A stretch of 60,195 bases of DNA, counting the filler, from Globobulimina sp. (Eukaryota): the NCBI GenBank assembly GCA_003354225.1. It is 8 parts of 8 records of this genome, joined end to end, with 100 filler letters (N's around TTAATTAATTAA, not from the genome) between each part and the next. Parts side by side here need not be neighbours in the genome. Positions count along the whole stretch, not along the records: positions 45,278 to 52,700 come from PIVH01000158.1; 7 more parts are not named here. The stretch is one strand, 5' to 3'. Made by a program: the position numbers and the translations under genes. Positions within the stretch are counted from its first letter, which is position 1, and every line of letters starts with the position of its first letter. The notes under the pieces are model-generated. The model did no database searches and had not been told where the DNA came from. It saw nothing but the letters and a program-made list of their open reading frames with translations. Shown piece after piece: positions 1-60,195 of the stretch.

Positions 1-214
1 TTATTTGGTATTTATGCAATAAAATAGAAAACGTTTTTATTTTATTTCATTGTTATACAATAAAGTTAGTTTTACAGTATACAAATAAAACTTGTTTATA
101 GGCGTTGTTTTCGATAAAATATAATTTATACAGACGCACAATCTAATTTGGTAAATGGTAATTTGAGTCGTTGACATTAAAGCACAAATATTGAATCCAT
201 GACGTACGTATGTA

Positions 215-1111
215 TTAACTATCAAATCCCTGAAATGCTAACTCTTCTTCTTGTTGTTCATCGTTATGTGCACTTCCTAAACTATCGCGATTATCATTAA
301 CACGTAAATAATTTTGTTCAATCATTTCTGTCTTTCCATGGCCGCGGCCACAATCCATATATTCCATAACAAGTCCACAAAGCAATGTGATTGCTACCAT
401 TAAATGAAAAGTTGCAGACAATCTAAATAACATAAAAGAAGAATCCTCGAATACCGATAACATAATTGCAGGCACATCTGGTTGTACTGTATAGCTGTCC
501 ACTTGCTGTATTCCTACAAATATGTAATATAAATACATTTGGAGCCAAAATCCAATCGCTTATTATATTATTTGTATATATATATTCGTGCAGACAAAAC
601 CAGGTCAGATCAGATCAGAAATATTTGCTTTAATATGCATATATTATATACAAACCTGCTGATGCAATAAATAAATATTCTGCTATTTTATATAGGTTTT
701 TGAATCTGATTTGATCGCAACAACTTAAACGTAAACCACAATATAAAGCTGATAATATTATGTGTGCTGCACCAAAACAAATCACATAATCTCTGTCTTC
801 CAATAAATAACCAATATCTTCAAATGTGGAATATATTCCAATAGAAAAGTCACTGGACGGAAATTGATTTCGTATCTTTTTGTTTAATCCCATCTGAATG
901 CTGTATCGGCCCTTTTGGTGAATACAAAATTGAATATTAATTCAATGTTAATTTTATAATAAATATTTTTAGATAAATAGCATACCATAAACCAACGATT
1001 TTGAATCAATCCAAAAATTGTTGGACCAAGCAATGCAATAAACATTACTGCAGTATGAGTGCGTAATATCTTTTTTGCAATTGGCTGTGAATTGAACTGT
1101 GCAACATGCAT
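215..1111 (-). CDS. Three-exon multi-pass membrane protein of unknown function
   Basis: ORFs 884-1111, 630-893 and 215-538 join in frame through GT-AG introns at 912-985 and 514-655 (WFM|GRYSIQM and ASA|GIQQVD). Several hydrophobic segments. Confidence 0.65.
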
Positions 1112-1336
1112 TTTTTCCTATGGATGCTGTAGTGTTTGCTTTGAAAAACTTGTGCGTTTCATCAACATGAAGATGGATTTACAAACTAAAGAGAAAGTTG
1201 CCACCGTGTGTGCGAAATAATTCGAAAGTTTCCGTGTCGTTTCAAATTATTAATATTCTAAAGTATATTAAATATGACGTATTGTATTATTTTACGTATT
1301 TTTAAAGAAAAAAAAAGAATAAGAACTGTTTCTCGT

Positions 1337-2274
1337 TCAAGAACCACAACAAATTTTTAAATGGACAGAATGATTTACTTCATCAACATCAATAATTTTA
1401 AAACCTTCATAAAACACATGATCTCCAACCAATTTAATCCTTTGACATTCCACATGTTCCGCTTTTTCATGCACATTGTCTTTATCATCCCACAAATTGG
1501 CACATATCATTTGTTTAAGATAATGCGGGATATTCATATTATTTTTTATTTCAACCCGATTTCGAATATATCCAAAAGTCAACTTTTCATGTTCTATTTT
1601 CACCGCATCAAATTCAACCAATTTACCACCATTTTCAAGAAATACACGCAATGTCTCATCATACTCTGCCAATGTAAAAATAGTAGTAAAATATCCATGT
1701 TCATGGCGGGCTAATTTATGTTCAATTTTTAAGCCTAATTTCTCGAACTGATATTCTATTGGCTTCATTGCCCAATTTGGAGCGCCGCGATCATCAAACT
1801 TCAACTCAATATTTTTCCAATGACTGAGCGGGATGAGATTATCAGAAATATAGCCAAATGTATCCGTAATTGCGCCGCTATAAAATCCAGATCTAATTAC
1901 CTCGATCTCGGCAACAGTTAAATTTTCTTTATAACACGTTTCCAAGAATTGGAATACATCTCTCACGGTGAATGGACCTGTTTTAGTCATACTTTTCTCT
2001 AACATTACATCAGAAAATCGAGTGGTATGAAATTGTAATGAAAATTTATATTCTGCATTGTTATCACTTCCAAATGCGACTCCATTCCAAACTGAGTCTT
2101 GAATTTCAACAAATGCATTGCTATCAGAGTTCCAACAACGGCGTTCATTTAAATCTCTCCGCATATCCCAACCACAAATGGGACTTTGGCGGTTATTTAT
2201 AAATTTGTCGACTTGGTTTGCCAAACTGTTTGCGGCAAATGGACATGTTGTTAATTCCTCTGTTACCGGTTCAT
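1337..2274 (-). CDS. Hypothetical protein (~298 aa) with C-terminal LVGDHVFYEGF motif
   Basis: ORF 1337-2224 begins at TTG. An ATG at 2274 joins it in frame through a 41-nt GT-AG intron at 2226-2266 (MNR|LANQV). Confidence 0.6.
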
Positions 2275-2370
2275 TAAATAATGGAACAATGGCTATTTAT
2301 TTCATCGATATTTGTTGCTGATAATATGAATTTTTTAAAAAACATCATACGGTTTATTTCGTTTTACACC

Positions 2371-5300
2371 ATGGCTGAGGAAGCTGCAGCGATGAAAGGA
2401 CACTTAAAAGATTTACAAAAATCATTAGATCAAATTGACGACGATAACAAAGTGATTGATGTCCAAATAGAATCACTTCAAAATCAAAAAGAAGACTTAG
2501 AACAACAAAGAGTTCAAATTCTAACCCAAATGCAATCATTAATCAACTCTCAAAATAACAAGCACGGCCAAACAAATCGTAAGAACCGCAATAATACCAA
2601 CAATTATAATACTTCTCCACAAAATAGCTTACGAATGGTTCAATTTTGCGGGGAATTTAAATGGGACAAAGCAGTGCAACATTCTCTTGTAAATACATTC
2701 AAATTGCAATCATTTCGAAAAATGCAACGGGAAATAATCAATTGTACATTGAAAAAGAAGGATTGTTTTGTCATATTGCCCTCTGGCGGCGGCAAATCAG
2801 TATGCTATCAATTACCGGCTACATTGCCTAAGCCGTACACCAACAAAGGCATCACATTGGTCGTTTCGCCATTGGTCGCATTGATGATCGATCAATGTTA
2901 TCAATTGAATAAAATTGGAATAAGTTCAGTTTCAAAATGTGTTCCCAGAAATTTCAAAAAAAATAATTGTGTTAATTCTGAAAATAAATAAAAAACAGAG
3001 GCTGGCTCCTTACATGGAACTGATAATTCGCGCACAGAACATAGTGAAATATACAATGATTTGGAAAGCACAAAGAATGGAAGAGATCCGACCTTTAAAT
3101 TAATATATGTCACACCTGAAAAAGTAGCAAAATCGAAGAAGTTGCATAATAAATTGGAGATTGCATACAATAATGATAAATTTGATCGAATTGTGGTGGA
3201 CGAAGCGCATTGTTGCAGTCAATGGGGTCATGATTTTCGAACTTCATATAAGAACTTGAATTTATTGCGTAGACAGTATAAAAATGTACCAATATTTGCC
3301 TGCACTGCAACTGCCACCGACGAAGTATTGAAAGATACCATGAAAATATTAAGTTATATATCCTTGCACTTATATCACTAACTCGGCATTGCTCGTCGCC
3401 ATCTTTTGTAACACAAAAATGTTAGAAAACGTTCTGACGTTGAAAAATTTCAGACATTTAATGGTGACGAACAAACATTAATGTACAGAAGTAATGAAAT
3501 ACAAAAATACAAAATTATGACAGGGATGAAAGACGCAGTGATATTCCGCGGGTCGTTCAACAGACCAAATCTGCACTACTCAGTCCGTCCGAAACCCGCC
3601 ACCAAAAAAGATTCCTTATCCCAAATCCTTAAAATAATAAACGAAGAATTCCGCGACGAAAGCGGCATCGTATACGCCTTAAAAATCAAAGATTGTGTCG
3701 AGATCTTTGAGTATTTGAAAGAAAACGGCGTCTCATGTTTGCCGTATCACGGTGACATCAGCAACGACTTACGGGACAAAACGCAGACCAAATGGTTGGA
3801 GGATAAGTGCCAAGTCGTGATTGCGACCCTGGCCTTTGGATTAGGCATAAACAAAGCCGATGTGTCCTTTGTTATTCATTACACCATATCCCAATCGATC
3901 CAGAATTACTATCAAGAATCAGGCCGTGCGGGGCGTGACGGCGCGACATCAAATTGCATCTTACTCTATAAACCGAGTGATTGTTTCAGTCACATTGCTC
4001 CTATGATTGCACAGAAAACCGATGCACAAAAACTATTGAAACCCATCATGGAATACGCCCATAATATGGACAAATGCAGAAGGAATCTGATGGCCAAATC
4101 TTTCAATGAGGAAAAGAATATTACTTCTGACATCTGTGCAGGTGCTATTTCTATTTGTTTATCATTTTTGTATGTTAAAAATGATGTTTTTTTTTATGTG
4201 ACAGGCGTTTGTGATGTGTGTGATGGAGGGAATGCGGACGAATATCAGCGACGGGATATCACGGATGACGCGGTGTTGATTAATAAGATTGTGAGCAAAA
4301 CGGGAAAGAGCACACTGTCCATGGCGCAGTTAGTCGATGTATGGCGAGGTAGTTCGTCGAGTGTGCTGGGAAAGAGTTTGATTTCCGAGCTGCGCATTGA
4401 AAAGATGAAAAGCAGTCGTCTTAGCAAAGCAGAATGCGAATATATCATCGGTGGCTTGTTTGTGATGAGTTATCTGAACATTGATACGCGATTCACAACG
4501 TACCAGGCGGTGTGCGTCATTGTGGCGGGACAGCGAGCATTCACATTGACGGATATGTATAGAAAGAATAAGGAGATTAAGGTGATGATAAATTTGCCGG
4601 TGTTGGGGAAAAGGAAGCGAAGTAAATTGAACTCTGGGCGTAAAAAAATGCGATCAAAGAGTGCGATAAACAGTAATTGTAATAATAATAATAATAAGTT
4701 ATCGTCACAATCAGCGTCGAACTCGAATGGATGGATGAATGTGAGACGGGGCAAAAATGTGAAAGGGGTAAACACCGAACCAAATAAGAAAAGAGGGAGG
4801 AAAAGAAAACGCGAACAAGTGTTGAATTTGTGCAGCGATGATGACGATGACAGTGATGTTGAGCTGTACGTAGAAGTTAAGTCAAATAGAAATAAAAAGC
4901 AATCATTAAATACCTCCAAATGGGAGTTAAGGTATTGTTTTCTTTCATGTTTTATGCATATAAAATCTTAATTATTTACTTTAAGTGATGATGACGACGA
5001 ATCGTTTACATTTGATTTTGACGCTGATTGCAAGAAAGAGAAGAAAGTGAAAGTGAAAAAGAGTAAAAAAAAGAAAAGAAAGAAAAAGAGATTAAGCGAC
5101 GTTGATGAATGTGAAACAGAAACGGAAGCACCAAAAAGAAAAAGAAGAAAATTAACAAATAAAAAGCGAAAAACAAACAAAAAACCAGAAGCGAATAATA
5201 CTAATTCTAATAATAATATTTGTGAAATTGCGGTACCTGAAAAATATGCAGATAATAGTTTGGAATATAAAATGTTTTCAGAGTTACATAGTTGGAATCG

Positions 5301-6186
5301 ACTGAAAAATAAAGCATTGCCTAATGACGATATCGCCCGATTACTGGATAATTTGTCTCATGTTTTGAGTGAGGAACAGCTAGAAATTGAGCGAATAATT
5401 GGGATGAATAAATGGAGGAAGTTTGGCAAGGACTTATTGAGAGAAATTAAAAGAGTGCGTGCCGAATATAACAATAATATGCATCACAAGCAGCAAAATA
5501 ATAATCACAGTCAAAACGCATCGGTTATTCACAACAATAGTCCAAATTCTGCGCCTGCTCAAAATGATAAACACGCAGCAAATCACTCGAATAATATTGC
5601 ACAGACAACAACGAATAATACTAATAATTGGAACAGGATACAAAATAATAATGTTTATATTGACAATTCCGAAGCAAATAATAATATAAATCACAATGAG
5701 AATGGGAATAAAAAACAAAGGGTGATAACACAGATTAAAATTGCAGAAAGTTTAAGGAATAGGAATGCCAAATCTCCATCGTTAACCTCCTCATTTTGCC
5801 CTGCTTCGCTGGTAAATAATAATAATAATAAAACTGCACCAATTTCAATTGCCAGACAAAGAAGAAATTCTGCACCAAAGCAACAGGTAAATAATGGCAA
5901 TAAGAACAAGGGAAACAATAAAAGGGGTTCGCGAATCATTCATAATTCAGCATTGCATAAGAAATTATTGTCAACAACCTCATCATCGTCAGCTTTGAAT
6001 AATGATTTGAATGATAATGGGAATTGCAATGGATTTGAATACCCAGATTCGTCAGATATGGAGGATAATATTTCAACGCCTCGATCATCGACAGTCGACG
6101 AGTCGCCATTGTTCATCCGACAAAGGCAAGAAAATAAGAGATCTGCATCAAGTCGTTCAGCAAAACTCAAACTGAATTTTCAATGA
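2371..6186 (+). CDS. RecQ-family DNA helicase with N-terminal coiled coil, RQC zinc site, HRDC-like domain and Asn-rich tail
   Basis: Motifs ILPSGGGKSVCYQLP, YVTPEK, VVDEAHCCSQWGHDFR, TATAT, SFNRPNL, YYQESGRAGRDG and CDVC. Predicted introns at ~2924-2998, 3353-3523, 4142-4204 and 4932-4985 link four ORFs in frame. Confidence 0.93.
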
Positions 6187-6270
6187 ATGTGACATGTTTA
6201 AACTGTATTACGATGACTTTTCTTTTTTTTATTCATGTTTTACGATTTTAATTTGGTAAATTAATTATTC

Positions 6271-7456
6271 ATGTTTTTCACAGTCTACTTCCTCATAGCA
6301 TCATGGGCACGTTCGCAAGCACCACCGCCTGATGGACATATATTCAATCAAAGATTGGACCATTTCAACCCGCAAAACCTCATAACATTTCCACAGAGAT
6401 ACTTCACCTCAGACAAATATTACAATCCTCAAAACAGCACAATTTCCACCATTTTCTTTTATTGTGGCGGAGAAGGCGACCTCGAAGGATTTTGGAACAA
6501 CGTCGGTTTACCATTCGATATTGCCACTCAATTTAATGCATTTATTGTATTTGCTGAACATCGATATTATGGCAAATCGTTACCTTCAAACATGTCGCAA
6601 TCCAATCCATCATATTTTAAATATTTATCAATGGAACAAGCAATTGCTGATTTTGCTGTTATTGCTCAATACATAAAAAACCAACAAATATTTCCCAATT
6701 TACATGATTCTCCAGTCATAGCATGGGGCGGCTCTTATGGTGGGATATTATCTGCATTGCTAAGAGTTCATTATCCCGCTCTCTTTCAAATTGCGATTGC
6801 GGCCTCTGCGCCGTGGCTACAATTGATGAATGCCGGCAGTCCAACCATATACTTTGAAATTGTAACAAATGATTATAATTTATCAAACAAACAATGTCCG
6901 CAAATCGTAAGAAATGGATTCACGCAAATGTACCAACAATATGTCAACAACAATAACTATGAACCTTTGCAATCAATATTCAATACATGTGACCCAGTCA
7001 CTGTTGACAATTTTGATAATTTTATCAATTGGATCAGAAACGCTTTTGCTGTGTTTGCACAAAGGTTTGTGACTTGGAACAGTTTCATGCCAATTACTTT
7101 AATATAATTTATTTTAATTACACAGTGATTATCCGTATGCCACAGGGTCAGCAATGCCGGCTTGGCCAATTGACTATGTTTGCAACAACATATTATTACC
7201 AAATATGAATCAAACATTGCAGGCAATATCAAGAACCACGCAATTCTTTTACAACAATGTGAGTAATAACAATGAATTAAAATGTTTGAATGTAAGTGAG
7301 TTATTTCCATATTGCAGTGACCATTGTTGGTGTGGTACTGGGCCGAATGCGCACGCTTGGAACTATCAGCAATGCACAGAGATTATAATAGCAACAAATA
7401 CAAATAACATTAAGGATATGTTTCCGCGCTCTGTCTGGGAGCTTGAAAATATGACA
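6271..7456 (+). CDS. S28 serine peptidase (prolylcarboxypeptidase/DPP-II family), 3' end cut by the contig end
   Basis: Signal peptide, QRLDHFN, EHRYYGKS, EQAIADFA, nucleophile motif GGSYGG and AWNYQQCTE. Intron 7065-7125 restores DYPY. Confidence 0.92.
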
Positions 7457-7556
7457 NNNNNNNNNNNNNNNNNNNNNNNNNNNNNNNNNNNNNNNNNNNN
7501 TTAATTAATTAANNNNNNNNNNNNNNNNNNNNNNNNNNNNNNNNNNNNNNNNNNNN
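7457..7556. other. Artificial contig linker
   Basis: 44 N + TTAATTAATTAA (stop codons in all frames) + 44 N; identical at seven places. Confidence 0.98.
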
Positions 7557-7846
7557 ACTGCAATATTGGCAATGCTGCAGTTTTATTTATGTTACCGTCC
7601 GCTTGCTATTTAATGAGATATCATAATGGGTTTGGTATATTATGGTTAAATTATGTTTTGTGCAAAAACTGTAAAATACCATCAGATATATTTTCATCTT
7701 CATATCTATTGGTTATGTGCAGAGGCGATACTAACAAAAATAGCAAACAATCAACAGTTGGAAAATATGTTGCTTTGACAATATTGATCGTGGGAGTTTT
7801 GTGTAGTGTCATTGGAATGTACATATCAATATCACAAGAAATTTAG
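7557..7846 (+). CDS. 3' fragment of a membrane protein, possibly an amino-acid transporter
   Basis: Frame is open from the contig start. GNAAVLFMLPSACYL and a final TM helix resemble the C-termini of Aa_trans proteins. Confidence 0.4.
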
Positions 7847-7941
7847 TTATGTTAATACTCACAAACGTTTAAATTTGATATCTTGTGGAATCGGACATAT
7901 ATAATTGCAAAATAAGTTTTTTTAACTACTTTAGTTAATTA

Positions 7942-8606
7942 ATGCTAACTAAACTAACGCGGCTTTATGCGTCCAGGGTATATGTGATTATTGATAGAGT
8001 ATTCTTAACACGTCCATTGCTCGGTGGCTCTCTGTTTGCATCATGTAAGGGATTAGCTGCGGATTTATTTGTTCAAACACAATTAGAAAAAAAGAACAAA
8101 GATCAATACGATTTGAAACGAACAATATTTTTTGGATTATTTGGTTTCTTTTATTGTGGTATATTTCAGTATGCACTTTACGCAAAATTATTTCCGCTTT
8201 TATTTCCGAACATTAATATCCCAAATGTAACCGCACAAATCCTAACAGGTCTTTTATATTCATATTACATATACTTATTTCTGTATATATATATATATTA
8301 ATTTCACTGCAAACAGATGTATTTATTCATGCTCCGCTGATATATTTCCCAACATTTTATTCCCTGAAATATGCATTTCTAAATCCTAAAAATCAGAATA
8401 AATACAGTGAACGGGTAATCTCTGGATTATCCAATTATTTTTTTTGTAATATATATCAAGATATCGAGAGCGCGCTAAAGTTTTGGATTCCAACACAAGT
8501 GTTAACGTTTACAGTTATTCCATACCATTTAAGAGTGCCATATATAGCATCCGTTGCATTTATTTGGATGGGAATAGTATCTTATTTAAGGGGTGGGTCA
8601 ACATAA
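7942..8606 (+). CDS. Mpv17/PMP22 family membrane protein
   Basis: RPLL...ADLFVQ...YDLKRT. After intron 8249-8316 the frame reads FWIPTQVLTFTVIPYHLRVPY...W...SYL and stops at 8604-8606. Confidence 0.85.
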
Positions 8607-8763
8607 TATAACAAGCATGAAATCCGTGATAAAGAGACTTCAAAGTTGTATATATTTAACTCAATAATTATTTTTAACCTGTTTATTTCACTTTATTTGT
8701 TTTCTTGTTGTACGTTTTTTATATATATAGGGGGGTGCATACATTAACAGACAAAGTTACCTC

Positions 8764-10128
8764 ATGTCTTACATTCAAACACTTTTCAGGCGTAAATTGT
8801 ATGGCCTCAGATCCTTTAATCATAATTTCCGTTTATTTGGAACTAGGTCAATTAATATGGACCGCACAAAAACGCTAGAAAATGGATCCAAAATGGACAA
8901 TGAAATATTTTCGGAGAAAGAGATGCATCGCAGATTAACAAATACACATCAAATTATGCAGCAATTTAATATTGATTATGCATTGTTTACTTCATATCAT
9001 AATATTTGTTATTTAACACAATTTTTACATTGTAAATTTGGTCGAAAATATGCATTGATTGTTGATAAAAACAGCGAGTCCGATATGAATTTAATAGCCG
9101 CTAATATCGATGGAGGGTATCCGTGGAGAAGATCTTCCAAAAATTGCAAGGTCACTTTATATACAGATTGGCATAAAGATAACTATTTTTTTGCCATTCA
9201 ACAAATATTAAATGGAAATCCATCGAGAAAATCCTTTAAAATTGGTATAGAATTTGATGTGATGACACTTGAATCCATGCAACAAATCAAAGATTATTTT
9301 AATACAAATAATTATAATTTAGAATTTACAGATATTAGTCACAAAATGATGAAATCAAGAATGATAAAATCGACAGAAGAACATGAATTGATACGGAATG
9401 GTGCTCGCATTGCGGATTTGGGTGGATATGCCGCAATAAATGCGATACAAAATGGCTATAATACAGAACATGAGATTGCTATGCAAACAACAAATAAGAT
9501 GATAGCAGAAATTGCAAAAACGTTTGGTAACAATCAATATATTGATTTAATGGACACATGGTGCTGGCTACAGAGTGGTATCAATACGGATGGCGCACAC
9601 AATCCAACCACATCTAAAACCGTACAAAACGGTGATATTCTGTCTCTGAATTGTTTTCCAATGATTAATGGTTATTATACAGCATTGGAACGGACTTTAT
9701 TTTATGATACAATTCCGAGTGAACAGCATCTTAAATTATGGGAAATAAATTGCAAAGTACATAGTCGAGGAATAGAATTAATTAAACCAGATGTTAAATG
9801 TAGTGATATTGCAAATGAATTAAATACAATTTATATGGAATATGGTTTATTAAAATATAGAACCTTTGGATATGGTCATTCATTTGGTGTATTATGTCAT
9901 TATTATGGAAGAGAGAGTGGTTTGGAATTAAGAGAAGATAATGATACAATAATTGAGCCAGGCATGGTCATATCAATGGAACCGTGTTTTACTATTCCTC
10001 AAAGTGTAGATGGTTATGGTGGATATAGGGAACATGACATATTAATTGTTCATCAAAGTGGTACGGAAAATATTACAAAATTCCCTTTTGGTCCTGAATT
10101 TAATGTAGTTAAACAAGCAAAAGATTAA
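8764..10128 (+). CDS. Creatinase (creatine amidinohydrolase, M24 fold) with mitochondrial-presequence-like N-terminus
   Basis: Motifs QSGINTDGAHNP, LSLNCFPMINGYYTALERTLF, YRTFGYGHSFG, YGRESGLELRED, SMEP, GYREHDILIV and NITKFPFGPE. Intronless; the first ~30 aa are Arg-rich with no acidic residues. Confidence 0.92.
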   Translation: MSYIQTLFRRKLYGLRSFNHNFRLFGTRSINMDRTKTLENGSKMDNEIFSEKEMHRRLTNTHQIMQQFNIDYALFTSYHNICYLTQFLHCKFGRKYALIVDKNSESDMNLIAANIDGGYPWRRSSKNCKVTLYTDWHKDNYFFAIQQILNGNPSRKSFKIGIEFDVMTLESMQQIKDYFNTNNYNLEFTDISHKMMKSRMIKSTEEHELIRNGARIADLGGYAAINAIQNGYNTEHEIAMQTTNKMIAEIAKTFGNNQYIDLMDTWCWLQSGINTDGAHNPTTSKTVQNGDILSLNCFPMINGYYTALERTLFYDTIPSEQHLKLWEINCKVHSRGIELIKPDVKCSDIANELNTIYMEYGLLKYRTFGYGHSFGVLCHYYGRESGLELREDNDTIIEPGMVISMEPCFTIPQSVDGYGGYREHDILIVHQSGTENITKFPFGPEFNVVKQAKD

Positions 10129-10277
10129 CATTTTTAATTTTACATAACATGCTATAAATCCGACTGCTGCATTCGCTATGATAATAATTTGATGTGGAAA
10201 TCAAATGCTAATGACATTTTCAAAAAATATAAAGATCCAACAAACCAAAAAAAACTTTTCTTTCTCATATAAGAAGC

Positions 10278-11201
10278 ATGGGATATACAACCTTCTTCGA
10301 AGGATCAATGGTCGTAAAACGCCGAAGGCTTGAATTTAATTTAAAATTTCCGGAAAAGAAACAGGATGACGCCGACGATGATACAAAAACAACATTGAAT
10401 TTGGAACAAATTCATTCCGATTTATTTGAAATTATTGCACTGTTTGCTTTTTATAATGAATCAATATCAGCCTTACATTATTTAAGATTAGTTTCAACGG
10501 ATTTATATTTTTTATCTTCTAAAATTCATCAAAAGAGATTATTTGATTGTGTTGATTTAAAAACTGTGAAATTAATAAATGGTTTAGCTTCGTCGCGAAG
10601 GATGATCCGATACCGTTATATTAATGGTGTTGATTATGGATTGGATGGACAGTATTTTATAATGGATGGTCACTATTCATGTTATGATAAATATGACACA
10701 TTTTATAATGGAAAAAAGGTATTTGGGAATTCCCCCCCTCGAACTCAGCCATCTTTATGGTTGCAATGGATATTTAATAAAGAAAAGCAATGTATTGAAT
10801 GGAATGGAGGTGAGAACTTTTATTGTTATGTTGAATGGTTAATATATATAATTAATCATATTTTGCATCCAAAATATGTATTATTTGGCGAGATTAAATG
10901 GGATGGCGGCTTTGAGACTGATATGGGCAAAATTATTATTAAAAATGATATGAAAAATATTGTTAAAACTGAACCAGAAAATAAATACTTGGAATTTGTA
11001 TCAAGCAGTAAACAGAAAGATGTTTTTTTGTATGGTGACCGCTATGGTCTGCCATCAAACTCTGAAAAAATATTACAAGCAATCAATGATAAAGATTGGA
11101 TTGAAAATCATAAAGAAATTAAAGATTATGCCACTTTACGCGATAAATCTGCAGAATTTGAGTGCGATGATGATTATGAAGAAGACTTTGATATTATATA
11201 A
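10278..11201 (+). CDS. Hypothetical protein resembling a phage/bacterial MGYTT...QP.LW.QW family, with an F-box-like insertion
   Basis: Blocks MGYTTFFEG, GLDGQYF, PPRTQPSLWLQW, IEWNGGENFYCYVEWLIYII and GEIKWDG. Intronless. Confidence 0.55.
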   Translation: MGYTTFFEGSMVVKRRRLEFNLKFPEKKQDDADDDTKTTLNLEQIHSDLFEIIALFAFYNESISALHYLRLVSTDLYFLSSKIHQKRLFDCVDLKTVKLINGLASSRRMIRYRYINGVDYGLDGQYFIMDGHYSCYDKYDTFYNGKKVFGNSPPRTQPSLWLQWIFNKEKQCIEWNGGENFYCYVEWLIYIINHILHPKYVLFGEIKWDGGFETDMGKIIIKNDMKNIVKTEPENKYLEFVSSSKQKDVFLYGDRYGLPSNSEKILQAINDKDWIENHKEIKDYATLRDKSAEFECDDDYEEDFDII

Positions 11202-11607
11202 CTACAAATTAATTTCAGTTTTTCTACTGCTAATTCCACAAAGTTTCCATAATGTGAACAGCATTATTTTAAGTTTATTAATTAAAACATTCGCAGTGAC
11301 GGTAAGTCAGGAATCAGTCAATCAGAAACAAACAAAAGATTAATATTTTTAAATACTGACAATTATTTGATGTGCTGATGGCAATTATCAATAATTCAAA
11401 TGCCATCAACAAACAAAAAAAAACTTTTGTTAAAACTGAACCAATCAAATGATCACTTTTTTCAAAAAAAAGCTAAATAAAGACACCAAATCACCGATAC
11501 AAAGAGCATCCGGTTTTCAACGTCAGATTATTATTGTTTCTGAGAAACGAAGGCAAACCTATATTATTTTTGCCTTTGTCAGTCACCAGAAACGGTTTGC
11601 AACTACC

Positions 11608-12612
11608 TTACCCCAATAAAAATCTGACGCTGAAAACCGGATGCTCTTTTGCAAAGTCGAACAAAACAAGAAAAACATCACTTGTCTTTGAAATGATTTC
11701 ATGTGTTTGTGGTGTAAATGATGAATTAAATGGTTTGATTGAATCAAAGCGTTTCTGAGCTATATTTGATAAATTCCTAAACTCATTTTTGGAATAATAA
11801 TTTTGTAAATTATGAATTGTAGCCAATCCTTTGTTTCTCCACATTAAATATGCACTGTCTTTCAATGCTCCGAATGAGTTTAAAATCAAATGAGTTTCAT
11901 AAATCTTATCAATATCTCTAAAAGATATTGTTTTAAGATCAGTTGTATTTGCACAATCATCGATTATTTTCAATGCATACAATTTGCTGACATCTGTTAC
12001 GTGCAATAAATTCAATGCAATTTCATAAAATTGTATTCTTCGCAATAATCCATTCATTTTTGCAATATTATGTATTTTAGGGATTTTAATATGGAACAAC
12101 TCAGTCATTTTAGTTTTTTTTTGGAATAATTTTGGAAAATACTTATAATTCGCAGCTAATAAAACAAATGGGAAAACATGTGTTTTCCAATATTTAGGAA
12201 GATTGGTTGCCAAAATAAATGGAATGTGCGAGTTATTTTGAAACAACGCTTCAAGTTCACCAAACATTGTGCCATACCATAATATTGGTTCGGTTTTTGA
12301 TAAATCAGTTAGTAATTTTGATATGTGGTTAATTTGCATTGTTTAACCATAATCGTTTTCAATCAAGTTATCTTCAATTATACTCAACCATGTTTTTGAA
12401 ACTTGTCTTGTGTTGATTGCGTTTGCAGCATTCAAGTAATGTAAACAAAGTTGTTGTAATTCCATTGGCAAATGTCTAAATAAACTTTTATAGTCACAAT
12501 TTGAATCGTTTGTCGTGTTATATCGGCTATTTTGGAGTGATGGGATGGATTTGGTTGAGTCTGCAAGTTGAATCACATGAACAATACTTAAAAAAACAAT
12601 TGAAAGAGCCAT
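11608..12612 (-). CDS. Signal-peptide plus F-box protein, interrupted by an in-frame TAA that may lie in an intron
   Basis: ORFs 12343-12612 and 11608-12339 share one frame. Hydrophobic N-terminus; F-box-like LPMELQQLCLHYL...RQVSKTW. A 99-nt GT-AG intron at 12249-12347 would remove the stop. Confidence 0.6.
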
Positions 12613-12701
12613 GATGCAACAAGCTATGAAAGTAGAGAGTCTATCTTCAAAACTTTAAGAAATCAGTCAATCGGACCTTGCGCCGATTAGGACCATTAGG
12701 T

Positions 12702-13829
12702 TTAAGATCCAGACGACAAAATATGCTTCAAATGAATACAAAAATGGTTTTTTTGTTGATCAGGCCAACCTCTTTCCATCCAATGGATAGTTTCCTGATC
12801 ATACCAATCAGCGATCAGTCTGATAATATCGCTACTTATACTCGACGTGTTTTTGTTTAGCTTATATTTCCTGATCCAGCCAACAACCAACATTTGATAT
12901 CTTTGGCTGGAGCCAATTCCAATGATATGATGATATCCTTTCTTTGGACAACGAACATTACTTTGTCTAAATTTATAATCATTATCTCTTATATCTAATA
13001 TATGCACCAGATCCACATCGTTGTGCTCTTTATCTTTTCCACCAAAAATAACAATAAAATATCCATCTGATGTTAACACCGTTGATGCACAGTAAAAATC
13101 AAATGTTATTCCCTGTATTTTATTCCATTTATTTGATACTAAGCAATATCCCCAAACATTACTTATCATTTCCTCATCATTCCAACCACCAATTAATAAA
13201 ATCATTTTTTTCCATGCAATATACACCAATGACGTTCCATAAATTTCAGTATATTCCTTAAAACGATGTATTTGGTGAAATGAATGATTTATATCATTCC
13301 ATATTAAATGTTTCGAGTCCCCTTCATTTCCGATTCGATGTATTATTCCATTTACATTTAGTAAACCCGGATAAAGTCCGATTTGATGGTTTGGATTCAA
13401 ATAAGTTTCAAATTGTTTTGTTTTTGTATTAATGATTGTCATTAAATTATCATTTCCTGATAAATATAATTTGTTCATATGGTGTACTGCCACCATTCTC
13501 TGTCCTGATAGTTCCAAACCAAATGGATATTTAATGAATTGATGCCATTCTTGTTTATGAATATTGTATTTATAGATCCAATGTGTTTGATTCTTATATG
13601 TATCTGACGCGATTATAAATTCATTATCATTTAATTTAACGGCATTTCCTCGCAAAATATTTGTAGGAATATATTCGAGTGAATTCCAATGTTTATTAAG
13701 TACTATGTTATTATCTACGAATGAAACGTTAGCTTCTTCAGCGTCAATGTATTCGTAAATGAGGTTATTTGTAGTGTTATCATGTGATAAATTAAAGTTA
13801 TTTTGCGTATCATTGGTTTGTGAGTTCAT
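12702..13829 (-). CDS. Kelch-type beta-propeller protein
   Basis: Repeated GG-containing blades (ILLIGGW, IVIFGGK, IHRIG) with Trp at blade ends; C-terminal LVVGWIR...DIIRLIADWY motif. Confidence 0.8.
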   Translation of the reverse strand: MNSQTNDTQNNFNLSHDNTTNNLIYEYIDAEEANVSFVDNNIVLNKHWNSLEYIPTNILRGNAVKLNDNEFIIASDTYKNQTHWIYKYNIHKQEWHQFIKYPFGLELSGQRMVAVHHMNKLYLSGNDNLMTIINTKTKQFETYLNPNHQIGLYPGLLNVNGIIHRIGNEGDSKHLIWNDINHSFHQIHRFKEYTEIYGTSLVYIAWKKMILLIGGWNDEEMISNVWGYCLVSNKWNKIQGITFDFYCASTVLTSDGYFIVIFGGKDKEHNDVDLVHILDIRDNDYKFRQSNVRCPKKGYHHIIGIGSSQRYQMLVVGWIRKYKLNKNTSSISSDIIRLIADWYDQETIHWMERGWPDQQKNHFCIHLKHILSSGS

Positions 13830-14032
13830 GTTGAATTTAGTATTTCACAAAAAAACTTTCTTTGCTTGAGTATAAGTATTAAACTCATGCTTCATCTGAA
13901 ATTCCTGCACATATCAATCATTATTTTGTTCAAAACTGGATCCTATGCACAAATAACACCAGGTTAATTTGTAATGTTTGATGCAGATACTCATACCATT
14001 GCCATTCCAAATATAAAATAGCACCAACTTCA

Positions 14033-14582
14033 TTGTACAATAATATACACTTCGTCTGCGATTATAATGATAATGAACCAAACTACTATGCAATGTCAGT
14101 AACACTATCCGAGTATGCAGAGTTAATGATAAATGCAATATTATCCAGTATAGAAGCGGTATCCGTATACTCGCCAATATACAACAACGACAATAATCGT
14201 GTAGGAATTACAGATTTTCAGATATGTTCAGTGTTCAATGAGGTCAAATTAAAGTATCATTGTCAATCTTTTCAACTAAACACAAACGCGTCATTCTCTG
14301 CTATTGGTACATTTGCGATCATTAATGCTGATTTAAATGGCTTTAAAAACTTGCTTTTAATGCTACACATTGCGTTTTCCCAGTTTTTTTTGCGACACGA
14401 TAGTGACTATTTTAAAATGCCATCCTTGTTCGACTAGTTTTCTAAAATGCCATCACAGTGATGTTTTTTCAGAGTTTATGAGAGGAATTCATGCAGCATG
14501 TCAAGCCAACACACAAATAAGATTGAACTGGAATCGAAAGGACATCTTATGGCATCATATATATACTAAAATATGTGGATAG
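14033..14582 (+). pseudogene. Possible degraded coding sequence
   Basis: A 134-aa ORF followed by short broken frames with no clear splice signals; no family recognised. Confidence 0.25.
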
Positions 14583-14836
14583 GATTTATCCAGATTGAAA
14601 CTTATGTAAATATGAAATTGGTGATTATTTGTGATTATTTGTGATGTGCCATATTCCAATGTCATACGCATTTTCGCATAAATATTGTGCACATAATGTC
14701 ACCAGCTGGTGGCAAGTAATGATATTTTAGTTTTAATGAATATTTGAGGGGAATATGGAAGCAATAGGTAGAAAAGAACAAGGTTGAAAGATGACTGTTC
14801 TCTTGTCAATTGCAAGGTTCGTTTTGATGAAAAATA

Positions 14837-14985
14837 TTAATTAAGTTCGTATTTGCGCATAAATGCCGCAATTTTTTTTGATATATCCTTGCACCTTAGT
14901 AACTACTGAAACTGTTAACAGTTCAAAAAGAAATAAATATCAAATGAAAATTGCGGAATTTATGCGCAAATACCAATTTAATTAA
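14837..14985. mobile_element. MITE-like foldback element with ~50-bp imperfect inverted repeats
   Basis: ttaattaagttcgtatttgcgcataaatgccgcaatttt (from 14837) is mirrored by aaaattgcggaatttatgcgcaaataccaatttaattaa (ending 14985). Confidence 0.7.
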
Positions 14986-15011
14986 ATAAAAATAAATATG
15001 TTTTATAACAA

Positions 15012-15111
15012 NNNNNNNNNNNNNNNNNNNNNNNNNNNNNNNNNNNNNNNNNNNNTTAATTAATTAANNNNNNNNNNNNNNNNNNNNNNNNNNNNNNNNN
15101 NNNNNNNNNNN
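15012..15111. other. Artificial contig linker
   Basis: 44 N + TTAATTAATTAA + 44 N. Confidence 0.98.
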
Positions 15112-15840
15112 ATCGAAATATGGAACTCATTGAATTGTATTCAAGCCTTTCAAACCATCAATAAATCATTATCAGCGGTGTCCTTCTTAATCGCACAAGG
15201 TTTAAATAGTGACATATCGCATGAAATATTTTTATTATTATGGGAAAATACAAAGTTTCCACCGACATTATCTTTAACAAAAGAAAAAGTTGAAGATGAA
15301 TTAATGGATATGTTATGGAAAAAATTATGTACAAAATGTGATTTATTGCATGAAAATATATCACCATTGTTTACGCCATATATTTTGACTGATTTTTTTA
15401 GTTTAATTTGTTTAGATTTTATTAAATTATTAATACCAAAAAGATTAAAATATGTATTAAATTTGAATCAATTGACAAGGATTGAATATGCAATTGATGA
15501 AATCCAAAATTTTTTATTAGATTGTTATAATATTTCACCTGTATTGATTGACGAAAATGAAAATTTATATAAATTAAGGCATATATTAACTATACAACTA
15601 TCGGGAGCAACGTATCTAATCAAACATCATAAGGAATTATACAAAGATGAAGATTTTAATGATAAATATCAATTACAAAATGAACCATTTTTAGGTCCAA
15701 AATCGTTATGGCTAATTATTAAACATAGAGCAAAACATCATAAACATGACCAGCTCTTAATTAGATACTTTGAAACCCATTCTGGCATAAAGGCACAATT
15801 TAAATCGTTTACAAACGCTGTTAGAAATCGATGGGGATAA
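15112..15840 (+). CDS. 3' fragment of a hypothetical helical protein
   Basis: Frame is open from the contig start for ~240 codons; no motif recognised. Confidence 0.5.
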   Translation: MEIWNSLNCIQAFQTINKSLSAVSFLIAQGLNSDISHEIFLLLWENTKFPPTLSLTKEKVEDELMDMLWKKLCTKCDLLHENISPLFTPYILTDFFSLICLDFIKLLIPKRLKYVLNLNQLTRIEYAIDEIQNFLLDCYNISPVLIDENENLYKLRHILTIQLSGATYLIKHHKELYKDEDFNDKYQLQNEPFLGPKSLWLIIKHRAKHHKHDQLLIRYFETHSGIKAQFKSFTNAVRNRWG

Positions 15841-15986
15841 TTTTATAAATACATTGTCTGAATCAAAGTTGTTAATGTGCAATTAATTTGTTTTATTTTT
15901 TCAGAAACTTTAAAGCATATGCTTTTGCTTTGAGCAATGTTTTGTGTCAAAACTTTTTTTCTTAGAAAAACTCGTCTTCGTGAAAC

Positions 15987-16289
15987 ATGTCGCAAACTTG
16001 CACTCCTCAACAATTATGGAAAGAATATCAAAAATTAAACACTAAATTCATGAAAACAACAGAACATATTGACCAATTACAACAGGAATTGGAAAAATTA
16101 AGTCAAAATAAATGGCAGCAGATTTGTACTAAATCTTTACATAATATCAGGAATGAAATTGTTTTCTTACAAATGAAAGATAAGAAATTATCGTCTGAAA
16201 ATGGAACATTGTCCATTGAAATTGATAATTATAAAAAAGAGGTTCGACAGTTACAAAAGCAACGAACCCAATTATTGGAATCAAAATAA
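15987..16289 (+). CDS. Small coiled-coil protein
   Basis: 100-aa ATG ORF with heptad-like Q/E/K/L pattern. Confidence 0.5.
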   Translation: MSQTCTPQQLWKEYQKLNTKFMKTTEHIDQLQQELEKLSQNKWQQICTKSLHNIRNEIVFLQMKDKKLSSENGTLSIEIDNYKKEVRQLQKQRTQLLESK

Positions 16290-16443
16290 AATTCTTGATT
16301 GATTTAATGATCATTCAATTCAAAAAAACTAATCTAATGTTATTATGTATTGTGTGCAAGGATTTAAATGACGCTTGTTGTAATTATAAGTTGTAGGCAA
16401 TTTATCATTAAATACATCGAGCAAACAAAACAAAGTCTTATGT

Positions 16444-19404
16444 TCAATGTCTTATCCATAATAGAATGATTAAGATGATAATCAAAATTATCAATGCAAT
16501 ATTTTCAACATTTAAATCTTTGGCATACTGATTGAAATAACTATAATCATACTGATTGAAATATTTTTTTATATCTAAATGAAGATATGTATTAGACATC
16601 GTATCAATATCATTTACAAATCCTTGTAAATACAATAATGTTAAATAAATATAACACGCAACATTGCCATTCGGACCAGTGGATAATGATAAATCGTAAT
16701 ATCTTTTTGCCATTGAAAAATCTTTTTTTTTACCAATTCCGTATTGATGCATATATCCCAAATTAAACATACTCTGCGCATTCGGACCTAATGTATTTTC
16801 TGCTGACATTTCATAATAAATACCTGCCTCTTCAAAACGGGATATATTTTCACTCGCATTGTTGGAACTGGTTTGTAAGTAATTATAATAATAATAATCA
16901 CCAACAATTCGTTGCGAGTCTGCATTGTTTTGTGTTGCACTCCATTCAAAATATTTAAATGCAGTTTTACGTGAGATTTGTTTAATATCATTACCATTAT
17001 CATCCCCATCCCCATCCTCATGATCATCACCATTTGTATCATTATCCATAATTAATAACATATTCTGTGACACCAAATTCCGTTTTAATAACCATCCAAC
17101 ATTTGATTGTGCAATTTCAAAGCCTTGAATTGATAATTTTGAATATATAAAAAATGCCTCATCGTAGTTATTATTTAAATAATTTGAGCGGGCCACTGAT
17201 AATTCCTTTGCAATGTGTGTTCTTTCCGCAGCCATTTTGAATAAATCAACTGCCATTTTACATGATTTGGCAGTCACCAAACCATTCAAATGCATATAAC
17301 CGGCATAATACAATGACTGTGGATGTCCGCGGCGTGATGCGGTCATAAAACATTCGAATGCATCAGCAAAGGATTTCTTTTTTTGTTTTGTACCAATGCC
17401 ATTAAAATACATTAAACCTAAATAAAATATGGCAGATAAATCCTGTCTTTTGGCTGCATATTTAAAATATTCAAAAGCAGCCGTGTTATTTTTATATTTC
17501 TCGTCTTCTAAATAAATAAATGCCATTCCGGTATGGCCAGATATTGATTTTAATGAAATTGCTTTTTTATAATATCCAATAGCTTTTGGGATATTTTTTG
17601 CAATCTTTAACTCTTTAATTCCATCCACATAAATATTGCCTAACATCGCGTACGCATCGCCATGATTTTGTGCCGATGCTAAATCAAAATAATTCATTGC
17701 TAAATTAAAGTTTTGTTTAAATCCACGCAAACCATAATAATATAATTGACCCAACGCCATTTGTGCATTGGCATCGCCATTATCTGCATGCGAATGATAA
17801 AAACGTATCACTTCATCGGTCTCTTCCATTGGTAAATCTCGCCGATTCACATCATACAAACGTATCATCTCTATGTTATGGTTGAGACTGTCAAATGGCT
17901 TCTTATCACCAAATAATGTGTTCCCTGCTTTTTCATAATATTCTGCCGCTATTTGACATGATTTTGGCACGCCATAACCATATAAATGTCGGTATCCTAA
18001 TGCTAAATTGCTCTGTAATAATCCAGACAAACTACTAAAATATAAATATAATACAGCCATATCTTGACGTTGTGAGGTTGTATAAATATGGGCGAGATTA
18101 AATTTTGCCTCATGATTACCTTAAAAATAAACATTATCCGACGCAGTTTATTCATTTGTTGGCAAAAACATACCTAAAAATGATGAACGTAAAAAATACT
18201 GTTCAGCTATGCTTGCATTTCCATATAGTATCAATTTCTCACCCATTTCATTCAATTTTCTTGCTTCGTCATAACTGTCTAATGTTAAATCTTGACTATA
18301 AATTAATGATAAATTATTTATTTCTATATTGAAATATTTACTATTCGACGTCGACATGTATTTTATATCATTATTATTGTCATCATTTGATTTTGATTTA
18401 CAAACTCGACATGATTTTCTACAATGAATCATAGCAAAGGATGGATTCAATTGACATTGTTGATTTTTTGCTAAAATATGACAATCATTTCTATCATCCA
18501 TACATGCTTTTTGTGGATAAAATATGTAAATGGATGGTATGGAGGGATGAATGGCGCCATCCGCATACTTTACAGTGTATGAGTCTGAAATGTTGCTGTA
18601 ATTTGTAATTGTTGCTGGCCATATTACATTGCCTAAATTGGTTAATTTTAATCTGTCCGCAGGCCAATACGCATCCACTTCACTACCAATTGGGTACCGG
18701 ATTGCTTTTATTTTTGTATTATTATAATATCCAACTGTTCCATCATTAAATTGTATTATGCCAACTCCAGTTATAATATTCATTATTATGCCAACTTTAT
18801 TGTTAATTTTAACTCTTTGTCCAATTGCAATCTGCGGCATTTTATCTACCAATGGCAATGCATTGTTATTATTGGGTGTTTCATCATATTTGTGATTAAA
18901 TAATGGAACAGAAACAAAAGTAAAATTTAATTTATTTTTATCTGATAATATTAATGATGGGGTATTTGGTGAGAATGGTATTAAATTTAAATCAGAGTTA
19001 TCAGAGTGAATAAATTCAATCGTAATATACGAATTTTTAAATGTTAAATGGTATACATTTGAGGAGGATGATGATGGAATTGATATAAGTTTGATTCGTT
19101 CATCATTTGGTTTATGGTTTTTATTTGTTTTTAATTTTTTTATTGTGTTTGTGGTAGATTCAAAAAACAAATCATATGATGATAAATCAAATTGAGATGA
19201 TTTGACACAGATTGGATTATCAAACACATCATTAATATTTACTAATTTTAATTGAGAATTTTTATTTTCTTCCTTTGTTGCACTGCATAAAATAAATGAT
19301 AAATACGGATTAATCAGTACCATAAAATGGCCATTATTGTTATTAGGGTCTGAACCAACAGAAATCAGCCATATCATAAATAAAGAAAGTACACTAAGTG
19401 ACAT
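16444..19404 (-). CDS. SEL1L/Hrd3-like ERAD membrane protein with Tudor-like and ShKT domains
   Basis: Signal peptide; ALGYRHLYGYGVPKSC; many Sel1 repeats (AQMALGQLYYYG, AQSMFNLGYMHQYGIG); C-terminal TM helix. Intron 18120-18173 joins the two ORFs in frame (FL|GNHEAKFNLA). Confidence 0.88.
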
Positions 19405-19697
19405 GATTTAACGAACAATCTGCACCACAATGATGTTGTGTTTTTAGTCTTACTGCTATGTGGGGTCAGTACAGAAAGTCTCAATTTACCGAAAGTCTCA
19501 ATTTACAAAAAGAAGAAGCGTAAAAATCTAAAAAATTGTGCCTCTTCAAACAAACACAAAACAAACAAACCAAACCAAACAAAAAGCAGTTATATTATAT
19601 ATATATAACATATTTTAATTAATTCCCAAATTCCAATATGGATTCAAGTTATCTATAAGATATATATATATTCATACTATACAGAAAAAAAAGAAAA

Positions 19698-22566
19698 TTA
19701 TTTTGAATTTATATTATCTACAGATTGCTGTAATTTTTTAATTAACACCCATGCATTTTCTTGATATTCAACTTGTGCTTCTTGCTCATGAAAGAAATCT
19801 TTAACATCTTGTCTAACCATTAGCGACTTTTGCAAATAATTTCGAAAATGTTTCCAACTCACTTTCTGAGCATGATGATGTTCAACAGTATCAAATAACC
19901 AATTTGCTTCATCCTGCGATGTAATATGTAACTCCAATTTCATTTTATCAATGGATAAATCCGCATCTTCCCCTTTATTATTCCTTCGAATGCAATCATC
20001 AATCACATGTTTGATTTTATTTAAAAACATAAAATACGACAAAATCTGTTTCCAACTCAACGACTGTTGATGTGCTCTCATAATATGAAATAACTGCACT
20101 GCCGCATGTCCATTCACATGCAACTGATGCTTCAACTGCGCGAACTCCTCACTCCTCAGTTCATAATTCCCTTCCACCTCATCCGACGAATCCAACAACT
20201 CATCAATCTCTTTAATAATCTTTCCGTGGATAAAGGGAGTTAATATGTAAATCAAATCAAACTCCTTATGGCACTGATTAAATATCCATCGAATCTCTCG
20301 ATCCCTTTTCTGAATATGTCTCAAATACTGCGGTGTGGTAAAACTCTTTTCCTTATAACACTGATTACCAAAATACTTTGCAAAAAATTGCGCATACGAT
20401 CCAATCTTCTTCTTTTTCATCGTTTCCTCCAATTTAAAAAATGCCTCCTCATCCCCACCATCTTCCAGCTCATCATAATTATGCAGCATTGCCACCAAAT
20501 ATGAATTACTTTCCAACCATCGTCGAAATGAACGTAAAAACCGCATCAATTGTTGCAATGTTATCCGATGCTCATATTTCTTCAACATTATATCATAAAC
20601 AGTCTTGTATTTCTTATTCATTTTCTTAACCTCTACAAATTGCTTATACTGCTTTTTCTCCTCAGTTTTCTCCTCTTCTTCCTGCTGTACACGTTCTTTA
20701 TTCTCTTCCTCAATCTTACCATGCTTCTCCTCCACTAAACAGATCGCCACACTCGCAATGCGCGCAAATAAATCCGCCGGATATTCCTCCTCATCCTTAT
20801 CCTCATCCTCCTCCTCCTCGCCATCATCTTCCTTGTAATCACTCTTATGCTGCGTTACAATTTTATGTCCATCCACTTTCGGTACATAACCATCCGAAAT
20901 CTTACTGACAAACTGTGAAAAATTCGCCACATTAATCAACATATACTGCAACTTTGGATTCTTTGGTTTTTTCTTACTTTTCAAATCTTTCTTTTTCTTT
21001 GAATTTACAGCCTCGCTGTTTTCGTCATCCTCATCCTCATCCTCCTCTTCCTCTTCCTTCTCATCCATATCCTTATGAACCCTTTTCCATTTCATTAATT
21101 TTGCCCTGTATTTGGGCAAATTCTTTCGCCGCCGATCTTCGTCTTTCTGTACCCGACGCATTAAATAATTCTTTATCCGAACCAAGTGCCCAGCTCGCAT
21201 ATCATCGACGTCATTGATCAAATGTATCACAGTCTGTCGCAACTCACCCAATGTCACATAATTCTGCTCCGTATCTAATACATTCTGAAACAAAGTGCTC
21301 GCCTCTTTGGCAGTTTTGCTCCATTTCTCCACATCCATACCCGGGTGGAAATTATCCCGATCACAAAACTTCTGAAACACTGGACGTGTCACCACAAACT
21401 CGTCGGCGCGTGCATTAATTATATCTTCTAAATTACAAAAAACACGATAATATAACAAGACAATGCTCACTACGTCTTCCACAGTCATATAATTATGTCC
21501 TTTTTGGTGCTCTGATAAGTCATACACCAAACGGATCTGATGGTATATATTTTCAATATCTCCGTAATTGGGTTTGCTCTGTACATCAATTACATGCTCC
21601 GCATCATATTTAATCGTAGTTAGAATCTCATTTAATTTCTCTTTGGTGCATTCTTGTGTCAATGAAGTAGGTTTGAAGATGATATAGCGACATAATTGCG
21701 AATAGATGAAATGCAAAGCAATGTTATTGCGAAAGCCCAAAGGTAATTTATGCTGATAATGCTCCATTGTGCTGGAGGTTACTTTGGGTTTCCTCTTGCG
21801 TCCAAAACGAATTTGATCAAAGATAAAACCGACTACTTTGGCGACGGTGGAGGCAGTCACACGGTTTGTGTGCAATAGTTTTATCCGTTGCTGGTTGCGA
21901 TGTAATTGTTTTTTTTTTGCAATGCGGAGCAATTCACGTTTTTCATGGTCATGGTCACTTTCCGCATCATGCCCAGTTTCTTTGCGTTTTTTGAGGAAAC
22001 GTTCCATTTCTAATTGACGGAGTTTATGTTTTTCACGTTCTTCTTTGTTATGTTTGCCATCGGCTTCGTCTTCAGAGGATGTATGGTCGTCTTTTAAGGA
22101 ACGTTCATGTCCTTGCCATTCTTCTTCGTCTTCATCGGATTCAGAGTCTGAACTAAAATCAGAATCGGATTCACTTCGTTTTTCATCGAGTTTCATGAAT
22201 TTTACGTTTCTTACGGTTTTTGCACGTTCCATTTTATCGCGTTTCTTTTTTTTATAAAATTGTTCCATTATATGCCGTTTATCCACGATTTTGTTTTTGA
22301 ATTTGTCAAATACTTCACGAATTAATTGTTTTTTGGTCACGTAAATATGTGGATTATAATCTAACATCTTGGATTTTACCAATGCACGTAACAAATACAC
22401 TATTTTTAAAAAGTTCCTGTATACATTTCATGTGTGAATGTGATTAATGTATTGATAATGTGTAGAAAATAGAGCTTTTACTAATGCAAACCTGACGGTC
22501 CATAGCTTAATAATGTCCGTCTCCTGTTTCATGGCTCTGAAAAATGGTAAAGCCACAATACTGGTC
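19698..22566 (-). CDS. Large charged protein with degenerate EF-hand-like repeats, 5' end truncated
   Basis: 900-aa ORF with acidic and basic tracts and helix-loop-helix patterns (LFQNVLDTEQNYVTLGEL, LFDTVEHHHAQKVSWKHF). Probably spliced to an upstream exon at the contig end. Confidence 0.6.
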
Positions 22567-22666
22567 NNNNNNNNNNNNNNNNNNNNNNNNNNNNNNNNNN
22601 NNNNNNNNNNTTAATTAATTAANNNNNNNNNNNNNNNNNNNNNNNNNNNNNNNNNNNNNNNNNNNN
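22567..22666. other. Artificial contig linker
   Basis: 44 N + TTAATTAATTAA + 44 N. Confidence 0.98.
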
Positions 22667-24026
22667 CTTCCCATTGGTAGCTATTATTTAACAGCATGCG
22701 CATTTTATGGACATTTGCTATTGCCATCTGCTCTCAGTCTTAAATCTTTACAAAATGATACGGTGGCACCATTATTAAATTTTATGCACAGTCAATGCAG
22801 CATTGATTGGATCTCTTTCCTATTATATACACTCTGGTTTTTCATACAATTGTTAGCGGACAGGATATTGCCTGGGAAAGTTGTATATGGCCAAACTGTG
22901 CCAGAGCTGAAGGATAAATCATTGAAATACAAAATGAATGGCTGGAAAGCCTGGGTATTGACACATTTGTTAATCATTTTGCTGCTGATATGTAACCAAA
23001 ATGTGACAGGATTAATAGTTGACAGACTGTACAGTATAATGAGTGTGGCTCAAATCTATGCATTGGTGACAGCAATAATAGCTTATGTTGTTGGTTATTG
23101 CTCAGACTTAGGCTGCAGATTAAGTGGTTCTTTTATTTACGATTTTTGGATGGGATATGCTCGCATTCCGCGTATTGCTCAGTTTGATATGAAATTATTT
23201 TGTGAGGCACGTCCTGGATTACAATTGTGGATTATTATTGATTTTGCATTATTTTATCGTCATTATCTAACATATAATTTGATTGACTGGCAAATGTTTG
23301 TCATATTTGTAATGCAATGGTTTTATATCTCAGATTATTTTTGGTTCGAAGATGCTATATTGACCACAATGGATGTAATTCATGATAAGTTTGGATTTAT
23401 GTTAGCTTTTGGTGACATTGTTTGGGTGCCATGGACATATTCATTGCAAATACAATGTCTATATTTTTATTATAGACGCAACCCAAACCATAGGGAATTA
23501 GGACAAGATATTGTATTATGGACATGGTTGACTGTTGTTTGTATGATGTTTATTTTCGGATATTTGATGTTAGGTTTATTTGGATTTTCTAACATAACTA
23601 TAATAGGCATACATTCACCTAAAAATATATAGATTTCGGCAATCAAACAATCAAAAGCATCGCTTTCGACATTTAGGTGCAGATCGCGTAAAGTCTGCGA
23701 ATAATAAAATATGGGGGAGAGACATTGAATATATTGAAACAAAGAGAGGAACAAAACTATTGGCATCTGGCTGGTGGGGCATTGGGAGGCATATGAATTA
23801 CACCGGAGATTGGTTGATGTCAACTGCTCAGTCGTTATGTTGCGACAATTTTTTATTCAGCTTATCACCAAAGTTTATATTGGCATATTTTAATCCGATT
23901 TATTTTGCAATTTTGTTAATTCATCGGGAACGGAGAGATAATTTGCGCTGTAAAATGAAATATGGTGTGGATTGGGATAGATACTGTGAAAAAGTAAAGT
24001 ATAAAATGATTCCATACGTTTATTAA
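22667..24026 (+). CDS. ERG4/ERG24-family sterol reductase (delta-14 reductase/LBR-like), 5' end truncated
   Basis: Motifs YKMNG, FDMKLFCEARPG, TMDVIHDKFGFMLAFGD, GWWGIGRHMNY.GD and LLIHRERRD...C..KYG..W..YC.KV. Intron 23569-23632 restores IFRQSNNQK. Confidence 0.93.
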
Positions 24027-24213
24027 GGTAGTTTGCCAAATTGTCAGTGAATCACAAATGTACAGTTTGCAAACCCAATCAATGCATATACAAAATATAG
24101 ACCTTTTGTTCATTTACAATGCCAATTTTTTAGTGTAGGTAGTCATTTGTTCATTTAATGTCGACGGACCGGAATTAAATCAAGCATCAGAACTGGTTAC
24201 GTAGCTAAAAGCC

Positions 24214-24405
24214 AATTGAGGCTCTTAAAACAAAAATAAAATAAAAACAAAAAAACGTTGCTATATATATACAGGAGTATAGCATTTATACCTATCATGA
24301 GATGGGTGGGAAACCAATTTGGCCTCCATAGATAGTGTCTAACTATCCTGTGCATATTCATACTTTTTTTATTTTGTTTTTATTTTTGTTTTAACGGCCT
24401 CAATT
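24214..24405. mobile_element. MITE-like element with ~40-bp inverted repeats
   Basis: aattgaggctcttaaaacaaaaataaaa (from 24214) is mirrored by ttttatttttgttttaacggcctcaatt (ending 24405). Confidence 0.6.
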
Positions 24406-24576
24406 CAGCGCAATCAACGACAATAATAGCAGACAATGATAATAATAAATTAAAAATTAAAAATTAAAAATACAAAAATATACAAAATTAAATCATATAA
24501 AAAAAAATTATAAAGAGAAAAAAAAAGTCCATAGATCGATAAAAAAAAAAATTACTAAAATAAAATACACAAAATA

Positions 24577-25476
24577 TTACACGTATAAACTAAAAGAATG
24601 CATTTCATTTTCATGATCAGATTCTAAATTATGACTCATTTTATGAGCAGCCCTATTTTTCATGTTTTTGATTTTTAAGTTAATAATGTCATTTTTATTC
24701 ATACCACAGCCCTCAAATTCAAATTCTTCTTTTGCTTTTATATATTTTTTAAATGAAAAACAATTCAAATAACATAAGCATGCAATGAGTATTAATAATA
24801 TCACTGCCACAAATATACCGATCACAGAGGAGTTTGATAGGTGTTTTTTATACAGTTCGTGCAGAGTCAATTGTGATTTTTTTATATCGATATCATTCCA
24901 TCCATACACTTTTAAGTTAGTAACAGTTGCATTGGCGGGCCGATGCCACGGATCTCCACCATATACACTCTTGTTTCTGTATAAAGTATGTTTTCCAAAA
25001 TGTTGTTCCCAAACTATTGCTTTGTTGTTCATATTTATCATTAATAAGTTTTGTTTATATGCTATTTCAATATGATAATTTGTACCTAATTCAATAGGAT
25101 GATGTGTGGAAAATGTGTGGTGTGAATTGTCATCGTTTGTCACTCTAATTTTAAACCCATTGCGTGCGTTTTTGTTAATAAAAATGGATGGATAATTTTC
25201 AAATTTTTTAGAATTTCCAATATGGAACACATTCTGACTGAAACCATCAAATATTGAATGAATTATAATATCCATTGATATTATCAAATTGTCAAATATA
25301 TCAATCACAGTGATTTGATTATCTTCAGCGACGGTTATTGCATTAGATCCTTGTTCGTATGCAAATGATGCAAAGATTGGTGTATTAAATGTAGAGTTTG
25401 GTGCATGATCAAGTATGGATGTTATTGTTGCTTTTGATAAGGCAAAAGACAGCAACACAGTACACCATACAATCAT
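24577..25476 (-). CDS. Type I membrane protein with concanavalin/LamG-like ectodomain
   Basis: Signal peptide, beta-rich domain ending VYGGDPWHRPANATVTNL, one TM helix and a short tail. Confidence 0.7.
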   Translation of the reverse strand: MIVWCTVLLSFALSKATITSILDHAPNSTFNTPIFASFAYEQGSNAITVAEDNQITVIDIFDNLIISMDIIIHSIFDGFSQNVFHIGNSKKFENYPSIFINKNARNGFKIRVTNDDNSHHTFSTHHPIELGTNYHIEIAYKQNLLMINMNNKAIVWEQHFGKHTLYRNKSVYGGDPWHRPANATVTNLKVYGWNDIDIKKSQLTLHELYKKHLSNSSVIGIFVAVILLILIACLCYLNCFSFKKYIKAKEEFEFEGCGMNKNDIINLKIKNMKNRAAHKMSHNLESDHENEMHSFSLYV

Positions 25477-25566
25477 TTGCCTTGTATTGTGTTGCTAAAA
25501 TAGTGTTTAGACAGTGTCATGTTCAGAACAGTTTTGAACAAACATCTTAATAGAAAATGGTTTAAG

Positions 25567-25806
25567 GATATATTCCAAAAGATAACCCCCTCTCCTTAAT
25601 TGAAGCAACCACCTCAAACAAACAACAATTAAAGTTGTATACATTTTTATTCAATTATCTGAGAAACGCTTTGCAAATCTAGAAACTGTTTGCTATAGGT
25701 TTGTCTTGGTTTGTTCTGCATTTGTTGAAATTTGCAAACTGTTTCTCAGATAATTGAAAAAAATGAATACAACTTATCGACTAGGGGTTATCTTTTTGAA
25801 TATATC
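25567..25806. mobile_element. Foldback/MITE-like 240-bp hairpin element
   Basis: Outer arms gatatattccaaaagataacccc / ggggttatctttttgaatatatc. Inner ~46-bp arms aagttgtatacatttttattcaattatctgagaaac...ttgcaaat and its near-perfect reverse complement. Confidence 0.75.
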
Positions 25807-26119
25807 AATTAATTAGATCGTACTAAACAAACATGAGGAAACATAATAACTATAACACTCAACCAAACACACAAAATAATAATATTATTACACAACAAAC
25901 ACAAACCAGCAACTCCGAAGTAAATATAAATAATCTTGAATGGAAACACAACATTTACAACACCAACTCCTGAAGTAGTCGCCCAGATTGAACTAAAAAT
26001 AGTAAAAACAGTAGTGGTGTTCATAATTTGCTAAAAATAGTAAACTGTAAACTGAAAACTCTCTCCATCAACAATTCAACAAACTCTTTCAAATTAGATT
26101 ACAAAAAAGAATTTGTCAG

Positions 26120-28550
26120 ATGATTTCTGAGGTAAATCCAAGATCAAATCAGAAATTCCTTGCAGTTATTGTTAGACTGTATTTTGATGATCCTGCTACC
26201 ATTGATGATCCTGCTACCAGAGTGCAGTTAAGTAATCAATGGGATACTTTGAATCGGAACATGCGTGGTTCAGTACAAAGAATGCAGCAAAATGGAAATA
26301 CGTGGAGTGATGAAAGAATATCACAAGAACAAACTGCACAAAATCTAGTGCGTTACAAACACAAGAAAATACAGTTTTCAGTGGAGTCATTGATACTATC
26401 GATGCGTTTGAAGATGATTTTATGATGAACGATCATCAGGTTCCAGATGTTACAAATAAGCCAACACAAACTGCTGACAATCAAATTCCAGATTTTATTC
26501 ACAGTCTTCTCCCGGTGCAATGGGCAGTTTATTGGATAGTTGCATTTTATCCAACCATCGTAGCAGGTCTTAGTTTTGATAATTTATATTTTTATGCAAC
26601 ATTAGGGTATTTTCTAAATTCAAGCTCTGCAGCAGAAATTTGCATGCAACAAAACTTTAGAGCAAGAACCAAATCAGGAAACCTTTACATATATATTATG
26701 CAATATAATAAATGTAGGCATAAACAATTGTCCAGAAATGGTATCAAAGATTGGTTACTCAATTATCATAACGGTAATGTGCATGGTCATTTACAAACAA
26801 GGTCAATGTGGTTGTTGGGCTGGATGGGTATTAAAATATGGAAATGTCATGCTGACCAATTAAATGTTTTTTGCATTGATTTTATATCACTGATTGAGAA
26901 ATATAAATATTTGGATAGTCTTAATGAATTTTGTGAATTTGTGAAAAAAAATATAATTCAGCATACAGGGAGAACAAATTTTTTAAAATGCTTTGAGAAT
27001 GCTCTTTCTGAGCCAACAGCCAAAAAAAATGGAATTTGTATATTGTCCAGTGATTATACAATGAAATCGGAGAATCACGACCATTCAAAATTAAGCGCTG
27101 CTGCCTTCAAACAAAAATATCATAAAGAGAACTGGGAATTTCATCTCAGAGAAAGTGATTTTAAAATGGATGATAAGGAGACATGGAATAAAACAATAAA
27201 TGCGTCTGGAAACAAACATATACAGATACTTTGAATGGACTGCGTGATCATTTATTAACAATTGTGGAATTAAACACTGGAATTTTCGCATTTTATTAAA
27301 TTAATTGGATTGGATTAAATTAGGATTTAATATGAATTTAATTAATTTAATATATTTCGACCTAATTTAATATTAATTTAATAATTTAATGGATTTAATA
27401 ATTTAATGCATATGGTATGGTAACATAGCAAGAGAATAATAATATCTATGGTGATAATAAATATTCACATCAAATTTTTTACCATTGGATTGATAATATG
27501 TTTTCAATCCCTTTGCTCCAACCTTTGTATGGATATTTTTGATTTATTTTACAATTATATATTGAATGGATACATATTGGCTCATTCAAAGTCAGTATTT
27601 GCTTATTCAATGAATAGGCAGTTTCACAAATTCTAACCTACAGTCATTACCAGTCATTACTATTCATATTCATTCGTTCCTATTCAAATCCATTCAATAT
27701 ATAATTGTAAAATAAATCAAAAAAATGCATTGGGTCTAATCACATTCTCCTTCCTTAGTTATTGGGTTAAATTATTAAATCTTGGTCTAAGATAGAATCC
27801 AGATTAAAATGTAGATTTAATTTTGGCGTGAATCTAATCAATCTATGCTAAATCAATGAATACCCAATCAATGCAGCTATGAATCATCCTGGATCTATCT
27901 GTATAGGATTCTTGTTGACTCTATATGATTCAAAGTAACATAGAATCTTTTCGATATGCCATGAATCAAGATTCAATACATTCAATGCATTGAATTTCAC
28001 ATTCAAAAAGATTCATATCAAATTCTCAGGAAACACATTAAATATACATTTTAATCAAATAATAATGAAAGCATTGGGTTAAATTATTAAATCTGCATTA
28101 TATTATTAAATCCATATTAAAGTATTAAATTAATTAAATTAATATTAAATCCTAATTTAATCTAATCCAATTAATTTAATACAACACCGGAATTTTATTG
28201 AAATTTAATTGTCTGGATATTCTTGGAAATAGAAGTTATCTTTATACTTCACACACTGATTATGGGATGGATAGAGCAGTAACTCAGTATAATGGGAAAA
28301 ATATAATAACAGGTATGCTCCATTTTTGGCAATGTTTCAATTGTTTTGCCAAGAAAAATATATGTATTTAACTATGCGTCGCAAAGAACATACTATACAT
28401 CAAAATATTGTCATTCCAGTTAAACAATATGAAATGTTGTTTGCTTATAACACATGTGCATCGAGTTTTGAACATGCGTTTACTTCTGAATGTGATTATG
28501 CGTCATTAATTTGGAGATTTGCAATTTTAATGGGTTTAATTAAAAAATAA
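26120..28550 (+). pseudogene. Frameshifted ORF of unknown family interrupted by a foldback insertion
   Basis: Consecutive ORFs 26120-26425 and 26422-27234. A further frame (VELNTGI) stops at the insertion and resumes after it (NTGILLKFNCLDILG). Confidence 0.5.
27287..28182. mobile_element. ~900-bp AT-rich foldback element with long terminal inverted repeats and an internal hairpin
   Basis: tattaaattaattggattggattaaattaggatttaatat (27294) is mirrored at 28120-28181. Internal inverted pair 27537-27571 / 27688-27722. Flanking direct repeat aacacYggaatttt. Confidence 0.78.
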
Positions 28551-29047
28551 TTTAACTTTTTCGAGTGGAGGATCTACGGTTAATTGTCCTCAAAGTGTTT
28601 TTATTTTTAATTACCCTTTATTTATATTTTGAATGTAAAGTGTCTTTTTTTCTTTTGTCTTTTTTCAAAATATGGGAATAGACGGACAGACAAAAAAATA
28701 TGTGAGAACTGAATGCTTGGAATAAGTGATAAAAGTAGTTTGATAGTGATAAGTGTCTGGTGTCTTTTTGTCTGTTTCAGACAGACACTTTCTATGGACC
28801 AAAGTGAGACACCTCTCGCAAATTGCTATGTGACACATCACACATTATGAGGATTGATCTTTGTAATGATGATATTCAGTACGTTGACATTGTGATTTTC
28901 AACTCTCAGAATTTGACTCAAAAAACTGTTTGCGAATAAAATCGGTACGTACAACATTGATGTACAACTATGTACAAATACCGAATAAACATAAAATCCC
29001 TCACCCTGCATCTCCTAACAGCAAAAACATAAGAAAATGCATTCACA

Positions 29048-30115
29048 TCAAACAAAATATTTCTTTTCAATTGCTTTGATGTCATATAATTGTAACCCAT
29101 GTCTCGTTTTTATTCCATAGGTTCTGCACAAATTAATCTTTTCCACATTTGCGGTATTTCCATCATTATCTATGTATAAAACAGAGTCATTTACACACCC
29201 ACAATTTGCAATTATTTTTAGCAATATCTCAGTCAATGAATATTTATGATTTGTTTCTCTCCTCAATAATAAATGATTGATTCCAATAATTCTATCTGAA
29301 ATAACTGCATCATCACTCACAAAATACTTCAATAAGCCCACACTCTGTAAAAGAATCCTAATCAAATCACACGGCTTCCTTGAAATTAAAAAACATTTAA
29401 CATTTAATGCAACCACACTGTCCAAATGATCCTTTATTAATTTTACTTTGTTCCTACCGCCAAACGCAGCGATTATCTGTTGATAATCATCCATATCCAT
29501 CATTAAATGGATACTATTTTGCGGACTCAAGAATGCATTCTCTAAATTATATATAACAACAGCAACTTCATCATTTACTGACTGCACTTTCTGCAAACTA
29601 TTCCCAGCTAATTCCAACAACGTTGATGTTGTTAAACTTCGTCTACATTCCAAGTTTGGTGAATTTTGTGCCTCTGCTATTTCAGTCCTTAGTGTTTCTT
29701 CATCATTTTGTTTCGAAGTATTAACCACAACTTGCAATGGATTGCCATTGATATCAATCATTTCATTCTTTAAATGTTTTTCCGATGGACCTTTGCGATG
29801 TAATAATGGACAACAAATATACATAAATGAATTTGGAGCAATAGCACAACAGCAATCTGATTGTTTGTATGTCGACATTATCAAAACTAAATCAACGGTG
29901 AAATCAAATCCAAAATGGCCAAGGTAACTAAATACAGTCGGCCACGGTGATACATTCAGCGGCAAAGTTGCAGTGAAATTTGTGTTTAATAAATGAATTA
30001 CTAAATGATAGACTGTGTAAATACACGACGCACACAAAAAAATGACAGCTATGATCATTGACCGTTGCACTCTTTGCAACTTTTTCAGAGATATTGCATC
30101 AGATTGCTCACTGGA
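29048..30115 (-). CDS. 3' fragment: last TM helices of a multi-pass receptor-like protein followed by a HAD-like domain
   Basis: Two TM helices, a Cys cluster (DCCCA), a linker, then AFGGRNKVKLIK...CFLISR...VLYIDND. Confidence 0.5.
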   Translation of the reverse strand, partial: SSEQSDAISLKKLQRVQRSMIIAVIFLCASCIYTVYHLVIHLLNTNFTATLPLNVSPWPTVFSYLGHFGFDFTVDLVLIMSTYKQSDCCCAIAPNSFMYICCPLLHRKGPSEKHLKNEMIDINGNPLQVVVNTSKQNDEETLRTEIAEAQNSPNLECRRSLTTSTLLELAGNSLQKVQSVNDEVAVVIYNLENAFLSPQNSIHLMMDMDDYQQIIAAFGGRNKVKLIKDHLDSVVALNVKCFLISRKPCDLIRILLQSVGLLKYFVSDDAVISDRIIGINHLLLRRETNHKYSLTEILLKIIANCGCVNDSVLYIDNDGNTANVEKINLCRTYGIKTRHGLQLYDIKAIEKKYFV

Positions 30116-30215
30116 NNNNNNNNNNNNNNNNNNNNNNNNNNNNNNNNNNNNNNNNNNNNTTAATTAATTAANNNNNNNNNNNNNNNNNNNNNNNNNNNNN
30201 NNNNNNNNNNNNNNN
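30116..30215. other. Artificial contig linker
   Basis: 44 N + TTAATTAATTAA + 44 N. Confidence 0.98.
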
Positions 30216-30258
30216 GTTCTGGATTCACTGACATTGAAATCATTGACAGAGCAAAAGT
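30216..30258 (+). repeat. 43-bp exact copy of 33962-34004 (inside the Uba3-like gene)
   Basis: gttctggattcactgacattgaaatcattgacagagcaaaagt occurs at both positions. Confidence 0.9.
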
Positions 30259-30550
30259 TCTGCATTTGTTGCATTTGTTCTGCCTCGGAGGCCATTATTG
30301 TGCTTTGCTTTGCAGACAGAGGAGTTGGGCTATCGCTAAACTCTTATGTGTTATATCTGATATGGATGCAACGAAATATAATATATGTATTTCAGCAGCA
30401 ATGGTTCGTTCTGGTTGCTTAAGCTAAAAAAACAACTTAATTTAAACAAAAACCATTTTTTAATAAGTTAACTCACAACAATTACGAATTATTTACGGAA
30501 TAACCTGCGTCGTTCACAACCGTGCGTTTTGAAAAGAAATAACCTGCGTC

Positions 30551-33500
30551 ATGCTTGCTGCGTTAATAGGTATAAAATATCTGCACCATAATAGCAAATG
30601 CTATAATAACCACTATTTCTATCTAGTATATTGTTGTGTGATTATATATGTGTCGCACAGCACATTCCTGCGAGTGAACGATCTGAAAGCAATGACCACG
30701 AAAGAAAGGCATGAAATATTCACTCCGCCCGTATTAAAAGGTAATCCAAAGCATACATCGCATGATATTCATATTGTAGATCAATTTGGAAAATTTATGC
30801 AACTTTCATATGAAGCAACGCATCCTGATTTTGTTGAAATTGTAAAATTGGATGATCCTACAATTCAGAATGCAATTAAATCGGTGCAGTGTAAACACGA
30901 CGCTCACAATACATTGATAGTTAATTTTAGATCGCAATCAGTTGCAAAATATCATTATTATGAAATACATTCCACACTGTCAGATCCAACAAAAGTTTTG
31001 TGAATTAACTATATATATTTAGACAATCTCCTTTGTTCCGCCATATTTTCAAAGCATTTACGTAAATATACATCAGACACATTACGTTTTAGGCAGTCAT
31101 GCATGGCGCTGTTCAGATGCTCAAACTAGATTTGATTCCATTGTCCGTGAAATTATACAAATTTCACGGAATGACACCTATATCATAATGCAAACAAAAT
31201 ATGCCTCCTTATTCAACATATTCCAAGATTTAACAGTTTCCTTTGAGACCAATGTTGGATTAAATAAGCACAAATTATCCGACCGTACTAAACCAGAGGA
31301 AGACAGAAGAAGATTAGGTCTCTGGTCCTCCATAAAAAGTGTTGGAAATGCAATAATTAACGGTATAAATGAAGCAATTGAGATTGCAAAAGATATCTTT
31401 GAAGAAGTTGCTGATGTTGCTGGCACAATTGGTGCATATATTGCTGGTGAACCTGTTGATTTTAATGGAAGTATAAGCAAAATGTGGCAATGGAATTATG
31501 CTAATTCTACAAAAGGTGCAGAAAAAACATTTGATATTCAGACTGGCTTAAAATGTACAAACTGTTATAGTTATATTGATGCAACATTCAAATATAAGAT
31601 TCACATTGACAATCATGTCTTGGAGTATCTATTATTATTACTTGACGGCAGAGCTGAATTTAATTTAGAAATTTCCGTACAAAAACACAGTGAATATTTG
31701 TGGACTCATGATACTGAAAAACTTTATCTTCCAAGTTTATCATTTTCTGTCGCAGGCTTTAGTTTCGGCGTTTATTTGTCCGGATCCATTGGTATTGGTA
31801 TAAGTATCGATGTGGATGCTACTGTATTTGCAACAAACGTGATTGGTCATATAAGCAAAGGGGTTGAATATAATAAAAGTATAGGAAAACAACATTATAT
31901 CAATATCCATGATTTCCATTATGATAAACAAGGGCCAAAAGTGGAATTAAAGGCAGCTTCTATCACAGCATATTTACGCCCAACCATGGAAATCGGAGTA
32001 ACCTATGTTGGAAAAGTGTATTTTTTTCTTGAACCGTCCATTACATTTACGTTCAGGCAAAGTGCAGAAGAATACTGTCCCTTTCATTATGTACCATCGG
32101 TTAAGTTAACAGCAGGATTAGGCGCAACAATGGAGCTGTTTGAGTGGAGAAAGGAATTGAATTTATTAACAAAAGAAAGCACATTGGATAATTTAGCGGG
32201 GTGTATTACAAGAGGGCAAATCACGAAAACACAAACATCAAAATCCCAAGTTACCTATGATAATAATAATAATTTTACAAGTTATCCAACTTCAACACAA
32301 AGTAATCATTTTGGCGATAAAAGCAATGCTAAAACATATGTGGATTATTCACGAGTTCAGCTTTCAGATTATTCAGATTCGTTATGGGGGAAAGCTAGCA
32401 CCGAATGGTGGGGAAATTTAAGGTATGTCTAGGAAGTAGGAACAGCAACAAAATGTTGTTTTCATTTCATTTGCTTTACTACCACTGTGCCACAGTACTG
32501 TTGTCGAAATATGCAATGATTGGGATCTAATATGTGGTGGATATCGGATTCCATATATTAATTTACGACCAAATGTTGCAAGATTATTGGTCTCCGTTCA
32601 AAATGATACTCATTTAATTGCTATTTATCATACAATGATGGAAATTGATGTCGAATCCATTCATTCCATTGCAACAAATGTAAGTTGTATATCCAGACAT
32701 ATATTGGCAGCCAAATTGTATGACGATGATTTACCATCATATGATGTAACTTTATTGGAATCGAATTGCGATACAAATTTGTCATCTATCGGTATTGATG
32801 AAACACAGAATCCTGGATTTTATGCAGCGTGGCAATGTACCATCAGTTTACCGTCGGTTATGAGTGCTATTTCGTTGGATAATTCATTTCCAAACATAAT
32901 GTTATTTGATGACCAAACGTGGTGTCACGTATTTGCATTATCAACCAAACCTAAATATGAATTAAATAGAACAAAAATTGAATTTATAAATTGGGAAACG
33001 TTTCAATATCCAACTTCTTTGTTTTATGGAATGCTCAGTTGTGGTAATTATGATGCAAATGAACCTCCGTTTTCGCTTTATTTTCTTTCATTCAATCATT
33101 CAGACGGCACAGTGGAAGCTGTCATGTTTGATTATAATTATACGTATTCTTTGTATTTAATTGGAACTGTAGATTTGCAAAATATGACAATGAGCTTATC
33201 AGTGTTGTATTGGTTTGAAGAAGAATTGTTTTTTCCGCCAGATTATCTCACTTTGGTTGGAAATTTATATTTTCTGTATGATGGGACAATTATGTTTGGC
33301 GGATCTGTTGAACAACACAATTGCACTGGTTTCCTATTTCAAGGATATATAAACATGACTCAGTTCGATGATATTGAAGAAAATATTGATATCGTTGTAG
33401 CAAATGAAACAAAAACGGATGAAGCAAGTAACCCATTCAAGTGCAATGAATTCGAATTGTTGAATACGGGAACTGCCGTGGGATTTGTGGGTGGATTTGT

Positions 33501-33642
33501 AACCGCTGCCATAATTATGGGATGTATTGGACTTGTAATCCAGAGACGTAACAAAACCAAAAAAGTGTACAAATCGCATGTTCAATTAATGGGTATGGAT
33601 ATGGGGACCGCATCAACCGCTACAAATGCCGAAACTAGCTGA
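30551..33642 (+). CDS. Large multi-exon type I membrane glycoprotein of unknown function
   Basis: Three ORFs join in frame through introns 30995-31076 and 32423-32495. A 57-nt intron at 30570-30626 would give a clean signal peptide. Beta-rich ectodomain, many N-glycosylation sequons, C-terminal TM helix. Confidence 0.75.
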
Positions 33643-33747
33643 CAAATAATTATAATATATTGTCTTGTTTAATATTTGTTTAAGATAAGGGTATAGGGAA
33701 CCAAATCCATAAAGATTGACGTTTTCATCCTTGACCTAAATAGTGAA

Positions 33748-35241
33748 ATGAAAATGACACAAAAATATACAATAAATGAGCATGATACATTAAAATTTCA
33801 ATCAATTCTAAACGTGTTATCCAGAACATCTAGAAATCGTTCATTTACTCCAAATGCATTTGATTGTGATGAAGATAATTTATCAATGTTACAGAATAAC
33901 TTTCGACTGTTAGTGGTTGGAGCTGGTAAATTAGGCATTGCCATTGCAATAAATCTGGTGTGTTCTGGATTCACTGACATTGAAATCATTGACAGAGCAA
34001 AAGTGACAAGATATCAAGCATCCAGACCACATTTACTATTTCGCAAACAACACATTGGCTCTTCAAAAGCTCAAATCACAGCACAAGAAATAATGAGCAA
34101 ATATCCAAAAGTGACTGTCACAGCGCATCAAAAAGATATAAATGTTGAAAACTCTGCATTTTACACAAAATTTGATTTTATTATTGTTGCTTTAAAATCA
34201 TTGAAAACGAAAGCATTGTTTAACAAAACAATAAATGGTTTGGTACATTATGACTGGGATAACGATAAAAGGCAACATATTGCAAACAATGACTGCATCA
34301 TTCCATGGATTGACGCATATTCATATAATACGTGGCATGGCGATATTTCCATATTCGTCCCCACTGTGACTGCGTGCTTTGATTGCAACCTCGCAGAAAG
34401 AATGGATATAATGCAATGCAAAATGAATAAATCCGGAAACATTGAATACAAAGATGATAAATGTAGAGATTGCGTATCTGACAGTATGTATATATTCGAA
34501 TTCCGGCGGCAGTCAAATTGGTCTACATTTCAGTATAAATGGTACGATAAAGAATACATTACAGCTTTGTTTGATATTTGCGCAAAGCAAAGAGAAGCAC
34601 AGTCATTGCGTCCAATTGCAAAGAATATTATACAACGAATACTTCGTTCGGAACAGGAAGACTGTGCTTGTGATATATCGATAACTTTATCGTGTACTAA
34701 CTCTATCATTGCGGGCATTGTTTGTAATGAGATATTTAAATTGATTACGTGGAGCTCTTTGGGGGTTAATAATAGTTTCAGATACAATGGATATGATGTT
34801 AGCAAATGTAAAAGAACTAAGAATAAAAGCAAAGCATATTGCAGTGTATGTGGAACGGAGAGGATTTATTGTTTGAAAGCAGATTGTTCGACGTTTGGGA
34901 GTTTATTTGAGAAATTGCAGAAACAAATGGGTGGCAGATGTATTGTATCGATTACTCGTCACAATGCACGCTATACTTTGTATCATCGGAATGAGTTTGT
35001 GGTGCGACAATATCGGGAGAATGTTGATAAAAAAGTGTTTCATTTGATGGAAAATGGCGCAGTTTTAACATTGTTATATACGGGGCGATTAGTTAAAGAA
35101 ATTAAGGTAGATTGGACAGAGTATATTGTTGTCGGTTGGTTTAGAATTGTTATTGAGCCACAATACAATCATTTGCAATGTCCGCATGCAATTCAATTGT
35201 TGATTGGGAAATATGTAGAAAGTGACTCTCACTCTGAGTAA
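33748..35241 (+). CDS. Divergent ThiF/E1-family protein, Uba3-like
   Basis: LLVVGAGKLG...SGFTDIEIID, HLLFRKQHIGSSKAQ, IPWID, TACFDC, TNSIIAGIVCNEIFKL and CSVCG. Confidence 0.8.
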   Translation: MKMTQKYTINEHDTLKFQSILNVLSRTSRNRSFTPNAFDCDEDNLSMLQNNFRLLVVGAGKLGIAIAINLVCSGFTDIEIIDRAKVTRYQASRPHLLFRKQHIGSSKAQITAQEIMSKYPKVTVTAHQKDINVENSAFYTKFDFIIVALKSLKTKALFNKTINGLVHYDWDNDKRQHIANNDCIIPWIDAYSYNTWHGDISIFVPTVTACFDCNLAERMDIMQCKMNKSGNIEYKDDKCRDCVSDSMYIFEFRRQSNWSTFQYKWYDKEYITALFDICAKQREAQSLRPIAKNIIQRILRSEQEDCACDISITLSCTNSIIAGIVCNEIFKLITWSSLGVNNSFRYNGYDVSKCKRTKNKSKAYCSVCGTERIYCLKADCSTFGSLFEKLQKQMGGRCIVSITRHNARYTLYHRNEFVVRQYRENVDKKVFHLMENGAVLTLLYTGRLVKEIKVDWTEYIVVGWFRIVIEPQYNHLQCPHAIQLLIGKYVESDSHSE

Positions 35242-35245
35242 AACC

Positions 35246-36262
35246 ATGAAATCTAAAAAAGTACTTTTCGTATTTTTGATCATTGGAGTTGGTTTTTTTT
35301 TATTCATTTCTTTATACCTTTTCGGAACTGATGTATATCCGAATGCAGATATTGACTTCTTGCAAATTACTAGTGACAGTGCGTCGAATCCAATACAAAT
35401 TGAGAAAGAAAACAAAAAGTTACAGTTAATTCGACAAAATGGATGCGACAATAAATCATTAGAAAGGGAGAACTGCATTTGCGACTATGTCAATCTGAAA
35501 GGACTGCAAAAGAGCGGCACTTCATGGATGATTGCATCGTTGCATCAAATTCAAGGATATTTTTGTGAGAAACAGTTAGACATAGAAATATGTACAAAAC
35601 CATGGCATTTAGGTTCATACAATCGACATGATCTGGTGTTGCCGCACGAAATTGATAATGATCGCTTATTGCACCATTTTAAGAATAAAAATGAATTTTT
35701 GAATGAATTAAAATATAAAAGATTTTGTTCAATCACAGCTTTTCGAGATGTGAGAGATAGAAAGGTTTCCTGGTCATATTGGAATATAAAACAGAATAAA
35801 ACCATAATGAATGACACAAAGTTATTATATGAGCACATCAACAAAATGACAGTACGTCGATATAAGCAAAGCGTTGAACAATACAATAAATATTGGAATG
35901 TATTCAGAAATGCTGAATTGAGGGAACCAATGAAATTTTATAATTATTTTTATGATGATATGGTATTGGACACATTTGATGGAATTAAAAATATTTTATC
36001 ATTTATTGGCTTTTATAGTTTGCAGGAAATTGTTGTGACAGATAACGACATTGAAAATATTTTAAAAAAGATTACAAGTGATGCTTTGATAGAGTACGGT
36101 GCAAATATATTGTATAGAAAAGGGAAAATATGTGGATTTCATTCTGAATTAACTGCTGAAAACGCAAACATTATCAATACTCAAACTGCATATTATTTGA
36201 ACCAGGAATTGATCCAAAAGTTCAACAAAACATGCTTCATTCCTTCTGGCTCGGTCTCTTAA
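35246..36262 (+). CDS. Golgi-type membrane-anchored sulfotransferase
   Basis: N-terminal TM anchor; PAPS-binding motifs GLQKSGTSWM, FRDVRDRKVSW and RKG. Confidence 0.8.
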   Translation: MKSKKVLFVFLIIGVGFFLFISLYLFGTDVYPNADIDFLQITSDSASNPIQIEKENKKLQLIRQNGCDNKSLERENCICDYVNLKGLQKSGTSWMIASLHQIQGYFCEKQLDIEICTKPWHLGSYNRHDLVLPHEIDNDRLLHHFKNKNEFLNELKYKRFCSITAFRDVRDRKVSWSYWNIKQNKTIMNDTKLLYEHINKMTVRRYKQSVEQYNKYWNVFRNAELREPMKFYNYFYDDMVLDTFDGIKNILSFIGFYSLQEIVVTDNDIENILKKITSDALIEYGANILYRKGKICGFHSELTAENANIINTQTAYYLNQELIQKFNKTCFIPSGSVS

Positions 36263-36346
36263 TATTGAAACATAATGAAAATAATAATAATAATATAAAG
36301 CTTTTTGAAGTACATTTACTACTGATAATACTTGAGTTTTTGGATC

Positions 36347-37483
36347 ATGGGTAAATTGTTTCGGAATAAGAACAAGTTGGTATTGAAAATGTTATTAATC
36401 CAAATCACTGTGTTTGCAATAATCAGCATTGTCTCATTCTCAAATCCATATTGGATACACGTCGAAGACATTAATGATATAAAATTAGTATCTTCTGTGC
36501 AAGTTCCATCAATGAGAGATGCAAATTGTTCGACTGAATGGCGCAAACAACACCAAATTGAAATAGATAATCACACCTTCTTCAATTTGTTACACCCTTT
36601 ACTTTATAAATATGCTTGGAACAAAACACCAAAAGGAACCTTCACGTATTGGTTAAGCCACATTTATTTCAAAAACAGAGTGACGGATAAAGCGTATTTT
36701 GCAGATAAATATTTAATGAAACAATATATCTACGATTACAAACAAGAATATCCACAGTTTTCATTCCTTAATTCAGCTCAAATAATATATGATTTATCAC
36801 CAACAGGAACGTTAAGAAGAGCCAGCAATTTGTCATTGATGCGGCTGCAACAACAATATGGCGGATTTCTGGTGAAACCAAATCATTTTTCAGGTAAACA
36901 AATTATTGTTGCTGCAACTGATTCCATTTCGGAGATGTTAATTGAAAATATTACGCGTGAAACACGTTGGTGGTTTAACCATAAATATAGGATAAAATCA
37001 AACAAAGTAAACAGAGAGCCGTGGTATTCATTGATTGAGCCACACATATTTATAGAAGAAAAGTTAAATAATTTGACGGAATATAAAATTCATGTTTTCA
37101 ATTATCATGCTCTATTTTTGTATAACTATGAAAAAGGAGTTTCCAATGCATTTAATGTGTATGTGTTGCCGCAGTTTATTCTATCAAATGTGACCTGGGC
37201 GCGAGTCGCAGTGAGTTTGTCCGATGATAAACGACTCAAAAGACCGTCAAAAAAGAATGTAAAAGGAATGGTTGAATTTGCGGAACATTTTGCGAGGAGA
37301 GAACAAATTAAATATGTCCGCGTGGATTTGTATGTGGTCGGAGATAAGGTTTATTTCTCAGAGTTTACATTTGCGCCTATTTCAGGCACTGCTGTCATAT
37401 TACCGCTATCCTTTGATTATTTGTTGTATGACATATTATGCGATGATTCTCATTATCACGACATATATGATTATATATTGTAA
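36347..37483 (+). CDS. TupA-like ATP-grasp amide ligase with N-terminal membrane anchor
   Basis: Motifs ADKYLMKQYI, FLVKPNHFSG, EPWYSLIEPHIFIEEKL, EYKIHVFN, YVRVDLY and YFSEFTFAP.SG. Confidence 0.82.
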   Translation: MGKLFRNKNKLVLKMLLIQITVFAIISIVSFSNPYWIHVEDINDIKLVSSVQVPSMRDANCSTEWRKQHQIEIDNHTFFNLLHPLLYKYAWNKTPKGTFTYWLSHIYFKNRVTDKAYFADKYLMKQYIYDYKQEYPQFSFLNSAQIIYDLSPTGTLRRASNLSLMRLQQQYGGFLVKPNHFSGKQIIVAATDSISEMLIENITRETRWWFNHKYRIKSNKVNREPWYSLIEPHIFIEEKLNNLTEYKIHVFNYHALFLYNYEKGVSNAFNVYVLPQFILSNVTWARVAVSLSDDKRLKRPSKKNVKGMVEFAEHFARREQIKYVRVDLYVVGDKVYFSEFTFAPISGTAVILPLSFDYLLYDILCDDSHYHDIYDYIL

Positions 37484-37649
37484 ATTGTCAAATTGTTTGC
37501 ATTTTTCATATTGCTTTCATTTATATGTTACTTTTTAATTACTTTAGAATTTACTTTTGAAATTGTATACATTATCCTTGCACTGCATGTAAATCCCCAT
37601 AGTATTTCAAATTTAGTAGTCAATAATAGCAGAAAAAAAATAAATTAAG

Positions 37650-37749
37650 NNNNNNNNNNNNNNNNNNNNNNNNNNNNNNNNNNNNNNNNNNNNTTAATTA
37701 ATTAANNNNNNNNNNNNNNNNNNNNNNNNNNNNNNNNNNNNNNNNNNNN
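37650..37749. other. Artificial contig linker
   Basis: 44 N + TTAATTAATTAA + 44 N. Confidence 0.98.
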
Positions 37750-38200
37750 TGGAAACAGCATGGTTCCATTAGTGGATCCAAATTGGATGAGGTTTGTGCC
37801 TGTCAACGATGTACAAAATGATAATTTGGATTTTAATCAAAATGGGAATGGTGCGGATGACGAGGCGGAGGACGAAAAGATGATTGATTCATTTTTGGAG
37901 GATGATGCTGCGGAGGTTGCGGTGGTAAAAGAGGAAGAAAGTATATTGGTGTATTCGTGTGTTGGTAATCATCATAAAACACATTTGATGGCCTATAATG
38001 ATGCGGATGTTGCATCAGAACCAATGTTGGCGACAGCAAATGATAGACTGATGTTCTATGAATTGAATAAAAGATATCCAAAATGGATGAAAGTGAGCGA
38101 ATTGAAGGAGAAATGTGATACATGTGATGCGAAAAGAATATCTGATTTGTTATTTGCTCTTTGGGCGGATGGAGTTTTAGAAACAGATAAACATAAATGA
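37750..38200 (+). CDS. 3' fragment resembling the C-terminal winged-helix domain of ribosomal oxygenases (NO66/MINA53)
   Basis: VYSCVGN...LNKRYPKWMKVSEL...LFALWADGVL pattern; the JmjC part is not in the contig. Confidence 0.5.
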
Positions 38201-38273
38201 TGTTTGTTTTTATTTCAGAGACAATTTTATTGGAGTGACAAAATTTTAAAAGTAAAATGTTAAACGAAGACGC

Positions 38274-38415
38274 TTCATCGCTTTTTCATCGGTTTTTAGT
38301 GTGCTCATTACAGTTTTTTCATATAATGTTATATGTAAAAACTGTCAACGCATCGGTTTTAATCGGAAAAACCGATGAAAATTTAATATAATGATAAATG
38401 TGTTCCGATGAAAAA
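38274..38415. repeat. Cluster of CATCGG/CCGATG motifs, candidate subterminal region of the adjacent transposon
   Basis: tttttcatcggttttt (38282-38297) is inverted at 38367-38381; further copies near 38351 and 38405. Confidence 0.45.
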
Positions 38416-38873
38416 ACAGAGTCTGAACGAACAGAAACAAACCAAAGGTGATACAAACAAAAAATTAATATACAAATCATACAAAACTCTACATAAACAG
38501 CGCTTAAATAAATAACGTATAAGACCCTATGAGTATGGTTTGTGAGACAGTTGTATCTGTTTGCAATTAAAAAATGATAACACCAGAAAAGTACATTAAT
38601 AAAAATAATATAGAAATATAGAAATATAGAGAAAATTATGATAAGAAAATTACCAATGCAATTTATCGAAAAACAGACAAAAAAAAGAGACCTAAAAGAC
38701 ACACCCCCCAAAAGACACACCCCCCAAAAAGAATGTACTACCAATCAAAATAAAAAAAAATATTCAAATATTCACTCTGTAATTGAAAGTAACGCGATAA
38801 AAAAAAATGTAAAGAAAAAAACATAATACGAAAGAAAATTGAATATAATAAATACAGATATATTAATAACCGT

Positions 38874-41800
38874 TTATTTAGATAGTTTTCGATACAACGT
38901 TAATAAATATTTCCTCTCTGATGATTCAATCCTTTCCTTTTTTTTCATTTGAATATTTACAATAGGTGGAATAAATTTTGCTTTCTTCCACTCACACCAA
39001 CACCTATTACATATCCTTGTTCCTTTTCTTTTTGCAGATTCCCACTCCAATGGATGTTGATGTTTTTTAACAGGTATTTTCCACTCTGCTGTTTTCGTTG
39101 CAGTACAAACACAACAAACTCTACCAACCTTTATTTTATTTTGATACGATGGAAACGTACAGCATATCTTTTTATAAATCTGTTCGTTAGTCATTTCTCC
39201 TAATTTTAAACTGCAGTCAACAGTGGTACCATCCGGACATCGTCTTAATTTCGTTGCTGGTCCCCATAACTTCGCAAGTGGTATCAACGGTGGTATATTA
39301 TTATTGGATGGAGGAACAACTGTTGATGGCATGGTTGATGGGCTAATATTATCTCTTAAAACATATAAAGCTGTATCCCAGAAAACAGATGCATTTAACG
39401 AATGTAAATAAGAAATATTTTCATATGATAAAAGAGAATCGTTAAATTTAATGATTTTATTTTTTACACATAAATAAAAAAGCCAATGGCCAGTGTGCGA
39501 TGAATCACCAATATGAGAAGCAAACCCAAACAAATCGTATACACCGTTTAATTTGCTAAACTTTGAAACATCAATGGTTTTGTTCAATTTACATTTATTT
39601 CCTTTTTTATTAAATTTAAATTCATCAGATTTATCCTTAAATTCTTGTTGTTGGATATAATTTCGTTGAATATTTACTAACATATATTTTGATATTTCAA
39701 TTATTTGTAATTTAATGAATCTTTGATTTGATTCATCTTTTGTTTTTGTGTTAAAATATAAATTAAGTGCGCATTCAACATCATTTGCTGGTTGAATTAT
39801 GATATTTGACAATAACTCATTATTTTGAATTGCACGTTCATACCATTGTTGTGAACCATAATCACAAAATATTGTTTTTACTTTGAATAAAAATAAAGAT
39901 TCTAACTGTTTTGCATCTTTTGAATCAAACAATTCTGAAATTATTCTTTCTCGAATATGGTTAAACAAATCACCGGCATCACCCATTGCCTTCATATTAA
40001 ATAAATCTCCATCATATTTTGATATAAAATTAAAGAATGGTTTATTATTCACCAATGACACAGATGGGTTTGCCATTTCTTGGCAAATATGGCCAATTTG
40101 TGCAAAGTATGTGCATACAGGATATTGCATATAATCATTTATTAACTTTATCCTATATTCTGGGATAGCGTGTAGTATTTGGACAGCGGTATTTGCCCAA
40201 CAAATATCCATACACTCGTTTGGTAGGCCTGCAAAACCTGCAAAATGACAATTGATTTGTTTTAATGTGTTTAATTCTAATTTATTATAAATCGTCATTT
40301 GTTTATCATAAATAATATGGACAGACCGACTTATGTCTCTAAATTGTGAAAATTGAAGAAAAATCGAGCCATTACATACTGAGCATTCAAATACGCGTTG
40401 ATGTGATATATTAAACATATCTCTCTTACTTAATTGCGGTATGCATAAAACATGATAACCTGTTGCGCAAATATCACAATAAATGTTTTTTTCAGGATCT
40501 ATATCCAAATGATGATCACAAACGCATGGGTTTAAGGTTGAAAATATCACATTATCTCCGTTTTGTAAACATGACGATTTTAATTTGTATGACTCTCTGC
40601 ATCCTTTAATTAATTGCAACGCAGAATATAAATATTTCATTCTATTCACATTATCATTGTTTATTTCAGAACCTTTTACATCTTCACAACCATTGCCGTT
40701 ATCATTTGCGGTGGTTCTGCTGTCATTTCGTATAATTAATGGTCGATCAATACCATTGGACAGCGCAACAGTATCACTTACAATGGTTGCTTTAGATTGA
40801 ATATCATTTTGCAAACACGCGATTTCAGGTTCTAAATTATTTGGCGACGAATATATTGTCGAAATATCTTCATGAAATAACATTAAAATACCTTTTGCAA
40901 TTACGTCATTTTTAATAACTTCTTCAATTTGTTTGCATCTTTTAATGGCAGAATCTACGTATGTTTGTATATCATTCTTTAAATTTGTTTCTTTTTCATC
41001 ATACAACAAAATACTTTGTCTTATATTTTCAACCTTAATCTTCGACCACGCACTTTTCAATTCGGTAATAGGAATTGTCGGATATGACCAATTCATGATA
41101 ATCTGATTTATCACCACACAAAACGAATCCCATAACCACATATCTACAATATTGCATTCATTCGGAGTTAAACGTAGGTAATATACTTCACTTATCCAAT
41201 CTAATATCTTCTCTGGCTCTAAACATGTTGACATGAATATTTTTAATATCTTTACCTGTTCTGAACCTCGATTCCACAAACCACCTGTTTTAAACTCATC
41301 ATTTTTATATGCAATAACTCTGTTTAATGTCTCCAACAACATATTGTCATCAAAATCATCTAAATTTGGTGCTAAATTCTTTAAATATGATTGCAACAGT
41401 TTTATATTTTTAAACGACGTTGAATATAATGACGCACAGCCAGCAACAGATCCTAATGATGTTAATAAAAATTTGCAATGAAAAACAGCACTTTTCGAAG
41501 ACTCATTTTTCCATTTTGTTTTCGTGAAAGTCGGATCAAACAACATCATGTACCATTTACTATCAATGTACCACATTTTGATCAAATACCTTATTGTGTC
41601 TGCTTCTTTTGTCTCTGAATCTGATTCATCCGCAATATTATTTATAATAACACTTTTCAAAATCGTCTCAGTTGCGTTTTTCGATTTGGTTATACTTACA
41701 ATATCAGCAGATAGTTGCCGCATTTCATATGGTGTGTTAAGTTCATTTATAATTTCTGATAAATCACTCTCTAAATATGTCACATAATGTTGTAATAATA

Positions 41801-44800
41801 TATCATTTTTTTTAATGAAATGAAACTTCGAATTGAAATATTCCTTTTGATATTGTTTTGTTGTTGAGTTTTTTTTATTGTTTGCCAAGATATCAGATAA
41901 AATATCGATTGATTCACGTGCCAATTTGGGAGTAGTTTGAATGCCATAATATCTCGGTGCTAATGTGTCAAACGTCAATTCACTAAATTCTTTGTAATAT
42001 ACATTCACTTTGTGGTTAATATAACAAAAACTCATATCATCGTAGCCAGGGGCTTGTAACACAATTATTGGAATAAATAAATTTTTAATTATCACTGACG
42101 TATGTCCAACATACAATTGTTTCGCTTTTTGAAGGTTGTACACCGCACCGAAATCAAATACCCCTTTGTTTTGTTTGGCTAAATTTCTTTTAGATACCTT
42201 TGAGATATCACCCATTTCATAGGTTCTCCATTTTGATGATATTCTTTCATATTTACTTTTGGTTCGTTCTGCATTTAACTTTGTGATGTTTTTATGGCGG
42301 CTTTTGCGGTATTGATGTGTTTTCTTATGTTTTATAGCAACTATATGGGATGCTGTCGCATCCAAAGCTGATGTTAATTTGAAAAACACGTTCCATGGTG
42401 ATAACCTTTTGCCTACTTGTATTACCTTTTGGTTATGGTGATTTTCAATCCAATTCGTTGTTGTGTGGTTACGGAGTTGTGTATTAAAATGTTTCGATTG
42501 TGATTTTGATACTTTTAAAATAGATTTTACAACACTTAAATTTGTATATGCTTTTACAACCATATCTAATGCTTTATTTTCTTTGGCGTAAGGTTTAAAT
42601 GTTTTTATCCATTTATCTAATCTTTTTATTGCAATTGGTAATGATTGTTCATGAACAATATCAGTCATACTCTCTGAAAAGACCTTTCTTAAATTAGTTG
42701 GTAATTTTTTGGTCGCCGTTGATACCGCTCTAAGTTTATGAAGAACGTCATGCTGGATAAACTCTTCACTTTTTGGCGCTCCGGTAATTTGTAGTTGTTT
42801 AATTTTGGTTATATTTGCTTTATCCATTAATGTATGTATTAAAATATTTTGTTTTAACTCGTCCTCGAATTCATTCTGCTGAAAGGCACCAAACGCTATT
42901 TGTGCACCCATTACGTTGGCTTTATCCATATCATACAAAGTAAACCCGCGGTTTATAACATCATCGACATCATAGCCATACGTATTTTTTAATGTATACA
43001 AAAGAAATAAATAAAAGACAGTCATTATGGTATGATCCTCTTTTTTAATTATCGCATACATTATCGGTATCGCCTCGTTTAACTCACTTACCCATAACCC
43101 CATGTTCCAAAATTTATACGTATCTTTGACGATTTTATAGGTAGTATCACCAAAAAAAACCATTTGTACCATTTGGGCAAAAACATTGTCGTTTGTCATC
43201 ATTTGTAAATCTAATTGATCCAAACTAGGTTCTTGCCCAGTTTCAAATATTTTCTTCTCACCAAATAATTGAATTACATAACTCCATATATCCGGTGCCA
43301 TAAACATAACCACAGCGTTATCATCTGTCATTTCTTTATATAATATATAAGATTTTAACCTTTCTTCTTTCATTTGCCAGAATGATATAAATTCAACTGT
43401 TTGCACTCCGTATTTACGCTGCATTTTCGTCCTATGATATGCTATGGCGGCATTTAATCGATCTACACCATATTGAAAGTATGACTCAATTGTTGCTATT
43501 TGTATATAATGACCATCTTGATGTTGTACTGCTTTCGCTCTAATTTTTGAGCCAGTTTGTTCATATAAATTAAACTGTTGCTGCAACCAAATCAGTGACG
43601 AAGGTAATGGGCTAATTCTCGCAGTTGTATGGCAATATGAGCTATGGTGATTCAACACAAATAATAACACAGAAATATCTCCGTTTCGTGGCGAATAAAA
43701 ATTACCTTCAGCTGTTCCCCAAATCAAATCACATTTGTAATATGCTTTAGTTTCATAGCACTTTGTACATATTTCAGAATTCATTAATACTTCATCTGAA
43801 TGGTTCTGTCTGTTTTTATGCTTGGCTGGTGAGGCAATAAATGCTAATTCACAATCTGTATTAACACACAAAACCATTCCTGGGCAATAATAAATACACA
43901 ATTTATTACCATATTTTTTGGTGATGAGGTTTTTGCTAAATGGGAAAAAATTAAAATGATCACTGTCTCTTTTCGATATTAAGATGCATACATTCCCGTC
44001 TTTTGTGCCAAGCAAAGCAAATGCGCGTACAATTAATAATTGCCTGTTAATTTCAGAACTCGGGTTCATGTTCACTTCACACATAAATTCAGTTGGGCGT
44101 GCTAATTTAATTAAACCTTGAATATACACTACCTCTCCCTTTTTACTTTTTCTTTTTTGATTTCTTTTTTGAATTGAAATATTTATCTGAAACTCATTTC
44201 TTTTTGGCTTCACACTAAAACATGGAAAATGTGGATCGTTTTGCAGTTTTATTTTGAAAAAAGGATTCGATTCATTTATATCGGTGTCTGTATGTCTTTT
44301 ATATGCAACGGTATGAGGCGAATCCCATTTGGTTCTAATATAGGTATCTGATGCATTTATAATATTTTTGGTGACACTACGTGAACCAACACCATTTACG
44401 ATTTCATATTTATTATTTTTAATATAATTATTTACCAAATGAAAATATTGTAATTCTTCATCTTTTGCCATTATACAATTCTTTTGTATATACGCACGCA
44501 CCACTTGTTCAAACTGTTCCTGGCTTGTGGTGTTATATAAATAAATGAACTTTTGTACTGTTAATGGAATACCAACGCTCACATAGGAGCCAGCTGTATA
44601 TCTAATTTGATAATAACTATGTAATAAATGCTGTAACTTTTTAATTAAATGTAACATGACTTTTTTCCAGTGTGTGTTGCTTTGTTTCTTGTGACAAATC
44701 TTATCTGTAATTATTACTAATTTAATATTTTCATGCAACTTTGAAATAACATCTTGGTGATCATACATTGAATCTTTAATAATCTGCTTTGATCCACCTC

Positions 44801-45176
44801 GGATATTAATATGGTTTGGATCAACCAAAACAACGTCATCACTAGAAACATCAATGCCGCTGATCATGCATTCTGTTGTATCATTTGATTGATTTGTAGA
44901 CTCTGATAAATCTGACAAATCATACTCTAAAAATGCGCTTAAATCGTCTGATTCTGCACACCTTGCCGATGTTCGTTGTGTTACTTTGTTTGTAAATGAT
45001 GTGGTTTCTTGTGAAGGCATGGTTGTACCACTCAGTGTGTGTCTGTTTACAGATATTTCTGACACAGTTTCAACGGTTCGTGTGGTTGTATCTTGTGGTG
45101 GTGTCATTTTTACCTTTGTACGAACTGTTACTGGGTGTGTGGTTGTATATGATCTGACTACACCTGATGATGTCAT
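38874..45176 (-). CDS. Mutator-like DDE transposase fused to PHD finger, USP (C19) peptidase and GATA-like zinc finger
   Basis: DDE motifs FFGDTTYK, LYDMDKANVMGA and TTNWIENHH. PHD CVC...CDICATGYHVLC...CSVC. USP Cys box GLPNECMDICWANTAVQIL and His box SHIGDSSHTGHW...FNDS. C-terminal CCVCTATKTAEWK...ICNRC. 2100 codons without introns; start lies at the contig edge. Confidence 0.8.
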   Translation of the reverse strand: MTSSGVVRSYTTTHPVTVRTKVKMTPPQDTTTRTVETVSEISVNRHTLSGTTMPSQETTSFTNKVTQRTSARCAESDDLSAFLEYDLSDLSESTNQSNDTTECMISGIDVSSDDVVLVDPNHINIRGGSKQIIKDSMYDHQDVISKLHENIKLVIITDKICHKKQSNTHWKKVMLHLIKKLQHLLHSYYQIRYTAGSYVSVGIPLTVQKFIYLYNTTSQEQFEQVVRAYIQKNCIMAKDEELQYFHLVNNYIKNNKYEIVNGVGSRSVTKNIINASDTYIRTKWDSPHTVAYKRHTDTDINESNPFFKIKLQNDPHFPCFSVKPKRNEFQINISIQKRNQKRKSKKGEVVYIQGLIKLARPTEFMCEVNMNPSSEINRQLLIVRAFALLGTKDGNVCILISKRDSDHFNFFPFSKNLITKKYGNKLCIYYCPGMVLCVNTDCELAFIASPAKHKNRQNHSDEVLMNSEICTKCYETKAYYKCDLIWGTAEGNFYSPRNGDISVLLFVLNHHSSYCHTTARISPLPSSLIWLQQQFNLYEQTGSKIRAKAVQHQDGHYIQIATIESYFQYGVDRLNAAIAYHRTKMQRKYGVQTVEFISFWQMKEERLKSYILYKEMTDDNAVVMFMAPDIWSYVIQLFGEKKIFETGQEPSLDQLDLQMMTNDNVFAQMVQMVFFGDTTYKIVKDTYKFWNMGLWVSELNEAIPIMYAIIKKEDHTIMTVFYLFLLYTLKNTYGYDVDDVINRGFTLYDMDKANVMGAQIAFGAFQQNEFEDELKQNILIHTLMDKANITKIKQLQITGAPKSEEFIQHDVLHKLRAVSTATKKLPTNLRKVFSESMTDIVHEQSLPIAIKRLDKWIKTFKPYAKENKALDMVVKAYTNLSVVKSILKVSKSQSKHFNTQLRNHTTTNWIENHHNQKVIQVGKRLSPWNVFFKLTSALDATASHIVAIKHKKTHQYRKSRHKNITKLNAERTKSKYERISSKWRTYEMGDISKVSKRNLAKQNKGVFDFGAVYNLQKAKQLYVGHTSVIIKNLFIPIIVLQAPGYDDMSFCYINHKVNVYYKEFSELTFDTLAPRYYGIQTTPKLARESIDILSDILANNKKNSTTKQYQKEYFNSKFHFIKKNDILLQHYVTYLESDLSEIINELNTPYEMRQLSADIVSITKSKNATETILKSVIINNIADESDSETKEADTIRYLIKMWYIDSKWYMMLFDPTFTKTKWKNESSKSAVFHCKFLLTSLGSVAGCASLYSTSFKNIKLLQSYLKNLAPNLDDFDDNMLLETLNRVIAYKNDEFKTGGLWNRGSEQVKILKIFMSTCLEPEKILDWISEVYYLRLTPNECNIVDMWLWDSFCVVINQIIMNWSYPTIPITELKSAWSKIKVENIRQSILLYDEKETNLKNDIQTYVDSAIKRCKQIEEVIKNDVIAKGILMLFHEDISTIYSSPNNLEPEIACLQNDIQSKATIVSDTVALSNGIDRPLIIRNDSRTTANDNGNGCEDVKGSEINNDNVNRMKYLYSALQLIKGCRESYKLKSSCLQNGDNVIFSTLNPCVCDHHLDIDPEKNIYCDICATGYHVLCIPQLSKRDMFNISHQRVFECSVCNGSIFLQFSQFRDISRSVHIIYDKQMTIYNKLELNTLKQINCHFAGFAGLPNECMDICWANTAVQILHAIPEYRIKLINDYMQYPVCTYFAQIGHICQEMANPSVSLVNNKPFFNFISKYDGDLFNMKAMGDAGDLFNHIRERIISELFDSKDAKQLESLFLFKVKTIFCDYGSQQWYERAIQNNELLSNIIIQPANDVECALNLYFNTKTKDESNQRFIKLQIIEISKYMLVNIQRNYIQQQEFKDKSDEFKFNKKGNKCKLNKTIDVSKFSKLNGVYDLFGFASHIGDSSHTGHWLFYLCVKNKIIKFNDSLLSYENISYLHSLNASVFWDTALYVLRDNISPSTMPSTVVPPSNNNIPPLIPLAKLWGPATKLRRCPDGTTVDCSLKLGEMTNEQIYKKICCTFPSYQNKIKVGRVCCVCTATKTAEWKIPVKKHQHPLEWESAKRKGTRICNRCWCEWKKAKFIPPIVNIQMKKKERIESSERKYLLTLYRKLSK

Positions 45177-45177
45177 T

Positions 45178-45277
45178 NNNNNNNNNNNNNNNNNNNNNNN
45201 NNNNNNNNNNNNNNNNNNNNNTTAATTAATTAANNNNNNNNNNNNNNNNNNNNNNNNNNNNNNNNNNNNNNNNNNNN
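45178..45277. other. Artificial contig linker
   Basis: 44 N + TTAATTAATTAA + 44 N. Confidence 0.98.
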
Positions 45278-45652
45278 GAGATAATTAAGAGATAATTGTA
45301 GATAATTAGGCTTAATTATAGATAATATGAGGTAATGACAGGTAATTAAGGTAATTGGAGGTAATCAGAGATAATTCAACTAATTAGAGATAATTGGAGA
45401 TAATCGGAGATAATTAAGATAATCTGAGATAATATGTGATAATTAAGATAATGGGAGATAATGGAAGCTAATTGAGATAATTGAAGATAAATATAGATAA
45501 TTGATGGTCGATCGCAACTTATATAGATAATTGGCGATAATTAAGATAATAGGAGATAATTAGAGCTAATTAAGATAATTGGAGATAATTAGGATAATTA
45601 AAAGATAATTAAAGATGATTAAAGATAATTAAAGGATAATTAACCGATAAAT
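45278..45652. repeat. Degenerate ~9-10-bp tandem array (consensus ~GAGATAATTA)
   Basis: More than 30 consecutive variants with a GATAAT/GGTAAT core, running off the contig start. Confidence 0.9.
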
Positions 45653-45669
45653 AAAAGCATCTTCTTCCT

Positions 45670-45772
45670 TTTGCTGTGGCATCGTTGACTTTGCTAGTTA
45701 GCGGTTGCCCCATGTTATGATACATATCGTCTAATCTATTAGTACCCAAGGAAAAAAGTTGGATGTTTTTAA
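45670..45772 (-). repeat. ~100-bp gene-downstream element, copy 1
   Basis: Differs from 46640-46742 at 4 of 103 positions; begins ~67 nt after the stop of 45839-46513. Confidence 0.9.
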
Positions 45773-45838
45773 ACGACAATTTACTGACAGGAAACTAAAT
45801 TTTAAACAAATAAAAAAAAAGAAAAAATCAATTTAAAA

Positions 45839-46513
45839 TCAACATTTTTGCTGATATCCGATGGTATCTACTGGTGTGAGTTTGCGATCATATTCATCGA
45901 GATCGATAGTCCATCGATTCACAAAAGCATCAAAAGCAAAACCTTCATCTTCCGATGATGTTGGTGTGCCGCCGTCGTTCCGATGATGTCGAGAATCCTC
46001 AATAACATTTATCCAATCAACGCGCATCACCACAGTTGGTACTTGACACGTTTTTGTAAATTTCACTTTTAAAGTCCCGGGTCGTAATGGTGGTGACTTT
46101 TCACTTTTCGTTTGATAACATAATCTCCTGACGCTAACCTCACCATCGCATTCCGTTGATATTTCAAGCGTAACTTTAAAAAACAAAAAATATCGTTTCC
46201 ATGTTGCAATAGGTAAATCATGATCTGCATAAATCTCCAAAATATGCGCATCACCAACATCATCACCACAATACATTTGTATAAATTTATTTAAAACTAA
46301 CGCATTTGAGTTGTTTATTAATGTGTCTCTTTCATCGGCAGGTATAGACCAATTTCTGTCAGCTCCAATCCTTCTGGCTGCTGTAACCATATCCAACATC
46401 AGTTTAATAAACATGCAGACTACAAAAGGAGAGCTATTCAATCGCTGCTTCTTTTTTGGTGGTTGTAGATGTGTATTCTGTTGTAGCTTTCGTTTGTGTC
46501 GGTTAGCTGACAT
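45839..46513 (-). CDS. Hypothetical protein with N-terminal NLS (PPKKKQR), transposon accessory gene
   Basis: 224-aa ATG ORF bracketed by the two 103-bp direct repeats. Confidence 0.65.
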   Translation of the reverse strand: MSANRHKRKLQQNTHLQPPKKKQRLNSSPFVVCMFIKLMLDMVTAARRIGADRNWSIPADERDTLINNSNALVLNKFIQMYCGDDVGDAHILEIYADHDLPIATWKRYFLFFKVTLEISTECDGEVSVRRLCYQTKSEKSPPLRPGTLKVKFTKTCQVPTVVMRVDWINVIEDSRHHRNDGGTPTSSEDEGFAFDAFVNRWTIDLDEYDRKLTPVDTIGYQQKC

Positions 46514-46639
46514 TATTCTTTATGGATTTACTCAAAAAAAAACTTACGACTAAGCAACTAAATGCGTTAATCTGTTGAGATATCTACATTCTATACCATA
46601 TAAATATCTCGCCATCGAACCCAATCTCACTTTTAATAA

Positions 46640-46742
46640 TTTGCTGTGGCATCGTTGATTTTGCTAGTTAGCGGTTGCCCCATGTTATGATACATATCGT
46701 CTAATCTATCATTACTCAAGGAAAAAAGTTGGATGTTTTTAA
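46640..46742 (-). repeat. ~100-bp gene-downstream element, copy 2
   Basis: Direct repeat of 45670-45772 at 970-bp spacing; begins ~83 nt after the transposase stop. Confidence 0.9.
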
Positions 46743-46824
46743 TGATTACTAACTATTGAATTTAGGACAGATTGAATTAAATAATAATCCCTACAAACAC
46801 AATAAACACAAAATCACTCTATAA

Positions 46825-48675
46825 CTACAAAGTCGATAACATATCATTCAATTTTTCATATTCATTCTCCCAGCATAAAAACAAACATTGGATGTAGTTC
46901 CAAACGACAATTTCTTTTTTTCTATCCATATTTTCAAATAGGTCCCATATGCTTTTCAATGCCTCACACCGGTTACGTCTATCCGGAGAGCGTTTTCTTA
47001 AAAAGCCATTCACTTCAAACCCTTCATATCTGCCTGCGATGACAGCCATCCATTGTTTCAAATTCCAACAAAAATCCCACCAATTCTTACGCACACCTAA
47101 ATCGAGCAATGCCTTCTTATTCCAACCCTCGCAGAAATTATTGTCCATAACATAAGATCCTTGACAATTTAATAATTTCAATCCGAATTTCTGCAGCCAA
47201 ATAGGCTTCAAATAATCATTATAAAAATCACGAAAGGCCCCCCTACTTTTACCAGTTAATCCTCTCCATGCTTTTCTCTTTATTAAATCCGCTCCAAATG
47301 CAGCACAATCCGGATGAATACCGCGAAGGCATTCAAAATATCGAATAAATTGGCGGAACAAATCATCATGGAAATACAATCCAATGTAACCACGTTGTTT
47401 CATGTTTTTATTAATTGCATTAATAAAATGAAATCCACAGCCGTCATCTTTCAATACATCAATGTGTTGCGACTGAGACAGTGCATTATGTTCACCCATG
47501 CTAAAATCACCCATTAATCTTACCGGTTTGTTGGTTAAACACTGAAGCGGTTGACCTGAAAGCTTCTCAGCATATCGCACCAAACAAATTATTATCTCGT
47601 TAATCGATTCTGCTGTGTGGTCTTGCATTAAACATACGAAAGCAGGAAAATTTTCATCCTGTAATTCAGTCGATTGAGTCTCGAATAGACCGTGCAAGAG
47701 CCAGCTCTGTTCCCATCCTTTGCACCTATTTAAATTTGGACATACGCGGCACAATTGATCGAATCCAATCAGTGAGCAATTCTTTAATATTTTATAACTG
47801 CTTCGATGCCCAAAAATTATTAATGACCCGTTTATGCGCATATAAATGACAAACTTACATTTTTTGTCTGCTCCATTGGAAGTAATTCGAATTAATTTCA
47901 ATAACTCGTTTATTTTTGTTAATTTTAACATTGCATCATTTATCTGTAATTGTCCCTTTACGCATTTCTGCTCCTGACTTAAGCTCTTATCTTGGAATAA
48001 TTCATCCATATTTATAGTACAATCCACAGATGCTGTCATCTGCATTCCCTTCATGAGTTGCCTTAATTTCTGCGTGCAATGCGCATAGAAATTTTCCGTC
48101 CAAATTCGGTTATCTTTCAAACTTTGTGCCGCTGATTCGCGACATGTCGGCAACGGTGGGTAGGCTGAGTCATATTGTCCCATTTGCTTTTTAATAGCAG
48201 TCGTTTTTCGCTGTAGTTGTGCGACTGATTGGAATTCATTTAATTGCGGATTCTGCAACATCTGGCTTTCGCAGGCCCCCCGCGACGATTTTCCTTGCAA
48301 TATGGCCTCTTGCGTGGCAATGGTTTGTATATCTTGTATATGCTTTGCGTTCGGCGTGATCTTCTTATGATAACACCGCTTGTGTTCCTGGCCGATGTCG
48401 TTATCATGCATTGAATAGAACGTGCAGTTCCATATAGATCCTAATGGTCTGAATGGTCTGGCTCGAATATAATTTTTGCATTGACTTACATAACAGTTCA
48501 ATTGGATCTCTCCTTTTCTTAATAAATGCGGCTGATACGACGAGATTTTGTATCGGTTGTACTCGTGTACAGCATACTTATCATTTAACCATTGAACCTG
48601 GTATTTAGTTTCATGTGTTATCTTTGGTGGGTTTCTGTTGCCGTCGGCCATTGGACCGTTTGTTGCGTTTTTCAT
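46825..48675 (-). CDS. Mutator-like (MULE) DDE transposase
   Basis: LIGFDQLCRVCP (D1), LMGDFSMGEHNAL (D2), GCGFHFINAINKN (CxxH) and DNNFCEGWNK (E). N-terminal C-x4-C...H...H zinc-finger-like region. Confidence 0.85.
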   Translation of the reverse strand: MKNATNGPMADGNRNPPKITHETKYQVQWLNDKYAVHEYNRYKISSYQPHLLRKGEIQLNCYVSQCKNYIRARPFRPLGSIWNCTFYSMHDNDIGQEHKRCYHKKITPNAKHIQDIQTIATQEAILQGKSSRGACESQMLQNPQLNEFQSVAQLQRKTTAIKKQMGQYDSAYPPLPTCRESAAQSLKDNRIWTENFYAHCTQKLRQLMKGMQMTASVDCTINMDELFQDKSLSQEQKCVKGQLQINDAMLKLTKINELLKLIRITSNGADKKCKFVIYMRINGSLIIFGHRSSYKILKNCSLIGFDQLCRVCPNLNRCKGWEQSWLLHGLFETQSTELQDENFPAFVCLMQDHTAESINEIIICLVRYAEKLSGQPLQCLTNKPVRLMGDFSMGEHNALSQSQHIDVLKDDGCGFHFINAINKNMKQRGYIGLYFHDDLFRQFIRYFECLRGIHPDCAAFGADLIKRKAWRGLTGKSRGAFRDFYNDYLKPIWLQKFGLKLLNCQGSYVMDNNFCEGWNKKALLDLGVRKNWWDFCWNLKQWMAVIAGRYEGFEVNGFLRKRSPDRRNRCEALKSIWDLFENMDRKKEIVVWNYIQCLFLCWENEYEKLNDMLSTL

Positions 48676-48733
48676 CCCCGAGAGCCAAAGTTTTTTTGAG
48701 TATTATCTAAAATCACACAAAACAACTCCAATC

Positions 48734-50458
48734 ATGTCTGGATATCGTCGATATTCCAACAAAGCCAAAACCACTGAAGAAGATTATGGGCACAAGTATG
48801 ACATTTTTAAAGTCACATCGGACACGTTCAAGACTGTGAGCAAGATGGAGACGTGGGTAGGCAATGCCGATTGGTTCGATGATGATTGGTTACACGATGG
48901 TACCGGCAATAGAGGGAAGGGAAAAAAATTGAATAAGAAAAGGATGAAGGCAATGATAGAAAGTAAATGTTGTATACGATTAAAAAAATTATGTAAAGAC
49001 AATTACAAACCATTTATGTACGCTATAGACGGAGTTGCCGACGAGGAAGATGGATATGCCCGTATGGCGAAATGGTTCAAAGAAGAATCTGATTCTTTTT
49101 CGTTTCGACCAGGGGTCAAAGACATTGAGGGTTGGGAGGAGAAGGGACTTACTCCAGCGTCATTATTTCAGGGCATTAAGGACCGTGATACCAGCATTAG
49201 GAAGACATTAGATATCACGACGGGGGAATGGAATGGATTACGTTCCACTGTTCAGAAGGTTGTCCGGGGTGACATAAAATACTATGACTCCGATGACGAA
49301 GACGACGACGGGAGTGACGACGAGGACGATGATCAAGATTTGAAACAGGACGATATTAGCAACGATAATAATAATAATCGCAACAAAAAAAGAAAAAAAA
49401 AACGTCGTTACGAGCCGGACATTGGTCAAACATCACCGTCGAAAACATCGGATAATCGCCGTATCAGCAACGTCGGTGGTATGATTGGTTTATCACCCCT
49501 CAGAAAAAGGAGGAAAATGACCTCAGAGAGGGCACTTCATATCATGGGTTTTGTCGAGAGGAAGGAAAGTGAGTCTGCTTCCAATCATTTCCAAAGGAGC
49601 AAATCTCAAGTTCAACATCCGTTTTTCGTCCTGAGAAACAAGCCTGGTCCAATGATTATCCATACGGTTGTTGAAAAGAGCAAAGATTTGCCGGTTTATA
49701 TTGCATCGACGGGTGCGAAGTATTCCTACGATGAGGAATCGCCATGGCATAGGCATGATATGTTATTGCTGAAAAATCTTATGATGAGAGTTCACGGTTT
49801 AAAGAAACTCCATCGTAGGATCGTGGCCCAGCAGGATGCAATTCAAAATGTGTTCATCAATAAGCGTTTTGGGCAGAATGATATGCGGTGTCCGGGTGGT
49901 GCAGAATTTGAGATGGCATGCGTTATTGGTGAGAAACTGGGCCTGTTGAAGCGAATTGTGGAAGAAAAAAATGCATTTAAGGCCAACAAAAAGTTAATCG
50001 AAGAGGAGGCTTTTCGAAAAGAGGATTATGAGCTCGGTCTGTGGAGCAATGTTTATGAGAAAAAAAATCGTTTACCGAGGTTTGTTCCTTTTTTTTTCGG
50101 TCATATTTCTGAGGTATACCTGTTTACACTCAGATCTGCGGTCCAATTGGTTGCATTGAAAGAGCAAAAAAAATTGGTCCCCCATAAAACCATGTGGTAT
50201 TTTCGAGTGGATCTATTTAAGTTATTGGCCAAATTACAGGAGACCGATGTGGATAAATATGCAGCAACGAAAATGATATGGAAGCAATTTGGCGTCTTGA
50301 CGTGGATAAAGCCATATATTAATACTTTTTTTGAAGGGCAGATGCAGAAAGCGATTGACTTTGGTTTGGTTAAAGAGGAAGAAAGGGATAAAAGTCATTT
50401 CTTGTCACAGGATGTATTGGATGAACAGGATGACGAAGATTATATGAATTTTTTATAA
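48734..50458 (+). CDS. Hypothetical nuclear protein with acidic tract and NLS, transposon accessory gene
   Basis: First ATG at 48734, divergent from the transposase start with only ~58 bp between; DSDDEDDD tract and KKRKKKRR. Confidence 0.75.
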   Translation: MSGYRRYSNKAKTTEEDYGHKYDIFKVTSDTFKTVSKMETWVGNADWFDDDWLHDGTGNRGKGKKLNKKRMKAMIESKCCIRLKKLCKDNYKPFMYAIDGVADEEDGYARMAKWFKEESDSFSFRPGVKDIEGWEEKGLTPASLFQGIKDRDTSIRKTLDITTGEWNGLRSTVQKVVRGDIKYYDSDDEDDDGSDDEDDDQDLKQDDISNDNNNNRNKKRKKKRRYEPDIGQTSPSKTSDNRRISNVGGMIGLSPLRKRRKMTSERALHIMGFVERKESESASNHFQRSKSQVQHPFFVLRNKPGPMIIHTVVEKSKDLPVYIASTGAKYSYDEESPWHRHDMLLLKNLMMRVHGLKKLHRRIVAQQDAIQNVFINKRFGQNDMRCPGGAEFEMACVIGEKLGLLKRIVEEKNAFKANKKLIEEEAFRKEDYELGLWSNVYEKKNRLPRFVPFFFGHISEVYLFTLRSAVQLVALKEQKKLVPHKTMWYFRVDLFKLLAKLQETDVDKYAATKMIWKQFGVLTWIKPYINTFFEGQMQKAIDFGLVKEEERDKSHFLSQDVLDEQDDEDYMNFL

Positions 50459-50560
50459 ATCTGAATTTAATATGAATTTAAATGATTTTAATTTGTTTGT
50501 TTAATAACTTTAATAAATTTGATTTTTAATTTGTTTGTTTTGTAGCTGATATACCTCGGC

Positions 50561-50660
50561 AAACCACACCAACTTTTTTCTAGAACTAGCTGAGTATCTG
50601 AAGATATGTTTTCGAATGTCAAAAGAGCGATATGTAGCAAACAACACGGTGCTACAAAAA
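50561..50660 (+). repeat. ~100-bp gene-downstream element, diverged copy 3 (inverted relative to copies 1 and 2)
   Basis: Boxes ccaacttttttc-N22-gatatgt-N25-tagcaaa-N4-acgRtgcYaca occur with the same spacing as in the reverse complement of copies 1 and 2. Confidence 0.75.
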
Positions 50661-50725
50661 AAACAAAGTATTACACAGAAACACAAAAACCTTCGCCAAA
50701 TTATTTATACAGAAACAGAAAAGTA

Positions 50726-52607
50726 TTATTTCGGCTTTTTCAATGGTGGCCAATAGTCAGTTTGCAATGATCTTTTGTTTGATGATCCTCTTGTTGATGA
50801 TCTTATGGTTAATTTTGGTAACGGCCGCGCTCCACTCCCGACGGCGGCTTTTTTCCGCCTTATTGCTGCGTTTTTCTCATTTCTCTTTCTTATTCTTTGT
50901 ATTTGCCGATTGGCGCGATTGCCATTCCCATTGCCATTCCCATTCCCATTGCCATTCCCATTCCCATTCCCATTCCCATTCCCATTCCCATTCCCATTCC
51001 CATTTAGAATCTGTACATCGTCGTCCGCCTGTACATCGTCTTCTATCTGTACATCGTCTTCTATCTGTACATCGTCGTTACCCAGATTTTTAGAGCATCG
51101 ACCCAAAAAATTTTGCTTCTCCTCCGACGAGTCATCCCAAACCAGGTCCAGTGAATCACTATTATCGCCACCATTATTACCGTCCTTCTGTTCATCATTA
51201 TTATCGCCACCATCCGGTTCCTCATCATCACTTACGTCATCATTCTCATCATCATCCTCATCGTCATCGTCATCGTCATCCCCATCCGCTTCATTTTTAT
51301 TTTTATTTTTATCCTCATCATCCGCTTCATCGTCATCTGAATCACTGTCATCGTCATTTGAATCGATATTCAGGTATGGGGTTATTGTTGATTGCACGGG
51401 CACCATCGAAGACCAGTCCACAGTGTTCAGCACATTGTCGTACCCCCAATAGTCGTCGTCACTGTAGATCTGCAAATCAGGATTAACTAAATACGCATCC
51501 GTTATACTCCCAACGGTGCGGGTTAACTTCTTTTGTATGTCATTGACGGCGGCATCAACATTCGTACGATCATTTGCAGCCCATTTTTTAGTATTGCGTT
51601 TGTTGGCGATGTTTTTCTCGATACTCGCCGCCAATGAACGATCGAATTTGTGGATTGCAGGCATATTACTCGCATAGGCAAATATTACCCCGTAAGGGAG
51701 TGCAGTGTGCATTATCATGCAACCGAAAAATATTTCTGTTTTTCCATCGGCGGTGGTTGTTGTAATCACTATATATATAAATATATTACACGCATATTCG
51801 CACAAAAAATAAAAACATACGCGGGTTTAGCGAACGCGGGTTGCCATCGGTACCCTCGCGGAGAGTGAGCTGCAAATGTGAATTCTTCCATGACATCGAT
51901 GAATGGCTTAGACTATTACTTATTTTGAGTAGTCCAAGTAAGCCGGACATCGAGGTTTTATATAATTTATTTTCTTGTACCTCTTCCCCATTATAATCAC
52001 AGATGGAATGATAAATGGCCTTTGATTTCGGCAATACCAACGCCCATAAAGGTCGGATATGCCAATTGTCGTTTCGAATTAATGTCCAAATTCCTTGACC
52101 TTTCGGAATGATTTTGATTAATAATCCGCCGGAAATTAACACTGGGTTCATTGATTTTTTTGTTTTGTTTTTTTTGTTCGTATTATACTTCTCTATTTGT
52201 TTCCATTCTTTCACAGATTGTTTTCTTATCACCGTAACTTTATCAATAAATTCTTTTTTCGTGATATACTCATCACTTTCAGACCATATTTTCCTGGCCA
52301 ATGCAATTTGGCTGCTGTTCCTAAGAACCCACTGATAAACATGTTTAATAGTCAATTCTGGATTGGTTGCAGCCGCGATCCGCTTCATATTCACGAACAC
52401 TTGCGGCATGAGGGAGGATATACTGCCGTTCCCTTTCGATTTATCGAAAAACAATTCCACGGTGCGCAATGTCGTTTTTGTCACAAACTTTCTCAAGGTA
52501 TTGACGGTCGCGCGTTTCTCTATCCAAACAGGCAAATCCCAATCATTTTCATCTTTTTCTTTTTTTGCTTCTTCCGCGAACTTACTCCGGGTCGTCGTCG
52601 TTGCCAT
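50726..52607 (-). CDS. Two-exon hypothetical protein with long acidic tract, DDVQIE repeats and (GN)n repeat
   Basis: ORFs 51786-52607 and 50726-51805 join in frame through intron 51769-51820 (gtatgt...tatag). Confidence 0.7.
50920..51078. repeat. Coding repeats: (CCCATT)n microsatellite and 18-bp repeats
   Basis: The hexamer run encodes (GN)n on the minus strand; ctgtacatcgtcttctat-type units encode DDVQIE. Confidence 0.85.
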
Positions 52608-52700
52608 ACTCGACGGATTATTGTTTCTGTATCATTTGGGTGGCAGACGTTTAGAAGCGGTCGACAGACGTTCAAGAGACGCCGAGAAACATACAGTTTG

Positions 52701-52800
52701 NNNNNNNNNNNNNNNNNNNNNNNNNNNNNNNNNNNNNNNNNNNNTTAATTAATTAANNNNNNNNNNNNNNNNNNNNNNNNNNNNNNNNNNNNNNNNNNNN
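52701..52800. other. Artificial contig linker
   Basis: 44 N + TTAATTAATTAA + 44 N. Confidence 0.98.
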
Positions 52801-53533
52801 ATAGATAGATTATGACACTGTGTCAGCATACTAAGCGGAATATTCAGACAGGATACTTAATGATTCAACGCTTGAGCACTCAAAGGTGGCCTTTTGGCAT
52901 AACACTCGGTAACCTCCCCTGGTAAGAGGGTGCACGTGGGAAACTCTAGCATCTACTTTCATACAGTCACTGCCTTCCGTGCGACATAAATACCTCTAGA
53001 TTCTTGAAAGCAATGTCATGTGTATACGATCGAGAATGAAATGTTTTTTAAACATTGCACCGAAGTAACTTAATTTATAATTTTTCTGTTTGTAAATCAT
53101 ATTTTTTATCAAAAAACGCATGTATTATTTAAAAACGTTGCTGTATCATTAAATATCCAGATCGTTAATATTTTTGAATATTTAATGTTGAAATAAGGGA
53201 ATTGCAGGAGAATTGAATGTCAAAAACTTCAAAAGATATTTGCGGGGTTCTGTTGATAGCAACACTATATTTGAAAGCAAATAATAATATCCAGATACCA
53301 CAAAACAAACTGCTTAAACTGTAGAGATAAAATAAAACACAAAAAAAAAACAAATACAAAATAACCTACACAAAAAGGAACACGCATCAAACCAAAAAAA
53401 ACATGCGAAAAAAAAACATGCGAAAATAAAATGTAAACAAGACGATTGAGAAGAAAACGATTAAGGAGTTATTTACGTTCATAAATGATTCAAAATGTTT
53501 TATCACAATTAAATTAATTCAAATATAATTATG

Positions 53534-54340
53534 TTAACATGTTGAATCAGAAGATGATGAATAATCTGTCGGTATAACAATTGAAGAATAATCCAGTTCA
53601 ATGTCATCTGTATTAATGCCAAATTGAGCAAGAATTAATAATGTTTCTTTCAGCTCACATATCATGTCATTAATTGATGGATTCTGTTTAAATCGAATAC
53701 GATTTAAAACGCGATTAGAAAGATATTTTGATGAAACGTCGCATGCTTTATACTCACACAAAGAATCACCAATCGATGTAATGCAATTTATCACTTTATT
53801 TGGTGCTTCATTTTGATAAAAATGTTTGTGGAAACATTTTGAAAACACAACTTGTTTCCATTTAAAATGATTTGTTGGATATTTCTTTCTGATTTGTTTG
53901 GTTGACGCTGATATTGTTTTGATTTTATTTTCTTTTAATAAATTTTGAAAATTCATAAATATATCTTGTACAATATCAACATTTAAACATTTATTAATCC
54001 AACTTTCAGAGCCATTTGTTACTATGATTATATTATCTGCACCGAATATTTTAATCATTCTGACAAATATTTGTTCAATGAAAGATACTAAAATTACTAA
54101 TTTAGACATAAATTCTTTATCTTTTTTGTCTTGGTGCGTTCTGAATGAATATGTAGGAAATATGGTATCGTCCCAATCCCAAATAATTAAATTTTTACGT
54201 TTACAACTTTGTTCTTTCTTTAATTGTTGCTGACATTCTGTTATTGATGTTTCTGTAATTTCAGACAATTTATAATTAAACTGCCTGTATTTATAATTAT
54301 GTTCATCTATATGCGATGATCCGTGTATAAAATCGTCCAT
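53534..54340 (-). CDS. HAD-superfamily protein
   Basis: Motif I IIWDWDDTIFPT, motif II IIVTNG, motif III K (KWK) and motif IV SIGDS..E. Confidence 0.8.
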   Translation of the reverse strand: MDDFIHGSSHIDEHNYKYRQFNYKLSEITETSITECQQQLKKEQSCKRKNLIIWDWDDTIFPTYSFRTHQDKKDKEFMSKLVILVSFIEQIFVRMIKIFGADNIIIVTNGSESWINKCLNVDIVQDIFMNFQNLLKENKIKTISASTKQIRKKYPTNHFKWKQVVFSKCFHKHFYQNEAPNKVINCITSIGDSLCEYKACDVSSKYLSNRVLNRIRFKQNPSINDMICELKETLLILAQFGINTDDIELDYSSIVIPTDYSSSSDSTC

Positions 54341-54459
54341 ATATTATGTTTTTGGACAAGATCATTAAAATGTTTTGACAAATGAAAAGTTTTTGAATGG
54401 TGGTTGGCTAATTATCAAAAACCTATCATGTCGTACAACTTTGTAGAATTCAATAAAGT

Positions 54460-55146
54460 ATGGCAAATTGCAATTCTTTGATTACATGTTTTAATTATAA
54501 TCAATATGAACAGATTTGCACCAAAATTATAGGTATTGGTAGAAATTATGCAAAACATGCAAAAGAGTTAGGAAACACTGTACCAACCACACCTGTAGTT
54601 TTTATGAAACCAGCATCAGCATTAATAAGCAATGGAGAATCGGTAGAAATACCATTTGGATGTTTTGACATGCATCACGAGATTGAATTGGGTGTTGTCA
54701 TTGGAGACAAAGCAAGGAATATTTCAAGGAACGATGCGAATGATATAATTAGCGGATACTGTTTGGCATTGGATATGACAGCAAGAGATTTTCAAGAAGA
54801 CGCAAAAAATAAAAAACTCCCATGGAGCATAGCAAAAGGATTTGATACAAGCTGTCCTGTTGGAGAATTTATTCATAAATCATTGATAAATGATGTAAAT
54901 AATATAAACTTACAACTCACAGTAAATGATGAAATAAGACAAGTTGGGAAAGCAGATTGTATGATATTTGACATACCGACATTAATTGAATATTGTTCAA
55001 AATATTTTACATTATATCCCGGAGATTTAATCTTAACTGGAACCCCTGAAGGTGTGTCACAAGTTGTCGCTGGAGATCAATTAATAAGCAAATTATGGAC
55101 GGATGATGGGAAAATATACAGCGAAATGATAAATAATATCAAATAA
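54460..55146 (+). CDS. FAHD1: Fumarylacetoacetate hydrolase domain protein (acylpyruvase/oxaloacetate decarboxylase)
   Basis: Motifs KIIGIGRNYAKHAKELGN, HHEIELGVVIG, LALDMTARD, PWSIAKGFDTSCP and GDLILTGTPEGV. Confidence 0.93.
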   Translation: MANCNSLITCFNYNQYEQICTKIIGIGRNYAKHAKELGNTVPTTPVVFMKPASALISNGESVEIPFGCFDMHHEIELGVVIGDKARNISRNDANDIISGYCLALDMTARDFQEDAKNKKLPWSIAKGFDTSCPVGEFIHKSLINDVNNINLQLTVNDEIRQVGKADCMIFDIPTLIEYCSKYFTLYPGDLILTGTPEGVSQVVAGDQLISKLWTDDGKIYSEMINNIK

Positions 55147-55457
55147 CAATAAAAAAGTAAATGCATGATATTACTGTAAAGCTTTTCGATTCTGCGAATA
55201 TTTACAACTATTTAAAGGTATCGAAACATTTTTTTGAGCGAATGAATGTCCAAAAAAAACAACAACAAAAAAATATGTACATAAAAAACAACAAAAAACA
55301 GATCGAGGGTTCTGATAAAAAGTAAAAAACGAAAACAATAAATAACCAAACAAAAAAAAATAAAATATTTGTTTTTATTAATACCAATAAATACATAAAC
55401 AAACAAACTAAAAAAATAAAATCTGATCAACAATTAACCAAACACATATAAAAAAGC

Positions 55458-58075
55458 TCAGCCACTAAATCCACCACTTCCATAAATCGCATCCTCAGCT
55501 TGTTGTATATCGTCCATATTCTCGGGTTTATACGAATTACCATTCTTCGGTTGCGTTTTTCTTTCATAGTCCACCGTCATAATGGCCGCATACACCGATA
55601 ACACTGCTTTGGAATCCATAATTATTAAATCTTCGGGCAACACAAATACATCGCCACCATACATTCGAATAAGCGACACGGCATAGCGCGCATTCTCCAC
55701 TCTCTCTGTCATATTACTTTGATCCGACGACGACTGCAATGGCTGTATATTATAATGAATCAAGTCATCTTTGATGGAGTCATCGGGCATTGTCACTACT
55801 TTCAATAACTCCAAATAAAATAAAGCCGTCGTTAGGGTGCGGTCCCGGAAGCCTCTGGCCGTGGCAGTGCGTTTATTGTCTAATTTGCCGTGGGTCTCTT
55901 TACTCCATTTAATAATATCTGCATCGGTCACTTCCTTGCCACCAAAGGATAATTCGGACAATTTCTTAGTGGCTTGATAGCGCATAATCTGCCATAAGAT
56001 GGTATGAATATATTTTTGTCGACCGTCCACAATGTCGGGCCCGGCAATGCCAACCAAAATGAATGGAAATTTGGCCTTCATAACGTCATACACATAATTG
56101 CAATTGGCGACTTTATCAAATTTATGTCGGATTTGTTTGCGCATTTTCTTCCAATTTATAACGCCGCGCTGGGATCGTTCCAAGATATGTGCTAAGATTA
56201 TACCGTCGGACAAATCGCGATATAGGTTTCCAATGCGTAAATGTGGCGGCAACTGACTGTTCAACCACGGCAAATACGCGTCATCGTTGGGATTGTCATC
56301 CAGCCAAAAAGATTTATATTTGTTTTTTTCAGAATCGCTTAATTTGGTTAAACCGTTATTGACATCAAATATACGCGCCGCAAATAGCTCTTCTAACTTT
56401 ATATTTCCATCCAATAAATCCTCGACAAATAAATTATGTTTGATCCGCATTACATTTTGAACATAATCCAACAACTTAGTGCCCGCAGCTTTATTCATAA
56501 CTCCATTTTGCAATTTCGGCGAAGAGGCTGCGAAATTATTATCAATTTGTCTGACCACATTATAAAGATCGACAGACATATTGCCGATATCTGTATTCAT
56601 TGACCGTCCCAACTGCATATTGATCCATCTCCGGAGGATCTCGTCCGCGGTCAAATTATTGCGAATCTTCTCTGGGTCGTCGTTTAGTTCCTGGCTGGTT
56701 AGCAACCGAATAATCTCGGGATGTTTCTCAATGTTTACATAATTCTTCAATCTCTCTTTGCATAATGCATGCAATACAGCCACTAATAAGGCACCATGTT
56801 GCTTGCTATTGCACCAACTGTGCGGTTGGTAGGAGGGAAGCCGCAAAGCCATGGCCTTACAACTCGATAATAATAAGCAGGCATTCTCCCACACACATTT
56901 ATCATTGATAGGATACGCATCTTCTGCGTCAAAAGAATCTGGCCGGTGAACGGCACGCTTATCCAACATTTTGCCATTTACAATGCTTAAAAAATCACAG
57001 ATCTCACCTGCATCATATAAAGTACCAATCACACGGTGTTTATTTATCGGTTCAATCGGGATATATAACTGAGTATATCCACCGGATTTCTCGTCCACAT
57101 CTGCAGCAAAAAACGTATCAAATTTAAGTGTGACAGTGAGACTGAGGCCATGATTTAAAAAAAAAACTTTTTAAGTAACTTTACAAATCATGAACCATGC
57201 TCGCTTCACACAGTCCACACTTGTTATTTCACACATTTTCTACACATGACATACCTGCAGGTAACTCTCGATTTAAATACACCGCATCTTTCATCAAAAT
57301 GTCGCGTTCTACTATCTCCAATAATATATTATCATAATGCTGTCTTCGATTATCATCCAAATCCAACCACCACTGCTCTTCCGGTTCATCCGTATGGTCC
57401 ACAATATCCTGTACAACGCCGCCTAACTCTCTCCGCCAATTCGTGTCATTATTCTTATAATTTTGCAGCCGATTCACATCCTCATTGTTGTTCTTATTCA
57501 CCGTCTCCGTCACCTTATCCTCGGTGTCATTATGTCTCTGTTGCACGGAATATAATAAATTTCTCGCCTGTTCCTCCACATCTTCCTGCGGTGCCTCGTC
57601 TTTCTTTTTATTCAATATATCTTTCACTTGTTGTAAATCGCCAATCCGATCGCCTAACTCTTGTAAATATAAATCATTTCGATTTTGTAAGGAATGGTCG
57701 CCGCCCGAAGGTGGATTGGTTACGAATTCACGCAACAAATTCTCCCAATCATCGTTGTCCTGCAAAGCAGCTTTATCCTCAATAATGCCCGGCGCCTTGT
57801 AAGTGCTCATAGGGTCGCCCTGTTGCGCCGCATGTCTCTCCTCACATTGATCTGCCACATCCTCCATCAAACTCGCGGCTTCTTCCCCATTCATGATTTT
57901 TTTGATGGTTTCTAGCTCACGCGTACGGTTTACTAATTCGTCCACAATGGCAGCTTGTTCGGCGGCGTTGGCGCTGTTGAGCATGTTTTGCGTGATTTTG
58001 TAGATCTCGTCTTGCCAGGCTTTGTTCATTGGAGCCACATTCTTGCCTAGAAAGCATAGGAAAACGTGTACGTTA

Positions 58076-58109
<34 letters not shown>

Positions 58110-58518
58110 ACGGGAATTCGCAATGTTTAACTAAACTGTAATTACACTCATTTAAAGCATTAGTGAGTGCTTGATGTCGTTCAGTGACTTCCTGTAATAA
58201 ATTATCAAAGGATTGTGCGTCAGCACTGGATTGGTATAATGCATTGATTTGGTTTAAGTCGTTTGTTTTTTCGGTAGTTTCTTGTTTAAATTCTGAGCAT
58301 TGTTCTTGAGAGTCTTTCAATTGTTGGCGTAAGTCTGCAGTTAATTGTTTTTCTGCTTGTAATTCACGTCGTAAATTGGTTAATTGCAATTCCATATTTT
58401 GAGCTAAGTTGACAAATTTATCATTCATTTCATCTCGAATTCTATCCAATGTATCACCGATTTGTAAATAATCGGGCATATCTCCTCCACCTCCTCCTCC
58501 TTGAGGTGGTTGACTCAT
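55458..58518 (-). CDS. Fimbrin/plastin-like CH-domain protein with long N-terminal helical extension
   Basis: CH motifs EILRRWIN, WLNS...NLYRDLSDGIIL, KVANCNY, LVGIAGPDIVDG...ILWQIMR and NARYAVSLIRMYG..VFVLPEDL. In-frame intron 58047-58136 and a probable mini-exon near 57186-57219 link ORF 57229-58518 to 55458-57098 (the link is inferred). Confidence 0.75.
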
Positions 58519-58729
58519 TGTCGGATGTTTGTAATTTTACGTTTCGTAGACGATGATATGACTTCAGTTGAAGGTTTTTTCTGTTTTTGAATATGACTTC
58601 AGTTGAACACCTTTTTCCAAGATTCTACCGTAGAATGTTCAATGTTGGATATGAATCATATGATATGAATTATGAACCAAAAACATTTGAAGAAAATGGG
58701 AAACACAAAAATAATAAAAATACACGACA

Positions 58730-60195
58730 TTACAAGCAATTAAGATTATCAATATCAATTTTCAGATCACCAAACAATAGATCCCATCTTAGAGAAGGAG
58801 CTTTATGATATTTATAAATATTCAATCGAACATATCTCGCTTTAATATATCTAGCAAACATATAAACTTTAACAGTTTGGTTATCTTTGCATGATAATTT
58901 ATTTAAACTATCACCACTTAATTGTATTTTCCTCCATTCATCATTTGCCTTATTTGATACGGTTAATACCCCCTTTGTAATATATTCGTCTGCATCTGCT
59001 TTCCCTTGAATTGCTACTGCAAAAATAGTTGTTATTTTGCCTAAATCCGCTTGGATCCAATGTACTGCATTCACATTCTCTGCTTTATTTTTGTAATCTG
59101 CCGTCCATCCATACTTACTATTTAATTTACACCTTTTCGCACTGGTTTTTTTACGATGTACTGATGAGGCAATAAAATGATTGCTTGGTAGCTTAACAAA
59201 ACCATGGCATTTCCCACATGTACCAAACTGTCCAACGTCGTATAATAATTTATGTAAATCTAAATAATTATCAATCCACGAAACTTCTTTCTCTTCGTTG
59301 TAATTATAGTCACTGTCGGAATCACTTGTCATTAAGCCATCCGATCCAATGCCACTCCATTGTGTCTGTTGTATGGCCATTGTGTCTGTTTGAGGTGGCA
59401 CTAAATCAAATACGTCTGGCTGCGATCCGATAGAATCCCGAGACATCATCTCCAATCTTTGTTGTTTGTAATGTTCAAGTTCAAATTTATGATTTATACG
59501 AATCAATTCATCCAATACACTTTCTGCGGCATGGCCATCTCCGCTCTCTTGATTTATAATAAACAATTTCTTGATCCATACATCCAAAGTAATGGTTGGA
59601 TTCGGTGATAAGTTCATTTCCTTTACGGACTGTAGCACCATATCTGGCGATACAAATTCTGCGCCAATCTCGGAAATGATACATTTCGATAACTTTGAGG
59701 GTGTAATGTTTTTAGACCCACACAATTTGCGGATCTCACGATAAACAAATTCAATTTCTAACGGATTATTGATTAATGTCCATATTTTATTTGAGAGTCT
59801 GCTCACTGTTTTTTCCATTTCGTCAATCCTTAAACCAATAAAAAACTCCACAGCATCTTCATCGTCACGCAACAACTTCACTTCCTGCATCTCATTACAT
59901 TGCCGAATGCAAGATATAAAATATTTGCTCCCGGTCAATGTCAGTTTGCCCGTCTCGTAATCGCTATATTCACTGTATATACCATACACATCCACGAAGG
60001 AATTGATTATCACCATATAATCATCAAAGTAAGCACCGCCGACACCGGTGGCTGTCTTATCCTTCTTATACTTATACTTTCTGCTTAACCGCAACAAGTC
60101 GTTCCATTCATTAATATTTAACAAACCAATTTCATTACACAACAAACCATACAAAACCAACAATATCGCCTGAGAGTAGTCATGATAATATTCCT
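58730..60195 (-). CDS. Protein with C-terminal discoidin (F5/8 type C) domain, 5' end truncated
   Basis: IASS...GWTA...HWIQADLG...AVAIQGK...IKARYVRL...PSLRWDLL; upstream helical region with EF-hand-like patterns. Confidence 0.8.
   Translation of the reverse strand, partial: EYYHDYSQAILLVLYGLLCNEIGLLNINEWNDLLRLSRKYKYKKDKTATGVGGAYFDDYMVIINSFVDVYGIYSEYSDYETGKLTLTGSKYFISCIRQCNEMQEVKLLRDDEDAVEFFIGLRIDEMEKTVSRLSNKIWTLINNPLEIEFVYREIRKLCGSKNITPSKLSKCIISEIGAEFVSPDMVLQSVKEMNLSPNPTITLDVWIKKLFIINQESGDGHAAESVLDELIRINHKFELEHYKQQRLEMMSRDSIGSQPDVFDLVPPQTDTMAIQQTQWSGIGSDGLMTSDSDSDYNYNEEKEVSWIDNYLDLHKLLYDVGQFGTCGKCHGFVKLPSNHFIASSVHRKKTSAKRCKLNSKYGWTADYKNKAENVNAVHWIQADLGKITTIFAVAIQGKADADEYITKGVLTVSNKANDEWRKIQLSGDSLNKLSCKDNQTVKVYMFARYIKARYVRLNIYKYHKAPSLRWDLLFGDLKIDIDNLNCL

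Follow-up and report, generated by a model that had tools for sequence, protein, structure and literature searches.

The locus described here contains three copies of a ~100-nt element on one contig (positions 45278–52700) of probable foraminifer origin, which forms part of a 60,195-nt stretch of DNA (hereafter the window) made up of eight unrelated contigs of ~7.4 kb each, with N linkers between them. A single locus was examined, and the claims made below rest on this one 7.4-kb contig, which contains or is bounded by the following features.

45178–45277, no strand: artificial linker (N44-TTAATTAATTAA-N44) at the left contig end
45278–45643, plus strand: tandem array of a 10-mer (consensus AGATAATTGA), ~37 units, all in one orientation, reaching the contig end
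45670–45772, minus strand: copy 1 of the ~100-nt element, 66 nt past the stop codon of the 224-aa ORF (nhmmer E 9e-30 with a three-copy profile)
45839–46513, minus strand: 224-aa ORF of the '970-bp unit', with copies 1 and 2 on either side
46640–46742, minus strand: copy 2, 82 nt past the transposase stop codon and separated by 126 nt from the downstream ATG of the 224-aa ORF
46825–48675, minus strand: 616-aa ORF, predicted divergent Mutator-like (MULE) DDE transposase, flanked by copies 2 and 3
48676–48733, no strand: spacer of 58 nt between two divergent start codons
48734–50458, plus strand: 574-aa ORF, divergent from the transposase gene
50559–50661, plus strand: copy 3, diverged and inverted, 100–102 nt past the stop codon of the 574-aa ORF and ~65 nt from that of the convergent spliced gene
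50726–52607, minus strand: one spliced gene (609-codon frame), earlier read as separate ORFs of 273 and 330 aa
52701–52800, no strand: twin linker (N44-TTAATTAATTAA-N44) at the right contig end

By its sequence, the 616-aa ORF encodes a DDE transposase of the MULE type, and the transposon setting that the sequence-only reading had assumed for this locus appears to be borne out. A profile of the 616-aa family retrieved 72 proteins; 32 of these, the longer and more distant matches, were scanned with Pfam, ten giving MULE (PF10551) above the curated cut-off and six below it, with nothing listed for the other 16. Alignment of the family with the ten PF10551 proteins by hhalign (probability 99.9%, E 4e-32) superimposes the D, D, CxxH and E positions; the comparison set was picked by the query profile, the Pfam labels being independent of it. 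Residues D306, D390, C413-x2-H416 and E516 align with the MULE catalytic pattern, the ORF is intact with a full set of predicted catalytic residues, and a conserved C..C..H..H pattern is located at the N-terminus of the protein. Direct Pfam searches with the five ORFs and seven family members revealed no transposase family, the matches obtained being SDA1_HEAT (E 0.0049, below the cut-off) and, in one member, TNP-like_GBD (E 0.05). A match to DOCK2 in a comparison of the profile with PDB sequences (E 0.085) is regarded as chance, and the AlphaFold model of the 616-aa protein, made with 7 sequences, was too poor for a fold search (pLDDT 45.9). Foraminiferal transcriptomes contain several members of the protein family; no related transposase locus was confirmed in metagenome and viral contigs.

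The 574-aa ORF is possibly an accessory gene of the element; it has no homologue, no Pfam family at the curated cut-off and no Atlas match. The 58-nt spacer from which it and the transposase gene diverge is presumed to be a shared promoter region. For the 224-aa ORF, neither a homologue nor a Pfam family was found, and an AF2 model of the protein alone was unusable (pLDDT 34.9). The 273-aa and 330-aa ORFs are joined by a 52-nt GT..AG intron (51769–51820), and the product of the resulting gene, which we read as a flanking host gene, is acidic and of low complexity; no usable Atlas match was obtained for the 273-aa ORF. No paralogy was found among the five ORFs or with the other contigs, the best candidate being a weak match of the 574-aa ORF (E 0.001). 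The 10-mer array, which lies 20–30 nt from copy 1 and which reads prolong by at least 124 nt beyond the left side of the contig, is either a flanking minisatellite or else part of the element.

Copies 1 and 2 lie in direct orientation with their starts 970 nt apart, leaving 867 nt between them, and are identical at 99/103 positions, confirming the four differences counted previously. Copy 3 had been described as an inverted copy with diverged spacers; an ungapped alignment to reverse-complemented copy 1 gives 56/103 matches (54%), and all four boxes are present at the spacing first proposed (CCAACTTTTTTC-N22-GATATGT-N25-TAGCAAA-N4-ACGRTGCYACA). The next-best ungapped match on either strand of the window scores 47 (mean 27.5, sd 5.0). 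The relationship also holds against shuffled sequence, with none of 1000 dinucleotide-preserving shuffles of 46743–52700 reaching 56 (average best 45.3, peak 51). Searches by nhmmer with single sequences rate the copy 1/copy 3 match as marginal (E 0.78, 0.4 and 0.62), with copies 1 and 3 being each other's top non-self match. The matches in copy 3 cluster in runs 12, 7 and 7 positions long; among 20000 permutations, 338 had a longest run of at least 12 and 89 had three or more runs of at least 7. The four differences between copies 1 and 2 all sit in columns not common to copy 3 (P 0.04), and the innermost box, which is the best kept, contains a T6 run.

The outer boundary is common to all three copies, and local alignment past the 103 nt returned nothing other than the 16-nt box region and AT-rich low-complexity matches. 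One Logan contig has the 32 nt just outside copy 2 (46610–46641) in common with the locus and then diverges at the boundary. Neither the three-copy profile, applied to the window, revealed a fourth copy (best other match E 3.8), nor were further copies present in the seven other contigs, i.e. the other 52 kb of the window; the box pattern gave 0 matches in viral contigs. Of three runs from one sample, one, a DNA run, contains the contig; its word depth is 13–15 across unit and flanks alike, so there is no sign of further near-identical copies of the element, the copy number of which looks like one. No joints or variants were seen in the Logan contigs of the locus, which continue past the contig for at least 124 nt on the left and ~2.6 kb on the right.

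The positions of the copies relative to genes are as previously claimed: each copy lies 3′ of a stop codon (45839, 46825 and 50458, with gaps of 66, 82 and 100–102 nt, respectively), in the same orientation relative to its gene. If the copies are terminal inverted repeats, this pattern says little, being largely the result of two genes that both point away from the element's middle. The fixed spacing of the boxes had been taken to indicate either protein binding or RNA structure. Of these, sequence-specific protein binding appears to fit, whilst no conserved RNA or DNA structure was found; real but blocky similarity of this kind, with no conserved fold, is as expected for protein-binding boxes. 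The dyad formed by the last two boxes (TAGCA-N10-TGCYA) is present, but pairs perfectly in copy 3 alone, as a 7-bp stem, with copies 1 and 2 able to form 4/7 pairs.

Several other identities for the ~100-nt element were considered and rejected. A structured RNA is argued against by single-sequence folding of both strands of all three copies (z −1.58 to +0.53), by a weak RNAalifold consensus, broken in a copy at ~3/14 pairs on one strand and 10/23 on the other, and by Rfam, no match of which (E up to 5) overlaps the core of any copy; Rfam returned weak snoRNA/sRNA noise only, including one match to a snoRNA model (E 2.5) that touches the last 6 nt of copy 2. A MITE or SINE is unsuitable in that the 103-nt unit has dissimilar ends, no tRNA-like gene is present (ARAGORN, 0 genes), copies 1 and 3 have no target-site duplication, word depth is not raised and the seven other contigs hold no copies. 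A shared exon is likewise rejected, since copy 1 has only a single open frame, in which copy 3 meets a stop codon.

The simplest reading is that the copies are likely to be end repeats of a MULE in which an additional gene is enclosed by a doubled end, an arrangement for which there is precedent. The only notable inverted pair around the two central genes is that of copies 2 and 3, together delimiting a unit of 4,022 bp (46640–50661), within which the transposase ORF and the 574-aa ORF point outward from the 58-nt central spacer. We consider the chance about even that copies 2 and 3 are the dissimilar terminal inverted repeats (TIRs) of a 4.0-kb two-gene MULE and that the boxes are binding sites for its transposase. 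Copy 2 would then be the left and copy 3 the right TIR, the two ends being dissimilar ('heteromorphic'). The fixed-spacing boxes would be candidate transposase-binding sites, probably contacted via the N-terminal C..C..H..H domain, together with the cleaved terminus, and the spacers between them would be free to drift. Copy 1 would be a recent duplicate of the left end (an outer or solo repeat), giving a three-ended element with the 224-aa gene between two left ends, which could in principle move either as a 4.0-kb or as a 5.0-kb unit. Since the genes read outward, their 3′ ends fall in or next to the repeats, and the position of a copy 3′ of every gene, in the same orientation, is explained without a dedicated terminator.

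Some further observations are consistent with the copies being end repeats. Their length of ~100 nt falls inside the range of 14–500 bp given for MULE TIRs in PMC6446971. An intron (52 nt) occurs in the gene outside copy 3 and the three ORFs inside are uninterrupted, which lends slight support. The additional repeat has the similarity over at least 100 bp (99/103) that defines three-TIR MULEs, and, also in keeping with that definition, there is no clean target-site duplication around copy 2; the only repeat there, a 9/10 direct match between TTTAATAATT and TTTAATGATT, overlaps the end of the element itself.

Other observations count against the copies being TIRs. The 8–11-bp target-site duplication expected of a MULE is missing: a search for duplications of 6–12 nt, with 0–2 mismatches, within 12–30 nt of the boundaries detected none, either for copy 1/copy 3 or for copy 2/copy 3. 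The two ends, at 54% identity, are far less alike than typical MULE TIRs, the copy 1/copy 3 match is marginal by nhmmer (E 0.4–0.8), and the genes read outward, unlike the inward-reading genes of maize MuDR. The unit has the same word depth (13–15) as its flanks, and its mobility is putative. The element could also extend beyond the contig; the copies would then lie inside it, and the true end could include the 10-mer array next to copy 1.

The main alternative, itself unlikely, is that the copies constitute an element-specific 3′-end module (a termination/polyadenylation or 3′-UTR signal), copied behind each gene and read by a sequence-specific factor. All copies do lie 66–102 nt past a stop codon in equal orientation to the gene, the spliced gene, as a fourth transcription unit, has its end ~65 nt away on the far side of copy 3, the innermost and best-kept box carries the T6 run, and the differences between copies 1 and 2 (4/4) avoid the columns common with copy 3. 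Two divergent genes would, however, obey the orientation rule automatically, and copy 1 had an even chance of doing so; moreover, the boxes are not enriched downstream of 27 other long ORFs in the window, and so do not mark gene ends generally in this genome. Eukaryotic nuclear 3′-end signals are normally short, no conserved RNA fold was found, and a signal of this kind would leave the placing of a transposase gene between an inverted pair unexplained.

It is distinctly unlikely that the copies are functionless leftovers of duplication, with copies 1 and 2 resulting from a recent local duplication or gene conversion and copy 3 representing an older relative in decay, as might be left by the ends of a MULE that is long-immobile or domesticated. 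The missing target-site duplication, the equal word depth of unit and flanks and the 54% identity of the ends would all be accommodated by such a history, and the 9/10 direct match straddling copy 2 could be junction microhomology. Neutral decay to 54% should nonetheless scatter the matches, which instead form runs of 12, 7 and 7, and the transposase ORF is intact with all of its predicted catalytic residues.

Very unlikely, in our assessment, is the suggestion that the copies are internal binding sites for an element-encoded regulator, such as an anti-silencing protein like VANC of Arabidopsis VANDAL elements, with the true ends outside the contig. Blocky conservation is compatible with this, the 574-aa and 224-aa ORFs have no assigned function or family, and VANC proteins, as described in PMC5735166, bind short motifs in non-coding parts of MULEs. 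According to PMC5735166, the targets of VANC are dense same-orientation arrays of one short motif, a description that the 10-mer array (45278–45643) fits better than does the ~100-nt element, with its four different boxes, each occurring once; furthermore, no ORF matches a Pfam family, VANC-related or other. An anti-silencing binding site, as proposed by the sequence-only reading, finds no support for the ~100-nt element; the 10-mer array would make a more plausible site of that kind. That the element is an integron-like recombination site building gene-plus-site cassettes, although the 970-bp unit does consist of a gene followed by one site and adjoins another site, is barely credible given that no tyrosine or serine recombinase was found on the contig by Pfam, that the dyad is perfect in copy 3 only, that a single such unit was seen and that the Logan contigs, which drop rare variants and so carry little weight here, contain no joint skipping the 970-bp unit. 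What stands of the earlier cassette proposal is that a duplicated end encloses a gene; there is no recombinase beyond the transposase itself. Terminal inverted repeats, which are what one would most ordinarily expect of an inverted ~100-nt pair on either side of a MULE transposase, had been left out of the options considered from the sequence alone.

A bolder interpretation, which we regard as quite improbable, is that the ~100-nt module serves as a portable unit, both 'gene-end' and 'transposon-end' at once. By duplicating its terminal repeat, a foraminiferal MULE would take in further whole genes, in this case the 224-aa ORF, each of which would arrive with both a ready-made 3′ end and a transposase-binding site; movement in nested 4.0-kb and 5.0-kb versions could follow, with the 37-unit 10-mer array serving as a further element-specific protein-binding platform. 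Such a module, if real, would provide a modular route by which a DNA transposon could grow a multi-gene cargo.

If the copies are indeed MULE end repeats, they offer an initial view of the termini of a Mutator-type family whose members have so far been seen in foraminifera and metagenome contigs only; foraminiferal genomes are little known, and Pfam is blind to the present transposase when searched directly. Dissimilar ends with common fixed-spacing boxes would, moreover, mark the bases that the transposase needs, and a doubled end around an intact gene would show how, outside plants, such elements pick up cargo. A private 3′-end signal, were that to be correct instead, would be the more unusual finding.

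MuDR of maize is a two-gene autonomous MULE with TIRs of ~215 bp, the genes of which converge from promoters inside the TIRs. The present element resembles MuDR in its overall length of 4–5 kb, in pairing a (predicted) CxxH DDE transposase with another gene and in its long, here putative, end repeats. It differs in that its genes run apart from a 58-nt centre towards the putative repeats, where they end, and in that its transposase is too divergent for direct detection by Pfam as a MULE.

Parallels to the putative doubled end are found amongst plant MULEs. Ferguson and Jiang 2012 (PMC3310237) describe MULEs that carry a further, solo TIR on one side, including one with a transposase-like sequence; their three-TIR types 3 and 6 have, as proposed here, an extra end repeat in direct orientation at one side. 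In the plant elements the similarity is limited to ~100 nt of TIR, as it is to ~100 nt of the putative TIR here, and in both the inner copy lacks a duplication. A target-site duplication is recorded there for every multi-TIR MULE. The plant three-TIR elements have recognisable target-site duplications and paired TIRs that are alike (PMC3310237), whereas here no duplication was found and the opposite end is 54% identical. Compared with those three-TIR elements, the present locus is further distinguished by an intact 224-aa ORF between left copies 867 nt apart.

For the dissimilar ends there is precedent in the heteromorphic Mu elements of maize, which, according to Hunter, McCarty and Koch 2023 (PMC10401008), still transpose with dissimilar TIR pairs. 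Both those elements and, putatively, the one described here are bounded by dissimilar TIRs with common transposase-binding features. The maize heteromorphs (PMC10401008) combine TIR types from known multi-copy clades and are themselves multi-copy; here there is one locus, with a copy number that is apparently one.

The VANDAL elements, non-TIR MULEs with VANC arrays, are likened to the present element by their degenerate ends and by protein-bound short motifs in non-coding parts (PMC5735166, PMC6446971), both features being putative here. A dense same-orientation tandem array, that of the 10-mer, likewise adjoins the present element. Unlike in VANDAL elements, no VANC-like protein was detected here, and the ~100-nt element is not a single-motif array.

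All three copies of the ~100-nt element and their flanking ORFs lie inside a single contig (window positions 45278–52700). The window is made of eight pieces of 7.39–7.46 kb each, sorted by falling length and cut by seven artificial linkers, and any feature seeming to cross one of these is an artefact.

Linkers (each N44-TTAATTAATTAA-N44, joining unrelated contigs)
7457–7556
15012–15111
22567–22666
30116–30215
37650–37749
45178–45277
52701–52800

Copies 1 (45670–45772) and 2 (46640–46742) are identical at 99/103 positions, and copy 3 (50559–50661, opposite strand) aligns with an ungapped identity of 56/103, the runner-up ungapped match in the whole window being 47. Across 1000 dinucleotide-preserving shuffles of the remaining contig sequence the highest count was 51, so 56 was reached in none. 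The sequence-only reading had described four conserved boxes at a common spacing, which recur in copy 3 at exactly that spacing, and had placed stop codons at 45839, 46825 and 50458, where they are indeed found; the dyad it proposed for the last two boxes (TAGCA-N10-TGCYA) is perfect in copy 3, but imperfect in copies 1 and 2. The matching columns of copy 3 are clustered (runs of 12, 7 and 7; permutation of the clustering, 338/20000 and 89/20000 trials), and the four columns at which copies 1 and 2 differ all fall outside those common to copy 3 (P 0.04). Single-sequence nhmmer queries gave weaker support (E 0.4–0.8), the matches nonetheless being reciprocal best. Match counts, shuffles, spacing and stops thus bear out the earlier observation as a whole: the three-copy repeat is real, beyond chance. 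No further copies were found in the other seven contigs.

Under the standard code the contig contains ORFs of 224, 616, 574, 330 and 273 codons, none of which passes the curated cut-off of any Pfam family. For the 574-aa and 224-aa ORFs, relatives were sought and none was detectable. For the 616-aa protein, four close relatives were identified (46–51% identity), three from foraminiferal transcriptomes (Bolivina argentea, Nonionella stella) and one from a 2-kb NCBI contig. Its family profile, searched against 1.84 billion representatives, retrieved 72 proteins, the nearer members again being foraminiferal or derived from ENA metagenome contigs. In a Pfam scan of 32 of the 72, selected as longer and more distant, the MULE (Mutator-like element) transposase domain scored above the curated cut-off in 10 and was listed below it in 6, with nothing in 16. 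Profile-profile comparison of the family with the ten passing proteins gave a probability of 99.9% (E 4e-32, 288 columns), aligning GFDQL with DGTF, MGDFS with MxDFE, CGFHF with GCxFHF and NNFCEGWN with TNNxxE. Together, the scan and this alignment identify the 616-aa ORF as a Mutator-like DDE transposase that has diverged yet retains its catalytic residues. An N-terminal C..C..H..H pattern is common to all five full-length sequences; the region matches no family, and may form a putative zinc-finger DNA-binding domain, of a kind common in MULE transposases.

The most likely identity of the repeat, and one ordinary for its setting, is that of dissimilar Mutator-like transposon ends, one of them duplicated around an extra gene, in a poorly sampled protist lineage; that the copies are MULE end repeats we hold with confidence and doubt in about equal measure. 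The genes for the transposase and the 574-aa protein diverge from a 58-nt centre, and the inverted pair formed by copies 2 and 3 brackets both in a unit of 4,022 bp. Boxes at fixed spacing with free spacers between them are what would be expected of binding sites in two diverged ends; a conserved RNA or DNA fold was sought in the copies and none was found. Copy 1 would be a second left end, duplicated in direct orientation and almost unchanged, the 224-aa gene lying between it and copy 2. On this reading, the rule that each copy lies 3′ of a gene in the same orientation follows mostly from the genes reading outward: whatever other role the repeats have, element transcripts would have to end in or beside them. 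Against MULE ends, the two ends are 54% alike. Word depth is 13–15 across the unit and flanks alike in the single run containing the contig, so there is no sign of more than one copy or of movement. Since this reading covers one locus on one contig, and no target-site duplication, a trait that defines the family, was found for either end pairing (copy 1/copy 3 or copy 2/copy 3), the repeat was filed as 'works like MULE ends', short of a proven mobile MULE.

Beyond copy 3 lies a gene in which the 273-aa and 330-aa ORFs are joined.

50726–52607, minus strand: spliced gene, one 609-codon open frame
51820 to 51769, minus strand: its intron, 52 nt, GTATGT...TATAG

Its product is acidic and of low complexity (NG runs and D/E runs), without a Pfam family, and ~65 nt separate the gene's stop codon from the outer end of copy 3. 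This intron, set against three uninterrupted ORFs inside, is a smaller point that fits MULE ends. At 52629–52685, just upstream of the gene's start, word depth climbs to ~22, against ~14 in the rest, and there is contig branching to either side; assembly of the contig probably stopped at a short repeat.

Immediately outside copy 2, 32 nt (46610–46641) are shared with one Logan contig of the run containing this contig, in which the preceding sequence is similar but diverged and that after 46641, the outer edge of copy 2, is unrelated. It may represent a paralogous locus without the element, and its departure at this boundary is a second minor point that fits. A direct 9/10 match, TTTAATAATT (46632–46641) and TTTAATGATT (46738–46747), straddles copy 2; part of it coincides with the terminus of the element, a stretch also present in copy 1, and either microhomology at a junction or chance similarity in AT-rich DNA may explain it.

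A private 3′-end signal is the foremost alternative, albeit an unlikely one: it accounts for the positions of the copies, including a fourth transcription unit ending ~65 nt from copy 3, but no enrichment of the boxes was seen downstream of 27 further ORFs in the window. Somewhat less probable still, the copies could be functionless leftovers of duplication, consistent with the missing target duplication and single-copy depth, but a poor fit to the blocky conservation and intact transposase. We consider it improbable that they are internal sites for an element-encoded VANC-type regulator, as known VANC targets consist of a single motif in dense arrays (PMC5735166), unlike the ~100-nt element. 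An integron-like cassette site, lacking both a recombinase and a conserved palindrome, is very improbable. A MITE or SINE is not supported: the element has no terminal repeats of its own and no tRNA-like part, neither copy 1 nor copy 3 shows a target duplication, depth is not raised, and the other seven contigs contain no copy.

A tandem array abuts copy 1 at 20–30 nt and runs off the contig end; the element may be larger than the contig, which also counts against MULE ends.

45278–45643, one orientation: 10-mer array, ~37 tandem units, consensus AGATAATTGA

Variant forms of the array also occur at other places in this sample. A published primer for the start of the maize MuDR TIR (terminal inverted repeat; PMC2563033) opens with the same ten letters as the most frequent of the unit's longer variants, probably a coincidence, if an odd one beside a Mutator-type transposase.

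The remaining pieces carry eukaryotic gene fragments of an ordinary kind (ERG4/ERG24, CH domain, Sel1, ShK, peptidase S28, ThiF, FAA hydrolase). On one, a TupA-like ATP-grasp-domain ORF (36347–37483), of a mostly bacterial family, adjoins a sulfotransferase ORF (35246–36262); the pair may have been acquired by transfer or may be contamination. A 2100-codon open frame without a Pfam family (38874–45176, minus strand) nearly fills another and continues to its end.

Compared with known systems, the genes here read outward and those of MuDR the opposite way, a difference counted against MULE ends. A motif array of such density and single orientation, in non-coding sequence of a MULE, recalls VANC targets (PMC5735166). 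MULEs are known for long TIRs (14–500 bp) carrying transposase-binding sites and for target duplications of 8–11 bp (PMC6446971; PMC3310237), and Mu elements whose two TIRs are dissimilar have been described (PMC10401008). The closest likeness in layout is to the 'three-TIR' plant MULEs of Ferguson and Jiang (PMC3310237): here copy 1 would duplicate the left end, enclosing the 224-aa gene.
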